NCBI GenBank assembly: GCA_965248355.1
Contig: OZ252098.1
Span: forward strand, 1,056,001 to 1,120,000
DNA: 64,000 nucleotides
Direction: 5' to 3'
From: Candidatus Latescibacterota bacterium
GTDB lineage: Bacteria; Latescibacterota; UBA2968; UBA8231
The notes under the pieces were generated by a model. The model saw nothing but the letters and a program-made list of their open reading frames with translations, made no database searches and was not told where the DNA came from. The translations under genes and the position numbers were made by a program. Of this stretch, positions 1-64,000 are shown piece after piece. The first letter of the stretch is position 1. Each line of letters begins with the position of its first letter.

Positions 1-1554
1 GCCCACGACGAACGGGACCACGCCTTCGCCCTCAAGTACGGCATCCCCGTCATCCAGGTCGTCGAGCCCCCCCCGGAGGCCGCCGGGGAGTTTCCCTACG
101 CGGGCGACGGAAGGTCGATCAACTCCCCCGGCGCAAGGGCAGGCGATCCGGCGGGGGAGGCCCATCCCTTCTGCATTTCGGGCTTGCCTACGGCCGAGGC
201 CAAGTCCCGCATCGTCGAGGCGCTGGAACAGGCAGGCCTGGGCCGCAGCGCTGTCAGCTACCGCCTTCGCGACTGGGTCTTTTCGCGTCAGCGCTATTGG
301 GGGGAACCCTTCCCCTTGGCGACGCACCCCGATGGGTACACCGTGGCCACCGGCCTGCCCGTGCGGCTGCCGGAGCGCGAGGATTTCAGGCCCACCACCT
401 CGGAGGATCCTGACACCCCGCTGAAGCCGCCTCTCGGACGAGCCGGACGGGAATGGACCCAGGTGGAGGTGGACGGCCAGACCTGTGACCGCGAGCTCAA
501 CGTCATGCCCCAATGGGCGGGCTCTTGCTGGTACTTCCTGCGGTTCATCGATCCCCACAACGACCGGGCCTTCTGCGACCCGGACAAGGAGAGGAGCTTC
601 ATGCCCGTCGATCTCTACATCGGCGGGGCCGAGCACGCCGTGCTGCACCTGCTGTACGCCAGGTTCTGGCACAAGGCGCTCTTCGACCTGGGGCACGTGA
701 GCTCTCCGGAGCCCTTCAAGAAGCAGTTCAGTCAGGGCATGGTCACCGCCGACGCCTTCACCGACCACCGCGGGGTGTACATCGACATCCGCCAGGTGGC
801 CTTCGACGCCAACGGCGAACCCGTTCACGCCCAGACAGGGCAGAGGCTGACCCGATTCCGCGGCAAGATGGGAAAACGCTACAAGAACGGCCCGCCCCCG
901 GAAGAGGTGGGGGAGGAGTACGGCGTCGACACACTGCGATTGTACGAGATGTACATGGGACCCCTGGAGCAGAGCGCCCCCTGGAGCATGGAGGGCATCC
1001 GCGGCATGCAGCGGGTCCTGCAGCGCATCTGGAGAAACCTGGTGGCCCAGGACGGGTCGGCCAAGATCGACGACGGCCCCGCACCCGACGGGCTGCGCAG
1101 GCTTCTGCATCGGACCACTGAGAGGATTACCTCCGACCTGGAGGCTCTCCGCTTCAATACCGCCATTGCCGCCCTGATCGAGCTCAACAACGAGCTGGTC
1201 CCGCTCGAGAGAGTGCCGGCGGAGGTGGCCCGGACGCTCATTCTCCTCCTGCACCCCCTGGCCCCACATCTCGGCGAGGAGCTCTGGGAGCGCTGCGGCT
1301 TTGGATCCGGGGATCTCTCCGCCCAGCCCTGGCCCGATTTCGACGAAGCCCTGACCAGGCGCGACACAATCGTTCTACCCGTGCAGGTCAACGGCAAAGT
1401 CCGGGCAACCATAGAGGTGCCGGCCACGACCTCCGAGGAGGCGGTGCGCCAGCAGGTGCTCGGCCTGGAGAATATCCAGAGACACCTGCCGGATTCGGGA
1501 CAGATAAAGAGACTGATCCTCGTCCCTGGGAGAATCGTGAACATCGTGGTCTGA
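1..1554 (+). CDS. leuS: Leucine--tRNA ligase (5' truncated by window)
   Basis: Frame 1 is open from base 1 (AHDERDHAFA). Motifs YRLRDWVFSRQRYWGEP, MPQWAGSCWY, YIGGAEHAVLHLLYARFWHK, VQVNGKVR. Confidence 0.98.
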   Translation, partial: AHDERDHAFALKYGIPVIQVVEPPPEAAGEFPYAGDGRSINSPGARAGDPAGEAHPFCISGLPTAEAKSRIVEALEQAGLGRSAVSYRLRDWVFSRQRYWGEPFPLATHPDGYTVATGLPVRLPEREDFRPTTSEDPDTPLKPPLGRAGREWTQVEVDGQTCDRELNVMPQWAGSCWYFLRFIDPHNDRAFCDPDKERSFMPVDLYIGGAEHAVLHLLYARFWHKALFDLGHVSSPEPFKKQFSQGMVTADAFTDHRGVYIDIRQVAFDANGEPVHAQTGQRLTRFRGKMGKRYKNGPPPEEVGEEYGVDTLRLYEMYMGPLEQSAPWSMEGIRGMQRVLQRIWRNLVAQDGSAKIDDGPAPDGLRRLLHRTTERITSDLEALRFNTAIAALIELNNELVPLERVPAEVARTLILLLHPLAPHLGEELWERCGFGSGDLSAQPWPDFDEALTRRDTIVLPVQVNGKVRATIEVPATTSEEAVRQQVLGLENIQRHLPDSGQIKRLILVPGRIVNIVV

Positions 1555-1604
1555 CGAATGGTCCAAGAGCGGCAACCCCAAGTGAGGGACAGGACATATC
1601 CTTA

Positions 1605-1632
1605 GATACGCATAATTTTGTTTATGTATACA
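1605..1632 (+). other. dif-like Xer recombination site 1
   Basis: GATACGCATAA-TTTTGT-TTATGTATACA: 11-6-11 layout resembling E. coli dif GGTGCGCATAA-TGTATA-TTATGTTAAAT, in an AT-rich patch. Confidence 0.65.
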
Positions 1633-1657
1633 CCGCAGCAAGGGCTCGCGGGTGGAT

Positions 1658-1685
1658 TATTTACATAATGCCGATTATATGGCTA
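1658..1685 (-). other. dif-like Xer recombination site 2 (left end of element)
   Basis: Minus strand TAGCCATATAA-TCGGCA-TTATGTAAATA; near-canonical XerD arm, divergent XerC arm. Confidence 0.7.
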
Positions 1686-1709
1686 TCGATGGAAGACCTC
1701 GTCCTCCAT

Positions 1710-1738
1710 TTGACAAGTGGAAGGTTACTTGGTATAAT
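1710..1738 (+). promoter_or_regulatory. Perfect-consensus sigma70 promoter for the recombinase
   Basis: TTGACA (1710-1715), 17 bp spacer, TATAAT (1733-1738), with an extended -10 TG at 1730-1731. Confidence 0.9.
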
Positions 1739-1782
1739 ATCCCTTATAGAAAGTAACGACCTCGTAACAAGGGCCTGAGAGC

Positions 1783-2742
1783 ATGCCCTCCAGTCGCAGC
1801 CCACAGACGGCCCCGGCAACCAGCAATCGTACCGACCTCCAGGTTCCCGTCTCCCAGGGCCTGGCCGATCTCTTCAGCGCTTCCATTTCCAGGAACACGG
1901 CCAAGGCCTACGAGGCCGCCCTTGTCCGCCTCGACGCCCGACTTGTCGGCGCGGCTCTTACAGATCACGCCTTCGCCGAATATCTCACCGAACTCCACCA
2001 CGAAGGCCGGGCCCCGAGCTCCATCGCCCTCGTCGTCTCCGCCGTGAAGTTCCGGGCCAAGCTCCAGGGCGTGTCGTCGCCGGTCGGTCCCATCACCAGC
2101 CGTGCCCTCGCCGGCATCCGGCGGGCCGGGAAATACCGCGGTCAGGGGCAGGTGCAAGGTGTCGGGTTTGCAGCCGCCGACGCTGCGGCCGCGGTCGCCG
2201 GCAGCGACGGCCAGAACCTCGCCGGCCTCCGCGACGCCGCATTGATCGCCATCGCCTCCGATGGCCTGTTGCGGGTCTCCGAAATCGCCGCTATCCAGGC
2301 CGCTGATGTAGAGCAAGCGGACGACGGCAGCGGCCGACTGACGATTCGCAGCTCAAAGACCGACCAGGAAGGGGCCGGCCAAGTGCTCTATCTGGGCGCC
2401 TCCACAATGCGCCGGGTGACGGCCTGGACCACCGCCGCCGGAATCACCTCGGGACCGCTGTTCGTCAGGGTCCGAAAGAACGGCCGCCTCGGCGACAAGG
2501 CCTTGTCCGCCGTCTCGGTCCGGCAGATCATCCGCACCCGATGCAAAGCCGCGGGCGTGGAGGGGCGCCTCTCAGGCCACTCCCTGAGGGTGGGAGGAGC
2601 CCAGTCCCTGGCGGCCGGGGGCGCCTCTGTCGTGGAAATGCAGCAGGCCGGCCGCTGGCAGTCGCCGAACATGCCCGGACACTATGCCAAAGGTCAGTTG
2701 GCCGCCCGGGGCGCTGTCGCTCGCATCCGCTACGGCCAGTAA
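1783..2742 (+). CDS. Cre-like tyrosine recombinase/integrase
   Basis: Catalytic set: R (GLLRVSEI), K (SKTDQ), HxxR (SGHSLRVG), W (GRWQS), Y (MPGHY). N-terminal core-binding domain (SRNTAKAY). Confidence 0.93.
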   Translation: MPSSRSPQTAPATSNRTDLQVPVSQGLADLFSASISRNTAKAYEAALVRLDARLVGAALTDHAFAEYLTELHHEGRAPSSIALVVSAVKFRAKLQGVSSPVGPITSRALAGIRRAGKYRGQGQVQGVGFAAADAAAAVAGSDGQNLAGLRDAALIAIASDGLLRVSEIAAIQAADVEQADDGSGRLTIRSSKTDQEGAGQVLYLGASTMRRVTAWTTAAGITSGPLFVRVRKNGRLGDKALSAVSVRQIIRTRCKAAGVEGRLSGHSLRVGGAQSLAAGGASVVEMQQAGRWQSPNMPGHYAKGQLAARGAVARIRYGQ

Positions 2743-2797
2743 GCCCTTCGGGCACTGGGACCAGGGGCCAGCCCTGTTCAGGCTCCCTTCAATCTGA

Positions 2798-2825
2798 AAC
2801 AAACATAATCTATATTATGCGCCTA
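2798..2825 (-). other. dif-like Xer recombination site 3 (right end of element)
   Basis: Minus strand TAGGCGCATAA-TATAGA-TTATGTTTGTT; near-canonical XerC arm and spacer, degenerate outer XerD arm. Confidence 0.75.
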
Positions 2826-2854
2826 CTAAAGGCTGGCCGAAGTGGATCGGGCCG

Positions 2855-4648
<1,794 letters not shown>

Positions 4649-4650
4649 GC

Positions 4651-5229
4651 TCAGAGCTCCGGCGTGATCTCCGAGACCCGGCGCTCGAACTCGGCCTGGG
4701 TCAGGCGCCCTTCCTCCAGATCCTGCCGGGCCCGGGCCAGACGCTCCCGTGGACTGCCCTCTCTCCGGTGCCTGCGGGCCTGCTGCACCAGATTGTACAG
4801 GCCGAAGAGGAGGAGGCCGCCCACGACGGCCAGCCATGCGAGCTCCCGCAGCCAGCGCCGATTGTCGGCCCCCATGACCACGGTCACACCGGAGGTGCGC
4901 CAACGAGCGAGCGCCTCGAGCACCAGGGCCCCTTCGGGCATGGGCAGGATGACATCCTTCGCGAGGACCCGGTGGCCCGCCTGCTCGATGACCACCGGTT
5001 GCCGCAGCCGTCCGATCAGCCTTCCCTCGGCCACCTCGACCCGCTCGACCATGTCCTGGGACACCAACTCCTCCATCCGTTCCAGGCCGATGCGGGTCTC
5101 GGCCGGAGCCAGCAGGCTGAGCAGGAGAAGGAGGCCGAGCAGGCCCGACGCAAGGAGCAGGGCCAGCGAGGTAGGCGACAAGGTGGGCGTCGGCTCGGGG
5201 CTTCCCCCCGCCTCAGGGGCTGTTGTCAC
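4651..5229 (-). CDS. Two-TM membrane protein with FtsH-extracellular-like region and C-terminal SHOCT-like motif
   Basis: GTG overlaps the upstream stop; two hydrophobic segments; C-terminus LEEGRLTQAEFERR. Confidence 0.65.
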   Translation of the reverse strand: MTTAPEAGGSPEPTPTLSPTSLALLLASGLLGLLLLLSLLAPAETRIGLERMEELVSQDMVERVEVAEGRLIGRLRQPVVIEQAGHRVLAKDVILPMPEGALVLEALARWRTSGVTVVMGADNRRWLRELAWLAVVGGLLLFGLYNLVQQARRHRREGSPRERLARARQDLEEGRLTQAEFERRVSEITPEL

Positions 5230-6092
5230 GTGAGCTCTCCCACGCCCAGCCGACGTCCGAGGCGAGCCGCCCGGCGCACCCATTCGCTCAACAACAGGGC
5301 CCGGCGGAGGTCCTTCGCCAGTGGGTCGGGGGTCGTCTCCCGGCCCTGAAGGGCGGCGAGGAGCTCCTCGTACTGGCGCCGCAGACCGGTCATGCGGGCC
5401 TCGTGCAGATCCTCGTGGACGAGGGCCCGGCCTCCGTGGCCGTAGAGCTCGAAGTCGACGTCGGCCTCCGTCTCCGTTCCAAGGGCGTGAACCTCCAGCA
5501 GGGCCTCCAGGCCGTTGACGAACTCGAGGTGAGCGAGAGCCAGATCCTCCTCCGGCCGGTTGCGCACCAGGGCCCTGGTGTGCGCGGCGACCGTGTCGAT
5601 CCGGCCGAAGAGCTCCTCCAGCAGCAGCGGCGCCCAGAGGTACTGGGAGCCGAGCAGACCGTCGGTCCCGGCCCAGGCTCGCGGCACCCTGACCCGGAGG
5701 CGGGCGTAGACCGGCCCTTCGACCCGGGCCGCGGAGAGACGTGCCTCGTCGGCAAACCCCGAGTGAAGGCTTGGCGCGTCGATCCGCAGCATGCCCTGCC
5801 GCTGCGTCGCCGCCAGAACGGCCGCCAACTCTCCCACCCGGCGCCAACTGGTGGGCGGACAGGCGCACAGGACCCCGTGCCCCGACTCCAGGGCGTGGCG
5901 AATCCAGTATCCGCGCTCCGTCGGTGGAGAGAGCACGGCGACCATGCCCACACGGGGGTCGGCCAACCGTTCCTCCGGGCCTTCTTTCGGTCCTGGCTCG
6001 AGCACGTGCAGACCGGCCACGGAGCGGATGGCCGCCAGATGACGCGCGCGCTCCGAGTGCCCCAGGACGGCGACACCCACCGCTTCGGACAC
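5226..6092 (-). CDS. Divergent Gfo/Idh/MocA family oxidoreductase
   Basis: LADPRVGMVAVLSPP...ALESGHGVLC, EDLALAHLEFVNG; family layout with degenerate motifs. Start approximate. Confidence 0.65.
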   Translation of the reverse strand: MSEAVGVAVLGHSERARHLAAIRSVAGLHVLEPGPKEGPEERLADPRVGMVAVLSPPTERGYWIRHALESGHGVLCACPPTSWRRVGELAAVLAATQRQGMLRIDAPSLHSGFADEARLSAARVEGPVYARLRVRVPRAWAGTDGLLGSQYLWAPLLLEELFGRIDTVAAHTRALVRNRPEEDLALAHLEFVNGLEALLEVHALGTETEADVDFELYGHGGRALVHEDLHEARMTGLRRQYEELLAALQGRETTPDPLAKDLRRALLLSEWVRRAARLGRRLGVGELT

Positions 6093-6212
6093 GAGACTCC
6101 GTCTCCAGGCTTCAGGGATTCTCGGGGAGGGCAAGGATGATACGGGCCATGCCGCCCCAGGCCAAGAACCCCATGGAGCAGGTCGGGAGGCAACCCTCCG
6201 AGGCCGCGCCCC

Positions 6213-7214
6213 TCAAGGCTTCCCGGAGCCCTCCGCCGGCCCCCTCTCCCCTGTCGCCCTCCTGTGCATCTGCCGGATGAGGCGCTTGTTGAACTCCTGG
6301 GCCGCATGGTAGCCGTCGATCCGGAGCAGGTAGTTGAAGGCGATCGTCTCGGCGATGACGGTGACGTTCTTTCCAGGATAGATCGGCACCATGACCTCGG
6401 GGATCTCGGCCCCGAGAATGGTGAAGGCGCGATCCTCGATGCCGGTGCGCTCGTAATCGAGCCCCTCCTGCCAGTCCACCAGGGTCAGGACGACCTCGAC
6501 TCGTTTCTGCCTGCGGGTTCCGCCGACGCCGAAGAGTCGCTTCACATCCACGATGCCGATCCCCCGGATCTCGATGTGGTCCTGCAGCAACCGCGGCGGC
6601 CGGCCCATGAGCAGGCCCTGGGACTGGCGGGTAATGATGACGGTGTCATCCGCGACGAGACGGTGGCCGCGCTCCACGAGATCGAGGCCGACCTCGCTCT
6701 TGCCGATGCCGCTGCGGCCCATGATCAGAAGGCCCACCCCGTGGACATCGACGAGGGTGCCGTGCAGGGTCGCCTGCGGGGCGAAGTGATCGTCCAGGTA
6801 GAAGTGCAGGAGGTGGATGAACTTGGTCGTGTCGAACTCCGAGCGCAGCAGAGGGATCCCGCACTGGTCGGCGAGGCGGCGCAGCTCGGGCAACAGCCGG
6901 CCCCGGCCGGTGACGACCACGCACGGGAGCTCGAACTGATAGAGGATCTCCAACGCCTGGCGGCGCCGGTCGGGTGACAGGCTTCTCAGGTACTCCAGCT
7001 CATGGTTGCCGAGGATCTGAACCAGGTTGAAGGTGAAGACCTCGACGAACCCGGTCAGGGTCAATCCGGGTCGATGGACATCGCTGCTGTTGATCACCCG
7101 GCCCATGCCCTGCCCGCCGGCCACCAGGCGCAACCCGAGGCGGCGTCCATACCGCTTGAGCAGGCTCTCGATCTTCATCTGCGCCTCGGTGCGGCCACCT
7201 GCGGTGGTGCTCAT
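6213..7214 (-). CDS. hprK: HPr kinase/phosphorylase
   Basis: HRPGLTLTG, HGTLVDVHGVGLLIMGRSGIGKSE, GHRLVADD, IEIRGIGI. Confidence 0.97.
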   Translation of the reverse strand: MSTTAGGRTEAQMKIESLLKRYGRRLGLRLVAGGQGMGRVINSSDVHRPGLTLTGFVEVFTFNLVQILGNHELEYLRSLSPDRRRQALEILYQFELPCVVVTGRGRLLPELRRLADQCGIPLLRSEFDTTKFIHLLHFYLDDHFAPQATLHGTLVDVHGVGLLIMGRSGIGKSEVGLDLVERGHRLVADDTVIITRQSQGLLMGRPPRLLQDHIEIRGIGIVDVKRLFGVGGTRRQKRVEVVLTLVDWQEGLDYERTGIEDRAFTILGAEIPEVMVPIYPGKNVTVIAETIAFNYLLRIDGYHAAQEFNKRLIRQMHRRATGERGPAEGSGKP

Positions 7215-8139
7215 CCCCCTCCCTCCCTGGCAATGGCGTCGGCGTGGGCCCGCCGAAACCCCTCGTAGCGGCTGCTGGAGATCCGCCCGGCCTCGACCCT
7301 GGCCTGGATGGCGCATCCCGGCTCGTGGATGTGCGTGCAGTCACGGAACCGGCATTGACCGGTGAGAGGCTTCATCTCCCGGTAGTACTGGACCAGTTCC
7401 GACGAGCTCACTCCCCATGGCTGCAGCTGCTTGGGGCCGGGAGTGTCGCCCACGTACCCCCCGCTGCGCAACCGGTGCAGGGAAACCGCCGTCGTCGTGT
7501 GGCGCCCCCGGTCGTGGTGGCGCATCAACTCCTGGGTCCTCAGGCCGAGTCCCGGTTCCAGCCGGTTCAGGATCGACGACTTGCCCACCCCCGAGGCACC
7601 GAACAGCACCGACACTCCTTCGCGAAAGGAATCGACCAGCCGCTCCATCCCGGCCCCCGTGCGGGCGCTGACCTCGAGCACGGGGTAGGAGAGATCCCGG
7701 TAGAGCTCGACCAGGGGGCGGCGGCTGTCCCCCGCATCGACATCGATCTTGTTGACGCAGATCACGATCTCCTCGATTCCACCGCTCGCGGCCATGACCA
7801 GGGCCCGGTCGATAAACCCCGTGCTCGGCGCCGGATCGCGGGCGGCGACGACAACGAGGAAACGGTCGAGGTTCGAGGCGATGACCTGCCGGGTCGGACG
7901 CCCGCCGGTGGCCACGCGGGACAGGTTGGAGGTACGGGGCAGGACCGATTCGATCACTCCCCGACAGGCTTCGGTCCGGATCACGTTGACCAGGTCCCCG
8001 GCCACGACGGGGGAACGTTCCTCCCGCGGACCGGCCTTCAGCCCTCCCCGGAGCTGGCAGAGGATCTCTCCCCCCTCGAGGCCGACCAGGACCTCCCAGC
8101 CGGAGACGCGCAGGGCCCGGCCGCACCGCTCCCGGTCAC
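7211..8139 (-). CDS. rsgA: Ribosome small subunit-dependent GTPase A (apparent 1-nt frameshift just after the start)
   Basis: NKID, GASGVGKSS, GRHTTT, DTPG, CRFRDCTHIHEPGC. The likely GTG at 8139 is out of frame by one base. Confidence 0.9.
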
Positions 8140-8858
8140 TCGCCGCGTGCGAGGCGCTCTGCCGCGTAGGCTGGCCAGCCGAGGTCGTGGATCTTCTCCT
8201 GGGTGCGGCGCAGGGGATACTCGGTGCGCCGAAGCTCGACGTGTTCGGCATCGACGTCCCACAGAGCGAAGCTGGCGCGGGGGTCGCCGTCGCGAGGCTG
8301 CCCCACGCTGCCCGTGTTGACCAGGTAGCGGTGCCGTCCGATGGCCACCTCCGAGGAGGTAAGCAGGATGGGCCCGGCCTCCGTCTGACAGAACAGGGCC
8401 GGGTGATGGGTGTGGCCCACGAAGGCGATGCGCCACTCCAGCTGCTCCATGCACCAGCGCACGTGTTCCAGCAGGTACAGGTTCTGCCATTCCTCCGGAC
8501 AGACGGGGTTGGCATGAGCGAAGACTCCGTGCCCTTCGACGTGGCGATAGGCGAAGCTCCGTATGTAGTCGAGCTCCTTCCTCTCCACGAGGGACCGGGA
8601 ACCCAGAAGGGTGTCGCGCGCCACGGCGTTCAACTCGTGGATCCGCTGTCCGTCGACCAGGGCCTGATCGTGATTCCCGAGAACGCAGACCGCGCCGGCC
8701 TCCCGCAACCGGTGGATGCAGGCCACGGGGTCCGGACCGTAGCCCACCAGGTCTCCCAGCACGAGGAGCTGGTCGGCGCCCTCCCGGTCGACGGCGATGA
8801 GAACCGCTTCGAGGGCTTCGAGGTTTCCGTGGATGTCGGACAGGACGGCCAGCAGCAT
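8136..8858 (-). CDS. Metallophosphoesterase
   Basis: DIHGN, GDLVGYGP, GNHD, GHTH, GSVGQPRDGD. Confidence 0.92.
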   Translation of the reverse strand: MLLAVLSDIHGNLEALEAVLIAVDREGADQLLVLGDLVGYGPDPVACIHRLREAGAVCVLGNHDQALVDGQRIHELNAVARDTLLGSRSLVERKELDYIRSFAYRHVEGHGVFAHANPVCPEEWQNLYLLEHVRWCMEQLEWRIAFVGHTHHPALFCQTEAGPILLTSSEVAIGRHRYLVNTGSVGQPRDGDPRASFALWDVDAEHVELRRTEYPLRRTQEKIHDLGWPAYAAERLARGE

Positions 8859-8860
8859 GA

Positions 8861-9805
8861 TCACTGGAAGAGCGCGCTGATCGAGGTCTCTTCGTGAATG
8901 GCCCGGATGGCGTCGGCGAAATGCCGGGCCACGGAGACGACGGCGAGCTTGCTCTGGCCGGTCCGCGGCGGTTGCGGCACGGTGTCGGTAACGACGAGAG
9001 ACTCCAGCGTCGATTCCTCGATGCGGCTGGCCGCGTCGGCCGCCAGGGTCCCGTGCACGCAGCCGGCGTGGACGGAACGGGCCCCCCGGGCCAGGACGGC
9101 CTGGGCTCCATCGAGGATGGAGTCCCCGGTGATGATCTCGTCGTCGAAGAGCAGCACGTCCCGGCCCTCCACGGCACCGATGACGCCATGTACCTGGGTA
9201 TCTCCGCCTGCGGTCTGGCGATTGTCGATCACCACCAGGGGCAACCCGAGATGGCGGGCATAGGCCTCGGTCACCTTGGCACGGCTGATGTCGGGAGCCG
9301 CGGCGACACAACGGGACAGCTCCAGGCGGTCGGCGAAGTGACCGCAGATCGAGGGCACGCCGCTCAACTGGTCGATGGGGATGCGGCAGAAGCCCATGGT
9401 CTGGGGGCTGTGCAAGGTCATCGTCAGGATCCGGTCGGCCCCGGCCTCGACGAGGAGATCCGCCACGAGACGGGCTGCCACCGAGATGCGCGGCTCGTCC
9501 TTGCTGTCGGCCAGGGCGTAGGGATAGTACGGCAGGACCGCGGTGACACGGCCGGCGGAGGCGTACTTCAGGGCGTCGAGGGCGATGAGCGATTCCATCA
9601 GGTGGTCGCTCACGGGCGGGCAGGAGGTCTGGATCAGGAAGACGTCACAGCCGCGCACGTTCTCGCAGATCTTGACCTTTACGTTCTCGTTGCTGAAGCA
9701 GACGAACTCGATCTTCCCCGGCTCGATGCCGAGGGAGCGGCAGATCCCCTCGGCCAGGTCCGGGTTGCTGTTGCCCGCGAATACCTTGAGTGTCCTGTCG
9801 CCCAT
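8861..9805 (-). CDS. prs: Ribose-phosphate pyrophosphokinase paralog (catalytically degenerate)
   Basis: Full-length PRS fold (ENVRGCDVFLIQT, VVTDTVP), but YALADSK and IDNRQ replace conserved Arg/Lys residues. Confidence 0.85.
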   Translation of the reverse strand: MGDRTLKVFAGNSNPDLAEGICRSLGIEPGKIEFVCFSNENVKVKICENVRGCDVFLIQTSCPPVSDHLMESLIALDALKYASAGRVTAVLPYYPYALADSKDEPRISVAARLVADLLVEAGADRILTMTLHSPQTMGFCRIPIDQLSGVPSICGHFADRLELSRCVAAAPDISRAKVTEAYARHLGLPLVVIDNRQTAGGDTQVHGVIGAVEGRDVLLFDDEIITGDSILDGAQAVLARGARSVHAGCVHGTLAADAASRIEESTLESLVVTDTVPQPPRTGQSKLAVVSVARHFADAIRAIHEETSISALFQ

Positions 9806-9811
9806 GGTTTC

Positions 9812-10483
9812 TCAGGGAAGCAGGGCCAGTTGCTCGCGGGCCCGCTGAGCGACGGTCGTCTTCGAATACTCCCCAATCACCCGTTCCAGCGCTTCCCGCT
9901 GGCGAGCCCCATCGTCCAGCAGCCGGAAACAGCGGGCGGCATCCATCAGGGCGATCGCCGAGGGCGGGTGGTCGGAATGGTCGTCGGCGTAGGCCACGAA
10001 GGCCTGGGCCGCGGCGGCGAGGTCCCCCTGGGCCTCGAGACAGGCCGCCAGCCCGGTGCGGGCGGCGAACACCAGGGGCGGCTGGTCCCCGTGCTCATCG
10101 AGGTAGCGCTGATACAGCCGCTGGGCGTCGACGTACCGGCCGAGGGTGAAGTAGCGGTTGGCGAGGAGGATGATCCCATGGGACGCCGCCGGCGTTCCCG
10201 CGTACTCCTCGATCAGCTGCTGGGCGATCCCCACGACCCGGTCGATCTGCCCCGATTGCTCGGCCAGGTTGGCCTCGAAGATCATGGCCGCCGCCCGGCT
10301 GCGGGCCTCGAGGCGCTGGCCCTGCAGGAAACTGGCGATGACGATGACGGCCACCACCGCCACCGCGCCGCCGATGAACAGCTGGGCCCGGCTCTTGACG
10401 TACTCCACGGCCCGGAGGATCCACTCGAGAAACCTGTCCTCCTCCAGGTCCGCCTTGCTCGGTCGCCGGTTACGCTCCTCCAT
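9812..10483 (-). CDS. Single-TM TPR protein (YfgM-like)
   Basis: DLEEDRF N-terminus, one TM helix, TPR-like helices. Confidence 0.75.
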   Translation of the reverse strand: MEERNRRPSKADLEEDRFLEWILRAVEYVKSRAQLFIGGAVAVVAVIVIASFLQGQRLEARSRAAAMIFEANLAEQSGQIDRVVGIAQQLIEEYAGTPAASHGIILLANRYFTLGRYVDAQRLYQRYLDEHGDQPPLVFAARTGLAACLEAQGDLAAAAQAFVAYADDHSDHPPSAIALMDAARCFRLLDDGARQREALERVIGEYSKTTVAQRAREQLALLP

Positions 10484-10561
10484 GGGGCTCCTCTCCGGGC
10501 GGGGCCGGTCTCCGTTCGGGGTGGGCCGCATGGGCCACGGGAGGCCGGTAGGTGATCGGAA

Positions 10562-11128
10562 TCAACGCTCTCCTCCGTACTGAACGGCGCACTCTATCCG
10601 GTATGGCTCCAGACTCTTCCTGCCCTCGAGAGGCCTGATCTCGACGAGGAAGGAGAGCCCCACGATGCGGGCGCCGAGGGACTCCACGAGGCGGCAGGCG
10701 GCGCGGGCGGTCCCTCCGGTAGCCAATACGTCGTCGAGGATGAGGACGCCGTCCCCGGGCCGCAGCGCGTCCCGGTGGACCTCGATCACGGACCGGCCGT
10801 ACTCGAGCTCATACTCCTCCCGGATCGCCTCCCGGGGCAGCTTTCCCTGCTTGCGGATGGGCACGAAACCGGCCCCGAGACAAGCGGCCACGGCCGGCCC
10901 GAGAAGGAAGCCCCGGGCCTCGATCCCGGCGACGTAGCCGACTCCGCTCTCGGCGAAGGGGGCCGCCAAGGCATCGACGGCGGCCTGCAAGCCGTGAGGG
11001 TGACCCAGGAGCGGCGTGATGTCGCGAAAGACCACGCCCGCCTTCGGAAAGTCGGGCACGTCCCGGATGAGGGACCGCAGGTCGGTTCCGATCTCTTCGA
11101 GTGTCCCATGGGGGATGGAGGATCGCAC
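10562..11128 (-). CDS. apt: Adenine phosphoribosyltransferase
   Basis: IRDVPDFPKAGVVFRDIT, GIEARGF, RKQGKLP, LDDVLATGGT. Confidence 0.97.
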   Translation of the reverse strand: MRSSIPHGTLEEIGTDLRSLIRDVPDFPKAGVVFRDITPLLGHPHGLQAAVDALAAPFAESGVGYVAGIEARGFLLGPAVAACLGAGFVPIRKQGKLPREAIREEYELEYGRSVIEVHRDALRPGDGVLILDDVLATGGTARAACRLVESLGARIVGLSFLVEIRPLEGRKSLEPYRIECAVQYGGER

Positions 11129-11134
11129 GTCAGG

Positions 11135-11296
11135 TCAGAACAGGCTATAGATGAAGGGGGCCAGCGCCGGGCCCTCGGTGAGCACGACCAGCGAACCCAG
11201 CAGGAAGAGGGTGACGAAGATCGGTCCCAGCCACCACTTCTTGCGCACCTTCAGGAAGGACCACAGCTCCCACGCCCGTCCAGGCCGGCCCGTCAC
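11135..11296 (-). CDS. Small membrane protein, DUF5989-like (53 aa, absent from ORF track)
   Basis: VTGRPGRAWELWSFLKVRKKWWLGPIFVTLFLLGSLVVLTEGPALAPFIYSLF; purine-rich RBS upstream. Confidence 0.85.
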   Translation of the reverse strand: MTGRPGRAWELWSFLKVRKKWWLGPIFVTLFLLGSLVVLTEGPALAPFIYSLF

Positions 11297-11315
11297 TTTC
11301 TTCCCTCTTCCCCTC

Positions 11316-12260
11316 TCAACTCAGAAGACGGCTCACCGACTCGCCGTGGTGAATAGCCTTGATCGCGTCCCCGAAGAGGCGCGCCACGGAGATGGTCTCG
11401 ATCTTGGGCGAGGTCTGTCCGGGTGGCAGGGGTATGGTGTTCGTCTTGACGAAGACCTCCACCGGGGAGTCGTCGATCCTCGCCAGGGCATCGCCGGAGA
11501 ACACGCCGTGCGTGCAGCCGGCCATGATGCGCTTCGCTCCCCGCTCCTTCAGCAAGCGGATGGCCTCCATCATCGAGCCACCTGTGAGCACCTCGTCGTC
11601 GAAGATCAGGGCGTCCCGTCCGTCGATGTCGCCGATCACGGTGAGAATCTCGGCCATCTCGTCGTCGGCGTGACGGCGCTTGTCCATGATGGCCAGGGGC
11701 AGGTCGAGACGATGGGCGTAGAAGCTGGCCTCGGTAGCCGAGCCGACGTCCGGGGACACGACCACGGCCCGTCCCAGGTCCTTCGTCTGCAGCAGGTGAT
11801 CGCAGATCAGGTTCGTCGCCCACAGCTGATCGACGGGGATGCGGGAGAAGGCGGCGATCTGGGGCGAGTGCAAGGTCATGGTGAGGATCCGGTTCGCCCC
11901 TGCCGTCTCGAGCAGATCGGCCACCAGGCGGGCGCTGATCGAGATCCGTGGCTCGTCCTTCTTGTCGGAGCGCACGTAGGGATAATAGGGCAGTACGGCC
12001 GTGATCCGGCGGGCCGAGGCGTATTTCAAGGCGTCGATCAGCAGCAGCAGCTCGATGAAGTGGTCGTTCACCGGCGAGCAGGAGGTCTGGATGACGAAGA
12101 CATCGTCCTCGCGGACATTCTCCTCCACCCGCACCTTGATGCTGTCGTTCGGCGTCCTCTCGAAGCTCACGCGTCCCGGCGGACAGTCGAGATAGGCGCA
12201 GATCTCCCCGGCGAGCTCGCGATTGCTCGACCCGGACATGATCTTGAGGTAGTTCTTCAT
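11316..12260 (-). CDS. prs: Ribose-phosphate pyrophosphokinase
   Basis: [37 protein letters not shown]. Start at ATG 12260. Confidence 0.95.
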
Positions 12261-13294
12261 CCCAGGGAGCGCGCCACTTCCTTGGCGAAGTAGGTGAGTA
12301 TCAGGTCGGCGCCGGCCCGCTTGATGGCGACCAGAACCTCGTCGCGGACGCGGATCTCGTCGATCCAGCCGCGCTCGGCGGCGGCCTTGATCATGGCGTA
12401 CTCGCCGCTGACGTTGTACGCCGCCAGGGGCGCGTCGAAGCGGGCGCGGGCGGCGCGCAGGACATCGAGGTAGGCCAGGGCGGGCTTGACCATGACCACG
12501 TCCGCCCCCTCCTCCAGGTCGAGGGAGATCTCCCGAAGGGCTTCGCGAACGTTGGGCGGATCCATCTGGTACCCCCGCCGGTCGCCGAATCCGGGCGCCG
12601 AACCGGCCGCTTCGCGGAAGGGACCGTAGAAGGCGGAGGCGTACTTCGCCGCATAGGACATGATGGGCACCTCGGCGTGTCCGGCGCGGTCGAGGGCGCT
12701 GCGAATGGCGCCGACGCGGCCGTCCATCATGTCCGAGGGAGCCACGATGTCGGCGCCGGCGGCGGCGTAGACCACGGCCTCGCGGGCCAGCAACTCCACG
12801 GTGCGGTCGTTGTCGACCTGGCCGTCGATGATCACGCCGCAGTGGCCGTGGTCGGTGTACTCGCACAGACAGACATCGGCCAGGACCAGCAGGTCGAGGC
12901 CGGCCTCGCCGATGGCCGTGATCGCCCGGGGGATGATCCCCTCCGGGTCGTACCCCGGGCTGCCGACTCCGTCCTTGGAGTCGGGGATGCCGAAGAGGAT
13001 GACCGCGGGTATGCCCGCATCCACGGCCTCCCGGCACTCCTCCACGAGCACGTCCACCGACATCCGGGCCACTCCCGGCATGGCCTCGATCTCCTGCCGG
13101 ACGCCCCGGCCCGGGCAGGTGAACAGGGGCAGGATGAGATCCTCGCGCCGGACGTGGTGCTCCCGCACCATGGTGCGCAGCAGGCCGCTGCTTCGCAGCC
13201 GCCGGGGCCGGCTCGCCGCCGCCGAGGAACCGGCTTCGGGCCGCTCGCGGAGCTCTGTGAGGGGATCGACGATCGTGGCCATGGAGCCGCTCAC
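12257..13294 (-). CDS. hemB: Porphobilinogen synthase
   Basis: [20 protein letters not shown] (Zn site), [21 protein letters not shown]. Confidence 0.97.
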
Positions 13295-14487
13295 ACCCTG
13301 TCGAAGGCCTGCTGGAGGTCGGCGATCAGGTCCTCCGCGTCCTCGATGCCGACACTGTACCGGACGAGCTCGTCGGTGATCCCGATGGCGAGCCGGTCGG
13401 GCCGGCTCAGGTCCGAGTAGGAGATGGTCGCCGGATGACTCACCAGGCTCTCCACCCCACCGAGACTGGGAGCCAGGTAGGGCAGCCGCAACTGGTGGAC
13501 GAAGGTCCGCGTGCGCTCGAGGTCGCCGTCGATGTCGAAGCTGACCACCCCTCCGAATCCCTTCATCTGGCGCGCGGCCACGGCGTGGTCGGGATGACTG
13601 GCCAGCCCCGGATAGAACACCCTGCGGACCTTGGAGTGCCCCTCGAGGAAACGGGCGATCCGGAGGGCGGTCTGGTTCTGCTGCTGCATGCGCAGGGCCA
13701 GCGTCTTGAGGCCCCGGATCAGCAGGTAGGCGGTGTTGGGATCGGAGTTGGTGCCGATGACGTCGCGGAACTCCTTGATCGCCCGCACCATGGGAGCCTT
13801 GCCGCAGACGCTGCCGGCCATCAGGTCGTTGTGTCCGCCCAGGTACTTGGTGGCGCTGTGGAACACGAGGTCGGCGCCGAACTCGAGGGGACGCTGGTTG
13901 ACCGGCGTGGCGAAGGTGCTGTCGATGAGAAGACGCAGCCGGTGCCCCTTGGCGAAGGGCACGAGCTTGTCGAGATCGGCCACGTGCAGGTGCGGGTTGG
14001 TAGGCGACTCGGAAAAGAGCACGCGGGTCTCCTTGCGGACGGCCGCTTCGAGCGCGTCGAAGTCGCCCGGGGCCACGCCGGAGCAGCCGATGCCGAATTT
14101 CCCGAGAAGCTCGCAGAGCTGCACGGTACGGCGGTAGCAGTCCTCCATGATCACGAGGTGCTGCCCGCTGCGCATCATGGCCAGCAGAACCGTGGTGATG
14201 GCGCTCATGCCGGAGGAGAACAACAGGGCCTCTTCGGCCCCGTCGAGGGCGGCGAGCTTGACCTCGGCGGCGCGGATCGTGGGATTGCCGTAGCGACCGT
14301 ACTCGAAATGGGGGCGCCTGCCCTGCTTGTATTCCTCGAACTCGTCGAGACTGTCGAATACGTAGGTCGCCGTCTGGGCGATCGGCGTGGTCACCGACCG
14401 GGCGTGCTTGCGGCGCGCCTCGCCGCCGTGGACCGCCCAGGTGGATGGACCGCCCGCGGCGGCCGGCGAGGAATCTTCTTCGCTCAT
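13291..14487 (-). CDS. metB: Cystathionine gamma-synthase, plant-like type
   Basis: [45 protein letters not shown]. Confidence 0.85.
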
Positions 14488-14494
14488 CGGTCGT

Positions 14495-15832
14495 TCAGGC
14501 GTACACGGAGTCGAGGGTTTCGAGGACGGTCCGGCGGACCTGCTCGATATCGGCGGCGACCTCCACCGGCCGGTTGGCATGACTCGGCGTGACGTGGAAT
14601 TCGCCCAGTCGATCCTCGTGGTAACCCACCTTGAAGTCAGGAAACTTGAGGCCCAGGGCGGTGGAGAGCACCACGACACGGCTGTCGCGGGCAATGGTCC
14701 CCCGGGCGATCAGCTTCTCCAGCGCTGCCAGGGCGACGCCTGTGTGCGGGCAGGTGAACAGGCCGCTGCGGTCCGCCCGTGCGCAGGCGTCGGCCAACTC
14801 GGCCTCGGTCGCCTCTTCGACGACACCGTGGAAGCGACGCATGACGCGAATCGCCCGCTCCCAGCTGACCGGATCGCCGATGCGGATCGCCGAGGCCAGG
14901 GTGTCGGAGGCCTCGACGGGTTCGAAGGACTCGAAGCCCCCTTGATAGCTGCGGTAGAGGGGATCGGCGTTCCGGGCCTGGGCCACCGCCAGGCCCGGGA
15001 GCCGGTCGATCATGCCCATCTGCTGCATCTCCAGAAAGCCCTTTCCCAAGGCGCTCACGTTCCCGAGGTTGCCTCCCGGGATGACGATCCAGTCGGGGAC
15101 GATCCAGTCGAACTGCTGCAGCAGCTCGATGCCGACCGTCTTCTGTCCTTCGATCCTCAGCGAGTTCATCGAGTTGGCCAGATAGACGTTCTCGCTCTTG
15201 ACGAGCTCGCGCACCAGGCGCATGCAGCCGTCGAAGTCGGTCCGGATCGACAGGGTCAGGGCGCCGTTGGCGATCGGCTGGATCAGCTGCGACACGGAGA
15301 TCTTGTCCTTGGGCAACAGGACGATCACGGGGATGCCGGCCGCCGCTCCATAGGCCGCCAGGGAGGCCGAGGTATCCCCCGTGGAGGCGCAGGCGATGGC
15401 GGGGATCGCCTGTCCGTCAGCCCGCATCTGCTTGACCATGGACACGAGCACCGTCATGCCGAGGTCCTTGAAGGACCCCGTGTGGCTGTTGCCGCATTGC
15501 TTGATCCACAACTCCCCGACGCCCATCTCGTCGCCGAGGCGCTCGGCCCAGAACAGGTTGCTGCCCCCCTCGTAGATGGAGACCACGTTCCCGTCCTCCA
15601 CGGCGGGACAGACCATCTCCTTCTTGCCCCACACCCCGCTCCCGTAGGGCCACACGGTGCCCATGTAGCGCTGGTCGAACAGGCGCCGCCACTCGGTCCC
15701 GGGCCGCCGGCCCAGGGCCTCCAGGTCATGGACGACCTCGAACAGCCCGCCGCACTCGCACTCGTAGATCACCTCGTCGAGGTCGCGGCGGCTGCCGCAA
15801 CGGATACACTCGAACCAGGCCTCGTAGTCCAA
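14495..15832 (-). CDS. thrC: Threonine synthase, plant-like type
   Basis: WPYGSGVWGKKE, SHTGSFKDLGMTVL, CASTGDTSA, PGGNLGN, CPHTGVAL. TTG start inferred. Confidence 0.93.
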   Translation of the reverse strand: MDYEAWFECIRCGSRRDLDEVIYECECGGLFEVVHDLEALGRRPGTEWRRLFDQRYMGTVWPYGSGVWGKKEMVCPAVEDGNVVSIYEGGSNLFWAERLGDEMGVGELWIKQCGNSHTGSFKDLGMTVLVSMVKQMRADGQAIPAIACASTGDTSASLAAYGAAAGIPVIVLLPKDKISVSQLIQPIANGALTLSIRTDFDGCMRLVRELVKSENVYLANSMNSLRIEGQKTVGIELLQQFDWIVPDWIVIPGGNLGNVSALGKGFLEMQQMGMIDRLPGLAVAQARNADPLYRSYQGGFESFEPVEASDTLASAIRIGDPVSWERAIRVMRRFHGVVEEATEAELADACARADRSGLFTCPHTGVALAALEKLIARGTIARDSRVVVLSTALGLKFPDFKVGYHEDRLGEFHVTPSHANRPVEVAADIEQVRRTVLETLDSVYA

Positions 15833-15882
15833 TCGGTCGTCCGAGCGAAGTGGAGGGGTGCGGGGGGGCAAGGGGCCCAAAA

Positions 15883-15911
15883 AAACTACCGCAGGGGTCC
15901 ACCGGCGGCAA
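15883..15911 (-). promoter_or_regulatory. Sigma70 promoter for thrC operon
   Basis: TTGCCG-17 bp-TAGTTT on the minus strand. Confidence 0.55.
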
Positions 15912-16031
15912 GGATATAACCCACACCGGGCAAAGGACATGGAACCGGCCACGTAGCTCCGGATGGAGAGGGAGACGTTCCCGAACCTCTCCGCCAGATG
16001 AACGGACCGGCCCCTGTCGGTAAGCGCCGCG

Positions 16032-16544
16032 TCAGTCTCGCAGACGGCGCAGGAGCAATGGCATGGCACCTGCGGCGACAATGGTCTCCGGCACCATGTA
16101 GCTGCAGTTGTAGAGGAGGGAGTACTTCCACACCGGCGTTCCTTCCGGGGCCAGTTGGCCAAAGTAGACGATGCCGGACAGGACATGGCTTGCCAGCCGT
16201 ACCAGGCTGGCGCCGGCCACGGCCGTGACGATGACCAGGGAGCCGCTCCTGCGGGAGGCCATCAGGCCGGCCAGGCCCAGGCTGCCGAAGGCCGCGGGAT
16301 AGTCCAGGATGAGTTGCACCGGGTGCACGAAGTACGGAGTCATGGCGAAGTTCACGAACCCGTACGCGGCCCCGGCCAGGATGCCGGCGCGGGGGCCCCG
16401 TCTCAGCGCCAGAAAGAACAGGGGCAGCGTGTGCAGGCTCACGGATCCGCCGTACACGAGGTGAGGCAGCTTGATGCGGAGCAGGCTCAGAACCGCGGCA
16501 AGGGCGATGGCGACGGCGGTCTCGGCGGCGGGTCGGGTCCTCAC
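16032..16544 (-). CDS. thiT: ECF-type thiamine transporter S component ThiT
   Basis: GGSVSL...LRRGPRAGILAG, HPVQLILDYP, HVLSGIVYF, YSLLYN. Confidence 0.85.
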   Translation of the reverse strand: MRTRPAAETAVAIALAAVLSLLRIKLPHLVYGGSVSLHTLPLFFLALRRGPRAGILAGAAYGFVNFAMTPYFVHPVQLILDYPAAFGSLGLAGLMASRRSGSLVIVTAVAGASLVRLASHVLSGIVYFGQLAPEGTPVWKYSLLYNCSYMVPETIVAAGAMPLLLRRLRD

Positions 16545-16571
16545 GAAAGACCTCTGCGATTGTGCAAGGAG

Positions 16572-16587
16572 TTGGCACGAATGCTGC
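16572..16587 (+). promoter_or_regulatory. Sigma54 (-24/-12) promoter candidate
   Basis: TTGGCACGAATGCTGC with GG-N10-GC spacing. Confidence 0.6.
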
Positions 16588-16598
16588 CTCAGGCCTCT

Positions 16599-16720
16599 CT
16601 GCTGGAACAGGGGAACCCGTCGGCCCCGAGCGGCTTCCAACGGGGGCGGGCCATCCCGGTCTTGGCTCGCGCACCTCCCTGGCGGCCGGAGGCGGTTTCT
16701 CGTCTCCGGCCGCACTCGTT
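16599..16720 (+). ncRNA. Candidate sigma54-dependent small RNA
   Basis: Intergenic, antisense to both neighbours; lies between the -24/-12 motif and a 13-bp hairpin; carries CACCTCCCT. Confidence 0.4.
16682..16713. terminator. GC-rich hairpin, terminator-like
   Basis: GCGGCCGGAGGCG-GTTTCT-CGTCTCCGGCCGC; weak U tract on the + strand. Confidence 0.6.
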
Positions 16721-16732
16721 CTGCCCCGGGGA

Positions 16733-17788
16733 TCAGTTCAGGCGCTGCAGCAGCATGTAGCCCTGGGCGATACGTATCGGACCGCTCACCCCCCCGACCT
16801 CCAGGTCCAGCACGCTGCCCTCGACCTGGGGGAGCATCTCTCCGGGCCCGAAGAAGCCGAGGTCGCCGCCTTCCCGGGCGTTCGGGGCCTGGGAGAACCT
16901 CACGGCCAGTTCCCCGAAGTCGTCCCCGGCCTCCAGCTTCTGCAGGATATCGAGGGCCTGAGCCTCGGTCGGCACGAGGATGAAGCGAGCGCGCATCTTG
17001 CCGTCCAGGATCGCCCGGATAGCCTCCATGTTGAGATGGATGGCATGCTGGAGATTCGGGTCCCGGGCCAGGGCCTTGGTCTTTGCGTACCACTCAAGGG
17101 CTTCGGGGTACCGCTTCTGAGCGGCCAGCAGGTAGGCCATGTTGTTGTGTGACTCCACGTCGTCGGGAACCAGTTCGAGCGCCATGTGATAGTGCACGAG
17201 GGCGCTGTCCGGCTTCCCCGTGTGTGTGTGGTACAGGGCCAGCAACCGGTGCGCGTGAGGATTGCGGTTGTCCAGCGAGAGTGCGGTGTCGAGCTGGGCG
17301 CGGGCGGCGGCCAGGTCCCGGGCCTGCAGGTGCAGGAAGGCGAGCTGGGAGCGCACACCCGAATGGCCCGGGGCCAGGTCCAGCGCCTGGTGCACGTAGT
17401 ACAGGGCGGAGTCGAGCCGGCCAACGGCCAGGAAGGCGTCGTTCAGCATGGAATAGACCGGAAGTTGCGAGGGCTGCTCCTGCAGGGATCGACGCAGCAG
17501 TTGAACGGCCCGCTCTCCGTTTCCCTTGATGAGGTAGAGCTCGGCGATCCGGTTCAGGACCTGGGCGCTGCCGGCTCCCTCTTTCAGGGCCTGCTCGTAG
17601 CGAAGCAGCGACTGGTCGAGCTGACCGCGGCGGGCTAGGCCTTCGGCCTCCTTCACCAGTTGCACCAGCCTGGGCTCTTCGTCCTCAGCCGCGCTGTCCT
17701 CCGCCCGCGCAAGGACCAGCACGAGCCCCGCCAGCAGGACAAGGGCCCCGGGCCCGGCGGCCCGAGCGGCGCCATGCAATCCGGTCAC
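16733..17788 (-). CDS. Exported TPR protein with parvulin-type PPIase domain
   Basis: Signal peptide, several TPRs, FGELAVRFS...GGDLGFF. Confidence 0.88.
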   Translation of the reverse strand: MTGLHGAARAAGPGALVLLAGLVLVLARAEDSAAEDEEPRLVQLVKEAEGLARRGQLDQSLLRYEQALKEGAGSAQVLNRIAELYLIKGNGERAVQLLRRSLQEQPSQLPVYSMLNDAFLAVGRLDSALYYVHQALDLAPGHSGVRSQLAFLHLQARDLAAARAQLDTALSLDNRNPHAHRLLALYHTHTGKPDSALVHYHMALELVPDDVESHNNMAYLLAAQKRYPEALEWYAKTKALARDPNLQHAIHLNMEAIRAILDGKMRARFILVPTEAQALDILQKLEAGDDFGELAVRFSQAPNAREGGDLGFFGPGEMLPQVEGSVLDLEVGGVSGPIRIAQGYMLLQRLN

Positions 17789-17804
17789 CGACCCACCTCC
17801 ACCA

Positions 17805-18572
17805 TCAACCGCCTTTCGACTGGAGCCTGCGCACGACCTCCCGGGTGATCCGCTCCACGAGGTCCGCCGAGGAGCTTCCGTCGTCCGGGGCGCAACCTGG
17901 CCGACCGCTGATTCCGAACCGGGCGCGCAGCTCGATCAGCTCGCGTACTTGATCGCTGTCGAGGGTATTCGTGGCGCCCAGCTGCCGCGAGACGAGGACG
18001 ATCCGGGCGAAGTGCTCGACCGTCTCCATCTTGAAGTGGGCCTCCTGCACCGACTTGCCGAGGGTAACGGCGCCGTGATTGGCCATCAGCACGGCATCGT
18101 ACTTCACCAGCAGCGGACGCATGGGCTCGAAGATATCGGGGCCACCGGGTGTGCCGTAGGGGGCGAGGGGCACACCGCCGAGGAGTACGATCACCTCGGG
18201 CAGGACACATTCGGTCAACTCGAGGCCCGCCACGGCAAAGCCGGTGGCCGTGGGGGGGTGCGCGTGGACCACGGCGGCCACGTCCGGCCGCAACCGGTAG
18301 GCCTCCAGATGCATGCGGATCTCCGAGGAGATCTTCATCGGGCCCGAGACCTGGGTCCCGTCCATGTCACAGGTGGCCAGCATCTCCTCGGTGAGGAATC
18401 CCTTGCTGACCCCTGTGGGTGTGCACAGGATCCGGTCGACGCCGAGCCGGGCCGACAGGTTGCCGTCGTTGGCGGCGACGAATCCGCGCTGATAGATCCG
18501 GCGCCCCATCTCGCAGATCTCGCGGCGGGCGGCGAAGGCGGAGGAGGCGGCGGCTACGGGATCAGCGGGCAT
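17805..18572 (-). CDS. Class II aldolase with C-terminal BMC encapsulation peptide
   Basis: DGNLSAR, SSEIRMH, VVHAHPP, ANHG; tail SADLVERITREVVRRL. Confidence 0.9.
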   Translation of the reverse strand: MPADPVAAASSAFAARREICEMGRRIYQRGFVAANDGNLSARLGVDRILCTPTGVSKGFLTEEMLATCDMDGTQVSGPMKISSEIRMHLEAYRLRPDVAAVVHAHPPTATGFAVAGLELTECVLPEVIVLLGGVPLAPYGTPGGPDIFEPMRPLLVKYDAVLMANHGAVTLGKSVQEAHFKMETVEHFARIVLVSRQLGATNTLDSDQVRELIELRARFGISGRPGCAPDDGSSSADLVERITREVVRRLQSKGG

Positions 18573-19461
18573 GGGCCGGCCCCATGACGGGCAGGAGCGA
18601 CCAGCGGGCCTGCCCGAGGACGATCAGGCCGGCGAGGCCCGGGACGACGACGTTTACGGCGCACAGCAGCAGCGAGGCCTGAACAGCCACGGCCGGCTGC
18701 ACTCCGGCCAGGCCGAGGACGGCGACGGCCGCCGACTCGCGCACCCCCAGATCGAGGAAGCTGATGGGCAGCAGGGTCTTGAGCGCGAACACGGCGGGCA
18801 CGCTCCAGATGACGGAGGAGGGCAAGGGACCGGCAGCCAGCAACAGCAGATGGAACTGGAGGAAGAATACAAGATTGAACATCACCGAACCGGTGATGCC
18901 CGCAGCCCAGTCTCGAGCCGGCAGGGCGCGCACCACCTCGAGCCGCCGTGGCCGCATCCTGCGCAGGAGGAGCCATCCGCCCCCGGCGATCCCAGCCACG
19001 GAGGCGCCGCCCCCCAGGATCCAGGCACCCCGGACCTCGGGGATCACCGCCGCCGCGGCCATGGCGCCCGCCAGCAGGGTTACCCCGGCCGAGAGCAGCC
19101 GATCGACGAGGGCCAGCTGAGTGGCGGCCATCCTCCGCCCCGGCAGCACCAGCCCCCGGCCCAGCTCACCGAGCCGGCCGGGGGTGAGCAGCCCAAGGCC
19201 GAAGCCGGCCAGCAGCGAGCGCAGCGCCGCGGCGCTGGAGACCTCGGGAGCCGCCGTCCGCAGCAGGACTCGCCACTTCCACCACTGCAGGGAGAGACCG
19301 ACCGGCAGCAGGGCCAGGGCCGCGCCTGCGAAGCGGAGGTCTAGCCCGGCCACGGTGCGCAGCAACTCCCGGGGCGACGTGGTCAGGCCGATGACGGCGG
19401 CCAACAAGCCGACGCCGACGACGATCCTGATGGATGTCGTGGAGAGGACTCCCGGCCGCAT
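18562..19461 (-). CDS. Lysylphosphatidylglycerol synthase TM / flippase-like protein (UPF0104)
   Basis: WKWRVLL, LTPGRLGELGR, LPISFLDLGVRE; multi-TM. Confidence 0.85.
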   Translation of the reverse strand: MRPGVLSTTSIRIVVGVGLLAAVIGLTTSPRELLRTVAGLDLRFAGAALALLPVGLSLQWWKWRVLLRTAAPEVSSAAALRSLLAGFGLGLLTPGRLGELGRGLVLPGRRMAATQLALVDRLLSAGVTLLAGAMAAAAVIPEVRGAWILGGGASVAGIAGGGWLLLRRMRPRRLEVVRALPARDWAAGITGSVMFNLVFFLQFHLLLLAAGPLPSSVIWSVPAVFALKTLLPISFLDLGVRESAAVAVLGLAGVQPAVAVQASLLLCAVNVVVPGLAGLIVLGQARWSLLPVMGPAHAR

Positions 19462-19754
19462 CAGGGGCCGGGCCTGGTCTGGACGGAGGAGCTCAGCAGC
19501 GGCTCGAGGGATGGGTGCGGTCTCGGAATCACGTGGACGGCGATGACCTCCCCCACGGCGCGAGCGGCCCGCTCCCCGGCCTCGGTGGCCGCGCGCACGG
19601 CGCCCACGTCTCCACGCACCAGGGCGGTGATCAGGCCCCCGCCGATGGGGTGCCAGCCCTGGACCTCCACCTCTGCCGTCTTGACCATGGCGTCACTGGC
19701 CTCGATCAGGGCCACCAAGCCACGGGTCTCGATCATCCCGAGGGCCTCGCCCAT
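19461..19754 (-). CDS. Bacterial microcompartment hexamer shell protein (BMC-H)
   Basis: [10 protein letters not shown]...DAMVK...VRGDVGAV...VHVIPRPH. Confidence 0.96.
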
Positions 19755-19939
19755 GGCGGATAACATTCTCGGAGAAAAGGACTTGCAGGGCCCTGGCAGG
19801 GCCGCGGATCAACCGGCAGATAATCGTCCCGCCCCCACGATGGGTCAAGCGACCCGGCCGGATCCCGGATTGACAGGCCCGTGCGAGGCGGGATAGCTTG
19901 CGCCCGGCTGTCCGTGCGATCCGCAGAAAGGACCGGCCC

Positions 19940-21079
19940 ATGTCCGGAACCCCCCGCCCGCGCGCCCCCGGCTGCAGTCCGAGATCATCCGGCCACTGGC
20001 CGAAGGTGCTGCTGCTCCTCCTGCCCGCCGGCGTGGCCAGCGGCGAACCCCACATCGCCCTGCGGGAAGGGCTCAAGTGCTCCACCTGCCACGTGAATCC
20101 CACCGGAGGCGGTCTGCGCAACGGCTATGGAGCGCTGTTCACTCAGACCTCGGTTACTCCTCTGCTTCGGGAGATGTCGAGGCGGTCGCCCGACTTCTCC
20201 GGCGACCTGGGTTCCAGCGTAACCCTCGGAGGAGATCTCGTGGTCGCCAACCGCAGCCAGTTGCCCATCGAGGGCGAGGGCGCCCGCAACAGCTTCGTCG
20301 TCGACAGCGGAAACCTCTACATCCAGGCCCGCCTGATCCCGGGCCGGCTCTCCTTGTATATCGACGAGAGCGTGGCCCCCGGGGGCGCGAGCAACCGGGA
20401 GGCCCTGGTGCTGGTGGAGGGGATCGGCGCTGCGGGCTACCTCAAGGCGGGACGCCTGGTGCGGCCCTTCGGGATCCGGCTGGCCGACGACGAGGCCTTC
20501 GTCCGCCAGGTTACGGGCTTCAACTTCGACAACCAGGATCTGGGCGTCGAGCTCGGTCTCGAGCCAGGTCCCCTGTCGCTGGCGGTGGCCGTCACCAATG
20601 GCAGCGGAGGCACCATCGACGAGAACCTCGGCAAGCAGGTGGCCGTCTCCGGTTCGTTCTGGACGGAGGCAGCCGTCCTCGGCGCCTCGGCCGCGTACAA
20701 CGACGCCCGGGGGGTCCGGCGAATCGTGGTCGGCCCCTTCGCCAGCGCCCATCTGGGGGCCGTGACCCTGACGGGAGAGATCGATCTCATTCGTGATAAG
20801 GTCCGGGACCAGGGCCGTGACGACAGGGCTCAGGTGGTCGGTTTCGCCAGCCTCGACTACTGGTACCGGGATGCCATCGACTTCCGGCTCTCCTTCGACT
20901 ACCACGATCCATACGCCGACTTCGGCGAGGACGAGCGCAGCCGCCTGAGCCTGGGCCTCGAGGCCTTCCTCACGCCCTTTCTGTCCGCCAGCGCCTTCTA
21001 CCGGTTCAAGGACAGCGTTCCCCAGGACGGACCGGGCAACGCCGATGTCCTCGTCGTCAGCCTGCGCACCTTCTTCTGA
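19940..21079 (+). CDS. Monoheme cytochrome c-outer membrane beta-barrel fusion (Cyc2-like architecture)
   Basis: RBS GAAAGGA; signal peptide; CSTCH near the mature N-terminus; amphipathic beta strands; C-terminal Phe. Confidence 0.7.
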   Translation: MSGTPRPRAPGCSPRSSGHWPKVLLLLLPAGVASGEPHIALREGLKCSTCHVNPTGGGLRNGYGALFTQTSVTPLLREMSRRSPDFSGDLGSSVTLGGDLVVANRSQLPIEGEGARNSFVVDSGNLYIQARLIPGRLSLYIDESVAPGGASNREALVLVEGIGAAGYLKAGRLVRPFGIRLADDEAFVRQVTGFNFDNQDLGVELGLEPGPLSLAVAVTNGSGGTIDENLGKQVAVSGSFWTEAAVLGASAAYNDARGVRRIVVGPFASAHLGAVTLTGEIDLIRDKVRDQGRDDRAQVVGFASLDYWYRDAIDFRLSFDYHDPYADFGEDERSRLSLGLEAFLTPFLSASAFYRFKDSVPQDGPGNADVLVVSLRTFF

Positions 21080-21087
21080 ATCCGCTC

Positions 21088-22176
21088 TCAGCGGAAGAGG
21101 AAGGTGATCACCTCCCCGTCCCTGACGACGTGATCCCGGCCCTCCGCCCGCAACCTGCCCCCGACCCGCAGCCGGGCCATGTTTCCGGCCACCGAGATCA
21201 GATCCCCGACTGTGGTCACCTCCGCGCGGATGAATCCGGCCTCCATGTCGGAGTGAATGCGCCCCGCCGCGGCCGCTGCCTTCGTTCCATCGGGGATCTG
21301 CCAGGCCTGCAGCTTGTCCTTGGCCAAGGTATAGAAGGTGATCAGGCCCAGCAGATCACGGGCCGCTCGCAGGAGGCGGCCGACGCCGCTGTCCGCCAGG
21401 CCCAGGAAGGCGAGAAACTCCCCCCTCTCCTCCTCCCCCAGCTGGGCGAGCTCGGCTTCGATGCCCGCGGAGATCGCCAGAACCCCCTGCGGGCCGTAGC
21501 GGTCCCGGAGGCCGCGGGCGGTCCGGCCCTCCGCCGCATCCCCCTCCGAGACATTGGCCACGACGAGCACCGGCTTTTCGGTCAGGAAGCCGTACCCGCG
21601 CAGCGCGGAAAAGTGCTCGGCCGAGAGTCCGCCCAGACGCAGGGGCAGCCCCTTCGCGAGGGCCGCATGGGCCGAGCGCAGAGCGGCCAACTCGGTCTGC
21701 CGGACCGACTTCGGATCGGATCGGACCACCTTGTCGAGTTGTGGCAGATTCCGCTCGGCCACTTCCAGATCGGCGAGAATGAGCTCGGTGTCGACCGTGT
21801 CGGCGTCGCGCAGCGGGTCGAGGTTCCCCTCGACATGGGAGACGGTCTCGGCCTCGAAGCAGCGCACCACGTGCAGCAGCGCCTCCGCAGGCCGCACATC
21901 GGCGAGAAACTGGTTCCCCCTCCCCTCTCCGCGGCTGGCGCCGCGCACAAGGCCCGCGATGTCGGTGAGCTGGACCGTTGCGGGGGTGCAGGTGGCCGGT
22001 TGCAGCAACTCCTCCAGCCGGCGCAGACGTGGATCGGGCACGTCGACGACGGCCACGTTCGGCTCGATGGTGCAGAAGGGGTAGCTGGAGGCAGCCGCCG
22101 AGCCGCGGCTCAGGGCGTTGAAGAGGGTCGACTTGCCGACGTTGGGAAGGCCGACGATCCCCGTGGAAAGACTCAT
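21088..22176 (-). CDS. ychF: Redox-regulated ATPase YchF
   Basis: GIVGLPNVGKST, YPFCTIEPN, DIAGLVRGASRGEG, IHSDMEAGFIRAE. Confidence 0.96.
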   Translation of the reverse strand: MSLSTGIVGLPNVGKSTLFNALSRGSAAASSYPFCTIEPNVAVVDVPDPRLRRLEELLQPATCTPATVQLTDIAGLVRGASRGEGRGNQFLADVRPAEALLHVVRCFEAETVSHVEGNLDPLRDADTVDTELILADLEVAERNLPQLDKVVRSDPKSVRQTELAALRSAHAALAKGLPLRLGGLSAEHFSALRGYGFLTEKPVLVVANVSEGDAAEGRTARGLRDRYGPQGVLAISAGIEAELAQLGEEERGEFLAFLGLADSGVGRLLRAARDLLGLITFYTLAKDKLQAWQIPDGTKAAAAAGRIHSDMEAGFIRAEVTTVGDLISVAGNMARLRVGGRLRAEGRDHVVRDGEVITFLFR

Positions 22177-23870
22177 GGGCCCTCCTCCGCGGGCAGCAGG
22201 GACGGCTGCACCATCAAGGTCTTCTCGCGCTTCACCGAGGCCAGCCCCGGGGGGGCCCCCCGGGGTTTGAAGACGTACTTGGCGAGGGTGTAGACGACGG
22301 GGACCCTGTTGGCCGTGCGGCCCTTGCTCCAGTAGGCGGCCACCGCCGCGGCCTCCTCGAGGGTGGTCCTGGATGGCTCTTCCTTGCGTCCTTCGCGGCG
22401 CAGGATCACGTGCGATCCGGAATACCCGCGGGCGTGGAGCCAGAGGTCGTTCTGAGCCGCCAGGCGGTGGGTGAGCAGATCGTTCTCGCGATTGTTCCGT
22501 CCTGACCACACCGACCATCCCGTGGAGGTCCGGTAGCGGCGCGGGTGAGCAGAGGGCTCCTGGCCCGGGGACCCCCGCCTCCCCTGGCTCGTCCTGTTCA
22601 ATCCCAAGCGGCTCTCCAAGAGCTCCATCTCTTCCTCTGGCAACGGCTTGATCCCTTCTCCCTGAAGACGCTCCAGAAGTTCCCGCGTCTCCTGCTGCTG
22701 TTCCTGGAGGCGCTGAAGGCGCGGCGGCAGCACCTCCAGTCTGCGGCGGTAGCGCCGCGCCCGCTTGAGCATGCGCCCGGCCTGGCCCGCGGCGGACCGT
22801 CCCGGCTCCAGCTCGACGACGATGGTTGCCTCGGCGGCCGGGTCGTGCACATCGGCCACCTCGAGGCGGCCGGGCCCCCGGACCGCCGTGTCCCCCGATG
22901 CCATCAGGGAATGGGCGGCCCTCTCCAGATGGTCCACCCGGCGGGCCTCCTCGAGGTCGGACTGCAGGGCCGCGGTCCGGCGCTCGAGGAGGTCGAGGGC
23001 CCTCTTCAGCCGGGCCTGCTGACCGGCTCCGGGCCGGAATTCGTCAGGTTCGGACACGGGGGACCGCAGGGCCTCGCTCACGGAGGCGAAACGCTCCACC
23101 TCCCGGTTCACGGGCTCCAGAACGGAGACCCGTACCCATCCTCCGCCCGCGGTCCACCGGAAGACATGGTGGTGGGGTCCATGGTGCAGCCGGCGACCAG
23201 CCTCGCCCAGGCCTTCGGCCACGTCCCGGCCGCAATCGGCCAGTGCTCGGCCCGGTTCGGCGCCGGCGTCGGCGCACAATCGGGCGATGACGTGCCGGTC
23301 CATCCCGGCCACCGAACGACGCAGCGCCTCCTCCAGGGTGCCCGGCCCCGAGAGCAGGACTTCCCATTCCGCCCTCCCCAGGGAGGCTGGATCGGCGCGG
23401 TCGGCGAGACCCTGGAAGCGAGGGAGATCGCCGATCCGGGGGGCGCGCCGGTCACCCTCGCCCGACCAGGCGCCGAGGATCCGGCCGTGGCGCTCTCCGA
23501 CGAGGCACAGCCGGTACCGGGGCGGGATCACCATGACCATGAGGACGCCGTAGGTCGGTTCCCCCGAGGCATCGCTTCTGCGGAGGCGAACCAGGAGGAC
23601 CCGGTCCCCTTGCTGACAAGTGACCGACTCGACACGGGCGCCCATGAGATACCGCAGGGAGCGGTCGGGCCGCTCTTCCCGCACCGGGGAGGATCCCAGG
23701 CCGATGCGGCCCGGCGGGCCGAAGGCGACCTGCAGCGAGTGCGCCGGCGCGCCCTGCGCCTCCAGCGACATCCCCGCCCCGTCGGCGGTGACACGGTGGA
23801 GGCGGCGGCCTTCCCAGGCGGCGTGCAACTCCGTCGAGAACCGCTCGAGCGTGATCCGGTCGAGGAGCAT
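22173..23870 (-). CDS. rqcH: RqcH/NFACT (FbpA) ribosome quality control protein
   Basis: GDRVL, coiled coil, GRNNREND, DLWLHARGYSGSHV, AAYWSK. Confidence 0.88.
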   Translation of the reverse strand: MLLDRITLERFSTELHAAWEGRRLHRVTADGAGMSLEAQGAPAHSLQVAFGPPGRIGLGSSPVREERPDRSLRYLMGARVESVTCQQGDRVLLVRLRRSDASGEPTYGVLMVMVIPPRYRLCLVGERHGRILGAWSGEGDRRAPRIGDLPRFQGLADRADPASLGRAEWEVLLSGPGTLEEALRRSVAGMDRHVIARLCADAGAEPGRALADCGRDVAEGLGEAGRRLHHGPHHHVFRWTAGGGWVRVSVLEPVNREVERFASVSEALRSPVSEPDEFRPGAGQQARLKRALDLLERRTAALQSDLEEARRVDHLERAAHSLMASGDTAVRGPGRLEVADVHDPAAEATIVVELEPGRSAAGQAGRMLKRARRYRRRLEVLPPRLQRLQEQQQETRELLERLQGEGIKPLPEEEMELLESRLGLNRTSQGRRGSPGQEPSAHPRRYRTSTGWSVWSGRNNRENDLLTHRLAAQNDLWLHARGYSGSHVILRREGRKEEPSRTTLEEAAAVAAYWSKGRTANRVPVVYTLAKYVFKPRGAPPGLASVKREKTLMVQPSLLPAEEGP

Positions 23871-23918
23871 GGTGGTCTGGGGGGTCGCGGCGGTGGGTCC
23901 GGGGGCCGGACCCACCGC

Positions 23919-26696
23919 TCAGGCCTCGAGCATCTCCAGGCTCGCGGACAGCCTGGAGAGGCTGGCGCGGTATTCCTTCCGGCGCAGCCGCTCCTTCTCG
24001 ACCACCGCTGCGGGCGCCCTGGCCAGGAAGGCGTCGTTGTCCAGCTTCCCCTCCAGTCCCCTCACCAGGCCCTGCAGCTTCTCGATCTCCTTGCGCAGCC
24101 TGCGGCTCTCGGCGTCGACGTCGATCAGGCCCGCAAGGGGGATGAAGATCTCCACGTCCCCCACCACCGCGCTGCCCGAGGAGGGGGGTTGCGGAAGTCC
24201 GGCGCCCACATCGAGGGATCCGGTGCCCACCAGGGTCTCCAGGTAGGCTCGGTGGCGGTCGAGGGAGGCGGCGCTCTCGGCCCCGCCCGTGGACACGACG
24301 AGGTCCACCTGCCGACTCCGGGGCACGTTGAGCTCGCTGCGGATGGTGCGCGCCGCCGAGATCACCTCCTGCAGGAAGCCCATCTCCCGCTCCGCGTCTT
24401 CGTCCAGGTCTCCCTCCTCGGCCACCGGCCACGAGGCGACCATCAGGCTCTCGGGCGCGTCCTGCACCGGCAACTGCTGCCACAGCTCCTCGGTGACGAA
24501 GGGCATGATGGGGTGCATCAGGCGCAGGGCCTGCTCGAGGACCGAGACCAGCACCTCCCGCACCTGGGCCCGCTCCGCGGCGGATCCGGCCACCAGCCGG
24601 GGCTTGGCCAGCTCGATGTACCAGTCGCAATAGTCGCGCCAGAGAAAGTCGTGCAGGGCCCGGGTCGCATCGCCGAATCGATACGCCTCCTGGGCCTGAT
24701 CGACGAGTTGCACGGTGCTTGCCAGTCGACTGCGGATCCAGCGGTCCGCCAGGTCCCCGGGAGGCCTTCCGGGCGGCGGCGTCCCGGACCCGTCGAGGTT
24801 CATCAGCACGTAGCGGACCGAGTTCCACAGCTTGTTGCAGAACCGCCGCCCCGCCTCGGCGCTGAGGCTCACCTTGACCTCGTTGTCGATCACGTCGGCG
24901 TCGAAGCGCATGTCCTGGGTCGAGCCGCACTGGGCGAGCAGGCTCCAGCGGGTGGCGTCGGCGCCGTACAGGCGCACCAGGTCGAGGGGGTTCAGACCGG
25001 TGCCCAGGCTCTTGCTCATCCGCCGCCCGTCCCGGGTGAATACCGTGGGGTGAACGAGAACGGTGCGGAAGGGGATCTCCTCGACGAACTCGACGGCGGT
25101 CATCACCATCCGCAGGACCCACAGGTAGAGGATCTGCCGGTCCGTGATCATCAGGTCCGTGGGATGGAAGTAGTCGAGATCCTCGGTGGACTCCGGCCAT
25201 CCCAGGGTGGCGAAGGGCCAGAGGGCCGACGAGAACCACGTGTCGAGCACATCGGGATCCTGGACGATGCGCCGGCCCCCGCAGTCCTGGCAGGCGGCCG
25301 GTGGTTCGAGGCGGACCATGGGCCGGGCCCCGGCCTCGACGGAGACGCGGAAGGCGCCGGCAGCCAGGGCCTCGTCCCGCGGGTACCCGCTCAGGGGCTC
25401 CAGACCGCCGCCCGAGCAGTCGACGCAGTAGTAGGCGGGGATCCGGTGCCCCCACCAGATCTGCCGCGACAGGGCCCAGTCGCGGATGTTGTCGAGCCAC
25501 TCCAGCGCGTAGCCTCGATAGCGGTCGGGCACGTAGGCGACCGGGTCCGCGGGGCCTGCCCCCTCGAGGTGGGGACGGATCTTGCGGGCCAGCCCCTTCA
25601 TGTCCATGAACCACTGCTCCATGGGCAACGGCTCGATCACCGTTCCGCACTTGTCGTGGTGCGGCACGGCGTGCTCGTGGTCCTCGGAGGTCACCAGCAG
25701 ACCCGCCGACTCCAGGGCGGCCACCACGTTCTTCCGGCACTCGTAGCGGTCCTGGCCGGCGAAGGAGCCCGCCCCGGCCGTCATCACCGCGTCGAAATCG
25801 ATGACGAGAATCTGGTCCAGTCCGTGGCGGGCGCCGACCTCGTAGTCGTTCGGATCGTGGGCCGGGGTCACCTTGAGCGCTCCCGAGCCCATCTCCGGGT
25901 CGACGTAGTCGTCGGCCACGATGGGTATGGGCCGATCCATCAGGGGCAGCATCACCTTCCGGCCGACGGCGGTCTTCCAGCGCTCGTCGCCGGGATGGAC
26001 GGCCACGCCCGAGTCTCCGAGCATGGTCTCCGGGCGCGTCGTGGCCACCACCACGTCGGGGCCCCCGTCGACGCCGGGATAGCGAATGTGCCACAGCCGG
26101 CCGGTCGTCAGGATCTCCTCGGTCTCCAGGTCGGAGATGACGCTGCCGCACTTGGGGCACCAGTTGATCATCCGGGTGCCGCGGTAGATCCAGCCCTTCT
26201 CGTGGAAGCTCTGGAAGGCCTTCAGGACGGCGGCGACGTACCCGTCGTCGAGGGTGAAGCGGGTGCGCTCCCAGTCGTAGCTGCAGCCCAGCTTGCGCAT
26301 CTGGTCGTAGATCGCCTCTCCGTAGGTCTCTCGCCAGGCCCAGATGCGCTCCACCAGGCCCTCTCGGCCGAGGTCGTGGCGGGTCCGGCCCTCCTCCTTC
26401 AGAAGCTGCTCCTCCACCTTCATCTGGGTGGCGATCCCGGCGTGGTCGGTGCCGGGGAGCACGAGCGCCTCGTACCCCTGCATGCGCTTGCGGCGGATGA
26501 CGTTGTCGTGGATCGCGTGCTGCACCGCATGCCCCATGTGCAGCTCCCCGGTGACGTTCGGGGGCGGGATCGTGATGCAGAACGGCGTGCGTTCCGGGTT
26601 CGGCCGGGCGCGGAAATAGCCCGCCGACTCCCATCGTCCGTACCAGTTCCGTTCGCAGCTTTCGGGGTCGTATCGCTTGGGAAGCTCGCCGGGCAT
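23919..26696 (-). CDS. valS: Valine--tRNA ligase
   Basis: PPPNVTGELHMGH, GTDHAGIATQ, DVLDTWFSSALWP, RMSKS, C-terminal coiled coil. Confidence 0.98.
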   Translation of the reverse strand: MPGELPKRYDPESCERNWYGRWESAGYFRARPNPERTPFCITIPPPNVTGELHMGHAVQHAIHDNVIRRKRMQGYEALVLPGTDHAGIATQMKVEEQLLKEEGRTRHDLGREGLVERIWAWRETYGEAIYDQMRKLGCSYDWERTRFTLDDGYVAAVLKAFQSFHEKGWIYRGTRMINWCPKCGSVISDLETEEILTTGRLWHIRYPGVDGGPDVVVATTRPETMLGDSGVAVHPGDERWKTAVGRKVMLPLMDRPIPIVADDYVDPEMGSGALKVTPAHDPNDYEVGARHGLDQILVIDFDAVMTAGAGSFAGQDRYECRKNVVAALESAGLLVTSEDHEHAVPHHDKCGTVIEPLPMEQWFMDMKGLARKIRPHLEGAGPADPVAYVPDRYRGYALEWLDNIRDWALSRQIWWGHRIPAYYCVDCSGGGLEPLSGYPRDEALAAGAFRVSVEAGARPMVRLEPPAACQDCGGRRIVQDPDVLDTWFSSALWPFATLGWPESTEDLDYFHPTDLMITDRQILYLWVLRMVMTAVEFVEEIPFRTVLVHPTVFTRDGRRMSKSLGTGLNPLDLVRLYGADATRWSLLAQCGSTQDMRFDADVIDNEVKVSLSAEAGRRFCNKLWNSVRYVLMNLDGSGTPPPGRPPGDLADRWIRSRLASTVQLVDQAQEAYRFGDATRALHDFLWRDYCDWYIELAKPRLVAGSAAERAQVREVLVSVLEQALRLMHPIMPFVTEELWQQLPVQDAPESLMVASWPVAEEGDLDEDAEREMGFLQEVISAARTIRSELNVPRSRQVDLVVSTGGAESAASLDRHRAYLETLVGTGSLDVGAGLPQPPSSGSAVVGDVEIFIPLAGLIDVDAESRRLRKEIEKLQGLVRGLEGKLDNDAFLARAPAAVVEKERLRRKEYRASLSRLSASLEMLEA

Positions 26697-26753
26697 GCGA
26701 TCTCGGAAGAGGACTTCGTTGAATGGTGTAACCGCGTGTCAGATAAGGAGTTC

Positions 26754-26782
26754 AATATAGGAGGGAGGGTCTGTACTGACAA
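26754..26782 (-). promoter_or_regulatory. Sigma70 promoter for valS
   Basis: TTGTCA-17 bp-TATATT. Confidence 0.7.
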
Positions 26783-26819
26783 TCCTCCAGAAGCCCCCAT
26801 CCGGCCTCCGAGGCCGGCT

Positions 26820-26848
26820 TTGCCGTCCCCCGGGGCGGCTTCTATACT
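26820..26848 (+). promoter_or_regulatory. Sigma70 promoter for murQ operon
   Basis: TTGCCG-17 bp-TATACT. Confidence 0.7.
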
Positions 26849-26911
26849 TGGCCGGGCCCCGGAGTCCGCTCCACCCCGACTGGCCCAGCGACTCGAAGCC
26901 GCGACCCCCCG

Positions 26912-27820
26912 ATGACGGACTGGTCTTCCCTGTCGACGGAACAGCGCAATCCGGCCAGCGCGGAGATCGACGAGCTGGACACCCTGGACTTGGTGCGCCT
27001 GATCAACCGCGAGGAGGCCCGGGTGCCGATGGCGGTGGAGAGGGTATTGCCCGAACTCGCCCGGGCCGTCGATCTGGTGGTCGGGGCGGTCCGTTCGGGA
27101 GGCCGTCTCTTCTATGCCGGCGCCGGGAGCAGCGGCCGCCTCGGGATCCTCGACGCCTCGGAATGCCCACCCACGTACGGCACCGACCCGGAGCTGGTGC
27201 AGGGCCTGATCGCGGGCGGCGAGGGCGCCGCGTTCCGGGCCGTGGAGGGGGCCGAGGACGACCCGGACGGGGCGGTGCCCGAGTTCGAGGCCCGGCGCCT
27301 GAGTTCGAAGGACATCGTCGTGGGCATCGCCGCCAGCGGCGTGACACCCTGGGTGCTCGGCGCCCTGCGCCACGCCCGATCGCGGGGCTGCACGACCTTC
27401 CTGGTCTCCTGCAGCCCCGGCGCCGCGGCGGCGGTGGAGGCGGACGTGACGATCGTGCCGGAGGTCGGCCCCGAGGTCGTCACCGGCTCCACCCGCCTCA
27501 AGGCGGGTACGGCGACCAAGCTGGTCCTCAACACCCTGACCACGGCCGCCATGGTCCGTCTGGGCAAGACCTACGGAGACCTCATGGTCGACCTGAAGCC
27601 GACGAATGCCAAGCTCCGGGACCGCAGCGGCCGGATCCTGTCGGTCCTGTCCGGGATCGACCCGGAGACGGCGCGCCGACAGCTGGAGACGGTGGGTTGG
27701 GACCTGAAGCTGGCGCTGGTGATGCGGATCTGCGCCGTGGACGCCGCCCGCGCCCGCCAGCTGCTGCAGACCAGCGGAGGTCACGTGAAGCGGGCCGTCG
27801 CCCTCGCCGGAGGCGCTTGA
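26912..27820 (+). CDS. murQ: N-acetylmuramic acid 6-phosphate etherase
   Basis: TEQRNP, GAGSSGRLGILDASECPPT, GPEVVTGSTRLKAGTATK. Confidence 0.96.
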   Translation: MTDWSSLSTEQRNPASAEIDELDTLDLVRLINREEARVPMAVERVLPELARAVDLVVGAVRSGGRLFYAGAGSSGRLGILDASECPPTYGTDPELVQGLIAGGEGAAFRAVEGAEDDPDGAVPEFEARRLSSKDIVVGIAASGVTPWVLGALRHARSRGCTTFLVSCSPGAAAAVEADVTIVPEVGPEVVTGSTRLKAGTATKLVLNTLTTAAMVRLGKTYGDLMVDLKPTNAKLRDRSGRILSVLSGIDPETARRQLETVGWDLKLALVMRICAVDAARARQLLQTSGGHVKRAVALAGGA

Positions 27821-28771
27821 TTGGAGACCCGCACCCTCGGCTCCACCAACCTTCGCGTCTCCGCCCTCGGCCTCGGCACGGTGGAGCTGGGCATCCCCTA
27901 CGGGATCCGCAAGCCGCCACCACCGGATGACGGCCTCTGCCTCCGGCTCCTGCACAAGGCCCGCGACGAGGGCGTGACCTACTTCGACACCGCCCCGGCC
28001 TACGGGCGCAGCGAGGAGATCGTGGGCCGCGCCTTCCCCGGTTCCCGCGGCGTCGTCCTGGCTACCAAGGTCTCTCTTCTGGACGGCTCCGGGGCCTTCC
28101 CTCCCCCGGAGAACCTGTCCCGAGCCGTCATCGACTCCGTGGACCGCAGCCGCCGGCGCTTCTCGCTGGAGACGCTCGACGTGCTGCAGATCCACAGCCT
28201 CGGGGACCAGGGGGACATGAGCGAGGCCCTGCTGGCAGCCATGGCCGAGCAGGTGGAGGCCGGCCGCGTGCGTCATTGGGGCGTGTCCACCTACGGCCGG
28301 AGGGCGCCCCGGAGGGTGCTGCGGCAGAGGCAGGCCATCGACGTCCTGCAGGTGGCCTACAGCATCCTCGACCGCACCCTCGAAGAGGAGATCCTGCCCC
28401 GCTGCCGCGAGCAGGACGTGGGCCTCGTGGTGCGCTCCGTCTTCCTGCAGGGGGTGCTCTCGGCGAGGCGGCGCCATCTCGGCGCCCGGCTGGCGCCGCT
28501 ACGGCTGGCGGCCGGCGCCGCGGGCCGGGTCGCCGACGGCCTCGGGATCGGCCTGCCCGAACTCGCCTTGCGTTTCGCCCTCCACGAGTCCGGGGCCCAC
28601 GTGACCCTCGTCGGTACCGCCCATCCGGAGGAGCTCGACGCCAATCTGCGCGCCATTGCAGCCGGTCCACTGCCCGCCGACGCGGTGGCCGAGCTGCGCC
28701 GGATTCACATCGAGAACGAGCGTCTGCTCGATCCAGGAACCTGGACCCCTTCCCCAGAAGGCCCAAACTGA
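27821..28771 (+). CDS. Aldo/keto reductase
   Basis: LGLGT, FDTAPAYGRSEE, ATK, LDVLQIH, WGVS. Confidence 0.92.
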   Translation: METRTLGSTNLRVSALGLGTVELGIPYGIRKPPPPDDGLCLRLLHKARDEGVTYFDTAPAYGRSEEIVGRAFPGSRGVVLATKVSLLDGSGAFPPPENLSRAVIDSVDRSRRRFSLETLDVLQIHSLGDQGDMSEALLAAMAEQVEAGRVRHWGVSTYGRRAPRRVLRQRQAIDVLQVAYSILDRTLEEEILPRCREQDVGLVVRSVFLQGVLSARRRHLGARLAPLRLAAGAAGRVADGLGIGLPELALRFALHESGAHVTLVGTAHPEELDANLRAIAAGPLPADAVAELRRIHIENERLLDPGTWTPSPEGPN

Positions 28772-29871
28772 TGCCACATCCTTCCCAGTCCATCGGTCTG
28801 CCGGTGGACGAGCTCGATACGCCGGCCCTGCTCGTCGACCTGAATCGCTTCGAATCCAACGTGGCGCACCTGGCCGGGTACTGCCGCGATCACGGCGTCT
28901 CCTGGCGCCCGCACAGCAAGGCCCACAAGAGCCCGGAAATCGCCGCCATCCAGCGCTCCGCGGGTGCGATCGGGGTCACCTGCGCAAAGCTCAGCGAGGC
29001 CGAGATCATGGTCGACCACGGGGTCGAGGATGTGCTGCTGGCGAACCAGGTGATGTCCCATGCCAAGCTGTGCAGACTCTCCCGGCTCCAGGAGCGGGCC
29101 CGGGTGATCGGCATCGTCGACGCCGAGGAAGCGCTGCGCGCCGCCTCGGCCGCCGCCGTGGAGACCGGCCCCCCGATTCCGTTGCTCGTCGATGTCGACA
29201 TCGGCATGCACCGCACCGGCGTCTCTCCCGAGGCGGTGCTGCCCCTGGCGCGCCGGATCGCCAACGCGCCCGGCACCCGGCTCCTCGGCGTGATGGGATA
29301 CGAGGGCCACGTGCTCAACGAGCATCCGGCCGAGGTCAAGGAACGAGCCTGCCACGAGGCCCTCACCAACCTGGGGCGGGCCCGGGAAGAGCTGCTGGCC
29401 GACGGCCTTCCCTGCGAGATCGTGTCGGCGGGAGGCACGGGGTCGTACGCCCTCACCGCGGCCTGGGAGGGGATCACGGAGATTCAGGCCGGGGGCGGGA
29501 TCTTCATGGACGCCATGTACCGCGAGGTCTGCCACGTCGGCGAGGAGCTCGGCTTCGCTCTCACCGTGCTGGCCAGCGTCACCGGCCGGCATGGCGGCCA
29601 CATCGTCCTCGACTCCGGCTTCAAGACCCTGTCCGCCTTCCATTACCCGCCCCGGGCGCTCGACCGCGACGACCTGGAGTTCCGCTACCTGTCCGCCGAG
29701 CACGGCGTATTCGATATCCGGGGCGGCGGAGGCCCCGCTCTGGGCGAGCGTATCCACCTGCTGCCCGGGTACAGCGACTCGACCACCGTGCTCCACGACG
29801 CGTTTCTGGGAGTTCGCGAGGGCCGCGTCGAGTGCCTCTGGCAAATCCTCGGCCGCGGGGCCCTGACCTGA
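28771..29871 (+). CDS. PLP fold-III enzyme, DSD1/D-threonine aldolase family
   Basis: LDTPALLVD, WRPHSKAHKS, RTGV, MGYEGH, SAGGTG, LSAEHG. Confidence 0.9.
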   Translation: MPHPSQSIGLPVDELDTPALLVDLNRFESNVAHLAGYCRDHGVSWRPHSKAHKSPEIAAIQRSAGAIGVTCAKLSEAEIMVDHGVEDVLLANQVMSHAKLCRLSRLQERARVIGIVDAEEALRAASAAAVETGPPIPLLVDVDIGMHRTGVSPEAVLPLARRIANAPGTRLLGVMGYEGHVLNEHPAEVKERACHEALTNLGRAREELLADGLPCEIVSAGGTGSYALTAAWEGITEIQAGGGIFMDAMYREVCHVGEELGFALTVLASVTGRHGGHIVLDSGFKTLSAFHYPPRALDRDDLEFRYLSAEHGVFDIRGGGGPALGERIHLLPGYSDSTTVLHDAFLGVREGRVECLWQILGRGALT

Positions 29872-29878
29872 CGGCCAC

Positions 29879-31072
29879 GTGAACCTGCTCCTGGTCTCGG
29901 TCGACAGCCTGCGCCTCGATCACGCGGCCCGGGCCAGCGACGCCCAGGTGCACACGCCGCGCTTCGAGACCCTCACGGGCGGGTTCCATTTCACCGAGCG
30001 CTGCTTCTCCGTGTCCTCTGCGACCCGGCCGGTACACGCCACCCTGGTGACGGGTCTCTACCCCTTCGAGCACGGGATCCAGGGCCAGTACGACCAGCGC
30101 CTGCGGCCCGGCGCACCCCGCCTCTTCGGCCGCCTCCAGGAGGCCGGCTACCATGTCGGCTTGTTCTCGGAGGCCGCCTCGATCTTCCACGGCATCGATT
30201 TCGGCGCTCCCCTCCGGGACCTGGATCCGAGCCCGCCGGCCGGGCTGGCCCGCCTGCGGGCCTGGCTGGCGGAGACGGACGGCGCACGAAGACGCTGCCT
30301 CTTCGTGCACTACTGGAGCACCCACGCCCCCTATGGGGCCTCCGACGGCCTGGCCATGGGGGAGACGGCGCGACTTCTGCGCGGCGGGCGCTCCCAGGTC
30401 GTCAGGGAACGCTACCGGGCGGCGGTGGAGAACCTGTTCGAGCGGGGCCTTGCTCCCCTCCTCGAGCGGATCGACCTGGGGCGGTGGTCGATCGTGATCT
30501 TCGGCGACCACGGCGAGAGCTGGACCCCCGACGAGCTCTATCACGGCAAGACCCTGCGCAACTCCGTTCTGCGGGTGCCCTTGTGGGTGCACGTGCCCGG
30601 AGCCGGACGGATCGGGTGGGGACCCGGCGAGGTCGTCAGTCTCATCGACCTGTATCCCACTGTGGGCGGGCTCTGCGGCCTGGGGGAGATGGAGCCGGGC
30701 TTCGGGCGGGACCTGAGGCACCCCTCAGAAGGGCCCAGGTACCACCTGGCGGAGATCCGGCCCGGCGGCGACGACGATGCCCCGCAGAGGTCGCCGACGC
30801 CTCCCCCGGCCGCCGGGACGCGCTGGAGCGTCCTGGACCACCGCTACAAGCTGCTCGGCGGGGACGACGGCTGGGAACTCGTCCACACCTGGTCGGAGCT
30901 GCCGGCGCGCGGGGAGGGCCCAACGGATCTGGCCGAACCCTACCTGAAGGCTCGGAAAGCGATGCGGCGGCAGTCCCGGTGGACGAGAACCTCCCCGGAG
31001 CCGATCGCGGAGGGGGAGGACGAAGAACTGCGCCGGAGGCTGCGAGCCCTCGGCTACCTCGACGGCTCCTGA
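29879..31072 (+). CDS. Sulfatase-like hydrolase/transferase (alkaline phosphatase superfamily)
   Basis: VSVDSLRLDH, TRPVHATLVTGLYP, HAPY, GDHGE, LRALGY. Confidence 0.88.
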   Translation: MNLLLVSVDSLRLDHAARASDAQVHTPRFETLTGGFHFTERCFSVSSATRPVHATLVTGLYPFEHGIQGQYDQRLRPGAPRLFGRLQEAGYHVGLFSEAASIFHGIDFGAPLRDLDPSPPAGLARLRAWLAETDGARRRCLFVHYWSTHAPYGASDGLAMGETARLLRGGRSQVVRERYRAAVENLFERGLAPLLERIDLGRWSIVIFGDHGESWTPDELYHGKTLRNSVLRVPLWVHVPGAGRIGWGPGEVVSLIDLYPTVGGLCGLGEMEPGFGRDLRHPSEGPRYHLAEIRPGGDDDAPQRSPTPPPAAGTRWSVLDHRYKLLGGDDGWELVHTWSELPARGEGPTDLAEPYLKARKAMRRQSRWTRTSPEPIAEGEDEELRRRLRALGYLDGS

Positions 31073-31488
31073 TCCCTCGACGGGGGCACGGCCCTGCGCC
31101 TGATGGATGACTTGTAGCGCTCGGGCTCGAAGGCCTCCAGGGTGACGATGCGGCACGCCGGAAAGGCCTGGGCCAGACCCGGCGGCGCCTTCTGATCGTA
31201 CCCGAGAGCGATCACCTGCGGGTCGATGTCGGCCACCACCCGGAGAAAGTCGGCGCCCGGGTAGCCGAGACGGGCGTCGTCAACGGCTTCGTGCCCGGAG
31301 ACCAGCCGCAGGCGTTCGCTCTCTCCCTGGTCCGGCGCCTTCCCCTTGATGCGCAGCACGTTGGCATCGCGCGCCACGACGACGAAGAGCTCGTGGCCGA
31401 GACGCGCCGCCTGACCCAGGAAGGAATCGTGTCCCGGATGGAGGTGATCGAAGGTGCCGCAGCACATGACCCTCCCCCTCTCGCTCAT
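31054..31488 (-). CDS. FAD synthase RibL-like cytidylyltransferase family protein
   Basis: GTFDHLHPGH, VVVARD, IALGYDQ, YKSS. Confidence 0.85.
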   Translation of the reverse strand: MSERGRVMCCGTFDHLHPGHDSFLGQAARLGHELFVVVARDANVLRIKGKAPDQGESERLRLVSGHEAVDDARLGYPGADFLRVVADIDPQVIALGYDQKAPPGLAQAFPACRIVTLEAFEPERYKSSIRRRAVPPSRDQEPSR

Positions 31489-32030
31489 GGGCGGCGGCCC
31501 TTCTCACTGGCTCGGCGGTCCACCCAGAACGGGACGCCATGCTCGCGGCTGAAGAGCTCGCCGAAGCGGTCGGCCTGATCGCGCCGGGCGAAGTAGCCGA
31601 TCCGGATGCGGACCCCGCGGTCCGAGGCCAGGCCGTAGGCGGGGTAGCCGAGGGCCTGGAGCTCCCGCAACCGCTCAACGGCCCGGGTGCTGTCCGCAAA
31701 GGTCCCGACCTGCACCGTGTACTCCCCCTTGGGGTCGAAGGGAATCCGATCCCCGGCGGGGGCCGGGGAAGCCGCGGCCTGGCCATCCCCCTCGCCGGCC
31801 TCCACCGACGGCGGAGGACTCCCGGGCCTCTCGGCTTCGGTGGACTCGGACACGATGGAACGGTCCCGCGAGCTGTCCGCGAGCACGTAGACGATCTCGG
31901 TGCGGGTATCCCCCGGCTCCTCGTCCCCGGACCCGGTGCGGTCGCCGGCACAGGCGTACAGGAAAAAGGAGATCCACGGCAGCAGGAGGGCGGGGCCCGG
32001 GAGCCGGGAAGACCGGAATACCACTCTCAT
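31485..32030 (-). CDS. SPOR-domain lipoprotein
   Basis: Lipobox LYAC; YTVQVGTF...RIRIGYF. Confidence 0.85.
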   Translation of the reverse strand: MRVVFRSSRLPGPALLLPWISFFLYACAGDRTGSGDEEPGDTRTEIVYVLADSSRDRSIVSESTEAERPGSPPPSVEAGEGDGQAAASPAPAGDRIPFDPKGEYTVQVGTFADSTRAVERLRELQALGYPAYGLASDRGVRIRIGYFARRDQADRFGELFSREHGVPFWVDRRASEKGRRP

Positions 32031-33037
32031 TTCTCTCCCTTCGAGGAGGCGCTCGTCGGAGGGCCGGGGTTGCCGAGGGCGAGCCGTTCGAGGAGGAACA
32101 ATCCCCACTTCCTCCGGTTCACATGGTAAGGCAAGGCGGCCAGGGCTTCCAGCGGCAGCTCGGCCCGGCGGAGCCGGGCCCCCAGTTGCGCGCTCGGGGG
32201 AGCCAGCATGGCCACCACTCCTCCGGGAGCGACCACCCGGGCCGACTCCGCCACCTGGTCCTCCATGTCATTCGCCTCGGTCCGGGGGACCACCAGGGCC
32301 GCCGCCACCGTCTCGTCCGCCAGCGGCAGCCGCCGGCCGTCCGCCCGCAGGGCCAGTCCGGCGCCGCCGTTGCGGCCGACCCATATGCTCCCGCTTCCCG
32401 TATGGGGGATGGCCACGATGAGATGCTCTTCCTCCAGGTCGAGCAGACGGGCGACCGAGCTGGCAGCCGGACCCCGCCAACCCTCCCGGAGAGGGTTTCC
32501 CCCGGGCCGGGGCGGGCCGAGCTGCACGGAGACCAGGGCGCGCCGGCGCCGTACCTGGAGGTTCAATCGCAAGGGGGGACCCTCGGCGCCACCGGGGCGC
32601 AGCCCGAACTCGGAGCTCAGCAGGGCTTCCGCCCCGGCGCGCACCTGGCCGACTCCGAAGCGGTGATGCCCGTGGAGGGTGACGGTCAGCTGGAACCGAT
32701 GCTCGTCAATCCCCCGGTCGCAGGCCCGGGCGAGGCGCTGCACGCTCTCCATGGGCAACCGGCGCACGCATCTCATGATCCGTTCCAGGCCGGGGCTTCC
32801 GACGGTCACGTCGTGAGCCTGGCCCGCGATCGCCTGCAGCCCCGTGGGGCACCGCAGTTCGAGAAGCCGCCGGGGGCTGACCCGATAGCGGAAGAACACC
32901 TGCCCCACGTGGCCCCGTTCCAGCCGCAGGCCTTCGGCCGCGGAACCGAGCCGGAGCCGCACCTCGTCGGCGGCGACCTCTTCGAGTCCGCCGATGCAGG
33001 TGATCACGAAGTCGGTCAGGCTCGAGGGCGCGGACAC
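32027..33037 (-). CDS. THUMP-domain protein with degenerate methyltransferase domain
   Basis: ITCIGGLEEVAADEV N-terminus; partial TGSGSI; ARVVAPGG. Confidence 0.65.
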   Translation of the reverse strand: MSAPSSLTDFVITCIGGLEEVAADEVRLRLGSAAEGLRLERGHVGQVFFRYRVSPRRLLELRCPTGLQAIAGQAHDVTVGSPGLERIMRCVRRLPMESVQRLARACDRGIDEHRFQLTVTLHGHHRFGVGQVRAGAEALLSSEFGLRPGGAEGPPLRLNLQVRRRRALVSVQLGPPRPGGNPLREGWRGPAASSVARLLDLEEEHLIVAIPHTGSGSIWVGRNGGAGLALRADGRRLPLADETVAAALVVPRTEANDMEDQVAESARVVAPGGVVAMLAPPSAQLGARLRRAELPLEALAALPYHVNRRKWGLFLLERLALGNPGPPTSASSKGEK

Positions 33038-33042
33038 GGGAG

Positions 33043-34317
33043 TCAGTCCGTGGGCAGGACCGTGGCGGTGGCCAACGCGTCAACCGACAGGCAGTCGGAA
33101 GCGCAGGCCTGGACCGTCGCCGCGTCCAGGGCGTCGCCGAGGTGGAGATCGACGAGCTCGAAGGGATGGCAGCCGCGGCGAACGGCGCACTCCACGAACT
33201 CGGCGCAATCCTCCACGTCCTCCCATCGGCAGACCATTTCGCCGAAGACCCGGCGGAGAGCCCGGTCGAACCCCGCCTCGATCCGGCCTTCCCGCAGCCC
33301 GGTCTCGAGCTCCTCGAGGACGGCCGCACGAAGGGCCTCGGGGCGGTCCGTGTCACCTCCGAGCAGACAGAAGCCGTAGAGCCCGTCCAGGTGGACCTCG
33401 CCGCCAAACGTCTCTCCGTCGATCAGCCCGGACTCGTAGTTGCGCTCGAAGAAGCCGCTCGAGGCGCCGAAGAGGATGTCGAGGGCCAGCTCCAGGCTCA
33501 GCTCGCGCCGCAGTAGGTTCCGGCCCCGGGCCGGAACCGGATCGGGAAAGAGAAGCAGCCGGCGGGCCTTCGGAACGGCCCTTCGAACCTCGAGGTCGCT
33601 CGGCCGGGCCAGGATTCTCGGCCCGCGGTCCGAGAAACCAGGGGAGGCCGGCCACTCCCCCATCAGCTCGACCCCTCGGTGGCAGACGGCCGCCCCGTCC
33701 ACGGGGCCACAGACGATGAGCTTCAGCGACCCGCTGTGATAGTACTGCTGGTGGCAGCGTTCCAGGATCCCGGCGTCGATCCGGTCCAGACTCTCCGGCG
33801 TGCCGGCGATGTCGACGGCGATCCGCTGTGCTCCGTACAAGGCCCGCAGGGCGGTCTGGAAGGCCACCCACTCGACGCTGTCATCGAAGAGCTGAATCTC
33901 CCGGACGATGATCGACCGCTCCCGGCGGATGCCTTCCTCCGGGAAGTAGCCCCGCCCCGCAAGCTCGAACAGCAACGGCAGGCCATCGTCGAAACCGTTG
34001 GCGCCGGCGGTGAAGGAGAAGGAAGTACCGGTCAGTCCGGTCTGGGCGTCGACTTCGGCCCCCAGCCAGGTGAACCGCTCGGCGATGTCGCCCTCGGGTT
34101 TCTCGAAGAGACGGTGCTCGAGGAAATGCGCCGTGCCTTCGGGCAGAGGGACGGCGGACCCTCCCGCAGATGCGCCGTCGATGGAACCGAAGTCGACAAG
34201 GAGGACGGCGTGACAGCGCTGGCCGGCGCTGGGCACGACCCACACCCTGCCCCCGCCGGGGGCCTCGGCGGTCCAGACTTCCTCCTGCAGCAGGGGATGG
34301 GCTCGTCGGTTCAGCAC
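33043..34317 (-). CDS. M16 family metallopeptidase (YmfH-like)
   Basis: FGSID, GTAHFLEHRLF, RERSIIVREI, DIAGT. Confidence 0.9.
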   Translation of the reverse strand: MLNRRAHPLLQEEVWTAEAPGGGRVWVVPSAGQRCHAVLLVDFGSIDGASAGGSAVPLPEGTAHFLEHRLFEKPEGDIAERFTWLGAEVDAQTGLTGTSFSFTAGANGFDDGLPLLFELAGRGYFPEEGIRRERSIIVREIQLFDDSVEWVAFQTALRALYGAQRIAVDIAGTPESLDRIDAGILERCHQQYYHSGSLKLIVCGPVDGAAVCHRGVELMGEWPASPGFSDRGPRILARPSDLEVRRAVPKARRLLLFPDPVPARGRNLLRRELSLELALDILFGASSGFFERNYESGLIDGETFGGEVHLDGLYGFCLLGGDTDRPEALRAAVLEELETGLREGRIEAGFDRALRRVFGEMVCRWEDVEDCAEFVECAVRRGCHPFELVDLHLGDALDAATVQACASDCLSVDALATATVLPTD

Positions 34318-35603
34318 GGCGCCAGGAAGTAGTCGGTGTCCAGCTCCAAGCGTTCCGCCTCGGCGCGGACGGCCGAGGCGTTCACCTCGGCCAGAGCCTG
34401 GCGCAGGCGACGACGCGAGGTGTCGGCTCGGGCCAGTCGTCGATAGTAGTCGAAACGGACCAGGCGGTGGCGGGCGTCGTCGAAGCCGTCGAGTCGCTGC
34501 AGGGCGAGGGCGCGCGAACGCTCGAGCTCCTCCTCGCCCGGACCGGCCTCGGCGAGTTCCTGCAACTGGGCCCGGACCACGCTCGCCACCGCCTCCCGGT
34601 CGCCGGCCTCGACCCCGGCTTCCACGAACAGCATGCCCGCCATGGGCTCCCCGTAGGAGGTGATGTGATAGCACATGCCGGACTCTTCCCGGACAAGGCG
34701 GGAGAGCCGGGACTGCTGCTCGGCGCCGAAGATCAGGTCGAGGAGAACGAGGGCCGGGTAGCGGGCGCGTTCGGCGCCGCCCAGGGTCACATCGGTGCGG
34801 TACCCGACCATCATTCGTCCCTGGGCCACCCGGTCCCTCTCCGTCACCCTCTTCACGCCCTCCCTCGCCCCGTGGGCCGGCGGGTGAGGTGTCTCCTCGA
34901 CCGAGGCTCGGGGCCAGCCCAGGGCCGTCTCCGCCAGGACGGCCACGCGGTCCACGTCGACATCGCCGCAGAGGTAGAGATCGAGAACCGCCGAGGACGT
35001 GAGCCCCTGCAGCTCGGCCAGCAGGCCTGCGCCGCTCTGGCCGTCCAGCTCCCCGGGGTCGCCGTGCGACGCCAGCCCGTAGGCCTCACCCTCGCACATG
35101 ACCTCCAGGCAACGCTTCTGCGCCAGGAGGGTCCGATCGGCGTAGAGGCCCTGGACGCTGCGGCGCAGGGACTCCTTCTCCTGTTCAACCCAGGCCGGTG
35201 GAAAGGCTCCCTCCTCCAGGTGAGGCTCCCGGAGGACCTGTCCGAGCAGCTCGAGGCCGGGGGCCAGCAGGTCGGGATGGCCGGGCAGGTAGGCGCCGTC
35301 TACGGCCTCGTAGTGCAGGTGGAGGACCTGGAAGGGCCCCATCGCTCCGGTCTGCGAGGAGAAGGCGGCCCCGTAGAGATCCTCCGTGTACCGGTTCAGC
35401 GCGCCGATCCCGGGCAGGCGCGCGGTACCCCGTTCCAGCAGCCGCCCGAGAAGGGCCATCCGCGTCGCCGCCACAGGCCGCAGGAGACGAGGAAGGAACA
35501 GGTCGATCCACACCGACTTGAAGCGCCGGGAGCGGCGCACGTGCAGGCGCAGCCCGGGACGCAGGAGAAGGCTGTCGAAGTCCGAGTCGCGCTCCAGGGG
35601 CAC
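34311..35603 (-). CDS. M16 family non-catalytic subunit (YmfF-like)
   Basis: RRFKS, LERGT, EDLYGA, SRLSRLVREESGMCY; no HxxEH. Confidence 0.85.
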   Translation of the reverse strand: MPLERDSDFDSLLLRPGLRLHVRRSRRFKSVWIDLFLPRLLRPVAATRMALLGRLLERGTARLPGIGALNRYTEDLYGAAFSSQTGAMGPFQVLHLHYEAVDGAYLPGHPDLLAPGLELLGQVLREPHLEEGAFPPAWVEQEKESLRRSVQGLYADRTLLAQKRCLEVMCEGEAYGLASHGDPGELDGQSGAGLLAELQGLTSSAVLDLYLCGDVDVDRVAVLAETALGWPRASVEETPHPPAHGAREGVKRVTERDRVAQGRMMVGYRTDVTLGGAERARYPALVLLDLIFGAEQQSRLSRLVREESGMCYHITSYGEPMAGMLFVEAGVEAGDREAVASVVRAQLQELAEAGPGEEELERSRALALQRLDGFDDARHRLVRFDYYRRLARADTSRRRLRQALAEVNASAVRAEAERLELDTDYFLAPC

Positions 35604-35801
35604 GGCGAGATGGGGGCTTGAAGTGGGGGTCCGACTCGTCTCTGGGGCAGGGGACGATAATCGGCGAACCCTGACGCCGGGGCAAAGGGGGCCGCCCACC
35701 GGCCCTGACCGGGGCTTGATCGGCAACAGGCTGAAGGCGATGATGATGCCCTCCCTCTTGCGTCGGAGCTTCCCCATGGACCCGCACAGAGTGATATCTC
35801 G

Positions 35802-36551
35802 ATGAGCGGCCCACTCGACCAGGTCTCCATCGTGCTGGTGGAGCCGGCGGTCCCCGGAAACATCGGTTCCGTGGCGCGGGTCATGCGCAACACCGGGGTG
35901 AGCCGCCTCGTCCTCGTCGGCCCCGGCGAATGGCGCACGCCGGAATGCGAATGGATGGCCCACGGATCGAAGGAGGTCCTGGATGAAGCTCGCGTGGTGG
36001 AAGACCTGGAAGAGGCGGTCAGGGACTGCCAGGTCGTGCTCGGGACCACCCACCGGGTGGGAAGGTTCCGGGTCGTCGAAGACGACTACCGCGCAGCCCT
36101 CGCCGAGACCGCGGCCGAGGCCTCCGACGGCCGGCGCATCGCCATCCTCTTCGGCCGCGAGAAGGACGGCCTGTCCCGTGCGGAACTGCTGCGCTGCCAG
36201 CGCCTGATCCGCATTCCCTCAGCGGTCGATCATCCTTCATTGAATCTGTCCCACGCCGTGCTTCTGGTCGCCTACGAGTTGTTCCGGCGGCTCGGAGAGC
36301 CCCGGCAACGGCCGGCGGCGGCGGCGTTGGCCACGGCCTCTCAGATCGACCGGCTCGTGGCTCACCTGCTCGAGGCGATGGCCAGCATCGGGTTCCGACC
36401 CCGCAACGACGACCCGGCGAACTTCGAGCGCGTCCTCCGGCGGTTCCTGGGACGGGCACCCCTGGAACGCCGGGACGCCGCCGTGCTGCACCGCGTGGCA
36501 GGACAGATCGGCAAATTCGCGCGCCGGGTCGGCCGGGTTCCGGGAGAGGGT

Positions 36552-36560
<9 letters not shown>
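35802..36560 (+). CDS. trmJ: SPOUT RNA methyltransferase, TrmJ/LasT family
   Basis: VLVEP...GNIGSVARVM, LFGREKDGLS, SLNLSHAV. Confidence 0.88.
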
Positions 36561-40799
<4,239 letters not shown>

Positions 40800-40813
<14 letters not shown>

Positions 40814-41939
40814 GCTCGCTCCCCCTCGGGCGGTCCGTCCGGCGGGGACGCTTCCGGCGCACCCGTGACGGCACGAAGGGCAGGGAGATGACCTCGGCGG
40901 CCGCCACCCTCCCCCGGATCACCACCTCCAGCCTCCTGCCGACATCGTCATGCCCGCAGGCTACGTAGCCCATGGCGATCCCTCGCCTCAGAACGGGCGA
41001 ATGGGTGCCGCTGGTCACGAGTCCGACGTCGGCGCCGTCGTCGCGGAGCACCTGCCCGGGTCTGGGGATGCCCCGGTCCAGCAGCCGGAGGCCGATCAGC
41101 CGGCGGGGGACGCCGGTCTCGCGTTGTCGCCGCAGCGGATCCCGTCCCGGGAAATCACGTGGCTTGTCCAGGGCGAGGGTCCATTCCAGGCCCGCCTCCA
41201 GAGGGCTCGTGCTCTCGGTCAACTCGTTGCCGTAGAGACAGAAGCCGGCTTCCAGGCGCAGCGAGTCCCGAGCCGCCAGGCCCACGGGCTCGGCGCCGGC
41301 CTCCAGCAGTCGGGACCAGAGTTCCGGACCGTCGCCGGCCGGACAGATGATCTCGAACCCGTCCTCGCCGGTGTAGCCGCTGCGGCTGACCAACCACTCG
41401 CCCGATCCGCCTTCGGTCATGGAGAAGCGGAAGAACCCGAGCCGGCTGCATGAGCGGCCGATCACGGAGGTCACCAGCGCTTCCGCTTCCGGCCCCTGGA
41501 CGGAGATCATCGCCTGCCTCCCGGTATGGTCCTCCACCCGGGGAGAATCGGACGGGCGTCGTTCCAGGATCCGCGCGAGGTCGCGCTCGGTGCGCGCCGC
41601 ATTGACGACGAGCAGGAATTCCTCCTCGCCGAGGCGGTACAGGGCGAGATCGTCGATCGTCCCGCCCTCGTCGTTGCACAGCACGGTGTAGGCCATGCGG
41701 CCGGGAGCCAGCCGTTCCACGCCGCAGGGCAGCAGGCCGTCGAGGAACTCGGAGGCGCCCGCGCCGGAGATGAACAACCGGCCCATGTGGCTCACGTCGA
41801 AGAGGCCGGCCCCCGTCCGGGTCCGCAGGTGCTCCTCCTGGATCCCCCGGTACTGAACCGGCATCTCCCAGCCCGCGAAGTCGACCAATCGGGCTCCGGC
41901 GTCGCGATGTCGATCCCACAGGGGAGTCCGGCGACTCAA
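40800..41939 (-). CDS. gcvT: Glycine cleavage T protein
   Basis: FAGWEMPVQY, LFDVSHMG, SRSGYTGEDGFE, ARDSLRLEAG. Confidence 0.96.
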
Positions 41940-42541
41940 GCTTCCCTCCCCGAGTGCATCCGCTGCAGACCTTGCCAGACCCGGGCCGCCTGGGTGCGCA
42001 GAACCTGGAGATCCCCGTCGTTGTGGACCTCGAAGTCGACGGCTCCCTCCGGAGCGGTGGCCTGCTGGACGGACCGGCGTTGCCGGACCTCTGCGGGACG
42101 GATGCCGCGGTCCCGGGACACTCGTGCGGCGGCGATCCCTGACCGGGTCTTCACCAGGATGACGGCATCGAAGCGGTCCTGCAGGCCCCACTCGAAGACC
42201 AGGGGGGCGTCGAGCAGGACGATGCCGCCGTCGGCTTCTGCCGCCCGCAAGGCCCGCCAGATGCGGGGCTCCAGCTCCGGTCTCACGATCCCCTCGAGCC
42301 GCCGCCGGCCCTGCTCGTCGGCCAGGGCGCGCCGGGCGAGACCTCGGCGATCCAGCCCGCCTTCGCCATCGAGCAGGTCCCGTCCGAAGGCATCGGCCAG
42401 GCGGTCCCGGAGGCCGGCGCTCTCCTCGACGACCTGCCGGGCCAGAAGGTCGGCATCGACCCGGCGAGCTCCGAGACTCTCGAGCATCCCGGCCAGCGTC
42501 GTCTTGCCGGCGCCCATGTTTCCGGTGACCGCCACCAGCAT
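41936..42541 (-). CDS. coaE: Dephospho-CoA kinase
   Basis: VTGNMGAGKT, DAD, LDRRGLA, DAPLVFE. Confidence 0.93.
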   Translation of the reverse strand: MLVAVTGNMGAGKTTLAGMLESLGARRVDADLLARQVVEESAGLRDRLADAFGRDLLDGEGGLDRRGLARRALADEQGRRRLEGIVRPELEPRIWRALRAAEADGGIVLLDAPLVFEWGLQDRFDAVILVKTRSGIAAARVSRDRGIRPAEVRQRRSVQQATAPEGAVDFEVHNDGDLQVLRTQAARVWQGLQRMHSGREA

Positions 42542-42632
42542 CTCAGACCCGCCGGGTCGAAGCGCCGCCGGGGGAACGGGGCGCCATCCAGGCATGGGAC
42601 CCGCGAGCAGGTTCGGCGCCTGGCCGCAGGCC

Positions 42633-43487
42633 TCACCTTCCCTTGAGGTAGCGGAAGAAGTCGGTGTCGGCGGGCTGCACGAGGACCGTGTTCTCCTTCA
42701 GCGACTTCTCATAGGCCTCGAGAGTCCGGGTGAACTCATAGAACCCGGAGGCGTTGCGATAGGCCGCCGCGTAGATCCCCAGGGCCTCGGCGTCGCCTTG
42801 GCCCCGGATCCCCTGAGCCTGCTCATAGGCGAGGGCGGCGATGGTGGCCGCCTCGAGATCGGTCTCGGCGCGGATCTTCAGTGCCTCTTCCTCTCCCTCG
42901 GAGCGGTAGGTCTTGGCCTCCCGGGCGCGTTCGGCCCGCATCCGGTTGTACACCGCCTGCTCGTTCTCCGGGGGCAGATCCGCCCGCTTGATGCGCACGC
43001 CCACTATCTCGATCCCGTAGACCTGGGCGGCCAGATTGGCGCGCACCGTAACGGAGTCCATGATGGCCTCACGGTTGGTGGCCACCACCTCCGCCAACTC
43101 GTGCTGGCCGAGCTCCTTGCGCAGCTCCGAGTAGATGATGTCGTCGAGCCGGGCCAGCGCTTCCTCGACGGTTCGCAGAGCCTGCATGAAGGTCAGGGCG
43201 TTGACGATCCGCCAGCGGGCGTAGTTGTCGATGATGAGGGTCTTCTTGTCCTTCGTGTAGATGGGGTCCGGGTTCGAGTCGTAGTCGAGGAGTCGGCGGT
43301 CGAAGAAGGTCGTCTTCTGGATGGGGTCGGGCAGCTTGAGATACAGCCCCGGCTCGGTATGCACCTCCTTGGGCTCACCGAATTGAGTGACCACGACCTG
43401 CTCGACTTCGGTCACCGTGTACAGCACGAGGTTGGCAGCGAACAGGACCAACACGAGGAGGACGACGCCGCCGATGGCGTTGCGCAT
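42633..43487 (-). CDS. hflC: FtsH modulator HflC
   Basis: VVTQFG, PGLYLK, DNYARWRI, RMRAER. Confidence 0.95.
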   Translation of the reverse strand: MRNAIGGVVLLVLVLFAANLVLYTVTEVEQVVVTQFGEPKEVHTEPGLYLKLPDPIQKTTFFDRRLLDYDSNPDPIYTKDKKTLIIDNYARWRIVNALTFMQALRTVEEALARLDDIIYSELRKELGQHELAEVVATNREAIMDSVTVRANLAAQVYGIEIVGVRIKRADLPPENEQAVYNRMRAERAREAKTYRSEGEEEALKIRAETDLEAATIAALAYEQAQGIRGQGDAEALGIYAAAYRNASGFYEFTRTLEAYEKSLKENTVLVQPADTDFFRYLKGR

Positions 43488-43500
43488 GGTCGCTCTCTCC

Positions 43501-44499
43501 CTATTGCGAGCGCGCCGGCAGCAGGCGCTCGAGGTTGATGAGGTTGAGGACGCCCTTTCCTTCGGCGTCGATGATGTATTTCTGCAGCCCGGGCAGGATC
43601 CGCTCCATGGTCTCGATGTAAAGCCGCTTCTCGGTCACCTTGGGGGCCTTGACGTACTCGGCGTAGACAGCGCCGAAGCGGTCGGCGTCACCCTGGGAGC
43701 GTCGCACGCGCTCGACGGAGTAGGCCTCGGCCTCCTTGATCACGCGCTCGGCATCGCCGCGAGCCTTGGGGATGAGGTCGTTCTGGTAGCCCCTGGCTTC
43801 GTTCACGAGGCGTTCCCGGTCCTCCTTGGCGCTGGCCACGTCCTTGAAGGCCGCGTCCACCTGCTCCGGGGGAGCGACCGACTGCAGCTGCACGGACTCG
43901 ACGGTGAGCCCGCAGCGATAGGCCTGGAACAATTTCTGCAGGCGTTCCTTGATCGCTATCTGCACCTCGAGCTTGCCCTCCGTGAGAACCTCGTCGATGC
44001 CGCGGCGGCCCACCACCTGCCGCAGGGCCGCCTCGCAGGCGTCGTGCACGAGACCTTCGCCTCCCCCCTCGAAGGCGCCCAGGCCCTTCACCTGGAACAG
44101 GGCATCGATGACGCTGCTCACCTTGTACTGCACGACGAGCTCGACGTTGACGATGTTCAGATCGCCGGTGAGCATGAGCGACTCGTTCGGACGCCGGCGA
44201 TAGCGCGCCGGCGGACCCGGATCGATGGTGCGGAAGCCGATCTCCTCGCGGTACACGCGCGTCACCGAGCGAGTGATGTGCATCTCGATGGGCGAGGGCA
44301 GGCGGTAGTGCAGGCCAGGGTCGACGACCCCCTGCACCTTGCCGAAGCGGAGAATGACCGCCTTCTCGTCCGGGTCGACGGTGTAGATCCCGCTGGCCAG
44401 CCACAGGACGGCGAGCACCCCGAGCACGAGGTACACCATGCGCGGATTGAAGCGCAGGTTCGACACGGGACTCTTGGGAAAATCGAACTGTTGAGGCAT
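43501..44499 (-). CDS. hflK: FtsH modulator HflK
   Basis: VILRFG, MLTGDLNIV, AFKDV, RLYIETME. Confidence 0.95.
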   Translation of the reverse strand: MPQQFDFPKSPVSNLRFNPRMVYLVLGVLAVLWLASGIYTVDPDEKAVILRFGKVQGVVDPGLHYRLPSPIEMHITRSVTRVYREEIGFRTIDPGPPARYRRRPNESLMLTGDLNIVNVELVVQYKVSSVIDALFQVKGLGAFEGGGEGLVHDACEAALRQVVGRRGIDEVLTEGKLEVQIAIKERLQKLFQAYRCGLTVESVQLQSVAPPEQVDAAFKDVASAKEDRERLVNEARGYQNDLIPKARGDAERVIKEAEAYSVERVRRSQGDADRFGAVYAEYVKAPKVTEKRLYIETMERILPGLQKYIIDAEGKGVLNLINLERLLPARSQ

Positions 44500-44512
44500 G
44501 ATGTCCGTCCGT

Positions 44513-45490
44513 TCACGGGTCCTCCTCACCTGCGAGGAGGCCCAGGTCTTCAATGCCTGTCAAGGTGCAGTTGCGGGCCGCGGCGCGAGTCGCCCGGTCC
44601 AGGGCCTGCGGGACCGTCCCGCCGGTCAGCAGACCGGCCGCCATGGCGGCCAGGAACACGTCCCCGCACCCGGTGGGATCGACCGGGAGGGGCGGGACCA
44701 CCGGCTCTGCCGGCAGGCGCAGGTGGCGGAGCCCGCCTTGGGAGGTCCGCCAGGCGGAGAGCACCCCCTGCTCACCCAAGGTAATCACGGCAACCTTCGG
44801 CCCCAGGTCCAGCAGGGAGGCGGCCCACTCCTCCAGGTCCTCCGCCGGAGCCCCCAGGGTGCGGGCCTCCTCCTCGTTCATCTGCAGGACATCGGCCATC
44901 GACGCCCACAGAGGCCAGGAGGAGGGCGGCCGCAGGTGCCGGCGGCCCTCCGAGTCCCTCGCCAGGGTCAGGCTGTGGACATCCATCAGGATCGGCCCGC
45001 TCATGGCCCGGCGAAGGCTCCGCAGGGTCTCCAGCTCGAGCTCGAACCCGGTGATGAAGTTGACCAGCAGGGCGTCCAGCGAGGAGATCCAGGGGTTCAG
45101 GTCGGCCAACCCGATTGGCGGAACCTCTCCGCGGAGCCGTTCGCTCTTGCGCCCGAACTGGTCGTAGCGAATCTCGCATTGGTACCCCGGTCCGTGGAGC
45201 CGCCGGACCCCTTCCAGGGAGATCTCCGGACAGGCCTCCAGGACGGCCCGTATCCGTGGATCGATGTTCTGCGGTGAACGGGCGAAGAGACGGGTCCGCA
45301 GCCGTCCCCGTCCCAGGTGCGCGAGGGCGCAGGCCGAAAACAGGATGCCCCCCAGGCTCTCGCTGCACCGACCGTCGGGATGGTGAATGGTGTCGAGGTT
45401 GATGCTGCCGATGACCCCTACCTCGGCGATCGAGGCCGCCGGCCGGGATCCGGGGGCCTCGCCCCCCCTGGCCGTCCCGGGATCATTCAT
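44513..45490 (-). CDS. PfkB family carbohydrate kinase
   Basis: GSINLD, QMNEEEA, ITLGEQG, DPTGCGDVF. Confidence 0.9.
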   Translation of the reverse strand: MNDPGTARGGEAPGSRPAASIAEVGVIGSINLDTIHHPDGRCSESLGGILFSACALAHLGRGRLRTRLFARSPQNIDPRIRAVLEACPEISLEGVRRLHGPGYQCEIRYDQFGRKSERLRGEVPPIGLADLNPWISSLDALLVNFITGFELELETLRSLRRAMSGPILMDVHSLTLARDSEGRRHLRPPSSWPLWASMADVLQMNEEEARTLGAPAEDLEEWAASLLDLGPKVAVITLGEQGVLSAWRTSQGGLRHLRLPAEPVVPPLPVDPTGCGDVFLAAMAAGLLTGGTVPQALDRATRAAARNCTLTGIEDLGLLAGEEDP

Positions 45491-45498
45491 GATCCGCT

Positions 45499-45527
45499 TT
45501 GACGCTGAGAGGGAAGACCGCTATGCT
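45499..45527 (+). promoter_or_regulatory. Sigma70 promoter giving a leaderless clpP mRNA
   Basis: TTGACG-17 bp-TATGCT, then 7 nt to ATG 45535; no Shine-Dalgarno. Confidence 0.7.
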
Positions 45528-45534
45528 CCCTTTC

Positions 45535-46149
45535 ATGGCGATCGTACCAATTGTCATCGAGCAGACCGGCCGCGGCGAACGGGCTTACGACATTTTCTCG
45601 AGGCTGCTCAAGGAACGGATCATCTTCATCGGCTCCGTCATCGACGACGCCGAAGCCAACCTGATCATCGCCCAGTTGCTGTTCCTGGCCTCCGATGATC
45701 CCAAGAAGGACATCTCTCTCTACATCAACAGCCCCGGCGGCTTTCTCACCTCGGGCCTGGCGATCTACGACACCATTCAGCACATCCCCTGCGACGTGGC
45801 CACCCTCTGCGTGGGCCAGGCCTACAGCATGTCCGCCATCCTGCTAGCCGGCGGTACCAAGGGCAAACGGCACGCCCTGCCCCACTCACGGGTGATGCTC
45901 CATCAGCCCTGGGGAGGCGTGGGCGGACAGGCGGCCGACGTGGAGATCCACGCGCGGGAGATCATGGACTGGCGCCGGCGGCTCAACCAGATCCTCGTCG
46001 GCCACACGGGCAGGGACCGGGAGACGATCGACAAGGTCACGGACCGCAGCTACTTCCTGTCCCCCGGGGAGGCCCGGGACTTCGGGCTGATCGACGGAAT
46101 CTTCGAGTCCGCAGCCGACGCCGGCGCCGCCGAACTCGGCATTTCCTGA
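45535..46149 (+). CDS. clpP: ClpP protease subunit (triad Asp replaced by Ser)
   Basis: [28 protein letters not shown] (Ser), MLHQP (His), TDRSYF. Confidence 0.95.
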
Positions 46150-46157
46150 GCTCTCCC

Positions 46158-47138
46158 TCAGAAGGCGACGACCTCGTCGATCCGTTTCGCTCCGAGCAGG
46201 AGCATCATCAGACGGTCGAGGCCGAGGGCCACTCCGGAGGCCGCCGGCATCGAGGCGAGATCCCGAAGGAATTCCTCGTCCAGAGGCAATGCCGGTCGAT
46301 TCTCCTGTTGCCGCCGGACCCGCTCCGCGCGGAAGCGCCGTCGCTGCAGCCTGACGTCGGTCAACTCTCCGAAACCATTGGCGAGCTCGAGCCCGCCGGC
46401 GTATGACTCGAAACGCTCTGCCACCCTGGGATCGTGCTCGTCGAGGCGGGCGAGGGCGGCCACGGGCGCGGGATACCTCGTCAGGTGCACCCCTCTCCCC
46501 ATGCCGGCCAGTGCGGGCTCGACCCTTTCCACAAGCAGCATGTGGAAGACAGTCTCCCAGTCGTCGTGGCGGCCGACGCTGGCACAGTCAGCGGCTTGGG
46601 CGGCCTCCCGCAGCGACTTGGTGTCGGCTTCGAGGAGACAGCCTTGTGGAATCCCCGCATGAAGCTCGAAGGCCTCGGCCACCGTCAGACGGGGCCAAGG
46701 CGACGTCAGGTCGACGGCGCCGGACCCGGGGGTGCGGCCCAGGGGCCGACCGTTGACCCTTTCGGCGGCCTCCGAGAGGAGGCATTCCACGTCGGACATG
46801 ATGCGATCATAGCCGGCGCCGGCACGGTACCACTCCACCATGGCGAACTCCGGCCGATGGCTGGGGGAATGCTCGCCGCCGCGAAAGCAGCGGCAGATCT
46901 GGTAGATCTTCGGCGGGGCCCCCCGGGCCAGCAGTCGCTTCATGTGGTACTCGGGAGAGGTGATGAGCCAGCCGCCGCCGGCGAGTCGTACGGGCTCGAG
47001 GTGAGCATCCTGAGAGGGCGCGGGAACCGACGCCGGCGTCTCGACCTCGACGAAGCCATGACGCTTGAAGTACTCGCGAACCACCCCCAGGACCGAGGAC
47101 CTCACGGAGAGGAGCTCGTCCAGACCTCCACGGTCCAT
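46158..47138 (-). CDS. epmA: EF-P lysine aminoacylase EpmA/GenX
   Basis: TSPEYHMKRLLA, HRPEFAMVEWYR, ERFE, ELANGFGEL, GVALGLDRL. Confidence 0.93.
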   Translation of the reverse strand: MDRGGLDELLSVRSSVLGVVREYFKRHGFVEVETPASVPAPSQDAHLEPVRLAGGGWLITSPEYHMKRLLARGAPPKIYQICRCFRGGEHSPSHRPEFAMVEWYRAGAGYDRIMSDVECLLSEAAERVNGRPLGRTPGSGAVDLTSPWPRLTVAEAFELHAGIPQGCLLEADTKSLREAAQAADCASVGRHDDWETVFHMLLVERVEPALAGMGRGVHLTRYPAPVAALARLDEHDPRVAERFESYAGGLELANGFGELTDVRLQRRRFRAERVRRQQENRPALPLDEEFLRDLASMPAASGVALGLDRLMMLLLGAKRIDEVVAF

Positions 47139-47227
47139 GGGCTGGCGGCCGGAGGCGCCGATCATCCTGAAGGCCGCGAGGCCTCGACGAGGGGTCTGGG
47201 AAGGTGAGTAGGATGAGGGCCCGCGGG

Positions 47228-48454
47228 TCAGGCCCTCTTCTCCTTGCAGATGAAGGTGGGCGGCCCCTTGTGCTCGATGAAGTCGGCGGTGATGATGCAC
47301 TCCTTCACTTCGCCCCTCGATGGCAGATCGAACATGATCTCGTACATCGCCGTCTCCAACACCGCGCGCAGTCCCCGTGCACCCATGGCCTTCTCCTGGG
47401 TGAGCTCCACGACTTTGCGCAGGGCGTGATCCTCGAAGCTGAGACCCAGGCCGTCCATCTCGAACAGCTTCTTGTACTGCCTGACGAGGGCGTTCTTCGG
47501 CTTCTCCAGGATATCGAGCAGGGCGTAATCGCTCAGGGGGTGGAGGGTGCTGATCACCGGGAGGCGACCGATGAGCTCGGGGATCAGCCCGTACTGGATC
47601 AGGTCTTCCGGCTCCACTCGCGACAGCAGTTGGCCGGTGTCGAGCTCGTCCCGGGCCTCGTGGCGGACGCCGAACCCCATGGCGCGGCTCCCCGTGCGGG
47701 CCGAGATGATCTTGTCGAGCCCGTCGAAAGCGCCGCCGCAGATGAACAGGATGTTCCTGGTGTTGATCTGAACGAGAGGCTGTTCGGGATGCTTGCGCCC
47801 GCCCTTCGGCGGTACTCCGGAGACGGTGCCCTCCAGGATCTTGAGCAGTTCCTGTTGCACCCCCTCCCCCGACACGTCCCGGGTGATGGACGGGTTGCCG
47901 GACTTGCGAGCCACTTTGTCAACCTCGTCGATGAACAGAATGCCCCGCTCCGCCTGAGCGACGTCGTAGTCGGCGGACTGAAGGATGCGCACCAGGATGT
48001 TCTCGACATCCTCGCCCACATATCCCGCCTCGGTGAGAACCGTGGCATCGACGATGGCGAAGGGGACCCGAAGAATCCGGGCCAGGGACTCGGCCAGCAG
48101 TGTCTTGCCGGTTCCGGTGGGACCGATGAGCAGGATGTTGCTTTTGGACAACTCCACGTCGGAGCTGCCCGAGTTGACCCGCTTGTAGTGGTTGTATACG
48201 GCGACGCAGAGGGACTTCTTGGCGCGCTCCTGGCCGATGATGTGCTCGTCCAGCTGCGCCTTGAGCTCTGCCGGCTTCGGCAGGGGATCTCCGTTGAGGC
48301 TGGGCTTTTGCTTGTCCTCCTCCTCCAGCACCTCGTTGCACAACGAGACACACTCGTTGCAGATGTGCACGGAGGAGGGGCCGGTGACGATTTTGTCGAC
48401 CTGCCCCACGCCCTTGCCGCAGAAAGCGCAACTGACGGTGTGCTTCTTCAGCAC
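47228..48454 (-). CDS. clpX: ATP-dependent Clp protease ATPase ClpX
   Basis: CAFC...CNEC zinc finger, [25 protein letters not shown] loop. Confidence 0.97.
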
Positions 48455-48475
48455 GGCGTTCCTCTTCGGCCGCGC

Positions 48476-49207
48476 TCAGGTCGAGGTCGGGGCCGGCTCG
48501 TCGTCCTCTCCGTCCTCGGCAGCTCCCGGCTCGGCGCCTTCGGGAACGGCCAGGCTGGCATCGGTCTGCGTTTCCTCGGTGGACTCCGAAGCCGTTCCCG
48601 GCTCCGGTCCTCCGAATTCCTCGGCGAGCCCTTCGAGCTCCTGACCCTCTGCGGCCTCACCGCTGAGACGGCTGCCGTCCGAGGAGGCCTCCTCGGAGGT
48701 CTCCCCGGAGCCCGGCTTCATCACGTTGATCGCCTGAAAGCCCTTGGCGGTCTTGGTGACCATGAACTCCACCTCGTCTCCCTGGGTGAGGCTGCGATCC
48801 CAGGAGGAGATGTCCCGCCAATGCACGAAGACATCGGTATCGGCGGCGGTCGAGATGAATCCGTAGCCCTTGTCGTTGTTGAACCACTTGACGGCTCCTC
48901 GGATCCAGGTGTTTTCCTCGAGGCCGTCGCCGTCGCCGCGGCCCCGGAAGGAGGAGGCGTCGGTTCTTGCAGGACGGGAGGGCGGCGCCTGCGCCGAGGT
49001 GGGAGCCGCCTTGCCGCCTTCGACTTCCACGACGCGGTCGAGGATCTGCCGCCGGGTCGACTCGCCGCCGCTGCCGTCGAGAAGCCACTCGAGGCCGGTG
49101 AACAGGCCGATCACGTAGGAGCTGTCGGCGCCGTACAAGCGACGGGCCTGGACGATCCGGTCGGCGATGGATGAGATGTTCCCATGGTTGATCTGGAGCG
49201 ATGCCAA
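48476..49207 (-). CDS. Cold-shock domain protein with N-terminal extension and acidic tail
   Basis: GAVKWFNNDKGYGFI, DVFVHW; SD GGAGGAGG upstream. Start is TTG 49207 or GTG 49216. Confidence 0.85.
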   Translation of the reverse strand: MASLQINHGNISSIADRIVQARRLYGADSSYVIGLFTGLEWLLDGSGGESTRRQILDRVVEVEGGKAAPTSAQAPPSRPARTDASSFRGRGDGDGLEENTWIRGAVKWFNNDKGYGFISTAADTDVFVHWRDISSWDRSLTQGDEVEFMVTKTAKGFQAINVMKPGSGETSEEASSDGSRLSGEAAEGQELEGLAEEFGGPEPGTASESTEETQTDASLAVPEGAEPGAAEDGEDDEPAPTST

Positions 49208-49344
49208 AACGATCACCCTCCTCCCGTAACCCAGGTCTACCCGGCGGAGCAGCGGCCACTCCCCGGGGCTTGATTCGACTGGAGCGACACTGTGGACGCA
49301 GTCACTCGGCAATCTTCCTAAGTACCAACACTGCCGTCACATTG

Positions 49345-50844
49345 TCAAATCTCGGCAACACCGCTCCACGGCGGCGCTCCGCCGCCCGGCGGCGGATGCT
49401 CGGTGATCCGGTACCCCTGTATCCCCTCGCGGATCCGCTGGGCGCTCACCTTGAGAATCCCGGTGACCGGAACGGCGATCAACATGCCCACCATACCCGA
49501 CAACTCGCTGCCTATCATCACCACCGTCAGCACCACCAGGGGATGCAGGTCGACGCTCCGAGCGACGACGATGGGCTGCACCAGCACGTTGTCGACGACC
49601 TGGATGCACAGGAACAGGACGACCACCTTGACCACCATGGCGGCACCGCTGCCCGTGGCCAGGGCTACCCCGGAGGCCGAGGCGATGCCGATGATCGGAC
49701 CCAGGTAGGGGATCATGTTCGCAAGGCCCGCCACGATGCCCACGGGAATGGCATACCGCAACTCCAACAGCATCAGGCCGGTCACCGAGAGGGAGGCCAC
49801 TACGGACACGGCGAGGAGCTGTCCGCGGATGTATCCGCCGATGGAGTTGTTGATGGAGTGCACGAGATAGAGGGTCATCTCGAAGTAGGCGTTGGGCACC
49901 ATCTCGACCAGGGCCCGGGTGATCCGCCGGCCCTCCTTGAGGAAGAAGAAGGCCACAAAGGGGACGATGACCACGAGCAGGACCCCCGATACGAAGCCGC
50001 TGACCAGCCTGGTCGTCACCGAGCCGCTCAGGAACCTCGTCGTGCGCTCGAGGAGAACCTCGATCAGCTGGTGGCTGTGGGTCGTGACCCAAGCGGTGGC
50101 GGCCGCCATGGACTCCTCTTCGAAGCCGAGGTATCGGCCGAGGTTCCAAGTCTTGGAGGTGATGCGGCTGACGAAGTGCGGACCTGCCAAGCCGAAGTCG
50201 AGGCCTCCGGCCGAGAGGGTCAATCCGCCCACGGTCCTGGCTCCCCCGTAGCTCCGCTCCCAGGCGCCCCTCTTGTCGCCTCGTTCAGTCCGGTTGCCGC
50301 GCAGGGGAATCGAATGGGGGTCGCCGATCAAACCCTCCAGGACGAGGGCTCCCTCATGGGTCTTCGCGTCGGGCGGAGCGAACTCGATCCGGATAGTCCC
50401 GTGCTCTCCCGGCTCCAGGACGAGGGTCCCGTCAGCCGGATCGAGGATGACGAAGGGGTTGGTCCCGGCCCCGGACCGGGTCGTGACCTGCAGGACCAGG
50501 GCCCGTTCGTCGCCGGCGGTGACTTCCACGGTGGCCTGGACGCGCTCGGAGCGCAGGAGGTCGGCGTAGAGCTCCACCATCTCCTCCGTCATCCGCTTGC
50601 CGAGCGTGACCACCCCAAACCCCAGCAGGAGGAAGGTAGCCAGGAAGATCATCAGGATGCTGGGCGTACGTCTTAGGCCCTTGGCCTCCATGCGATCGAC
50701 GACCGGCGTCAACACGTAGGCGAGGACGAAGGCCAGCACGAAGGGCGCCAGGATCCCCCGCAGCAGGTAGAGCATCCACAAGGCGACGAGGGCGGCGACG
50801 ACCACCCCCACCAGCTTGATCCTCGGCCCGAGAAGGGCGCCCAT
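49345..50844 (-). CDS. AI-2E family transporter with inserted Ig-like domain
   Basis: LAYVLTPVV, FFFLKEG, GYIRGQ, IPYLGP, DNVLVQP, LHP. Confidence 0.9.
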   Translation of the reverse strand: MGALLGPRIKLVGVVVAALVALWMLYLLRGILAPFVLAFVLAYVLTPVVDRMEAKGLRRTPSILMIFLATFLLLGFGVVTLGKRMTEEMVELYADLLRSERVQATVEVTAGDERALVLQVTTRSGAGTNPFVILDPADGTLVLEPGEHGTIRIEFAPPDAKTHEGALVLEGLIGDPHSIPLRGNRTERGDKRGAWERSYGGARTVGGLTLSAGGLDFGLAGPHFVSRITSKTWNLGRYLGFEEESMAAATAWVTTHSHQLIEVLLERTTRFLSGSVTTRLVSGFVSGVLLVVIVPFVAFFFLKEGRRITRALVEMVPNAYFEMTLYLVHSINNSIGGYIRGQLLAVSVVASLSVTGLMLLELRYAIPVGIVAGLANMIPYLGPIIGIASASGVALATGSGAAMVVKVVVLFLCIQVVDNVLVQPIVVARSVDLHPLVVLTVVMIGSELSGMVGMLIAVPVTGILKVSAQRIREGIQGYRITEHPPPGGGAPPWSGVAEI

Positions 50845-50846
50845 GC

Positions 50847-51437
50847 TCAGCCCCGGGCGGGCGAGGACTCACCGGCGCCCGCCTCGTCCTCCGCCGACTC
50901 GCGGTCCCCGGCCTCGGCCTCGAGCCGCCGCACCTGGTGGCGGGCCTCCCTCAGCAGCCGGCTGGTCTGACGCAGCCGGACCGCAGCCATCTGCGATAGC
51001 TGGATCACGATCTTCAGCCCGATGCGGGGATGGCTCTGGATCAGTTGCAGCAAGTCCGGACGGAAGAACCCCACGGCCTTCGTCGGCTCCCGCGCGACGG
51101 CCGTGGCGGTTCGGGGCGACTGGTCGAGGAGCACCTGGTCTCCGAAGAAATCCCCCTCCCGGAAGGTGGCGAGCTCGACCGTGGAGCCGTCCGCCTCCTC
51201 TTGGAGGATGGCCACCTCTCCTGACAGGATGACGTACATCCCGACCCCCATGTCGCCCTCCCGGACAATCGCCTCGTCCGGCGAGTAGCTGCGCGTATGC
51301 AGGACCTCCCGGATGTGCTCGAACTCCCGGCGGCTGAGGTCCTGGAAGATCGGCACCTTCGACAGCACTTCGTAGAACTCGTCACCGCCACGGTCTCTAC
51401 GGCGGAAGAGGTTGCTCCAGAAGGGGTCCGCGGGCAT
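50847..51437 (-). CDS. Stand-alone cyclic nucleotide-binding domain protein
   Basis: VPIFQDLS, IVREGD, GDFFGD, PRTATA. Confidence 0.9.
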   Translation of the reverse strand: MPADPFWSNLFRRRDRGGDEFYEVLSKVPIFQDLSRREFEHIREVLHTRSYSPDEAIVREGDMGVGMYVILSGEVAILQEEADGSTVELATFREGDFFGDQVLLDQSPRTATAVAREPTKAVGFFRPDLLQLIQSHPRIGLKIVIQLSQMAAVRLRQTSRLLREARHQVRRLEAEAGDRESAEDEAGAGESSPARG

Positions 51438-51479
51438 CGGACGGAGGCCGGAATCGAGCCGTCTTGTGCCGCCGAGGGC

Positions 51480-51806
51480 TCAGGAAAGGACGGCGTCCAG
51501 CTTCTCGGTGATCTGGGACTTGGGGACGGCGCCGATGACCTGATCGGCCACCCTGCCTTCCCGGAAGATCAGGAGGGTGGGAATGCTCCGGATTCCGTAT
51601 TCCTGCGCCGTCTTCTGCGCCGAGTCCACGTCGAGCTTGCAGACCTTGGCGCGCCCGTCGTATTCGCCGACCAGCTCCTCCACGATTGGCGCCACCATTC
51701 GGCACGGACCGCACCAGGCGGCCCAGAAGTCGACGAGCACGGGGCGATCGAATTCCAGCACCTCGGACTCGAAGTTGTCGTCTGTCAGGACGATCGGGTC
51801 GGCCAT
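51480..51806 (-). CDS. trxA: Thioredoxin
   Basis: DFWAAWCGPC, SIPT. Confidence 0.98.
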   Translation of the reverse strand: MADPIVLTDDNFESEVLEFDRPVLVDFWAAWCGPCRMVAPIVEELVGEYDGRAKVCKLDVDSAQKTAQEYGIRSIPTLLIFREGRVADQVIGAVPKSQITEKLDAVLS

Positions 51807-51885
51807 TGAACCTCCAATCTGGTAAGTCGGTGTTTATCCGGCACTTAGTAATATTTTCCAATATACCGGGGAGCCTCTTTCCATG

Positions 51886-52941
51886 TCAACCCCGGGGGGG
51901 CCGCCGACCCGGCGGAACGAGGGCTGCCAGGCACAGATCCAGCACGGCCCTGTTGCGCACCCGGCCTCCTCCGCTCTTGAGCAGATCGTCAGCCCGGCGC
52001 AGCGCGCACAGGCCTCGCCAGAGGGCACGGGATGGCAGTCGAGAGGCCTGCTGCCGGTAGGAGGCCAGGAAATAGGGTGAGATCCCGAGATTCCGCGCCA
52101 TCTGCTCCTTCGGGAGTCCCTGTTTCTCGAGCTGTTGAGTGCGCAGAAGGAGCTGCAGGTGGCGGCTCATGAGCGGCAGGATCCGGTTGGGCTCCTCCCC
52201 CTGCTCCAGCAACGCCTGCAGCAGGCCTGAGGCCCGGGGGCGGTCCGCTGAGCCGACGGCGTCGGTGAAGTCGAAGACGCTCTCTCCACGGGTCGTGCCG
52301 ACCAGGGCTTCCACGTGTTCCCCCTTCACCTCGGCCGCGCCGCCGACGAACAGGGACAGCTTGTCGAGTTCGTTGGCCAGCTCCATGAGCTGGGTTCCCA
52401 CGTACATCCCCAGCCTCTCGACGGCCCCGGGGGATAGACGCATATCCCGCTCGGCCGCCATCTCCCGGACCACGTCTGGAAGCTGCCGGTCGAAGGGCAC
52501 CCTGAACTCGCAGGAGATCCCCTGTCTTGCGATCTGGGAGAACAGCCGCCGGCGCATGTCGATCTTGCCGCCCGCGGCGAGCAGGACCGAGGTCTCGGCG
52601 GGATTCTCCAGGATCGGCTCGAGGGCATTGCACAGGGGGGGAGTCAGGCGATCGATGTGGCGCAGAACCACCACCCGGTGGGCTGCCATCATCGGATAGG
52701 AGAAGTAGACGTCCAGGAGGCTCTTCGGATCGAAAGCGTCACCGTGAAACACGTCGACATTGAAGTCGCCGGCCACCTCGGGCCGGAGGCGATCCAGGAG
52801 CCATTTGTAGAGGCGCTCCCGGCGGTACGCTTCCTCTCCGTGAAGCAGAAGGAACGTCGTCATCTCCCCCGCCTCCACGTGCCGGCGAACGGCTTCCGGG
52901 GTCCATCGAGCGCTGTTCCGCGAACGCTTCGCCGCACTCAC
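51886..52941 (-). CDS. holA: DNA polymerase III delta subunit
   Basis: LLHGEEAY, PMMAAHRVVV, NELDKL, VFDFTDA, DDLLKSG. Confidence 0.92.
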   Translation of the reverse strand: MSAAKRSRNSARWTPEAVRRHVEAGEMTTFLLLHGEEAYRRERLYKWLLDRLRPEVAGDFNVDVFHGDAFDPKSLLDVYFSYPMMAAHRVVVLRHIDRLTPPLCNALEPILENPAETSVLLAAGGKIDMRRRLFSQIARQGISCEFRVPFDRQLPDVVREMAAERDMRLSPGAVERLGMYVGTQLMELANELDKLSLFVGGAAEVKGEHVEALVGTTRGESVFDFTDAVGSADRPRASGLLQALLEQGEEPNRILPLMSRHLQLLLRTQQLEKQGLPKEQMARNLGISPYFLASYRQQASRLPSRALWRGLCALRRADDLLKSGGGRVRNRAVLDLCLAALVPPGRRPPRG

Positions 52942-53117
52942 GGAGGCCCCCCTTCCGGGGACCGGTCCTCCACCTCCTCGAAGTCGGCCTCCACCACGCG
53001 GCTGCGATCGATCGTTGGGGGCTTGCTCCGGGGGGCACCGCTCCCCGTCCTGCCCAAGGCCCGCATGAGCCCGTAGCCGAGGCTGCAGAGCAGCCCGAAG
53101 AGCAGAAGCTTGATCAA
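52938..53117 (-). CDS. Small single-TM protein (59 aa, absent from ORF track)
   Basis: MIKLLLFGLLCSLGYGLM...VVEADFEEVED; its stop overlaps the holA GTG. Confidence 0.7.
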   Translation of the reverse strand: MIKLLLFGLLCSLGYGLMRALGRTGSGAPRSKPPTIDRSRVVEADFEEVEDRSPEGGPP

Positions 53118-53226
53118 GGTGGCGTATTCGGAAGTGGGATGAGGGGGCTGGGGGGCAAACTACCCGCGTGCTCAGGGAGGGTCAACAAGACGGGCCGCCG
53201 CCGACCGGCTCCCTGAAGCCGGCTGA

Positions 53227-55464
53227 TCAGCGAGATCGACGGTCGGCCACCCGCCTGCGACGGGCTCCTCCGGCCGATCGCCGGCCCTGGCGCGCGGCCC
53301 TGGCGGAGGCGCGGCGATCGGCACGGCCTCGCGGCCGATCCTTCCGCGAGCGCTTCGCGGCGGCGCCCCCTCTGACGCCGACGAGCACCAGGTCCATCCG
53401 CCGCGAGACGGGCTCGACACGTACTACCCGGACCCGTACCAGCGTTCCCATCGCAAAGACGACCCCGGTGCGCAGGCCGCGAAGACGGTGGCGGAACTCG
53501 TCGAATTCGTAGTCGTCGTCCTCGAGCAACCGCCGGGGGCAGAACCCCTCTACCAGCCACCCTTCGAGCTCGACGAAGAGGCCGGCCCCGACCACGCCCG
53601 ACACGATTCCGTCCACCTCCTCCCCCAGACGCCGGGCCATGAACCGCAGCTGCTTGATCCGCCGGTAGTCCCGTTCGGCGCCCTCCGCCCGGCGCTCGCA
53701 GTGGCTCGTCCACTCGGCGAGCCACTCGAGGTCGTCCTCGTCCGCTGCCTCGGCCCCGAGGAGGTGATCCCTCAAGAGGCGGTGGGCGAGGAGATCGGGA
53801 TAGCGCCGGATCGGAGAGGTGAAATGGAGATACGGTTCACAGGAGAGACCGAAATGGGCGCTGGCGGCGGCGGCGTATCGAGCTCGCATCATGGCCCGCA
53901 GCATGAGCTGCCGGAGCAGCGCCGAGTCAGGCCGGCCCTCCAAGGCCTCGAGGGTTCGCTGCAGCTGGCCGCTGTTCACGCCCTCCGAGGGGGGCAGCCG
54001 CCGGCCCAGGGACCCGGCCAGCAGGCGGAAGCGGTCCATCTTCTCCGGGTCCGGGGAATCGTGGATTCTGTAGAGCACGGAAAGCCCGGCTTCGAGGGCC
54101 TTCGAAGCCACCGCCTCGTTGGCGGCGAGCATGCACTCCTCCACGAACTGATGGCCGCGTCCGCGGAGGGCGGCAGCAAGGCGGACCGGCACGCCGTCGC
54201 CGCCGACGTCGACGACCGGTTCGGGCAGGTCGAAATCGATCGCCCCGCGATCCAGTCTCCGGGTGCGCAGGCGCTGGCCGAGATCGGACATCTCCGTCAG
54301 GAGGTCCCTGTGGTTTGCGGCGTCGCCGGGCCCCGGGCCTTCCTCGAGGGCGGCCTCGACCTGCGCGTAGGTCAGCCGCGCGGCGGACCGGATCACGGAG
54401 AGACCGAAGCGGCTCTCCAGAACTCGTCCGGCTCCATCGATATCGAGGAAAACGCTGACGGCCAACCGGTCTCGGCCGGGAGCCAGGGTGCACAGACCGG
54501 TCGCCAGCCCGGGCGGGAGCATGTGGATGACGCGATCGAGGAGATAGACGCTTGTCCCGCGCTCGCGGGCCTGTCGATCGACGGCGCATCCGCTGGGGAC
54601 GTAGTGGGCCACGTCCGCAATGTGAACACCGAGGCGCTGGCGGCCGTCCAGAAGGGACTCGAGGGAGAGGGCATCGTCGAAGTCGCGCGCCTCCTCGGGG
54701 TCCACCGTCAGGACCGTCAGCTCCCGCAGGTCGAGACGCCGCTCCAGTTCCCCTTCGCGATCAGCCTCCGCCCCGGCCAGGAGGGCGCCCACCTCGGCCT
54801 CCGCCTGTGGGTCCTCTTCCATCGGGATTCCGAGGGCCCAGGTCGAGGCGGCGAAATCGTGCTGGGGATCCTCGGGATCTCCGATCACGCGGCTCAGGCG
54901 TCCCCGGGGGGACCGCCTTGGTGCGGCCTCCAACTCCACCAGGACGAGATCCCCCTCACGAGGGGGGTTGGCCGGGGACTCGTCGAGAAAGACCAGCGAA
55001 TCGGCGGTGGCGACCGCACCGTGGCGTCCTCGGCGACGAAAGAGGCCCAGGCTCTGCCGCGGGACTCGCGCTCGAGTGCCCACGATGCGGCCGTGAGGAA
55101 GTCTCTCCCCGCCGTCTCCCCCCTCCGTGATCTCCACCTCCACCCAATCTCCGTCGACGGCCTCGGACAGGGCTCCGGCGGGGACGAACAGGTCCGGCTC
55201 GGCGCCGCTGCGGGACACGAGCCCGAAGCCCCGCGGGTGGATCCGGAGGCGTCCCCAGGCCCTTTGCACGGTGCTGGCCAGGGTGTAGCGCTGGCGGCCG
55301 ACCCGCCTCACCACGCCTTCCTTCTCCAGATCACGCATGGCCATGCGGAAAGGGCGGTACTCGGAGCTGTCGACGCCGAGGCTGCGGGCGAGATCCTTCA
55401 GCTTGGCAGGCCGGTAGTCCTCCCCCGAGAGGAGGGCGAGAATCCGCTCCCGGGCGGGAATCAC
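53227..55464 (-). CDS. rnr: Ribonuclease R
   Basis: HTH N-terminus, HPRGFG, DPEEARDFDDALS, HFTSPIRRYPD, S1 domain, basic tail. Confidence 0.95.
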   Translation of the reverse strand: MIPARERILALLSGEDYRPAKLKDLARSLGVDSSEYRPFRMAMRDLEKEGVVRRVGRQRYTLASTVQRAWGRLRIHPRGFGLVSRSGAEPDLFVPAGALSEAVDGDWVEVEITEGGDGGERLPHGRIVGTRARVPRQSLGLFRRRGRHGAVATADSLVFLDESPANPPREGDLVLVELEAAPRRSPRGRLSRVIGDPEDPQHDFAASTWALGIPMEEDPQAEAEVGALLAGAEADREGELERRLDLRELTVLTVDPEEARDFDDALSLESLLDGRQRLGVHIADVAHYVPSGCAVDRQARERGTSVYLLDRVIHMLPPGLATGLCTLAPGRDRLAVSVFLDIDGAGRVLESRFGLSVIRSAARLTYAQVEAALEEGPGPGDAANHRDLLTEMSDLGQRLRTRRLDRGAIDFDLPEPVVDVGGDGVPVRLAAALRGRGHQFVEECMLAANEAVASKALEAGLSVLYRIHDSPDPEKMDRFRLLAGSLGRRLPPSEGVNSGQLQRTLEALEGRPDSALLRQLMLRAMMRARYAAAASAHFGLSCEPYLHFTSPIRRYPDLLAHRLLRDHLLGAEAADEDDLEWLAEWTSHCERRAEGAERDYRRIKQLRFMARRLGEEVDGIVSGVVGAGLFVELEGWLVEGFCPRRLLEDDDYEFDEFRHRLRGLRTGVVFAMGTLVRVRVVRVEPVSRRMDLVLVGVRGGAAAKRSRKDRPRGRADRRASARAARQGRRSAGGARRRRVADRRSR

Positions 55465-55564
55465 GGGAGACGCAATCCCGGGGAGTAAAGCAAGAGGGCG
55501 GCCCGAACCACCCGGGCCGCCCTCAGGGTGCGTCTGCGCGCCGCGGCGGCGCCGCAACAGGCCT

Positions 55565-56026
55565 TCAATCCTGGCCGGGCCAGGCCAAGCCGGTCTCGCC
55601 GGTCCGGTCTTCTTCCGCCCAGAGCTTGTCCAGATTTTCCACGTGCACCGTGTAGCCTTCCTCGATCAGATCGATCTGGCGCAGGCCGCTGATGGTGAAG
55701 GTCGGGAAATCCGGCTCCACAAGCTTGGTCAACGAGGACTGCAGAGCCCGTTTCAGTGCGTTGTGCCCGGCCTTGATGAACTTGTCCTTCGTGTGCCCGA
55801 AGGCCTCCATGTCGGCCAGATAGGACTTGATCGTCTCTCGCAGTCCGGCCGCCTTGCTCGCCTGGTCCGACTTCAGATGGAAGCGATATTCGACAAGCTT
55901 CTTGTTGTATTTGTCCATCTGCCTCAGCTGCTCGACGTATGGTCCCAATTCGTCGACTTGCTCGCCGCATCCCGCCACGGCGGCGGCCACGAGGAACACC
56001 CTTGCTGCTGCGCCTGCGGAGCTCAT
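55565..56026 (-). CDS. Hypothetical helical lipoprotein
   Basis: Lipobox VAGC; coding-like composition. Confidence 0.7.
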   Translation of the reverse strand: MSSAGAAARVFLVAAAVAGCGEQVDELGPYVEQLRQMDKYNKKLVEYRFHLKSDQASKAAGLRETIKSYLADMEAFGHTKDKFIKAGHNALKRALQSSLTKLVEPDFPTFTISGLRQIDLIEEGYTVHVENLDKLWAEEDRTGETGLAWPGQD

Positions 56027-56214
56027 CGGTCTGGCCTCCAGTTCGGGTGAGTGGACCTCGGCGGAAGCGGCAGCTACCCCGGTGGATGCCCCGAAGCCTC
56101 CGGCCGCCAAGCTCCACATCGGCAGAAACAGGAGACTTCGGGACAACGCGTCAAGCGGGAAGCGGACCTGCAGGTCGGGTGTGGGCGGGCCTCGAGTCAA
56201 GCCTCGGACGGCCA

Positions 56215-57000
56215 TCACTCCCGGAGGTGACCGAGGATTTCCCCGTGGAGGTGGCCGTTCGTCGAGACCGCGTCGCCCCCGTGGATCGTCCGGTTCCCCC
56301 GCCAGTCGGAGAAGGAGCCGCCCGCTTCCTCCAGAATAACCGGAAGAGGTCCGCAGTCCCAGGGGCCGATGATCGGATCGAGCATCGCTTCGGCGCGGCC
56401 CGTGGCCACGAGGAGGTGTCCGTAACAGTCCCCCCAGCCCCGCTCGATGCGCGCCCGGGACGAGAGGTCCTCCCAGGCACGCTGACGACCGCATTCGGCA
56501 AAGCTCCGGGACGAGGTGAAGCAGATCGATGCCTCGGCCAGCTGATCGACTGTGGAGACCCGCGCATGGCGGCCGTTCCAGAAGCAGCCCTCGCCCCGAG
56601 CCGCGCATATCAATTCGTCAAGGGCGGGAAGGTAGACAGCGCCCGCCAGGCAGGTGTCGGCCGGCCCGGCCAGGCCGACCAGGACGCCGTACAAAGGTAC
56701 CCCTGCGACGAAGGACTTCGTGCCGTCGATGGGGTCGACGTACCAGCTTCGACCCGACCTGGACTCGACGGGCTCGAATTCCTCGCCCACTATGCCGTCG
56801 TCCGGATAGGCGGCCTGGAGTCCCTGGCGGATGAAGACCTCCGCCTCGCGGTCGGCTACCGTCACCGGCGACTCGTCCTCCTTCAACTCGACGACGACGC
56901 CGGTCTGATAGTGCCTCAAGGTCATTCGCCCCGCCGTCCAGGCGAGGTCGACGGCCACCTCCATCTCCGGGCGCCAGCTCCGGCTCATGGCCGGGATCAT
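56215..57000 (-). CDS. Inositol monophosphatase family / histidinol-phosphatase HisN-like
   Basis: SPVTVADRE, GEE, VDPIDGTKSF, WGDCYG, WD. Confidence 0.88.
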   Translation of the reverse strand: MIPAMSRSWRPEMEVAVDLAWTAGRMTLRHYQTGVVVELKEDESPVTVADREAEVFIRQGLQAAYPDDGIVGEEFEPVESRSGRSWYVDPIDGTKSFVAGVPLYGVLVGLAGPADTCLAGAVYLPALDELICAARGEGCFWNGRHARVSTVDQLAEASICFTSSRSFAECGRQRAWEDLSSRARIERGWGDCYGHLLVATGRAEAMLDPIIGPWDCGPLPVILEEAGGSFSDWRGNRTIHGGDAVSTNGHLHGEILGHLRE

Positions 57001-57149
57001 GCCCCCTCTTCCCGCCATCCCTCCTCGCCTGCCGCCGGCTGAGCGGAGGCGAGGACGGCCCTTACGCGATTTCGGAACAACTTGATCTTGTCTTCTACCT
57101 CCTCGATGGAACGCAGCAGTTGCTCCTCGACACCGGTGTCGGCTGACAC
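56997..57149 (-). CDS. Small coiled-coil protein (50 aa, absent from ORF track)
   Basis: SD GAGGAG, GTG start, MSADTGVEEQLLRSIEEVEDKIKLFRNRV...; ATGA overlap with the next gene. Confidence 0.6.
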   Translation of the reverse strand: MSADTGVEEQLLRSIEEVEDKIKLFRNRVRAVLASAQPAAGEEGWREEGA

Positions 57150-57283
57150 GGTTCCGTCTCCTCGTGGTGGACGTCGGGGAACGGTCGGGCGCCGTCCGTG
57201 TGCACGGCGGATGCCGACGGCAGGGAGGGTTGTGCGCTCGCGCAGCTCTCAACGGCCATGCCGCGCGAAGGGGATCCGGGCCG

Positions 57284-58144
57284 TCAGGCCCGGCTGTAGG
57301 TGCGCAACTGGTCGCAGCGGCTGGGGTGCCGCAGGCGATGCAGTGCCTTCTCCTTGATCTGGCGGACTCGCTCCCTCGTCAGATCGAAGCGGGCGCCGAT
57401 CTGATCGAGGGTCATGGGCTCCTCGCCGTCGAGACCGAAGTAGAGCCGCAGGATCTCCGCTTCGCGGCCGAGCAGGCTGCCCAGGGCGCTGTCGATCTGG
57501 CCCCGAAGACACCCTTTCATCACCTCGATCTCCGGCGACTCCTGGCGATCGTCGGGAAGCACATCAAGGAGGCTGTGCTCCTCTTCCTCGCGGAAGGTCG
57601 CATCGAGAGACCGCACCCGGCGTCCGCAGAGGATCGTCTCCTTCACCTCCTCCACCGGGACGTTCAACTCGGCGGCGATGTCCTCGGGATCCGGCGCGTC
57701 GGCACGCTGCTGCATGAGCTGGCGCGAGGCTTTGGAGATCTTGTAGAGCAGGCCGATCTTGTTGAGGGGCATGCGGACGGTGCGCGCCTGCTCGGCGAGG
57801 GTCTGCAGGATCGCCTGGCGAATCCACCAGACCGCGTAGGAGATGAACTTGAACCCCTTCTCCTCGTCGAAGCGCTCGGCCGCGGTGATCAGACCCATGT
57901 TGCCCGCGCTGATCAGATCGGCCAGGGGCACGCCACGATTCTGATACTCCTTGGCCACGCTGACGACGAAGCGCAGATTGGCTTCGACGAGCGTGTTGCG
58001 CGCTCTCTCGTCGCCGGCCTTGATCTTGCGAGCCAGCGCCACCTCCTCGACGGCGGATAGCGGCTTGGAGTTGGAGATCTCCCCGAGATAGCTGCCGAGG
58101 GAGTCCTCCATGTCCCAGAACGAAGCCTTCGCTTGCTCGGCCAT
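57284..58144 (-). CDS. RpoD/SigA-family sigma70 factor lacking region 1.1
   Basis: SYLGEI, ANLRFVVSVAK, GFKFISYAVWWIRQAI, LTRERVRQIKEKAL. Confidence 0.95.
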   Translation of the reverse strand: MAEQAKASFWDMEDSLGSYLGEISNSKPLSAVEEVALARKIKAGDERARNTLVEANLRFVVSVAKEYQNRGVPLADLISAGNMGLITAAERFDEEKGFKFISYAVWWIRQAILQTLAEQARTVRMPLNKIGLLYKISKASRQLMQQRADAPDPEDIAAELNVPVEEVKETILCGRRVRSLDATFREEEEHSLLDVLPDDRQESPEIEVMKGCLRGQIDSALGSLLGREAEILRLYFGLDGEEPMTLDQIGARFDLTRERVRQIKEKALHRLRHPSRCDQLRTYSRA

Positions 58145-58212
58145 CCTCGCCTTTGCCCTGACGCCGTCCCGATGGCGGCCGGACCCGGGTGCGATACCGG
58201 TGCTGCGGCCCA

Positions 58213-58242
58213 AAACTAAGCGGCGTCGCGAGAGACTGTCAA
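58213..58242 (-). promoter_or_regulatory. Sigma70 promoter for the sigma factor gene
   Basis: TTGACA-18 bp-TAGTTT. Confidence 0.55.
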
Positions 58243-58281
58243 GCTGCCCCGAGGCCCGGGCCAACAGCCTGCTGAGATGGC

Positions 58282-59013
58282 TCAGGATCCTCCCAGGATC
58301 TGGTTCTGCGCCTCTGCCAGTTGCTGGATTCCCGCCGCGGCGAGCTCGATCAAGCCGACGCACTCGTGGCGCTTCATCGGCGAACCCTCAGCCGTCGCCT
58401 GCACCTCGACGATCTCGCCGGCGGCCGTCATCACCGCGTTCAGGTCCGTCTCGGCGGCCGAATCCTCTGTATAGCACAGATCCAGCATCGGAGAGCCGCG
58501 AACGATCCCGGCGCTCACGGCCGCCACCTGGTTCACTACGGGATCCCGGGTCAACGCGCCGTCTGCCTGCCATCGCCGGACCGCCAGCCTCAGGGCCACG
58601 AAGGCCCCCGTGACCGCGGCGGTGCGGGTCCCCCCATCCGCCTGCAGCACGTCGCAGTCGACGTAGACCGTGCGCTCCCCGAGGCCCGACAGGTCGACGG
58701 CGGCTCGCAGAGACCGCCCGATCAGCCGCTGGATCTCGCGGGCGCGGCTGTTGGGCCGGCCGGTGGAAGACTCCCGGGTGACCCGCTGCGGCGACGAGCC
58801 CGGCAGCATGGCGTATTCGGCGGTCAGCCAGCCCTTGCCCCTCCCCACGAGGAAGGCCGGGACGCGATCCTCGAGGGAGACCGTGCACATCACCCGGGTC
58901 CGGCCCATCTCCATCAGCACGGCTCCGGGCGCCGTGTCGACGAATCCGGGGGTGATGCGCACCGGACGCAGCTGATCCAGCGCCCGACCGTCAGCTCTTG
59001 CAGAAGCGGTCAT
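58282..59013 (-). CDS. rph: Ribonuclease PH
   Basis: GWLTAEYAMLP, EIQRLIGRSLR, DVLQADGGTRTA, LDLCYTEDS. Confidence 0.97.
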   Translation of the reverse strand: MTASARADGRALDQLRPVRITPGFVDTAPGAVLMEMGRTRVMCTVSLEDRVPAFLVGRGKGWLTAEYAMLPGSSPQRVTRESSTGRPNSRAREIQRLIGRSLRAAVDLSGLGERTVYVDCDVLQADGGTRTAAVTGAFVALRLAVRRWQADGALTRDPVVNQVAAVSAGIVRGSPMLDLCYTEDSAAETDLNAVMTAAGEIVEVQATAEGSPMKRHECVGLIELAAAGIQQLAEAQNQILGGS

Positions 59014-59831
59014 GACTCCAGGTAGGCACGGTAGTCCTGCCCCCCCATGTCGACGACGTAGCACATCTCCACCAGGCGCGACAGGATCCGCCCGCCGGAG
59101 AGCTCTTCCATCTCCTGTCGGGACTGGTTCGTGGTCACGATGGTGAAGCGCTCCTCCCCGTACCGGGCGTCGACGAGATCGTACAGCATCTCGCTCTCCC
59201 ACTCGGTCCCACGCTCCACGCCGAAGTCATCGAGCACGAGGTAGGGGATATTGCATAGCTCCTCGAGGATCTTCCAGGTGCGGCCGTAGTGCTCGCTGTC
59301 CTGGGAGTAGGTGGAGCGCAACTTGTGGAACATGCGCGACAGGTTGACGAAGCGTCCGGAACGCGCTCGGCGGAGCACTACCTCGTTGAGCAGGATACAG
59401 GCCAGCAGGCTCTTGCCCGTTCCGGCCGAGCCGTGAAACAGATAGCCCCGCTGTGGATTGCGGTCGTCGTCGACCAGGGCGGTCATGTACTCGAGGACCG
59501 GCCGAACACGGCCTTCGACCTGCAGGGCGGAGCCGTCGGGGGCCGCGGACCTGAAATCGCCGCGGAACTTGTAGCGGAAACGCGTCGGCACGTCGGCCTC
59601 GCTGAACAGGCTCTTGACCCGCGCCAGTCGGCGGCGGGAGGTGTGGCACGGGCACCACCGGCGTTGGGAGTCCTCGTCCCAGAACTGGTAGGGCGGGCGC
59701 CCCTCGCAGCGGCACTTGGCGGCGATGCACGGACACAGGTCCAAGTGTCCGAACCGGCCGACCTCGACCCTCCCGTCGTAGCGCACCCCATGTCCGCCGC
59801 AGGAGGAGCACGGCTCGTGGGACTCGGTCAT
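59010..59831 (-). CDS. DnaC/DnaI/IstB-like AAA+ ATPase with Cys-rich N-terminus
   Basis: CSSC, CPC, CRC, CPCH; GSAGTGKS; LVLDDFG; TTN; RILSRL. Confidence 0.88.
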   Translation of the reverse strand: MTESHEPCSSCGGHGVRYDGRVEVGRFGHLDLCPCIAAKCRCEGRPPYQFWDEDSQRRWCPCHTSRRRLARVKSLFSEADVPTRFRYKFRGDFRSAAPDGSALQVEGRVRPVLEYMTALVDDDRNPQRGYLFHGSAGTGKSLLACILLNEVVLRRARSGRFVNLSRMFHKLRSTYSQDSEHYGRTWKILEELCNIPYLVLDDFGVERGTEWESEMLYDLVDARYGEERFTIVTTNQSRQEMEELSGGRILSRLVEMCYVVDMGGQDYRAYLES

Positions 59832-60319
59832 CCTCGGTCTCTTGCGGCCAGAGCCCGGTCGATGGCGAGGTCCGCGTCCCGTCTGGCGACCTCCCGGCGC
59901 CGATCGTACTGACGCTTTCCGCGGACCACCGCGACCTCGACCTTGGCCAGACCCCGCTCGAAGAACAGGCGCAGGGGGATCATGGTGAGCCCCTTCTCCT
60001 CGGTGCGCCCCCTCAGCCGGCGGATCTCCGCCCGGTGGAGGAGCAGCTTCCGGGATCGCCGAGGATCGTGGTTGGCGTGATTGCCGCCGGCGTAGGGCTC
60101 GATGCGGACGCCGTGCAGGAAGACCTCGCCGTTCTCGATGCGGGCGTACCCATCGGTCAGGTTGGCGCCCCCGGCGCGCAGGGACTTGACCTCCGTCCCG
60201 AGGAGGGCGATTCCCGCCACGACGGTGCCGAGGATCTCGTAGTCGTGCCGCGCGCGGCGGTTCCTCGCCACCTGCTGAGGGCCCCCTGCCGGGGAGGTGC
60301 GATCCTCCCTGTCCGCCAT
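59828..60319 (-). CDS. smpB: SsrA-binding protein
   Basis: NRRARHDY, GTEVKSLR, RKLLLH, GKRQYDRR. Confidence 0.97.
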   Translation of the reverse strand: MADREDRTSPAGGPQQVARNRRARHDYEILGTVVAGIALLGTEVKSLRAGGANLTDGYARIENGEVFLHGVRIEPYAGGNHANHDPRRSRKLLLHRAEIRRLRGRTEEKGLTMIPLRLFFERGLAKVEVAVVRGKRQYDRRREVARRDADLAIDRALAARDRG

Positions 60320-60410
60320 CTCATCTCTCCTTGACGGGAATGGCGCGAGATCTAAGTTACCGTGGCTCCCGTGCGGAGTGATCTGGCGGGGTGACCCCTC
60401 GCCACCACTT

Positions 60411-60497
60411 GCCGATGTGGCGAAATTGGTAGACGCGCTGCGTTCAGGGCGCAGTGGGGATTTCCCCGTGGGGGTTCGAGTCCCTCCATCGGCACCA
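60411..60497 (+). tRNA. tRNA-Leu (CAG)
   Basis: Acceptor stem GCCGATG/CATCGGC-ACCA; anticodon stem CTGCG-TTCAGGG-CGCAG; long variable arm; GGTTCGAGTCC T arm. Confidence 0.97.
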
Positions 60498-60507
60498 GGA
60501 ATCGAAC

Positions 60508-60543
60508 AAGCGGCGGTCCTCCACGGGGCCGCCGCTTTTCTTT
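60508..60543 (+). terminator. Rho-independent terminator after tRNA
   Basis: AAGCGGCGGTCC...GGGCCGCCGCTT followed by TTCTTT. Confidence 0.85.
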
Positions 60544-60671
60544 CGGGGCTCGACAATCTAGGAATCCGATCCCGAAGCGCAAGGGACCCACGATTCCTGA
60601 GAGTCCGTTAGTCGATTGTTCCCCAATATGTTGCACACTCTACCTGCCTCGAATCAGAAAGGATGAGAGCC

Positions 60672-61049
60672 ATGGCCAAGCTGCTGCACACCCGCGTCCG
60701 GGTCAACGATCTCGATCGGTCCATCGACTGGTATTGCGGGCACCTGGGGTTCCAGGTGCTCAGCCGGACGGACAGGTCCCCGGCGGGCAATCACATCGCC
60801 CACCTCGAGCTGCCGGGAAACGACCATACCCTCGAGTTCACCTGGTCCCCGGAGTTTGAGTTGAAGGTGCCCGAGGACCTGCTTCACTTCGCCATCGGCG
60901 TGCCGGATCTGATCGGCTTCTGCGACCAGCTCGAGAAGGACGGCATCGAGATCTGGCCTGGGGACTGGCGGGAGAGCTTTCCGAAGGGCAGGAAGATGGC
61001 CTTCATCGACGATCCGGACGGATACGAGATCGAGCTGCTCGAGCGCTGA
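60672..61049 (+). CDS. VOC / lactoylglutathione lyase family protein
   Basis: LLHTRVRVNDLDRSIDWY, LEFT, HFAI, FIDDPDGYEIEL. Confidence 0.92.
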   Translation: MAKLLHTRVRVNDLDRSIDWYCGHLGFQVLSRTDRSPAGNHIAHLELPGNDHTLEFTWSPEFELKVPEDLLHFAIGVPDLIGFCDQLEKDGIEIWPGDWRESFPKGRKMAFIDDPDGYEIELLER

Positions 61050-61085
61050 CGCCAAGAGCCGCGGCGGACGGGGCCGCGGGGACCC

Positions 61086-62570
61086 TCAGCTCCCTGAGCC
61101 GCCACCCCGCCGGTCCGCCTCCGGGTACCGGGAGAGGATGAAGTCTCGCGCGGTGCGGCCTCCTACGAGGTCGTGGTTGTTCCTCAGGCACCAGACCCGG
61201 AAGGCGTCGAGCAGGCGACCCTCCTGCTCGGCGACGCCCGCCCGGCGGGCGTAGTCGAGCAGGATCGACTCGTACTGGCTCCTGGTGGGGAGATCGAGAA
61301 AGACCTTGAGGGCGAAGCGATCGTCCAGGGCGCGCCGCTCGTCGAGGCGTTGAAAGGCCTGGGGATCGTAGGGACCCGGTCCGGGCCTCGGAACCGTCGT
61401 CCGCCGGTCCACCGGGACATCCTCCGCCGGCAGAGGAGGCGGCCCCTGAGGCCGCTCCCCTTCACGGTCGATCAGGTCCTTGAAGTTCGAGGTAGCGTAG
61501 AAGACGAGGTTGTCGGGGACCTGCTCGAGGCCGCCGTCCAGGATGCTCGACAGGGCCCGGGCCGAAGAGGAGCGGCGGTCGAGACCGATGTTGTCAAGGA
61601 CGGCGATGAAGCGCTCCCTCCGGTCCCGCACGAGGGCGTACAGCCGCGTCAGGGACCCGTAGCTGGCGGCCGGGACCTCGACGCCCCGAAGCCCGTGTTC
61701 CCAGTACCGGGTGACGAGTCCACGGATCAGCGAGGACTTGCCGCACCCCCGCGGGCCCCAGATCAGAGCATTGTGTGCGCGGTACCCGTCCAGGAGATTG
61801 CGCGTGTTGTCCTCCAGGAGCCCGATGCGCTTCTCGTTGCCCGCCAGCCACCCGAGATCGAAGGCGTCGAAGTCGCGGATGGGTGTGAGTCCGGCCTGGC
61901 CACCGGTACCGGCTTCGAAGCGATAGGCGGGACAGGCCTGCTCCGCACCGAGGCCGAAGCGGTGGACCAGGTCGCCCAGCGAGCGGGCCAGCTCTTCCCA
62001 ATCGGGGGACGCGTGCTCGAAATCCCTGCGCAGCCGGCGGCGGGAGGCGGTGGCCGACCACGGCGGTGACCCCACGGCCCAGGGGTCGCGGTCGGCCCTT
62101 GGCGCTCTGGGGGCCGTGCCGTCGGCGATGAGCGCCTCCTCGCCCAGACAGGCGTCAACGGCATCGGCGATCGACTTCAGTTGGCGCAGATCTTCGGCCA
62201 TCCCGGCGGCGAAGACCGGGGGAACCCAATCCGGACCGAGGTGGGCCGCCCGGCGCAGATAGGGATGGGTGTCGTCGGAGCAGAGACGGTCGAAGATGTA
62301 CTGACCGAAAGATCCGGCCCGGGTCTCCGAACTCGTGCAGGCTTCGACGAGGCTCAGACGACTGGCGGCCAGGGGCCGATCTTCGCCACGGGCCGCTGCC
62401 TCGGCGTCGGCCCAGCGGGTCAGCAGGTCTGCAGCGGTCCGGGCCACGGCCGGCGGCAGGAGCGGCCAATCGGCCAGCAGAGCCTCCAGCCGGGCGAGCG
62501 CTGCCCGCGTCGAGTCCTCCGGGTCCCCTCCTGCCCGCGCGGGTCCGGGCTGGCAGCCGCCCCCCGTCAA
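61086..62570 (-). CDS. DUF815-family AAA+ ATPase
   Basis: NALIWGPRGCGKSSL, LDGGLE, FYATSN, ALDDRF, GRTARDF; TTG overlaps the cysS stop. Confidence 0.8.
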   Translation of the reverse strand: MTGGGCQPGPARAGGDPEDSTRAALARLEALLADWPLLPPAVARTAADLLTRWADAEAAARGEDRPLAASRLSLVEACTSSETRAGSFGQYIFDRLCSDDTHPYLRRAAHLGPDWVPPVFAAGMAEDLRQLKSIADAVDACLGEEALIADGTAPRAPRADRDPWAVGSPPWSATASRRRLRRDFEHASPDWEELARSLGDLVHRFGLGAEQACPAYRFEAGTGGQAGLTPIRDFDAFDLGWLAGNEKRIGLLEDNTRNLLDGYRAHNALIWGPRGCGKSSLIRGLVTRYWEHGLRGVEVPAASYGSLTRLYALVRDRRERFIAVLDNIGLDRRSSSARALSSILDGGLEQVPDNLVFYATSNFKDLIDREGERPQGPPPLPAEDVPVDRRTTVPRPGPGPYDPQAFQRLDERRALDDRFALKVFLDLPTRSQYESILLDYARRAGVAEQEGRLLDAFRVWCLRNNHDLVGGRTARDFILSRYPEADRRGGGSGS

Positions 62571-64000
62571 GGGCGGTCCCAGGTCCACAAGGGGCCGCCC
62601 GGAGTGTCCGTGACCGCCACTCCGGCGGCGGCCAACTCCCCTCTCAGAGCGTCCGCGCGGTCCCAGTCCCGGGCCTCCCGGGCCGCCTGTCTCGCCTTCA
62701 CAAGCCGGGCGAGCTCGAGGGGAAGCTCCGGGTTCTCCTCGGCGGTCTCGGCCGCCTCGACCGGGTCTAGGAGACCGAGAACAGCGTCCACTTCCTCGAT
62801 CAGGCCGGAGACCCGCAGGGCTTCCGTCGGGTTCAGGTCCCCGGCGGAAAGCGCCTTCTCCACATCTGAGACCAAGCTGAAAACGGCTGCCATCGCCGGG
62901 GAGGCGTTCAGGTCGTCGTCCATGTGACGAATGAAGCCGGACCGGGCTTCCTCCACCGGCCCCGACCACGTACCGTCGGCCGCCGACTCGGTCTCCCCGG
63001 CCAGTGATCGCAGGCGCCGGTAGAACCGGTTCAGCCGGCGCCGGGCGCGGATCCCACCCTCCAGGGCCTCCTCGGTGAAATTCAGCGTCGTACGGTAGTG
63101 ATTCGTGACGACGAAGTAGCGAAATCCCGGGGCCACCTCGGCGTGCCCAGGGCCATCGACGAGCTCGGCCAGGTCACGCAGCAGGAGCTGGTTGCCGAGG
63201 CTCTTCGACAGCTTCACACCGTCGATGTTGACGAACTCGTTGTGCATCCAGTAGCGGGACAGGGGCTGGCTCGTGGCCCCCTCGCTCTGGGCGATCTCGT
63301 TCTGGTGGTGTGGGAAGATCAGGTCGACCCCCCCGGTGTGAATGTCGAAGGTCGGTCCCAGATACTTCATCGACATGCAGGAGCATTCCAGATGCCATCC
63401 CGGCCGGCCGCGACCCCACGGAGAGTCCCAGGCCAGATCCCCGTCGGGCTCGGTCCAGGCCTTCCACAGGACGAAGTCCCGTACGTCCTCCTTGTCGTAG
63501 CGGTCGCTGTCGATCCGGGCTCCCTCGCGCAGTCCCCCCGTGTCTAGGTGGGCGAAGTCGCCGTAGCCGGCAAACCTCGCAATGGAGAAGTAGACGGACC
63601 CGCCGCGCACGTAGGCAAAGCCGCGATGAATCAGCCGCTCGACGAGCTCGAGCATCTCCGGGATGTGCTCCGTGGCCCGAGGGTAGCGGTCGGCCCGCTG
63701 GATGCCGAGGTCGTCGAGCTCCCTGAAGAAGGCGTCGATGTAAGGGCCGACGTACTCCTCCAGGCCCCCACCGCTCTCCGCCACCTTCTGCACGATGCGG
63801 TCATCGACGTCGGTGAGGTTCATCACGTGCTCGACCTCGAACTCCCGATAGCATAGATAACGCTTGAGCACATCGTAGAACAGGAAGCAACGGAAGTTCC
63901 CGATGTGGGAATAGTCCCACACCGTCGGGCCGCAGCTGTACATCCGCACCTTGCCCGGCTGGAGGGACTCGAAGTCCCGCTTGCGGCGGCTCGAGGTGTC
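62567..64000 (-). CDS. cysS: Cysteine--tRNA ligase (5' end beyond window)
   Basis: YSCGPTV, HIGN, GRPGWHLECS, DLIFPHH, KLSKS; frame open to base 64000. Confidence 0.98.
   Translation of the reverse strand, partial: DTSSRRKRDFESLQPGKVRMYSCGPTVWDYSHIGNFRCFLFYDVLKRYLCYREFEVEHVMNLTDVDDRIVQKVAESGGGLEEYVGPYIDAFFRELDDLGIQRADRYPRATEHIPEMLELVERLIHRGFAYVRGGSVYFSIARFAGYGDFAHLDTGGLREGARIDSDRYDKEDVRDFVLWKAWTEPDGDLAWDSPWGRGRPGWHLECSCMSMKYLGPTFDIHTGGVDLIFPHHQNEIAQSEGATSQPLSRYWMHNEFVNIDGVKLSKSLGNQLLLRDLAELVDGPGHAEVAPGFRYFVVTNHYRTTLNFTEEALEGGIRARRRLNRFYRRLRSLAGETESAADGTWSGPVEEARSGFIRHMDDDLNASPAMAAVFSLVSDVEKALSAGDLNPTEALRVSGLIEEVDAVLGLLDPVEAAETAEENPELPLELARLVKARQAAREARDWDRADALRGELAAAGVAVTDTPGGPLWTWDRP

Follow-up and report, generated by a model that had tools for sequence, protein, structure and literature searches.

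Known systems of chromosome dimer resolution use Xer-family enzymes (XerCD, XerS, XerH, XerA, XerL). The Latescibacterota genome G000 (5,503,661 bp) carries a Cre-like tyrosine recombinase gene among dif-like sites, in the interval between leuS and mutL that we call the slot, and the question is what such a gene does there and how it arrived. We analysed a 64-kb window, the whole stretch of DNA (64,000 nt) to which window positions refer, starting at 1,056,001 of the contig, and compared its slot with relatives. The organisms concerned are uncultured. The features of the locus are collected in Table 1.

Table 1. Features of the leuS–mutL slot and its borders (window positions).
Feature	Position	Strand	Description
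leuS (leucyl-tRNA synthetase), 3′ part	1..1554	+	Open frame to the stop at 1552–1554; left slot border
dif-like site A	1605..1632	+	GATACGCATAA-TTTTGT-TTATGTATACA; 5/22 mismatches to family consensus; orientation opposite to B and C
dif-like site B	1658..1685	-	TATTTACATAA-TGCCGA-TTATATGGCTA read on +; leuS-side arm 11/11 consensus, gene-side arm degenerate
Promoter, sigma-70-type	1710..1738	+	Predicted; TTGACA-17 nt-TATAAT, TG before the -10 box; 12/12 consensus positions
lox-like site	1724..1757	+	GTTACTTGGTATA-ATATCCCT-TATAGAAAGTAAC; 13-8-13, 11/13 palindromic, asymmetric spacer
Cre-like tyrosine recombinase gene (P0001)	1783..2742	+	319 aa; Cre similarity, aligned catalytic residues
dif-like site C	2798..2825	-	AACAAACATAA-TCTATA-TTATGCGCCTA read on +; mutL-side arm nearer consensus, gene-side arm degenerate
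mutL	2855..4903	-	ORF as listed, true start probably further in; right slot border

The locus at the replication terminus

The slot with the Cre-like gene and the dif-like sites lies at the terminus of replication. Cumulative GC skew of the G000 genome, in 10-kb bins, reaches its maximum at ~1.06 Mb, mean GC skew over 300 kb on each side is +0.0155 (left) and -0.0200 (right), and the strand switch of skewed G-rich octamers falls between 1,062,123 and 1,063,385. Both border genes converge on the slot. In relatives the leuS ends are 58–87% identical over 517 aa, and the MutL proteins, which end beside the slot, are 44–81% identical. A contig of 3,949 nt, obtained in a different study, covers the region 1400–3000 with two differences, so the arrangement is no assembly artefact. 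Contigs from an RNA-library run, X19, which contained only a small share of the query words, cover 1400–2351 and 2619–3000 at ~93% likeness; such libraries can contain DNA.

Three copies of a dif-like site, not one, lie at the skew switch, each 28 bp long with an 11-6-11 layout. The core CATAA-N6-TTATR gave five matches, at three places, in the window compared with 0.00 in 100 shuffles. Across the 5,503,661 bp of the genome it occurs at the same three places only (backwards control 0), and in a whole-genome scan with the 22-position consensus the places of A, B and C rank as the top three. The original prediction had given B and C, as minus-strand strings of which the plus strand carries the reverse complements, and had taken them for directly oriented, dif-like sites with the better arms outside; the scans and the skew support dif-like sites at the terminus. 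Flanking the Cre-like gene, B and C are repeated in direct orientation, and by hand count their outer arms match the family consensus at 19/22 positions and their inner arms at 13/22. The labels XerC-type and XerD-type for such arms follow what we take to be the sequence of E. coli dif. Neither site A nor the lox-like palindrome described below is among the coordinates of the original prediction. Between A and C there is an inverted repeat of 19 nt with 84% complementarity. No two of the spacers of A, B and C are alike (in the same reading direction, TTTTGT in A and TATAGA in C), and the plus-strand spacer of C is identical to that of the mutL-proximal site in the relative G006.

Among the differences listed for strains 93–96% identical to the window, site A is unchanged. 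Site B varies at 1658, 1660 and 1672 between samples, and in one of the 93–96% identical strains 55 other letters stand in place of 2742–2834, site C included. Joints seen in Logan contigs, which are blind to rare forms, fall within the gene, where motifs are conserved, and derive from other paralogs; no joint links C with either B or A.

That a Cre-like recombinase is encoded between the two sites, as originally predicted, was confirmed by comparison with solved structures. The best solved relative of the 319-aa protein is Cre of phage P1 (E 2.2e-19), aligned over both domains (residues 66–315 with Cre 73–338), and the 17 best PDB matches are all Cre or Tre. Residues R164, K192, H266, R269, W292 and Y301 align with R173, K201, H289, R292, W315 and Y324, the catalytic residues given for Cre in PMC10250229 (cited here in part, as are the other papers below), and are invariant or almost so across 29 homologs. 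The NCBIfam Xer models score 47.1 (XerA), 35.8 (XerD) and 33.3 bits (XerC) against cut-offs of 220, 329.6 and 335.15 bits, and the XerS model is absent among the NCBIfam matches of the protein. Judged by its sequence, the enzyme is Cre-type and stands outside the Xer families.

The host also encodes Xer proteins of its own. Of 13 genomes aligned, 12, among them G000, have an XerC-like gene without the tyrosine and the histidine of HxxR. The XerD-like gene retains both residues, and FtsK, gamma domain included, is also encoded. With an intact XerD-like gene and the three dif-like sites still in place, an Xer route at dif may be possible in G000.

The lox-like site and the predicted promoter

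Ahead of the Cre-like gene, 26 bp from its ATG, lies a lox-like palindrome with two asymmetries. Palindromes of this 13-8-13 form at 11/13 or better number only five in the 64-kb window. The site is single copy in the G000 genome, and no second lox half-site was found within 6 kb of it. Cre-type targets, by the rule of PMC10250229, have two inverted arms of 13–15 bp, an 8-bp spacer and at most two asymmetries, and lie at most 1 kb from the gene; the lox-like site falls within this rule, and ~50% of the targets found by that search were confirmed by experiment. The site overlaps the -10 box of the predicted promoter, which is one of two promoter-like sites in 1400–3000 (shuffle mean 0.4). Read as 11-6-11, the palindrome has the core ATAA-N6-TTAT in common with the dif-like sites.

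We scanned the 68 homolog loci with full flanks for palindromes of the form ..TA-N8-TA.. at 10/13 or better. Ten were found in the upstream 350 bp (23.9 kb in total) versus two in ~309 kb of control flank; under this rule, strong upstream palindromes are thus seen at just 10 of the 68 loci. Arms in common with the lox-like site of the window recur at several homologs, for example ATTACTTGCGATA at L120 and ATTACTTATGATA at L148. Among the slot copies described below, that of G123 is preceded by the palindrome ATTAGTTTGTATA-ATTCACGT-TATCAAAACTAAT (11/13), and the sites of G121 and G122 are weakly palindromic, with 5/13 and 7/13 by hand count. Since similar palindromes sit just upstream of many homologs, the lox-like site, not dif, is likely to be the target of the enzyme. 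This changes the picture of a recombinase-only element: the Cre-like gene stands, and the unit would consist of the recombinase and its lox-like site. Targeting of dif by the enzyme, one of the roles first considered, is unneeded as its own lox-like site adjoins the gene; an alternative dimer-resolution system, another of those roles, is the one we favour.

Replacement of the xerX module

An element integrated into dif had been expected to leave one intact dif at the empty leuS–mutL junction of related genomes. Instead, in 10 of 11 family relatives fetched, the slot, again with dif-like sites at its bounds, holds xerX, a conserved but divergent gene of Xer-like type; in the 11th the contig ends at the slot. 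The gene lies directly 3′ of mutL in these 10, with leuS on the other side in nine. Of 75 other genomes of the family 60 have it as a single copy, and it was found in none of 92 genomes of the phylum’s other families. Five family genomes without an xerX match were tested: four are also without a match to the mutL C-terminus, which suggests assembly gaps, and in G127 mutL has a different neighbour. The palindrome that goes with xerX, AACGATAATGACTGTTATCGTT, is found a single time in each of the genomes G002, G004, G006 and G007. Single-recombinase Xer genes adjoin their site as one module (PMC1914069; PMC5357621), and xerX with its palindrome looks like such a terminus module.

In G000, tblastn detected no xerX ortholog, the best match (29% identical) being the XerD-like gene elsewhere, and the palindrome AACGATAATGACTGTTATCGTT is absent at up to three mismatches. 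The entire xerX module is gone from the G000 slot and a Cre/lox module is in its place. None of the 10 relatives with an assembled slot has it empty. In families f2 and f3 the 1.5 kb next to the end of mutL contain neither leuS nor xerX; lacking the leuS–mutL adjacency, they therefore yield no empty-site comparator. B-type and C-type sites flank xerX in the relatives too, so these sites appear to predate the Cre-like gene. On the leuS side, relatives differ in how many dif-like sites they have and in how these are oriented, and beyond the sites the intergenic sequence has diverged too far among them for the swap boundaries to be placed.

The same replacement is seen in a second genus, g22, in which all three species carry a Cre-like gene in the leuS–mutL slot and no xerX. 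Identities of the g22 slot gene (82–86%) track those of LeuS (87–94%) and MutL (83–92%), and dN/dS is 0.10–0.13; the gene is under purifying selection there and has been kept through speciation. Of the 10 species of genus g1, G000 alone has a Cre-like slot gene, which shows that it arrived there recently. The four slot copies do not form one clade (delta lnL 71.6, p-AU 1.9e-72, in a test run after a quick tree had been viewed), and the closest tree partner of the G000 copy is a non-slot copy in G006, with support of 100/100. Cre-like modules have entered the slot independently in two lineages. We had also considered that dif sites decay once Cre/lox is present, and dropped the idea: G004 and G005, 2 of the 11 xerX-bearing relatives, are likewise without a good mutL-proximal site. 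In G122 the mutL-proximal dif-like site is half deleted, and a search of its whole genome for TTACATAA-N6-TTATR at up to one mismatch gave no match.

We give a probability of about one half to the reading that the locus is a terminus-resident Cre/lox module, made up of the 34-bp lox-like site and the Cre-like gene, which replaced the xerX module in a dif-bounded slot. The alternative closest to the original prediction is a small IMEX-like element, integrated at dif by Xer-type recombination, with B and C as its hybrid ends and an enzyme that acts or helps at dif-like sites. The terminus position, the direct repeats with their better outer arms and the variable leuS-side sites, as expected of a repeatedly used site, fit such an element, and the two independent entries suggest a landing pad. 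We nevertheless consider it unlikely: no relative with an assembled slot has it empty, B- and C-type sites flank xerX as well and hence were probably not made by insertion of the Cre-like gene, the three spacers are all unlike, the XerC-like partner is without catalytic residues, and the enzyme has a lox-like site of its own. Nor did the homologs bring the flanking dif-like pairs that the original prediction had anticipated, as 2 of 98 homolog loci are located in the slot and the dif-like core is entirely absent at 70 of 80 genome-contig loci.

Most members of the Cre-like family (of 8000 candidates, 1134 proteins reach E 1e-20 or better) are multi-copy mobile genes, with several copies per genome in many phyla, and truncated fragments lie outside the slot in G007 and G020. 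The slot gene could for this reason be a passenger, a selfish Cre/lox gene that came by chance to a tolerant intergenic site, with the lox-like site as its attachment site and no benefit to the host. The closest homologs, P0002–P0014, are 77–97% identical to the 319-aa protein; a metagenome scan for these gave 18 loci, none above 75% identity in the best segment and none in the slot. A passenger would hardly be expected to displace a family-wide single-copy xerX along with its unique site, to occupy the same slot twice independently and to be kept through speciation in g22 at the dN/dS given above. One complete lox-like site per chromosome with no second, and the recurrence of the arrangement in contigs from other studies, also speak against it, and we regard a mere passenger as improbable.

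Two further explanations have little to recommend them. The A/C inverted repeat, together with the inverted dif-like pair that, on our reading of the site listing, bounds the slot in several relatives, might make the locus an invertible cassette in which A x C recombination flips a 1.2-kb segment as a switch, but the A and C spacers do not agree and, as both neighbours converge on the slot, no promoter would obviously be gained or lost, which makes this highly improbable. That the Cre-like enzyme and the XerD-like protein act jointly on dif-like sites, with the former standing in for xerX or for the dead XerC-like protein, is suggested by the degenerate XerC-like and intact XerD-like genes and by the dif-like core of the lox-like site, but is very hard to credit for an enzyme with its own two-armed site, and to our knowledge no mixed Cre-type/Xer-type tetramer is known.

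Proposed working and relation to known systems

Returning to the Cre/lox module as a replacement of xerX, we infer that it probably resolves chromosome dimers. The Cre-like enzyme would bind both 13-bp arms of the single lox-like site and, when sister chromosomes are joined in a dimer, would recombine the two sister copies at the septum with the help of FtsK translocation. Bound to the lox-like site, it would also cover the -10 box and repress its own gene. A, B and C would be sites of the slot and not of the enzyme, and may have been landing or exchange points for the arrival of the module. Cre-loxP placed within ter substitutes for XerCD-dif in E. coli in an FtsK-dependent manner (PMC2680272). 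A wider reading, which we offer tentatively as possible but on balance doubtful, is that the dimer resolution machinery of the family is a plug-in module in a dif-bounded terminus slot, filled by xerX after XerC had lost catalysis and swapped at least twice for Cre/lox.

The enzyme resembles those of Cre/loxP of P1, Vika/vox and the YR series of PMC10250229 in being a Cre relative with both domains and the full catalytic set, and the locus resembles these Cre-type systems in its 34-bp target with 13-bp inverted arms and an 8-bp asymmetric spacer beside the gene (PMC10250229). Unlike the phage and plasmid systems, it is chromosomal, has a single site and lies at the terminus between housekeeping genes. 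Unlike in Cre/loxP and its kin, the site, a predicted target, overlaps the predicted promoter of the gene itself. With XerS/difSL, XerH/difH and XerL/dif it shares the design of one gene and one linked site as a terminus module (PMC1914069; PMC5357621; PMC9765430); it differs from them in its Cre-type enzyme (33–47 bits on Xer models with cut-offs of 220–335) and in the coexistence of an XerD-like gene and dif-like sites.

The engineered dif::loxP strain of E. coli with Cre (PMC2680272) likewise has a Cre-type system at ter in place of Xer/dif, with FtsK-dependent action, as in the mechanism proposed here. The present arrangement differs in being natural, in occurring in two lineages and in having been kept through speciation in one of them. 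IMEX such as CTX-phi, TLC-phi, the gonococcal island and LME-1 are similar in being foreign DNA at dif, with direct dif-like sites that have better and worse halves (PMC5357621; PMC9765430). They rely on the host Xer enzymes and a dif mimic, whereas the locus here carries a recombinase of its own together with a non-dif site, its flanking sites appear older than the Cre-like gene, and none of the relatives shows an empty site. Among the titles and abstracts searched, with subscription journals outside the scope, we found none that describes a Cre-like system occurring naturally at the terminus of a chromosome.

The locus supplies a candidate Cre-type enzyme with a predicted 34-bp target, and xerX with its palindrome in the relatives is a second candidate recombinase–site pair. 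A further question is what role is played by a conserved, catalytically dead XerC-like protein and by paired dif-like sites. If our reading is true, this would be a natural Cre/lox system acting as a chromosome dimer resolvase, which Cre/lox has until now been known to do only in engineered E. coli, and Cre-type recombinases would be a new enzyme class in this housekeeping function. Whole resolution modules would then be exchangeable at the terminus, in the manner of cassettes.

Dif-like sites and terminus position

In the original prediction, two dif-like 11-6-11 sites (B and C) were read as the hybrid ends of a ∼1.15-kb element that had inserted into dif with its own Cre-like recombinase. 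Both sites were confirmed on either side of the recombinase gene, and a third, site A, lies beyond them. For the core CATAA-N6-TTATR, common to all three, window shuffles give an expected count of 0.00, and in the whole genome (a single 5.50-Mb contig) it matches only at A, B and C, with no match for the backwards control. The same three sites are the top places in a whole-genome scan with a 22-position consensus, which is somewhat circular as the consensus was itself drawn by eye. A contig from a different study covers 1400-3000 with two differences.

Features of the locus and of the XerC-like gene (window coordinates unless stated otherwise)
Feature	Position	Remarks
Site A	1605-1632	opposite orientation to B; 25 bp left of B
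Site B	1658-1685	
Predicted promoter TTGACA-17-TATAAT	1710-1738	12/12 consensus positions; -10 box overlapped by lox-like site
Lox-like site GTTACTTGGTATA-ATATCCCT-TATAGAAAGTAAC	1724-1757	26 bp upstream of ATG; 13-8-13 palindrome, 11/13 paired, asymmetric spacer
Cre-like gene, 319 aa	1783-2742 (+)	
Site C	2798-2825	
XerC-like gene	L094:3238-4545 (G000:C1:2237684-2238544)	outside window; 83% identical between the window's genome (G000) and relative G006; C-terminal AHPRA motif kept

The cumulative GC skew of the genome reaches its maximum at ∼1.06 Mb; position 1,056,001 is the first base of the window. The mean GC skew, +0.0155 before the locus, is -0.0200 after it. The G-rich octamers with the strongest skew switch strand between 1,062,123 and 1,063,385, a result that is informative for fine position only, as they were picked with the terminus pre-assumed near 1.058 Mb. 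Therefore, the locus is the terminus or dif region.

Site A has an outer arm (GATACGCATAA, 1605-1615) that equals, in opposite orientation, one arm of the second leuS-side site in the relative G004 (L087 about 5007-5034); this match hints at a past rearrangement among dif-like sites.

The leuS-mutL slot in relatives

We fetched the mutL end from 11 relatives in the window's own Latescibacterota family and from one relative in another family. In 10 of the 11 family relatives a conserved tyrosine recombinase gene of ∼310–330 aa, termed xerX, lies directly after mutL; the contig of G012 stops 64 nt beyond mutL. On the far side of xerX leuS follows in 9 of the 10, the contig of G001 stopping earlier. 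The copies are 57–94% identical to one another and reach 113–126 bits against the XerC and XerD models. Of 75 other family genomes, 60 have a single copy of xerX; it was found in none of 92 genomes from other families of the phylum. Four of five xerX-less family genomes tested also had no mutL match, so much of the shortfall comes from assembly gaps. The G004 copy (L087:3875-5014) has a frameshift after about residue 226 that breaks it in two; it is a pseudogene or else a product of MAG misassembly.

A site scan found dif-like sites flanking xerX left and right in six loci, spaced 1.17–1.8 kb apart, a leuS-side pair in G004, one site only in four loci, and none in three control loci. Upstream of xerX a near-perfect palindrome, AACCAACGATAA-TGACTG-TTATCGTTGGTT, is present in G002, G004 and G006, with variants in other relatives; it occurs once per genome in these three and in G007, and is absent from the window's genome. 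xerX (L081:4555-5800, L082:4747-5950 and equivalents) is a family-specific third recombinase, placed right after mutL and bounded by dif-like sites; together with its own unique palindrome it looks like an undescribed single-recombinase dif module.

The window's genome has no xerX, the best tblastn match (29% identical) being its XerD-like gene. Insertion into a naive dif was not borne out, since relatives hold another recombinase-plus-site module in this slot. Thus, the window carries one such module in another's place.

Genomes of genus g1, to which the window's genome belongs, encode a XerD-like gene (about 290–300 bits), a XerC-like gene (about 145–160 bits) and xerX, of which the window's genome has the first two only; two other families (f2, f3) lack xerX and have strong XerD and XerC. 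In 12 of 13 aligned family genomes, including the window's, the XerC-like protein is without the HxxR histidine and its catalytic tyrosine; only that of G012 is intact. It seems to be a conserved recombinase that is dead catalytically. Both residues are retained in the XerD-like protein of the window's genome, which also encodes an FtsK with a gamma domain. Because of the missing XerC-like residues, the canonical Xer reaction with two enzymes seems unlikely at A, B or C here; one relying on XerD-like catalysis alone may occur.

The Cre-like enzyme and its predicted target

Cre is the best solved relative of the 319-aa protein (E 2.2e-19, residues 66–315). R164, K192, H266, R269, W292 and Y301 align with catalytic residues of Cre, and in a profile search the protein scores far under the cut-offs of every Xer model. 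Metagenome contig depth is 5- to 15-fold higher over 2318-2425 and 2588-2749, the gene's two most conserved motif regions, so these samples also contain many paralogous Cre-like genes.

The lox-like site upstream of the gene had been overlooked. It is one of only five 13-8-13 palindromes that reach 11/13 in the 64-kb window and has one copy in the genome; no second half-site was found nearby. Its left arm presumably resembles the loxP arm in sequence. According to passages of PMC10250229, the 13-8-13 geometry is a rule for predicting targets of Cre-type recombinases, about half of which were confirmed experimentally. In the 68 homolog loci whose flanks were complete, ..TA-N8-TA.. palindromes of at least 10/13 numbered 10 in the 350 bp upstream of the homologs versus 2 in ∼309 kb of control flank, and some homologs (such as L120 and L148) have arms close to those of the window's site. 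Under the search rule a strong upstream site is missing from 58 of the 68 loci, a few of which (L097, L137, L139, L141) have one downstream of the gene instead. The homolog palindromes support the assignment of 1724-1757 as the predicted target of the Cre-like enzyme.

In contigs of a 93–96% identical strain, 55 other letters replace 2742-2834, site C included, and a 9-nt duplication abuts site A; among the differences listed, the lox-like site is altered only outermost, at 1724 and by an insertion after 1756. In other samples, three positions of site B vary.

Cre-like genes on a Nitrosopumilus-titled (archaeon) contig (L154:2974-3007) and a Poribacteria contig (L144:2887-2920) have identical 13-bp lox-like arms and different spacers, reflecting either cross-domain transfer or a binning error. 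Two loci (L119:2503-2523, L121:2513-2533) have a second lox-like half-site with a reversed spacer, ∼270 bp upstream of the main one; together these could form a small invertible segment before the gene. The closest homolog of known context, a non-slot copy in G006 (L008:1380-1420, 72% identical), adjoins an AlpA-like gene and has a GC-rich perfect palindrome ∼45 bp upstream of its start in place of an AT-rich lox-like site.

Recurrence, arrival and proposed working

Of 98 homolog loci drawn from public genomes and metagenomes, two are in the leuS-mutL slot, both in g22, a second genus of the family. The three g22 species all carry a Cre-like gene there and lack xerX; each has a lox-like site at the equivalent place (11/13 in G123; 7/13 in G122 and 5/13 in G121, counted by hand); both arms in the latter two still resemble the family consensus. 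These genes are 82–86% identical, ranking like LeuS (87–94%) and MutL (83–92%), and have a dN/dS of 0.10–0.13, which fits vertical descent under purifying selection. In G122 (L096:3925-4055) a ∼40-bp deletion relative to G121 has reduced the mutL-proximal dif-like site to a half-site, and no other site of this type was found in that genome (93% complete).

The window's slot copy pairs with the non-slot copy of G006 (support 100/100) and is not sister to the g22 copies; therefore, slot status must have changed at least twice. A tree uniting the four slot copies was rejected (delta lnL 71.6, p-AU 1.9e-72) on 28 rows, with the long branches L212 and L214 omitted and the group named after a quick tree was seen.

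Arrival by IMEX-like integration or cassette exchange at the dif-like sites would fit the better match of the outer than the inner arms of B and C to the consensus (19/22 vs 13/22), the varying sets of leuS-side dif-like sites among relatives and the two independent arrivals. However, equivalent sites flank xerX too, and the flanks are too diverged among relatives for placing breakpoints. In position and flanks the locus is similar to an IMEX, but it departs from two defining features, an empty site in relatives and the absence of an own recombinase.

Judged by its sequence and the design of its site, the locus is a Cre-type system. It would work like single-recombinase dimer-resolution modules, but its enzyme is not of the Xer family; XerS/difSL and XerH/difH likewise combine gene and site in one terminus module, as described in parts of PMC1914069 and PMC5357621. 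Anatomy, position, replacement, recurrence and selection are what the data show. We put the structural reading, a module swap with an own lox-like site, at roughly three in four; with dimer resolution included, the odds are about even. An occupied lox-like site would switch off the overlapping promoter. The Cre-like enzyme would resolve dimers by recombining sister chromosomes at the single lox-like site, and FtsK translocation would supply simple synapsis, by analogy with Cre-loxP placed at the E. coli terminus, for which this is described in passages of PMC2680272.
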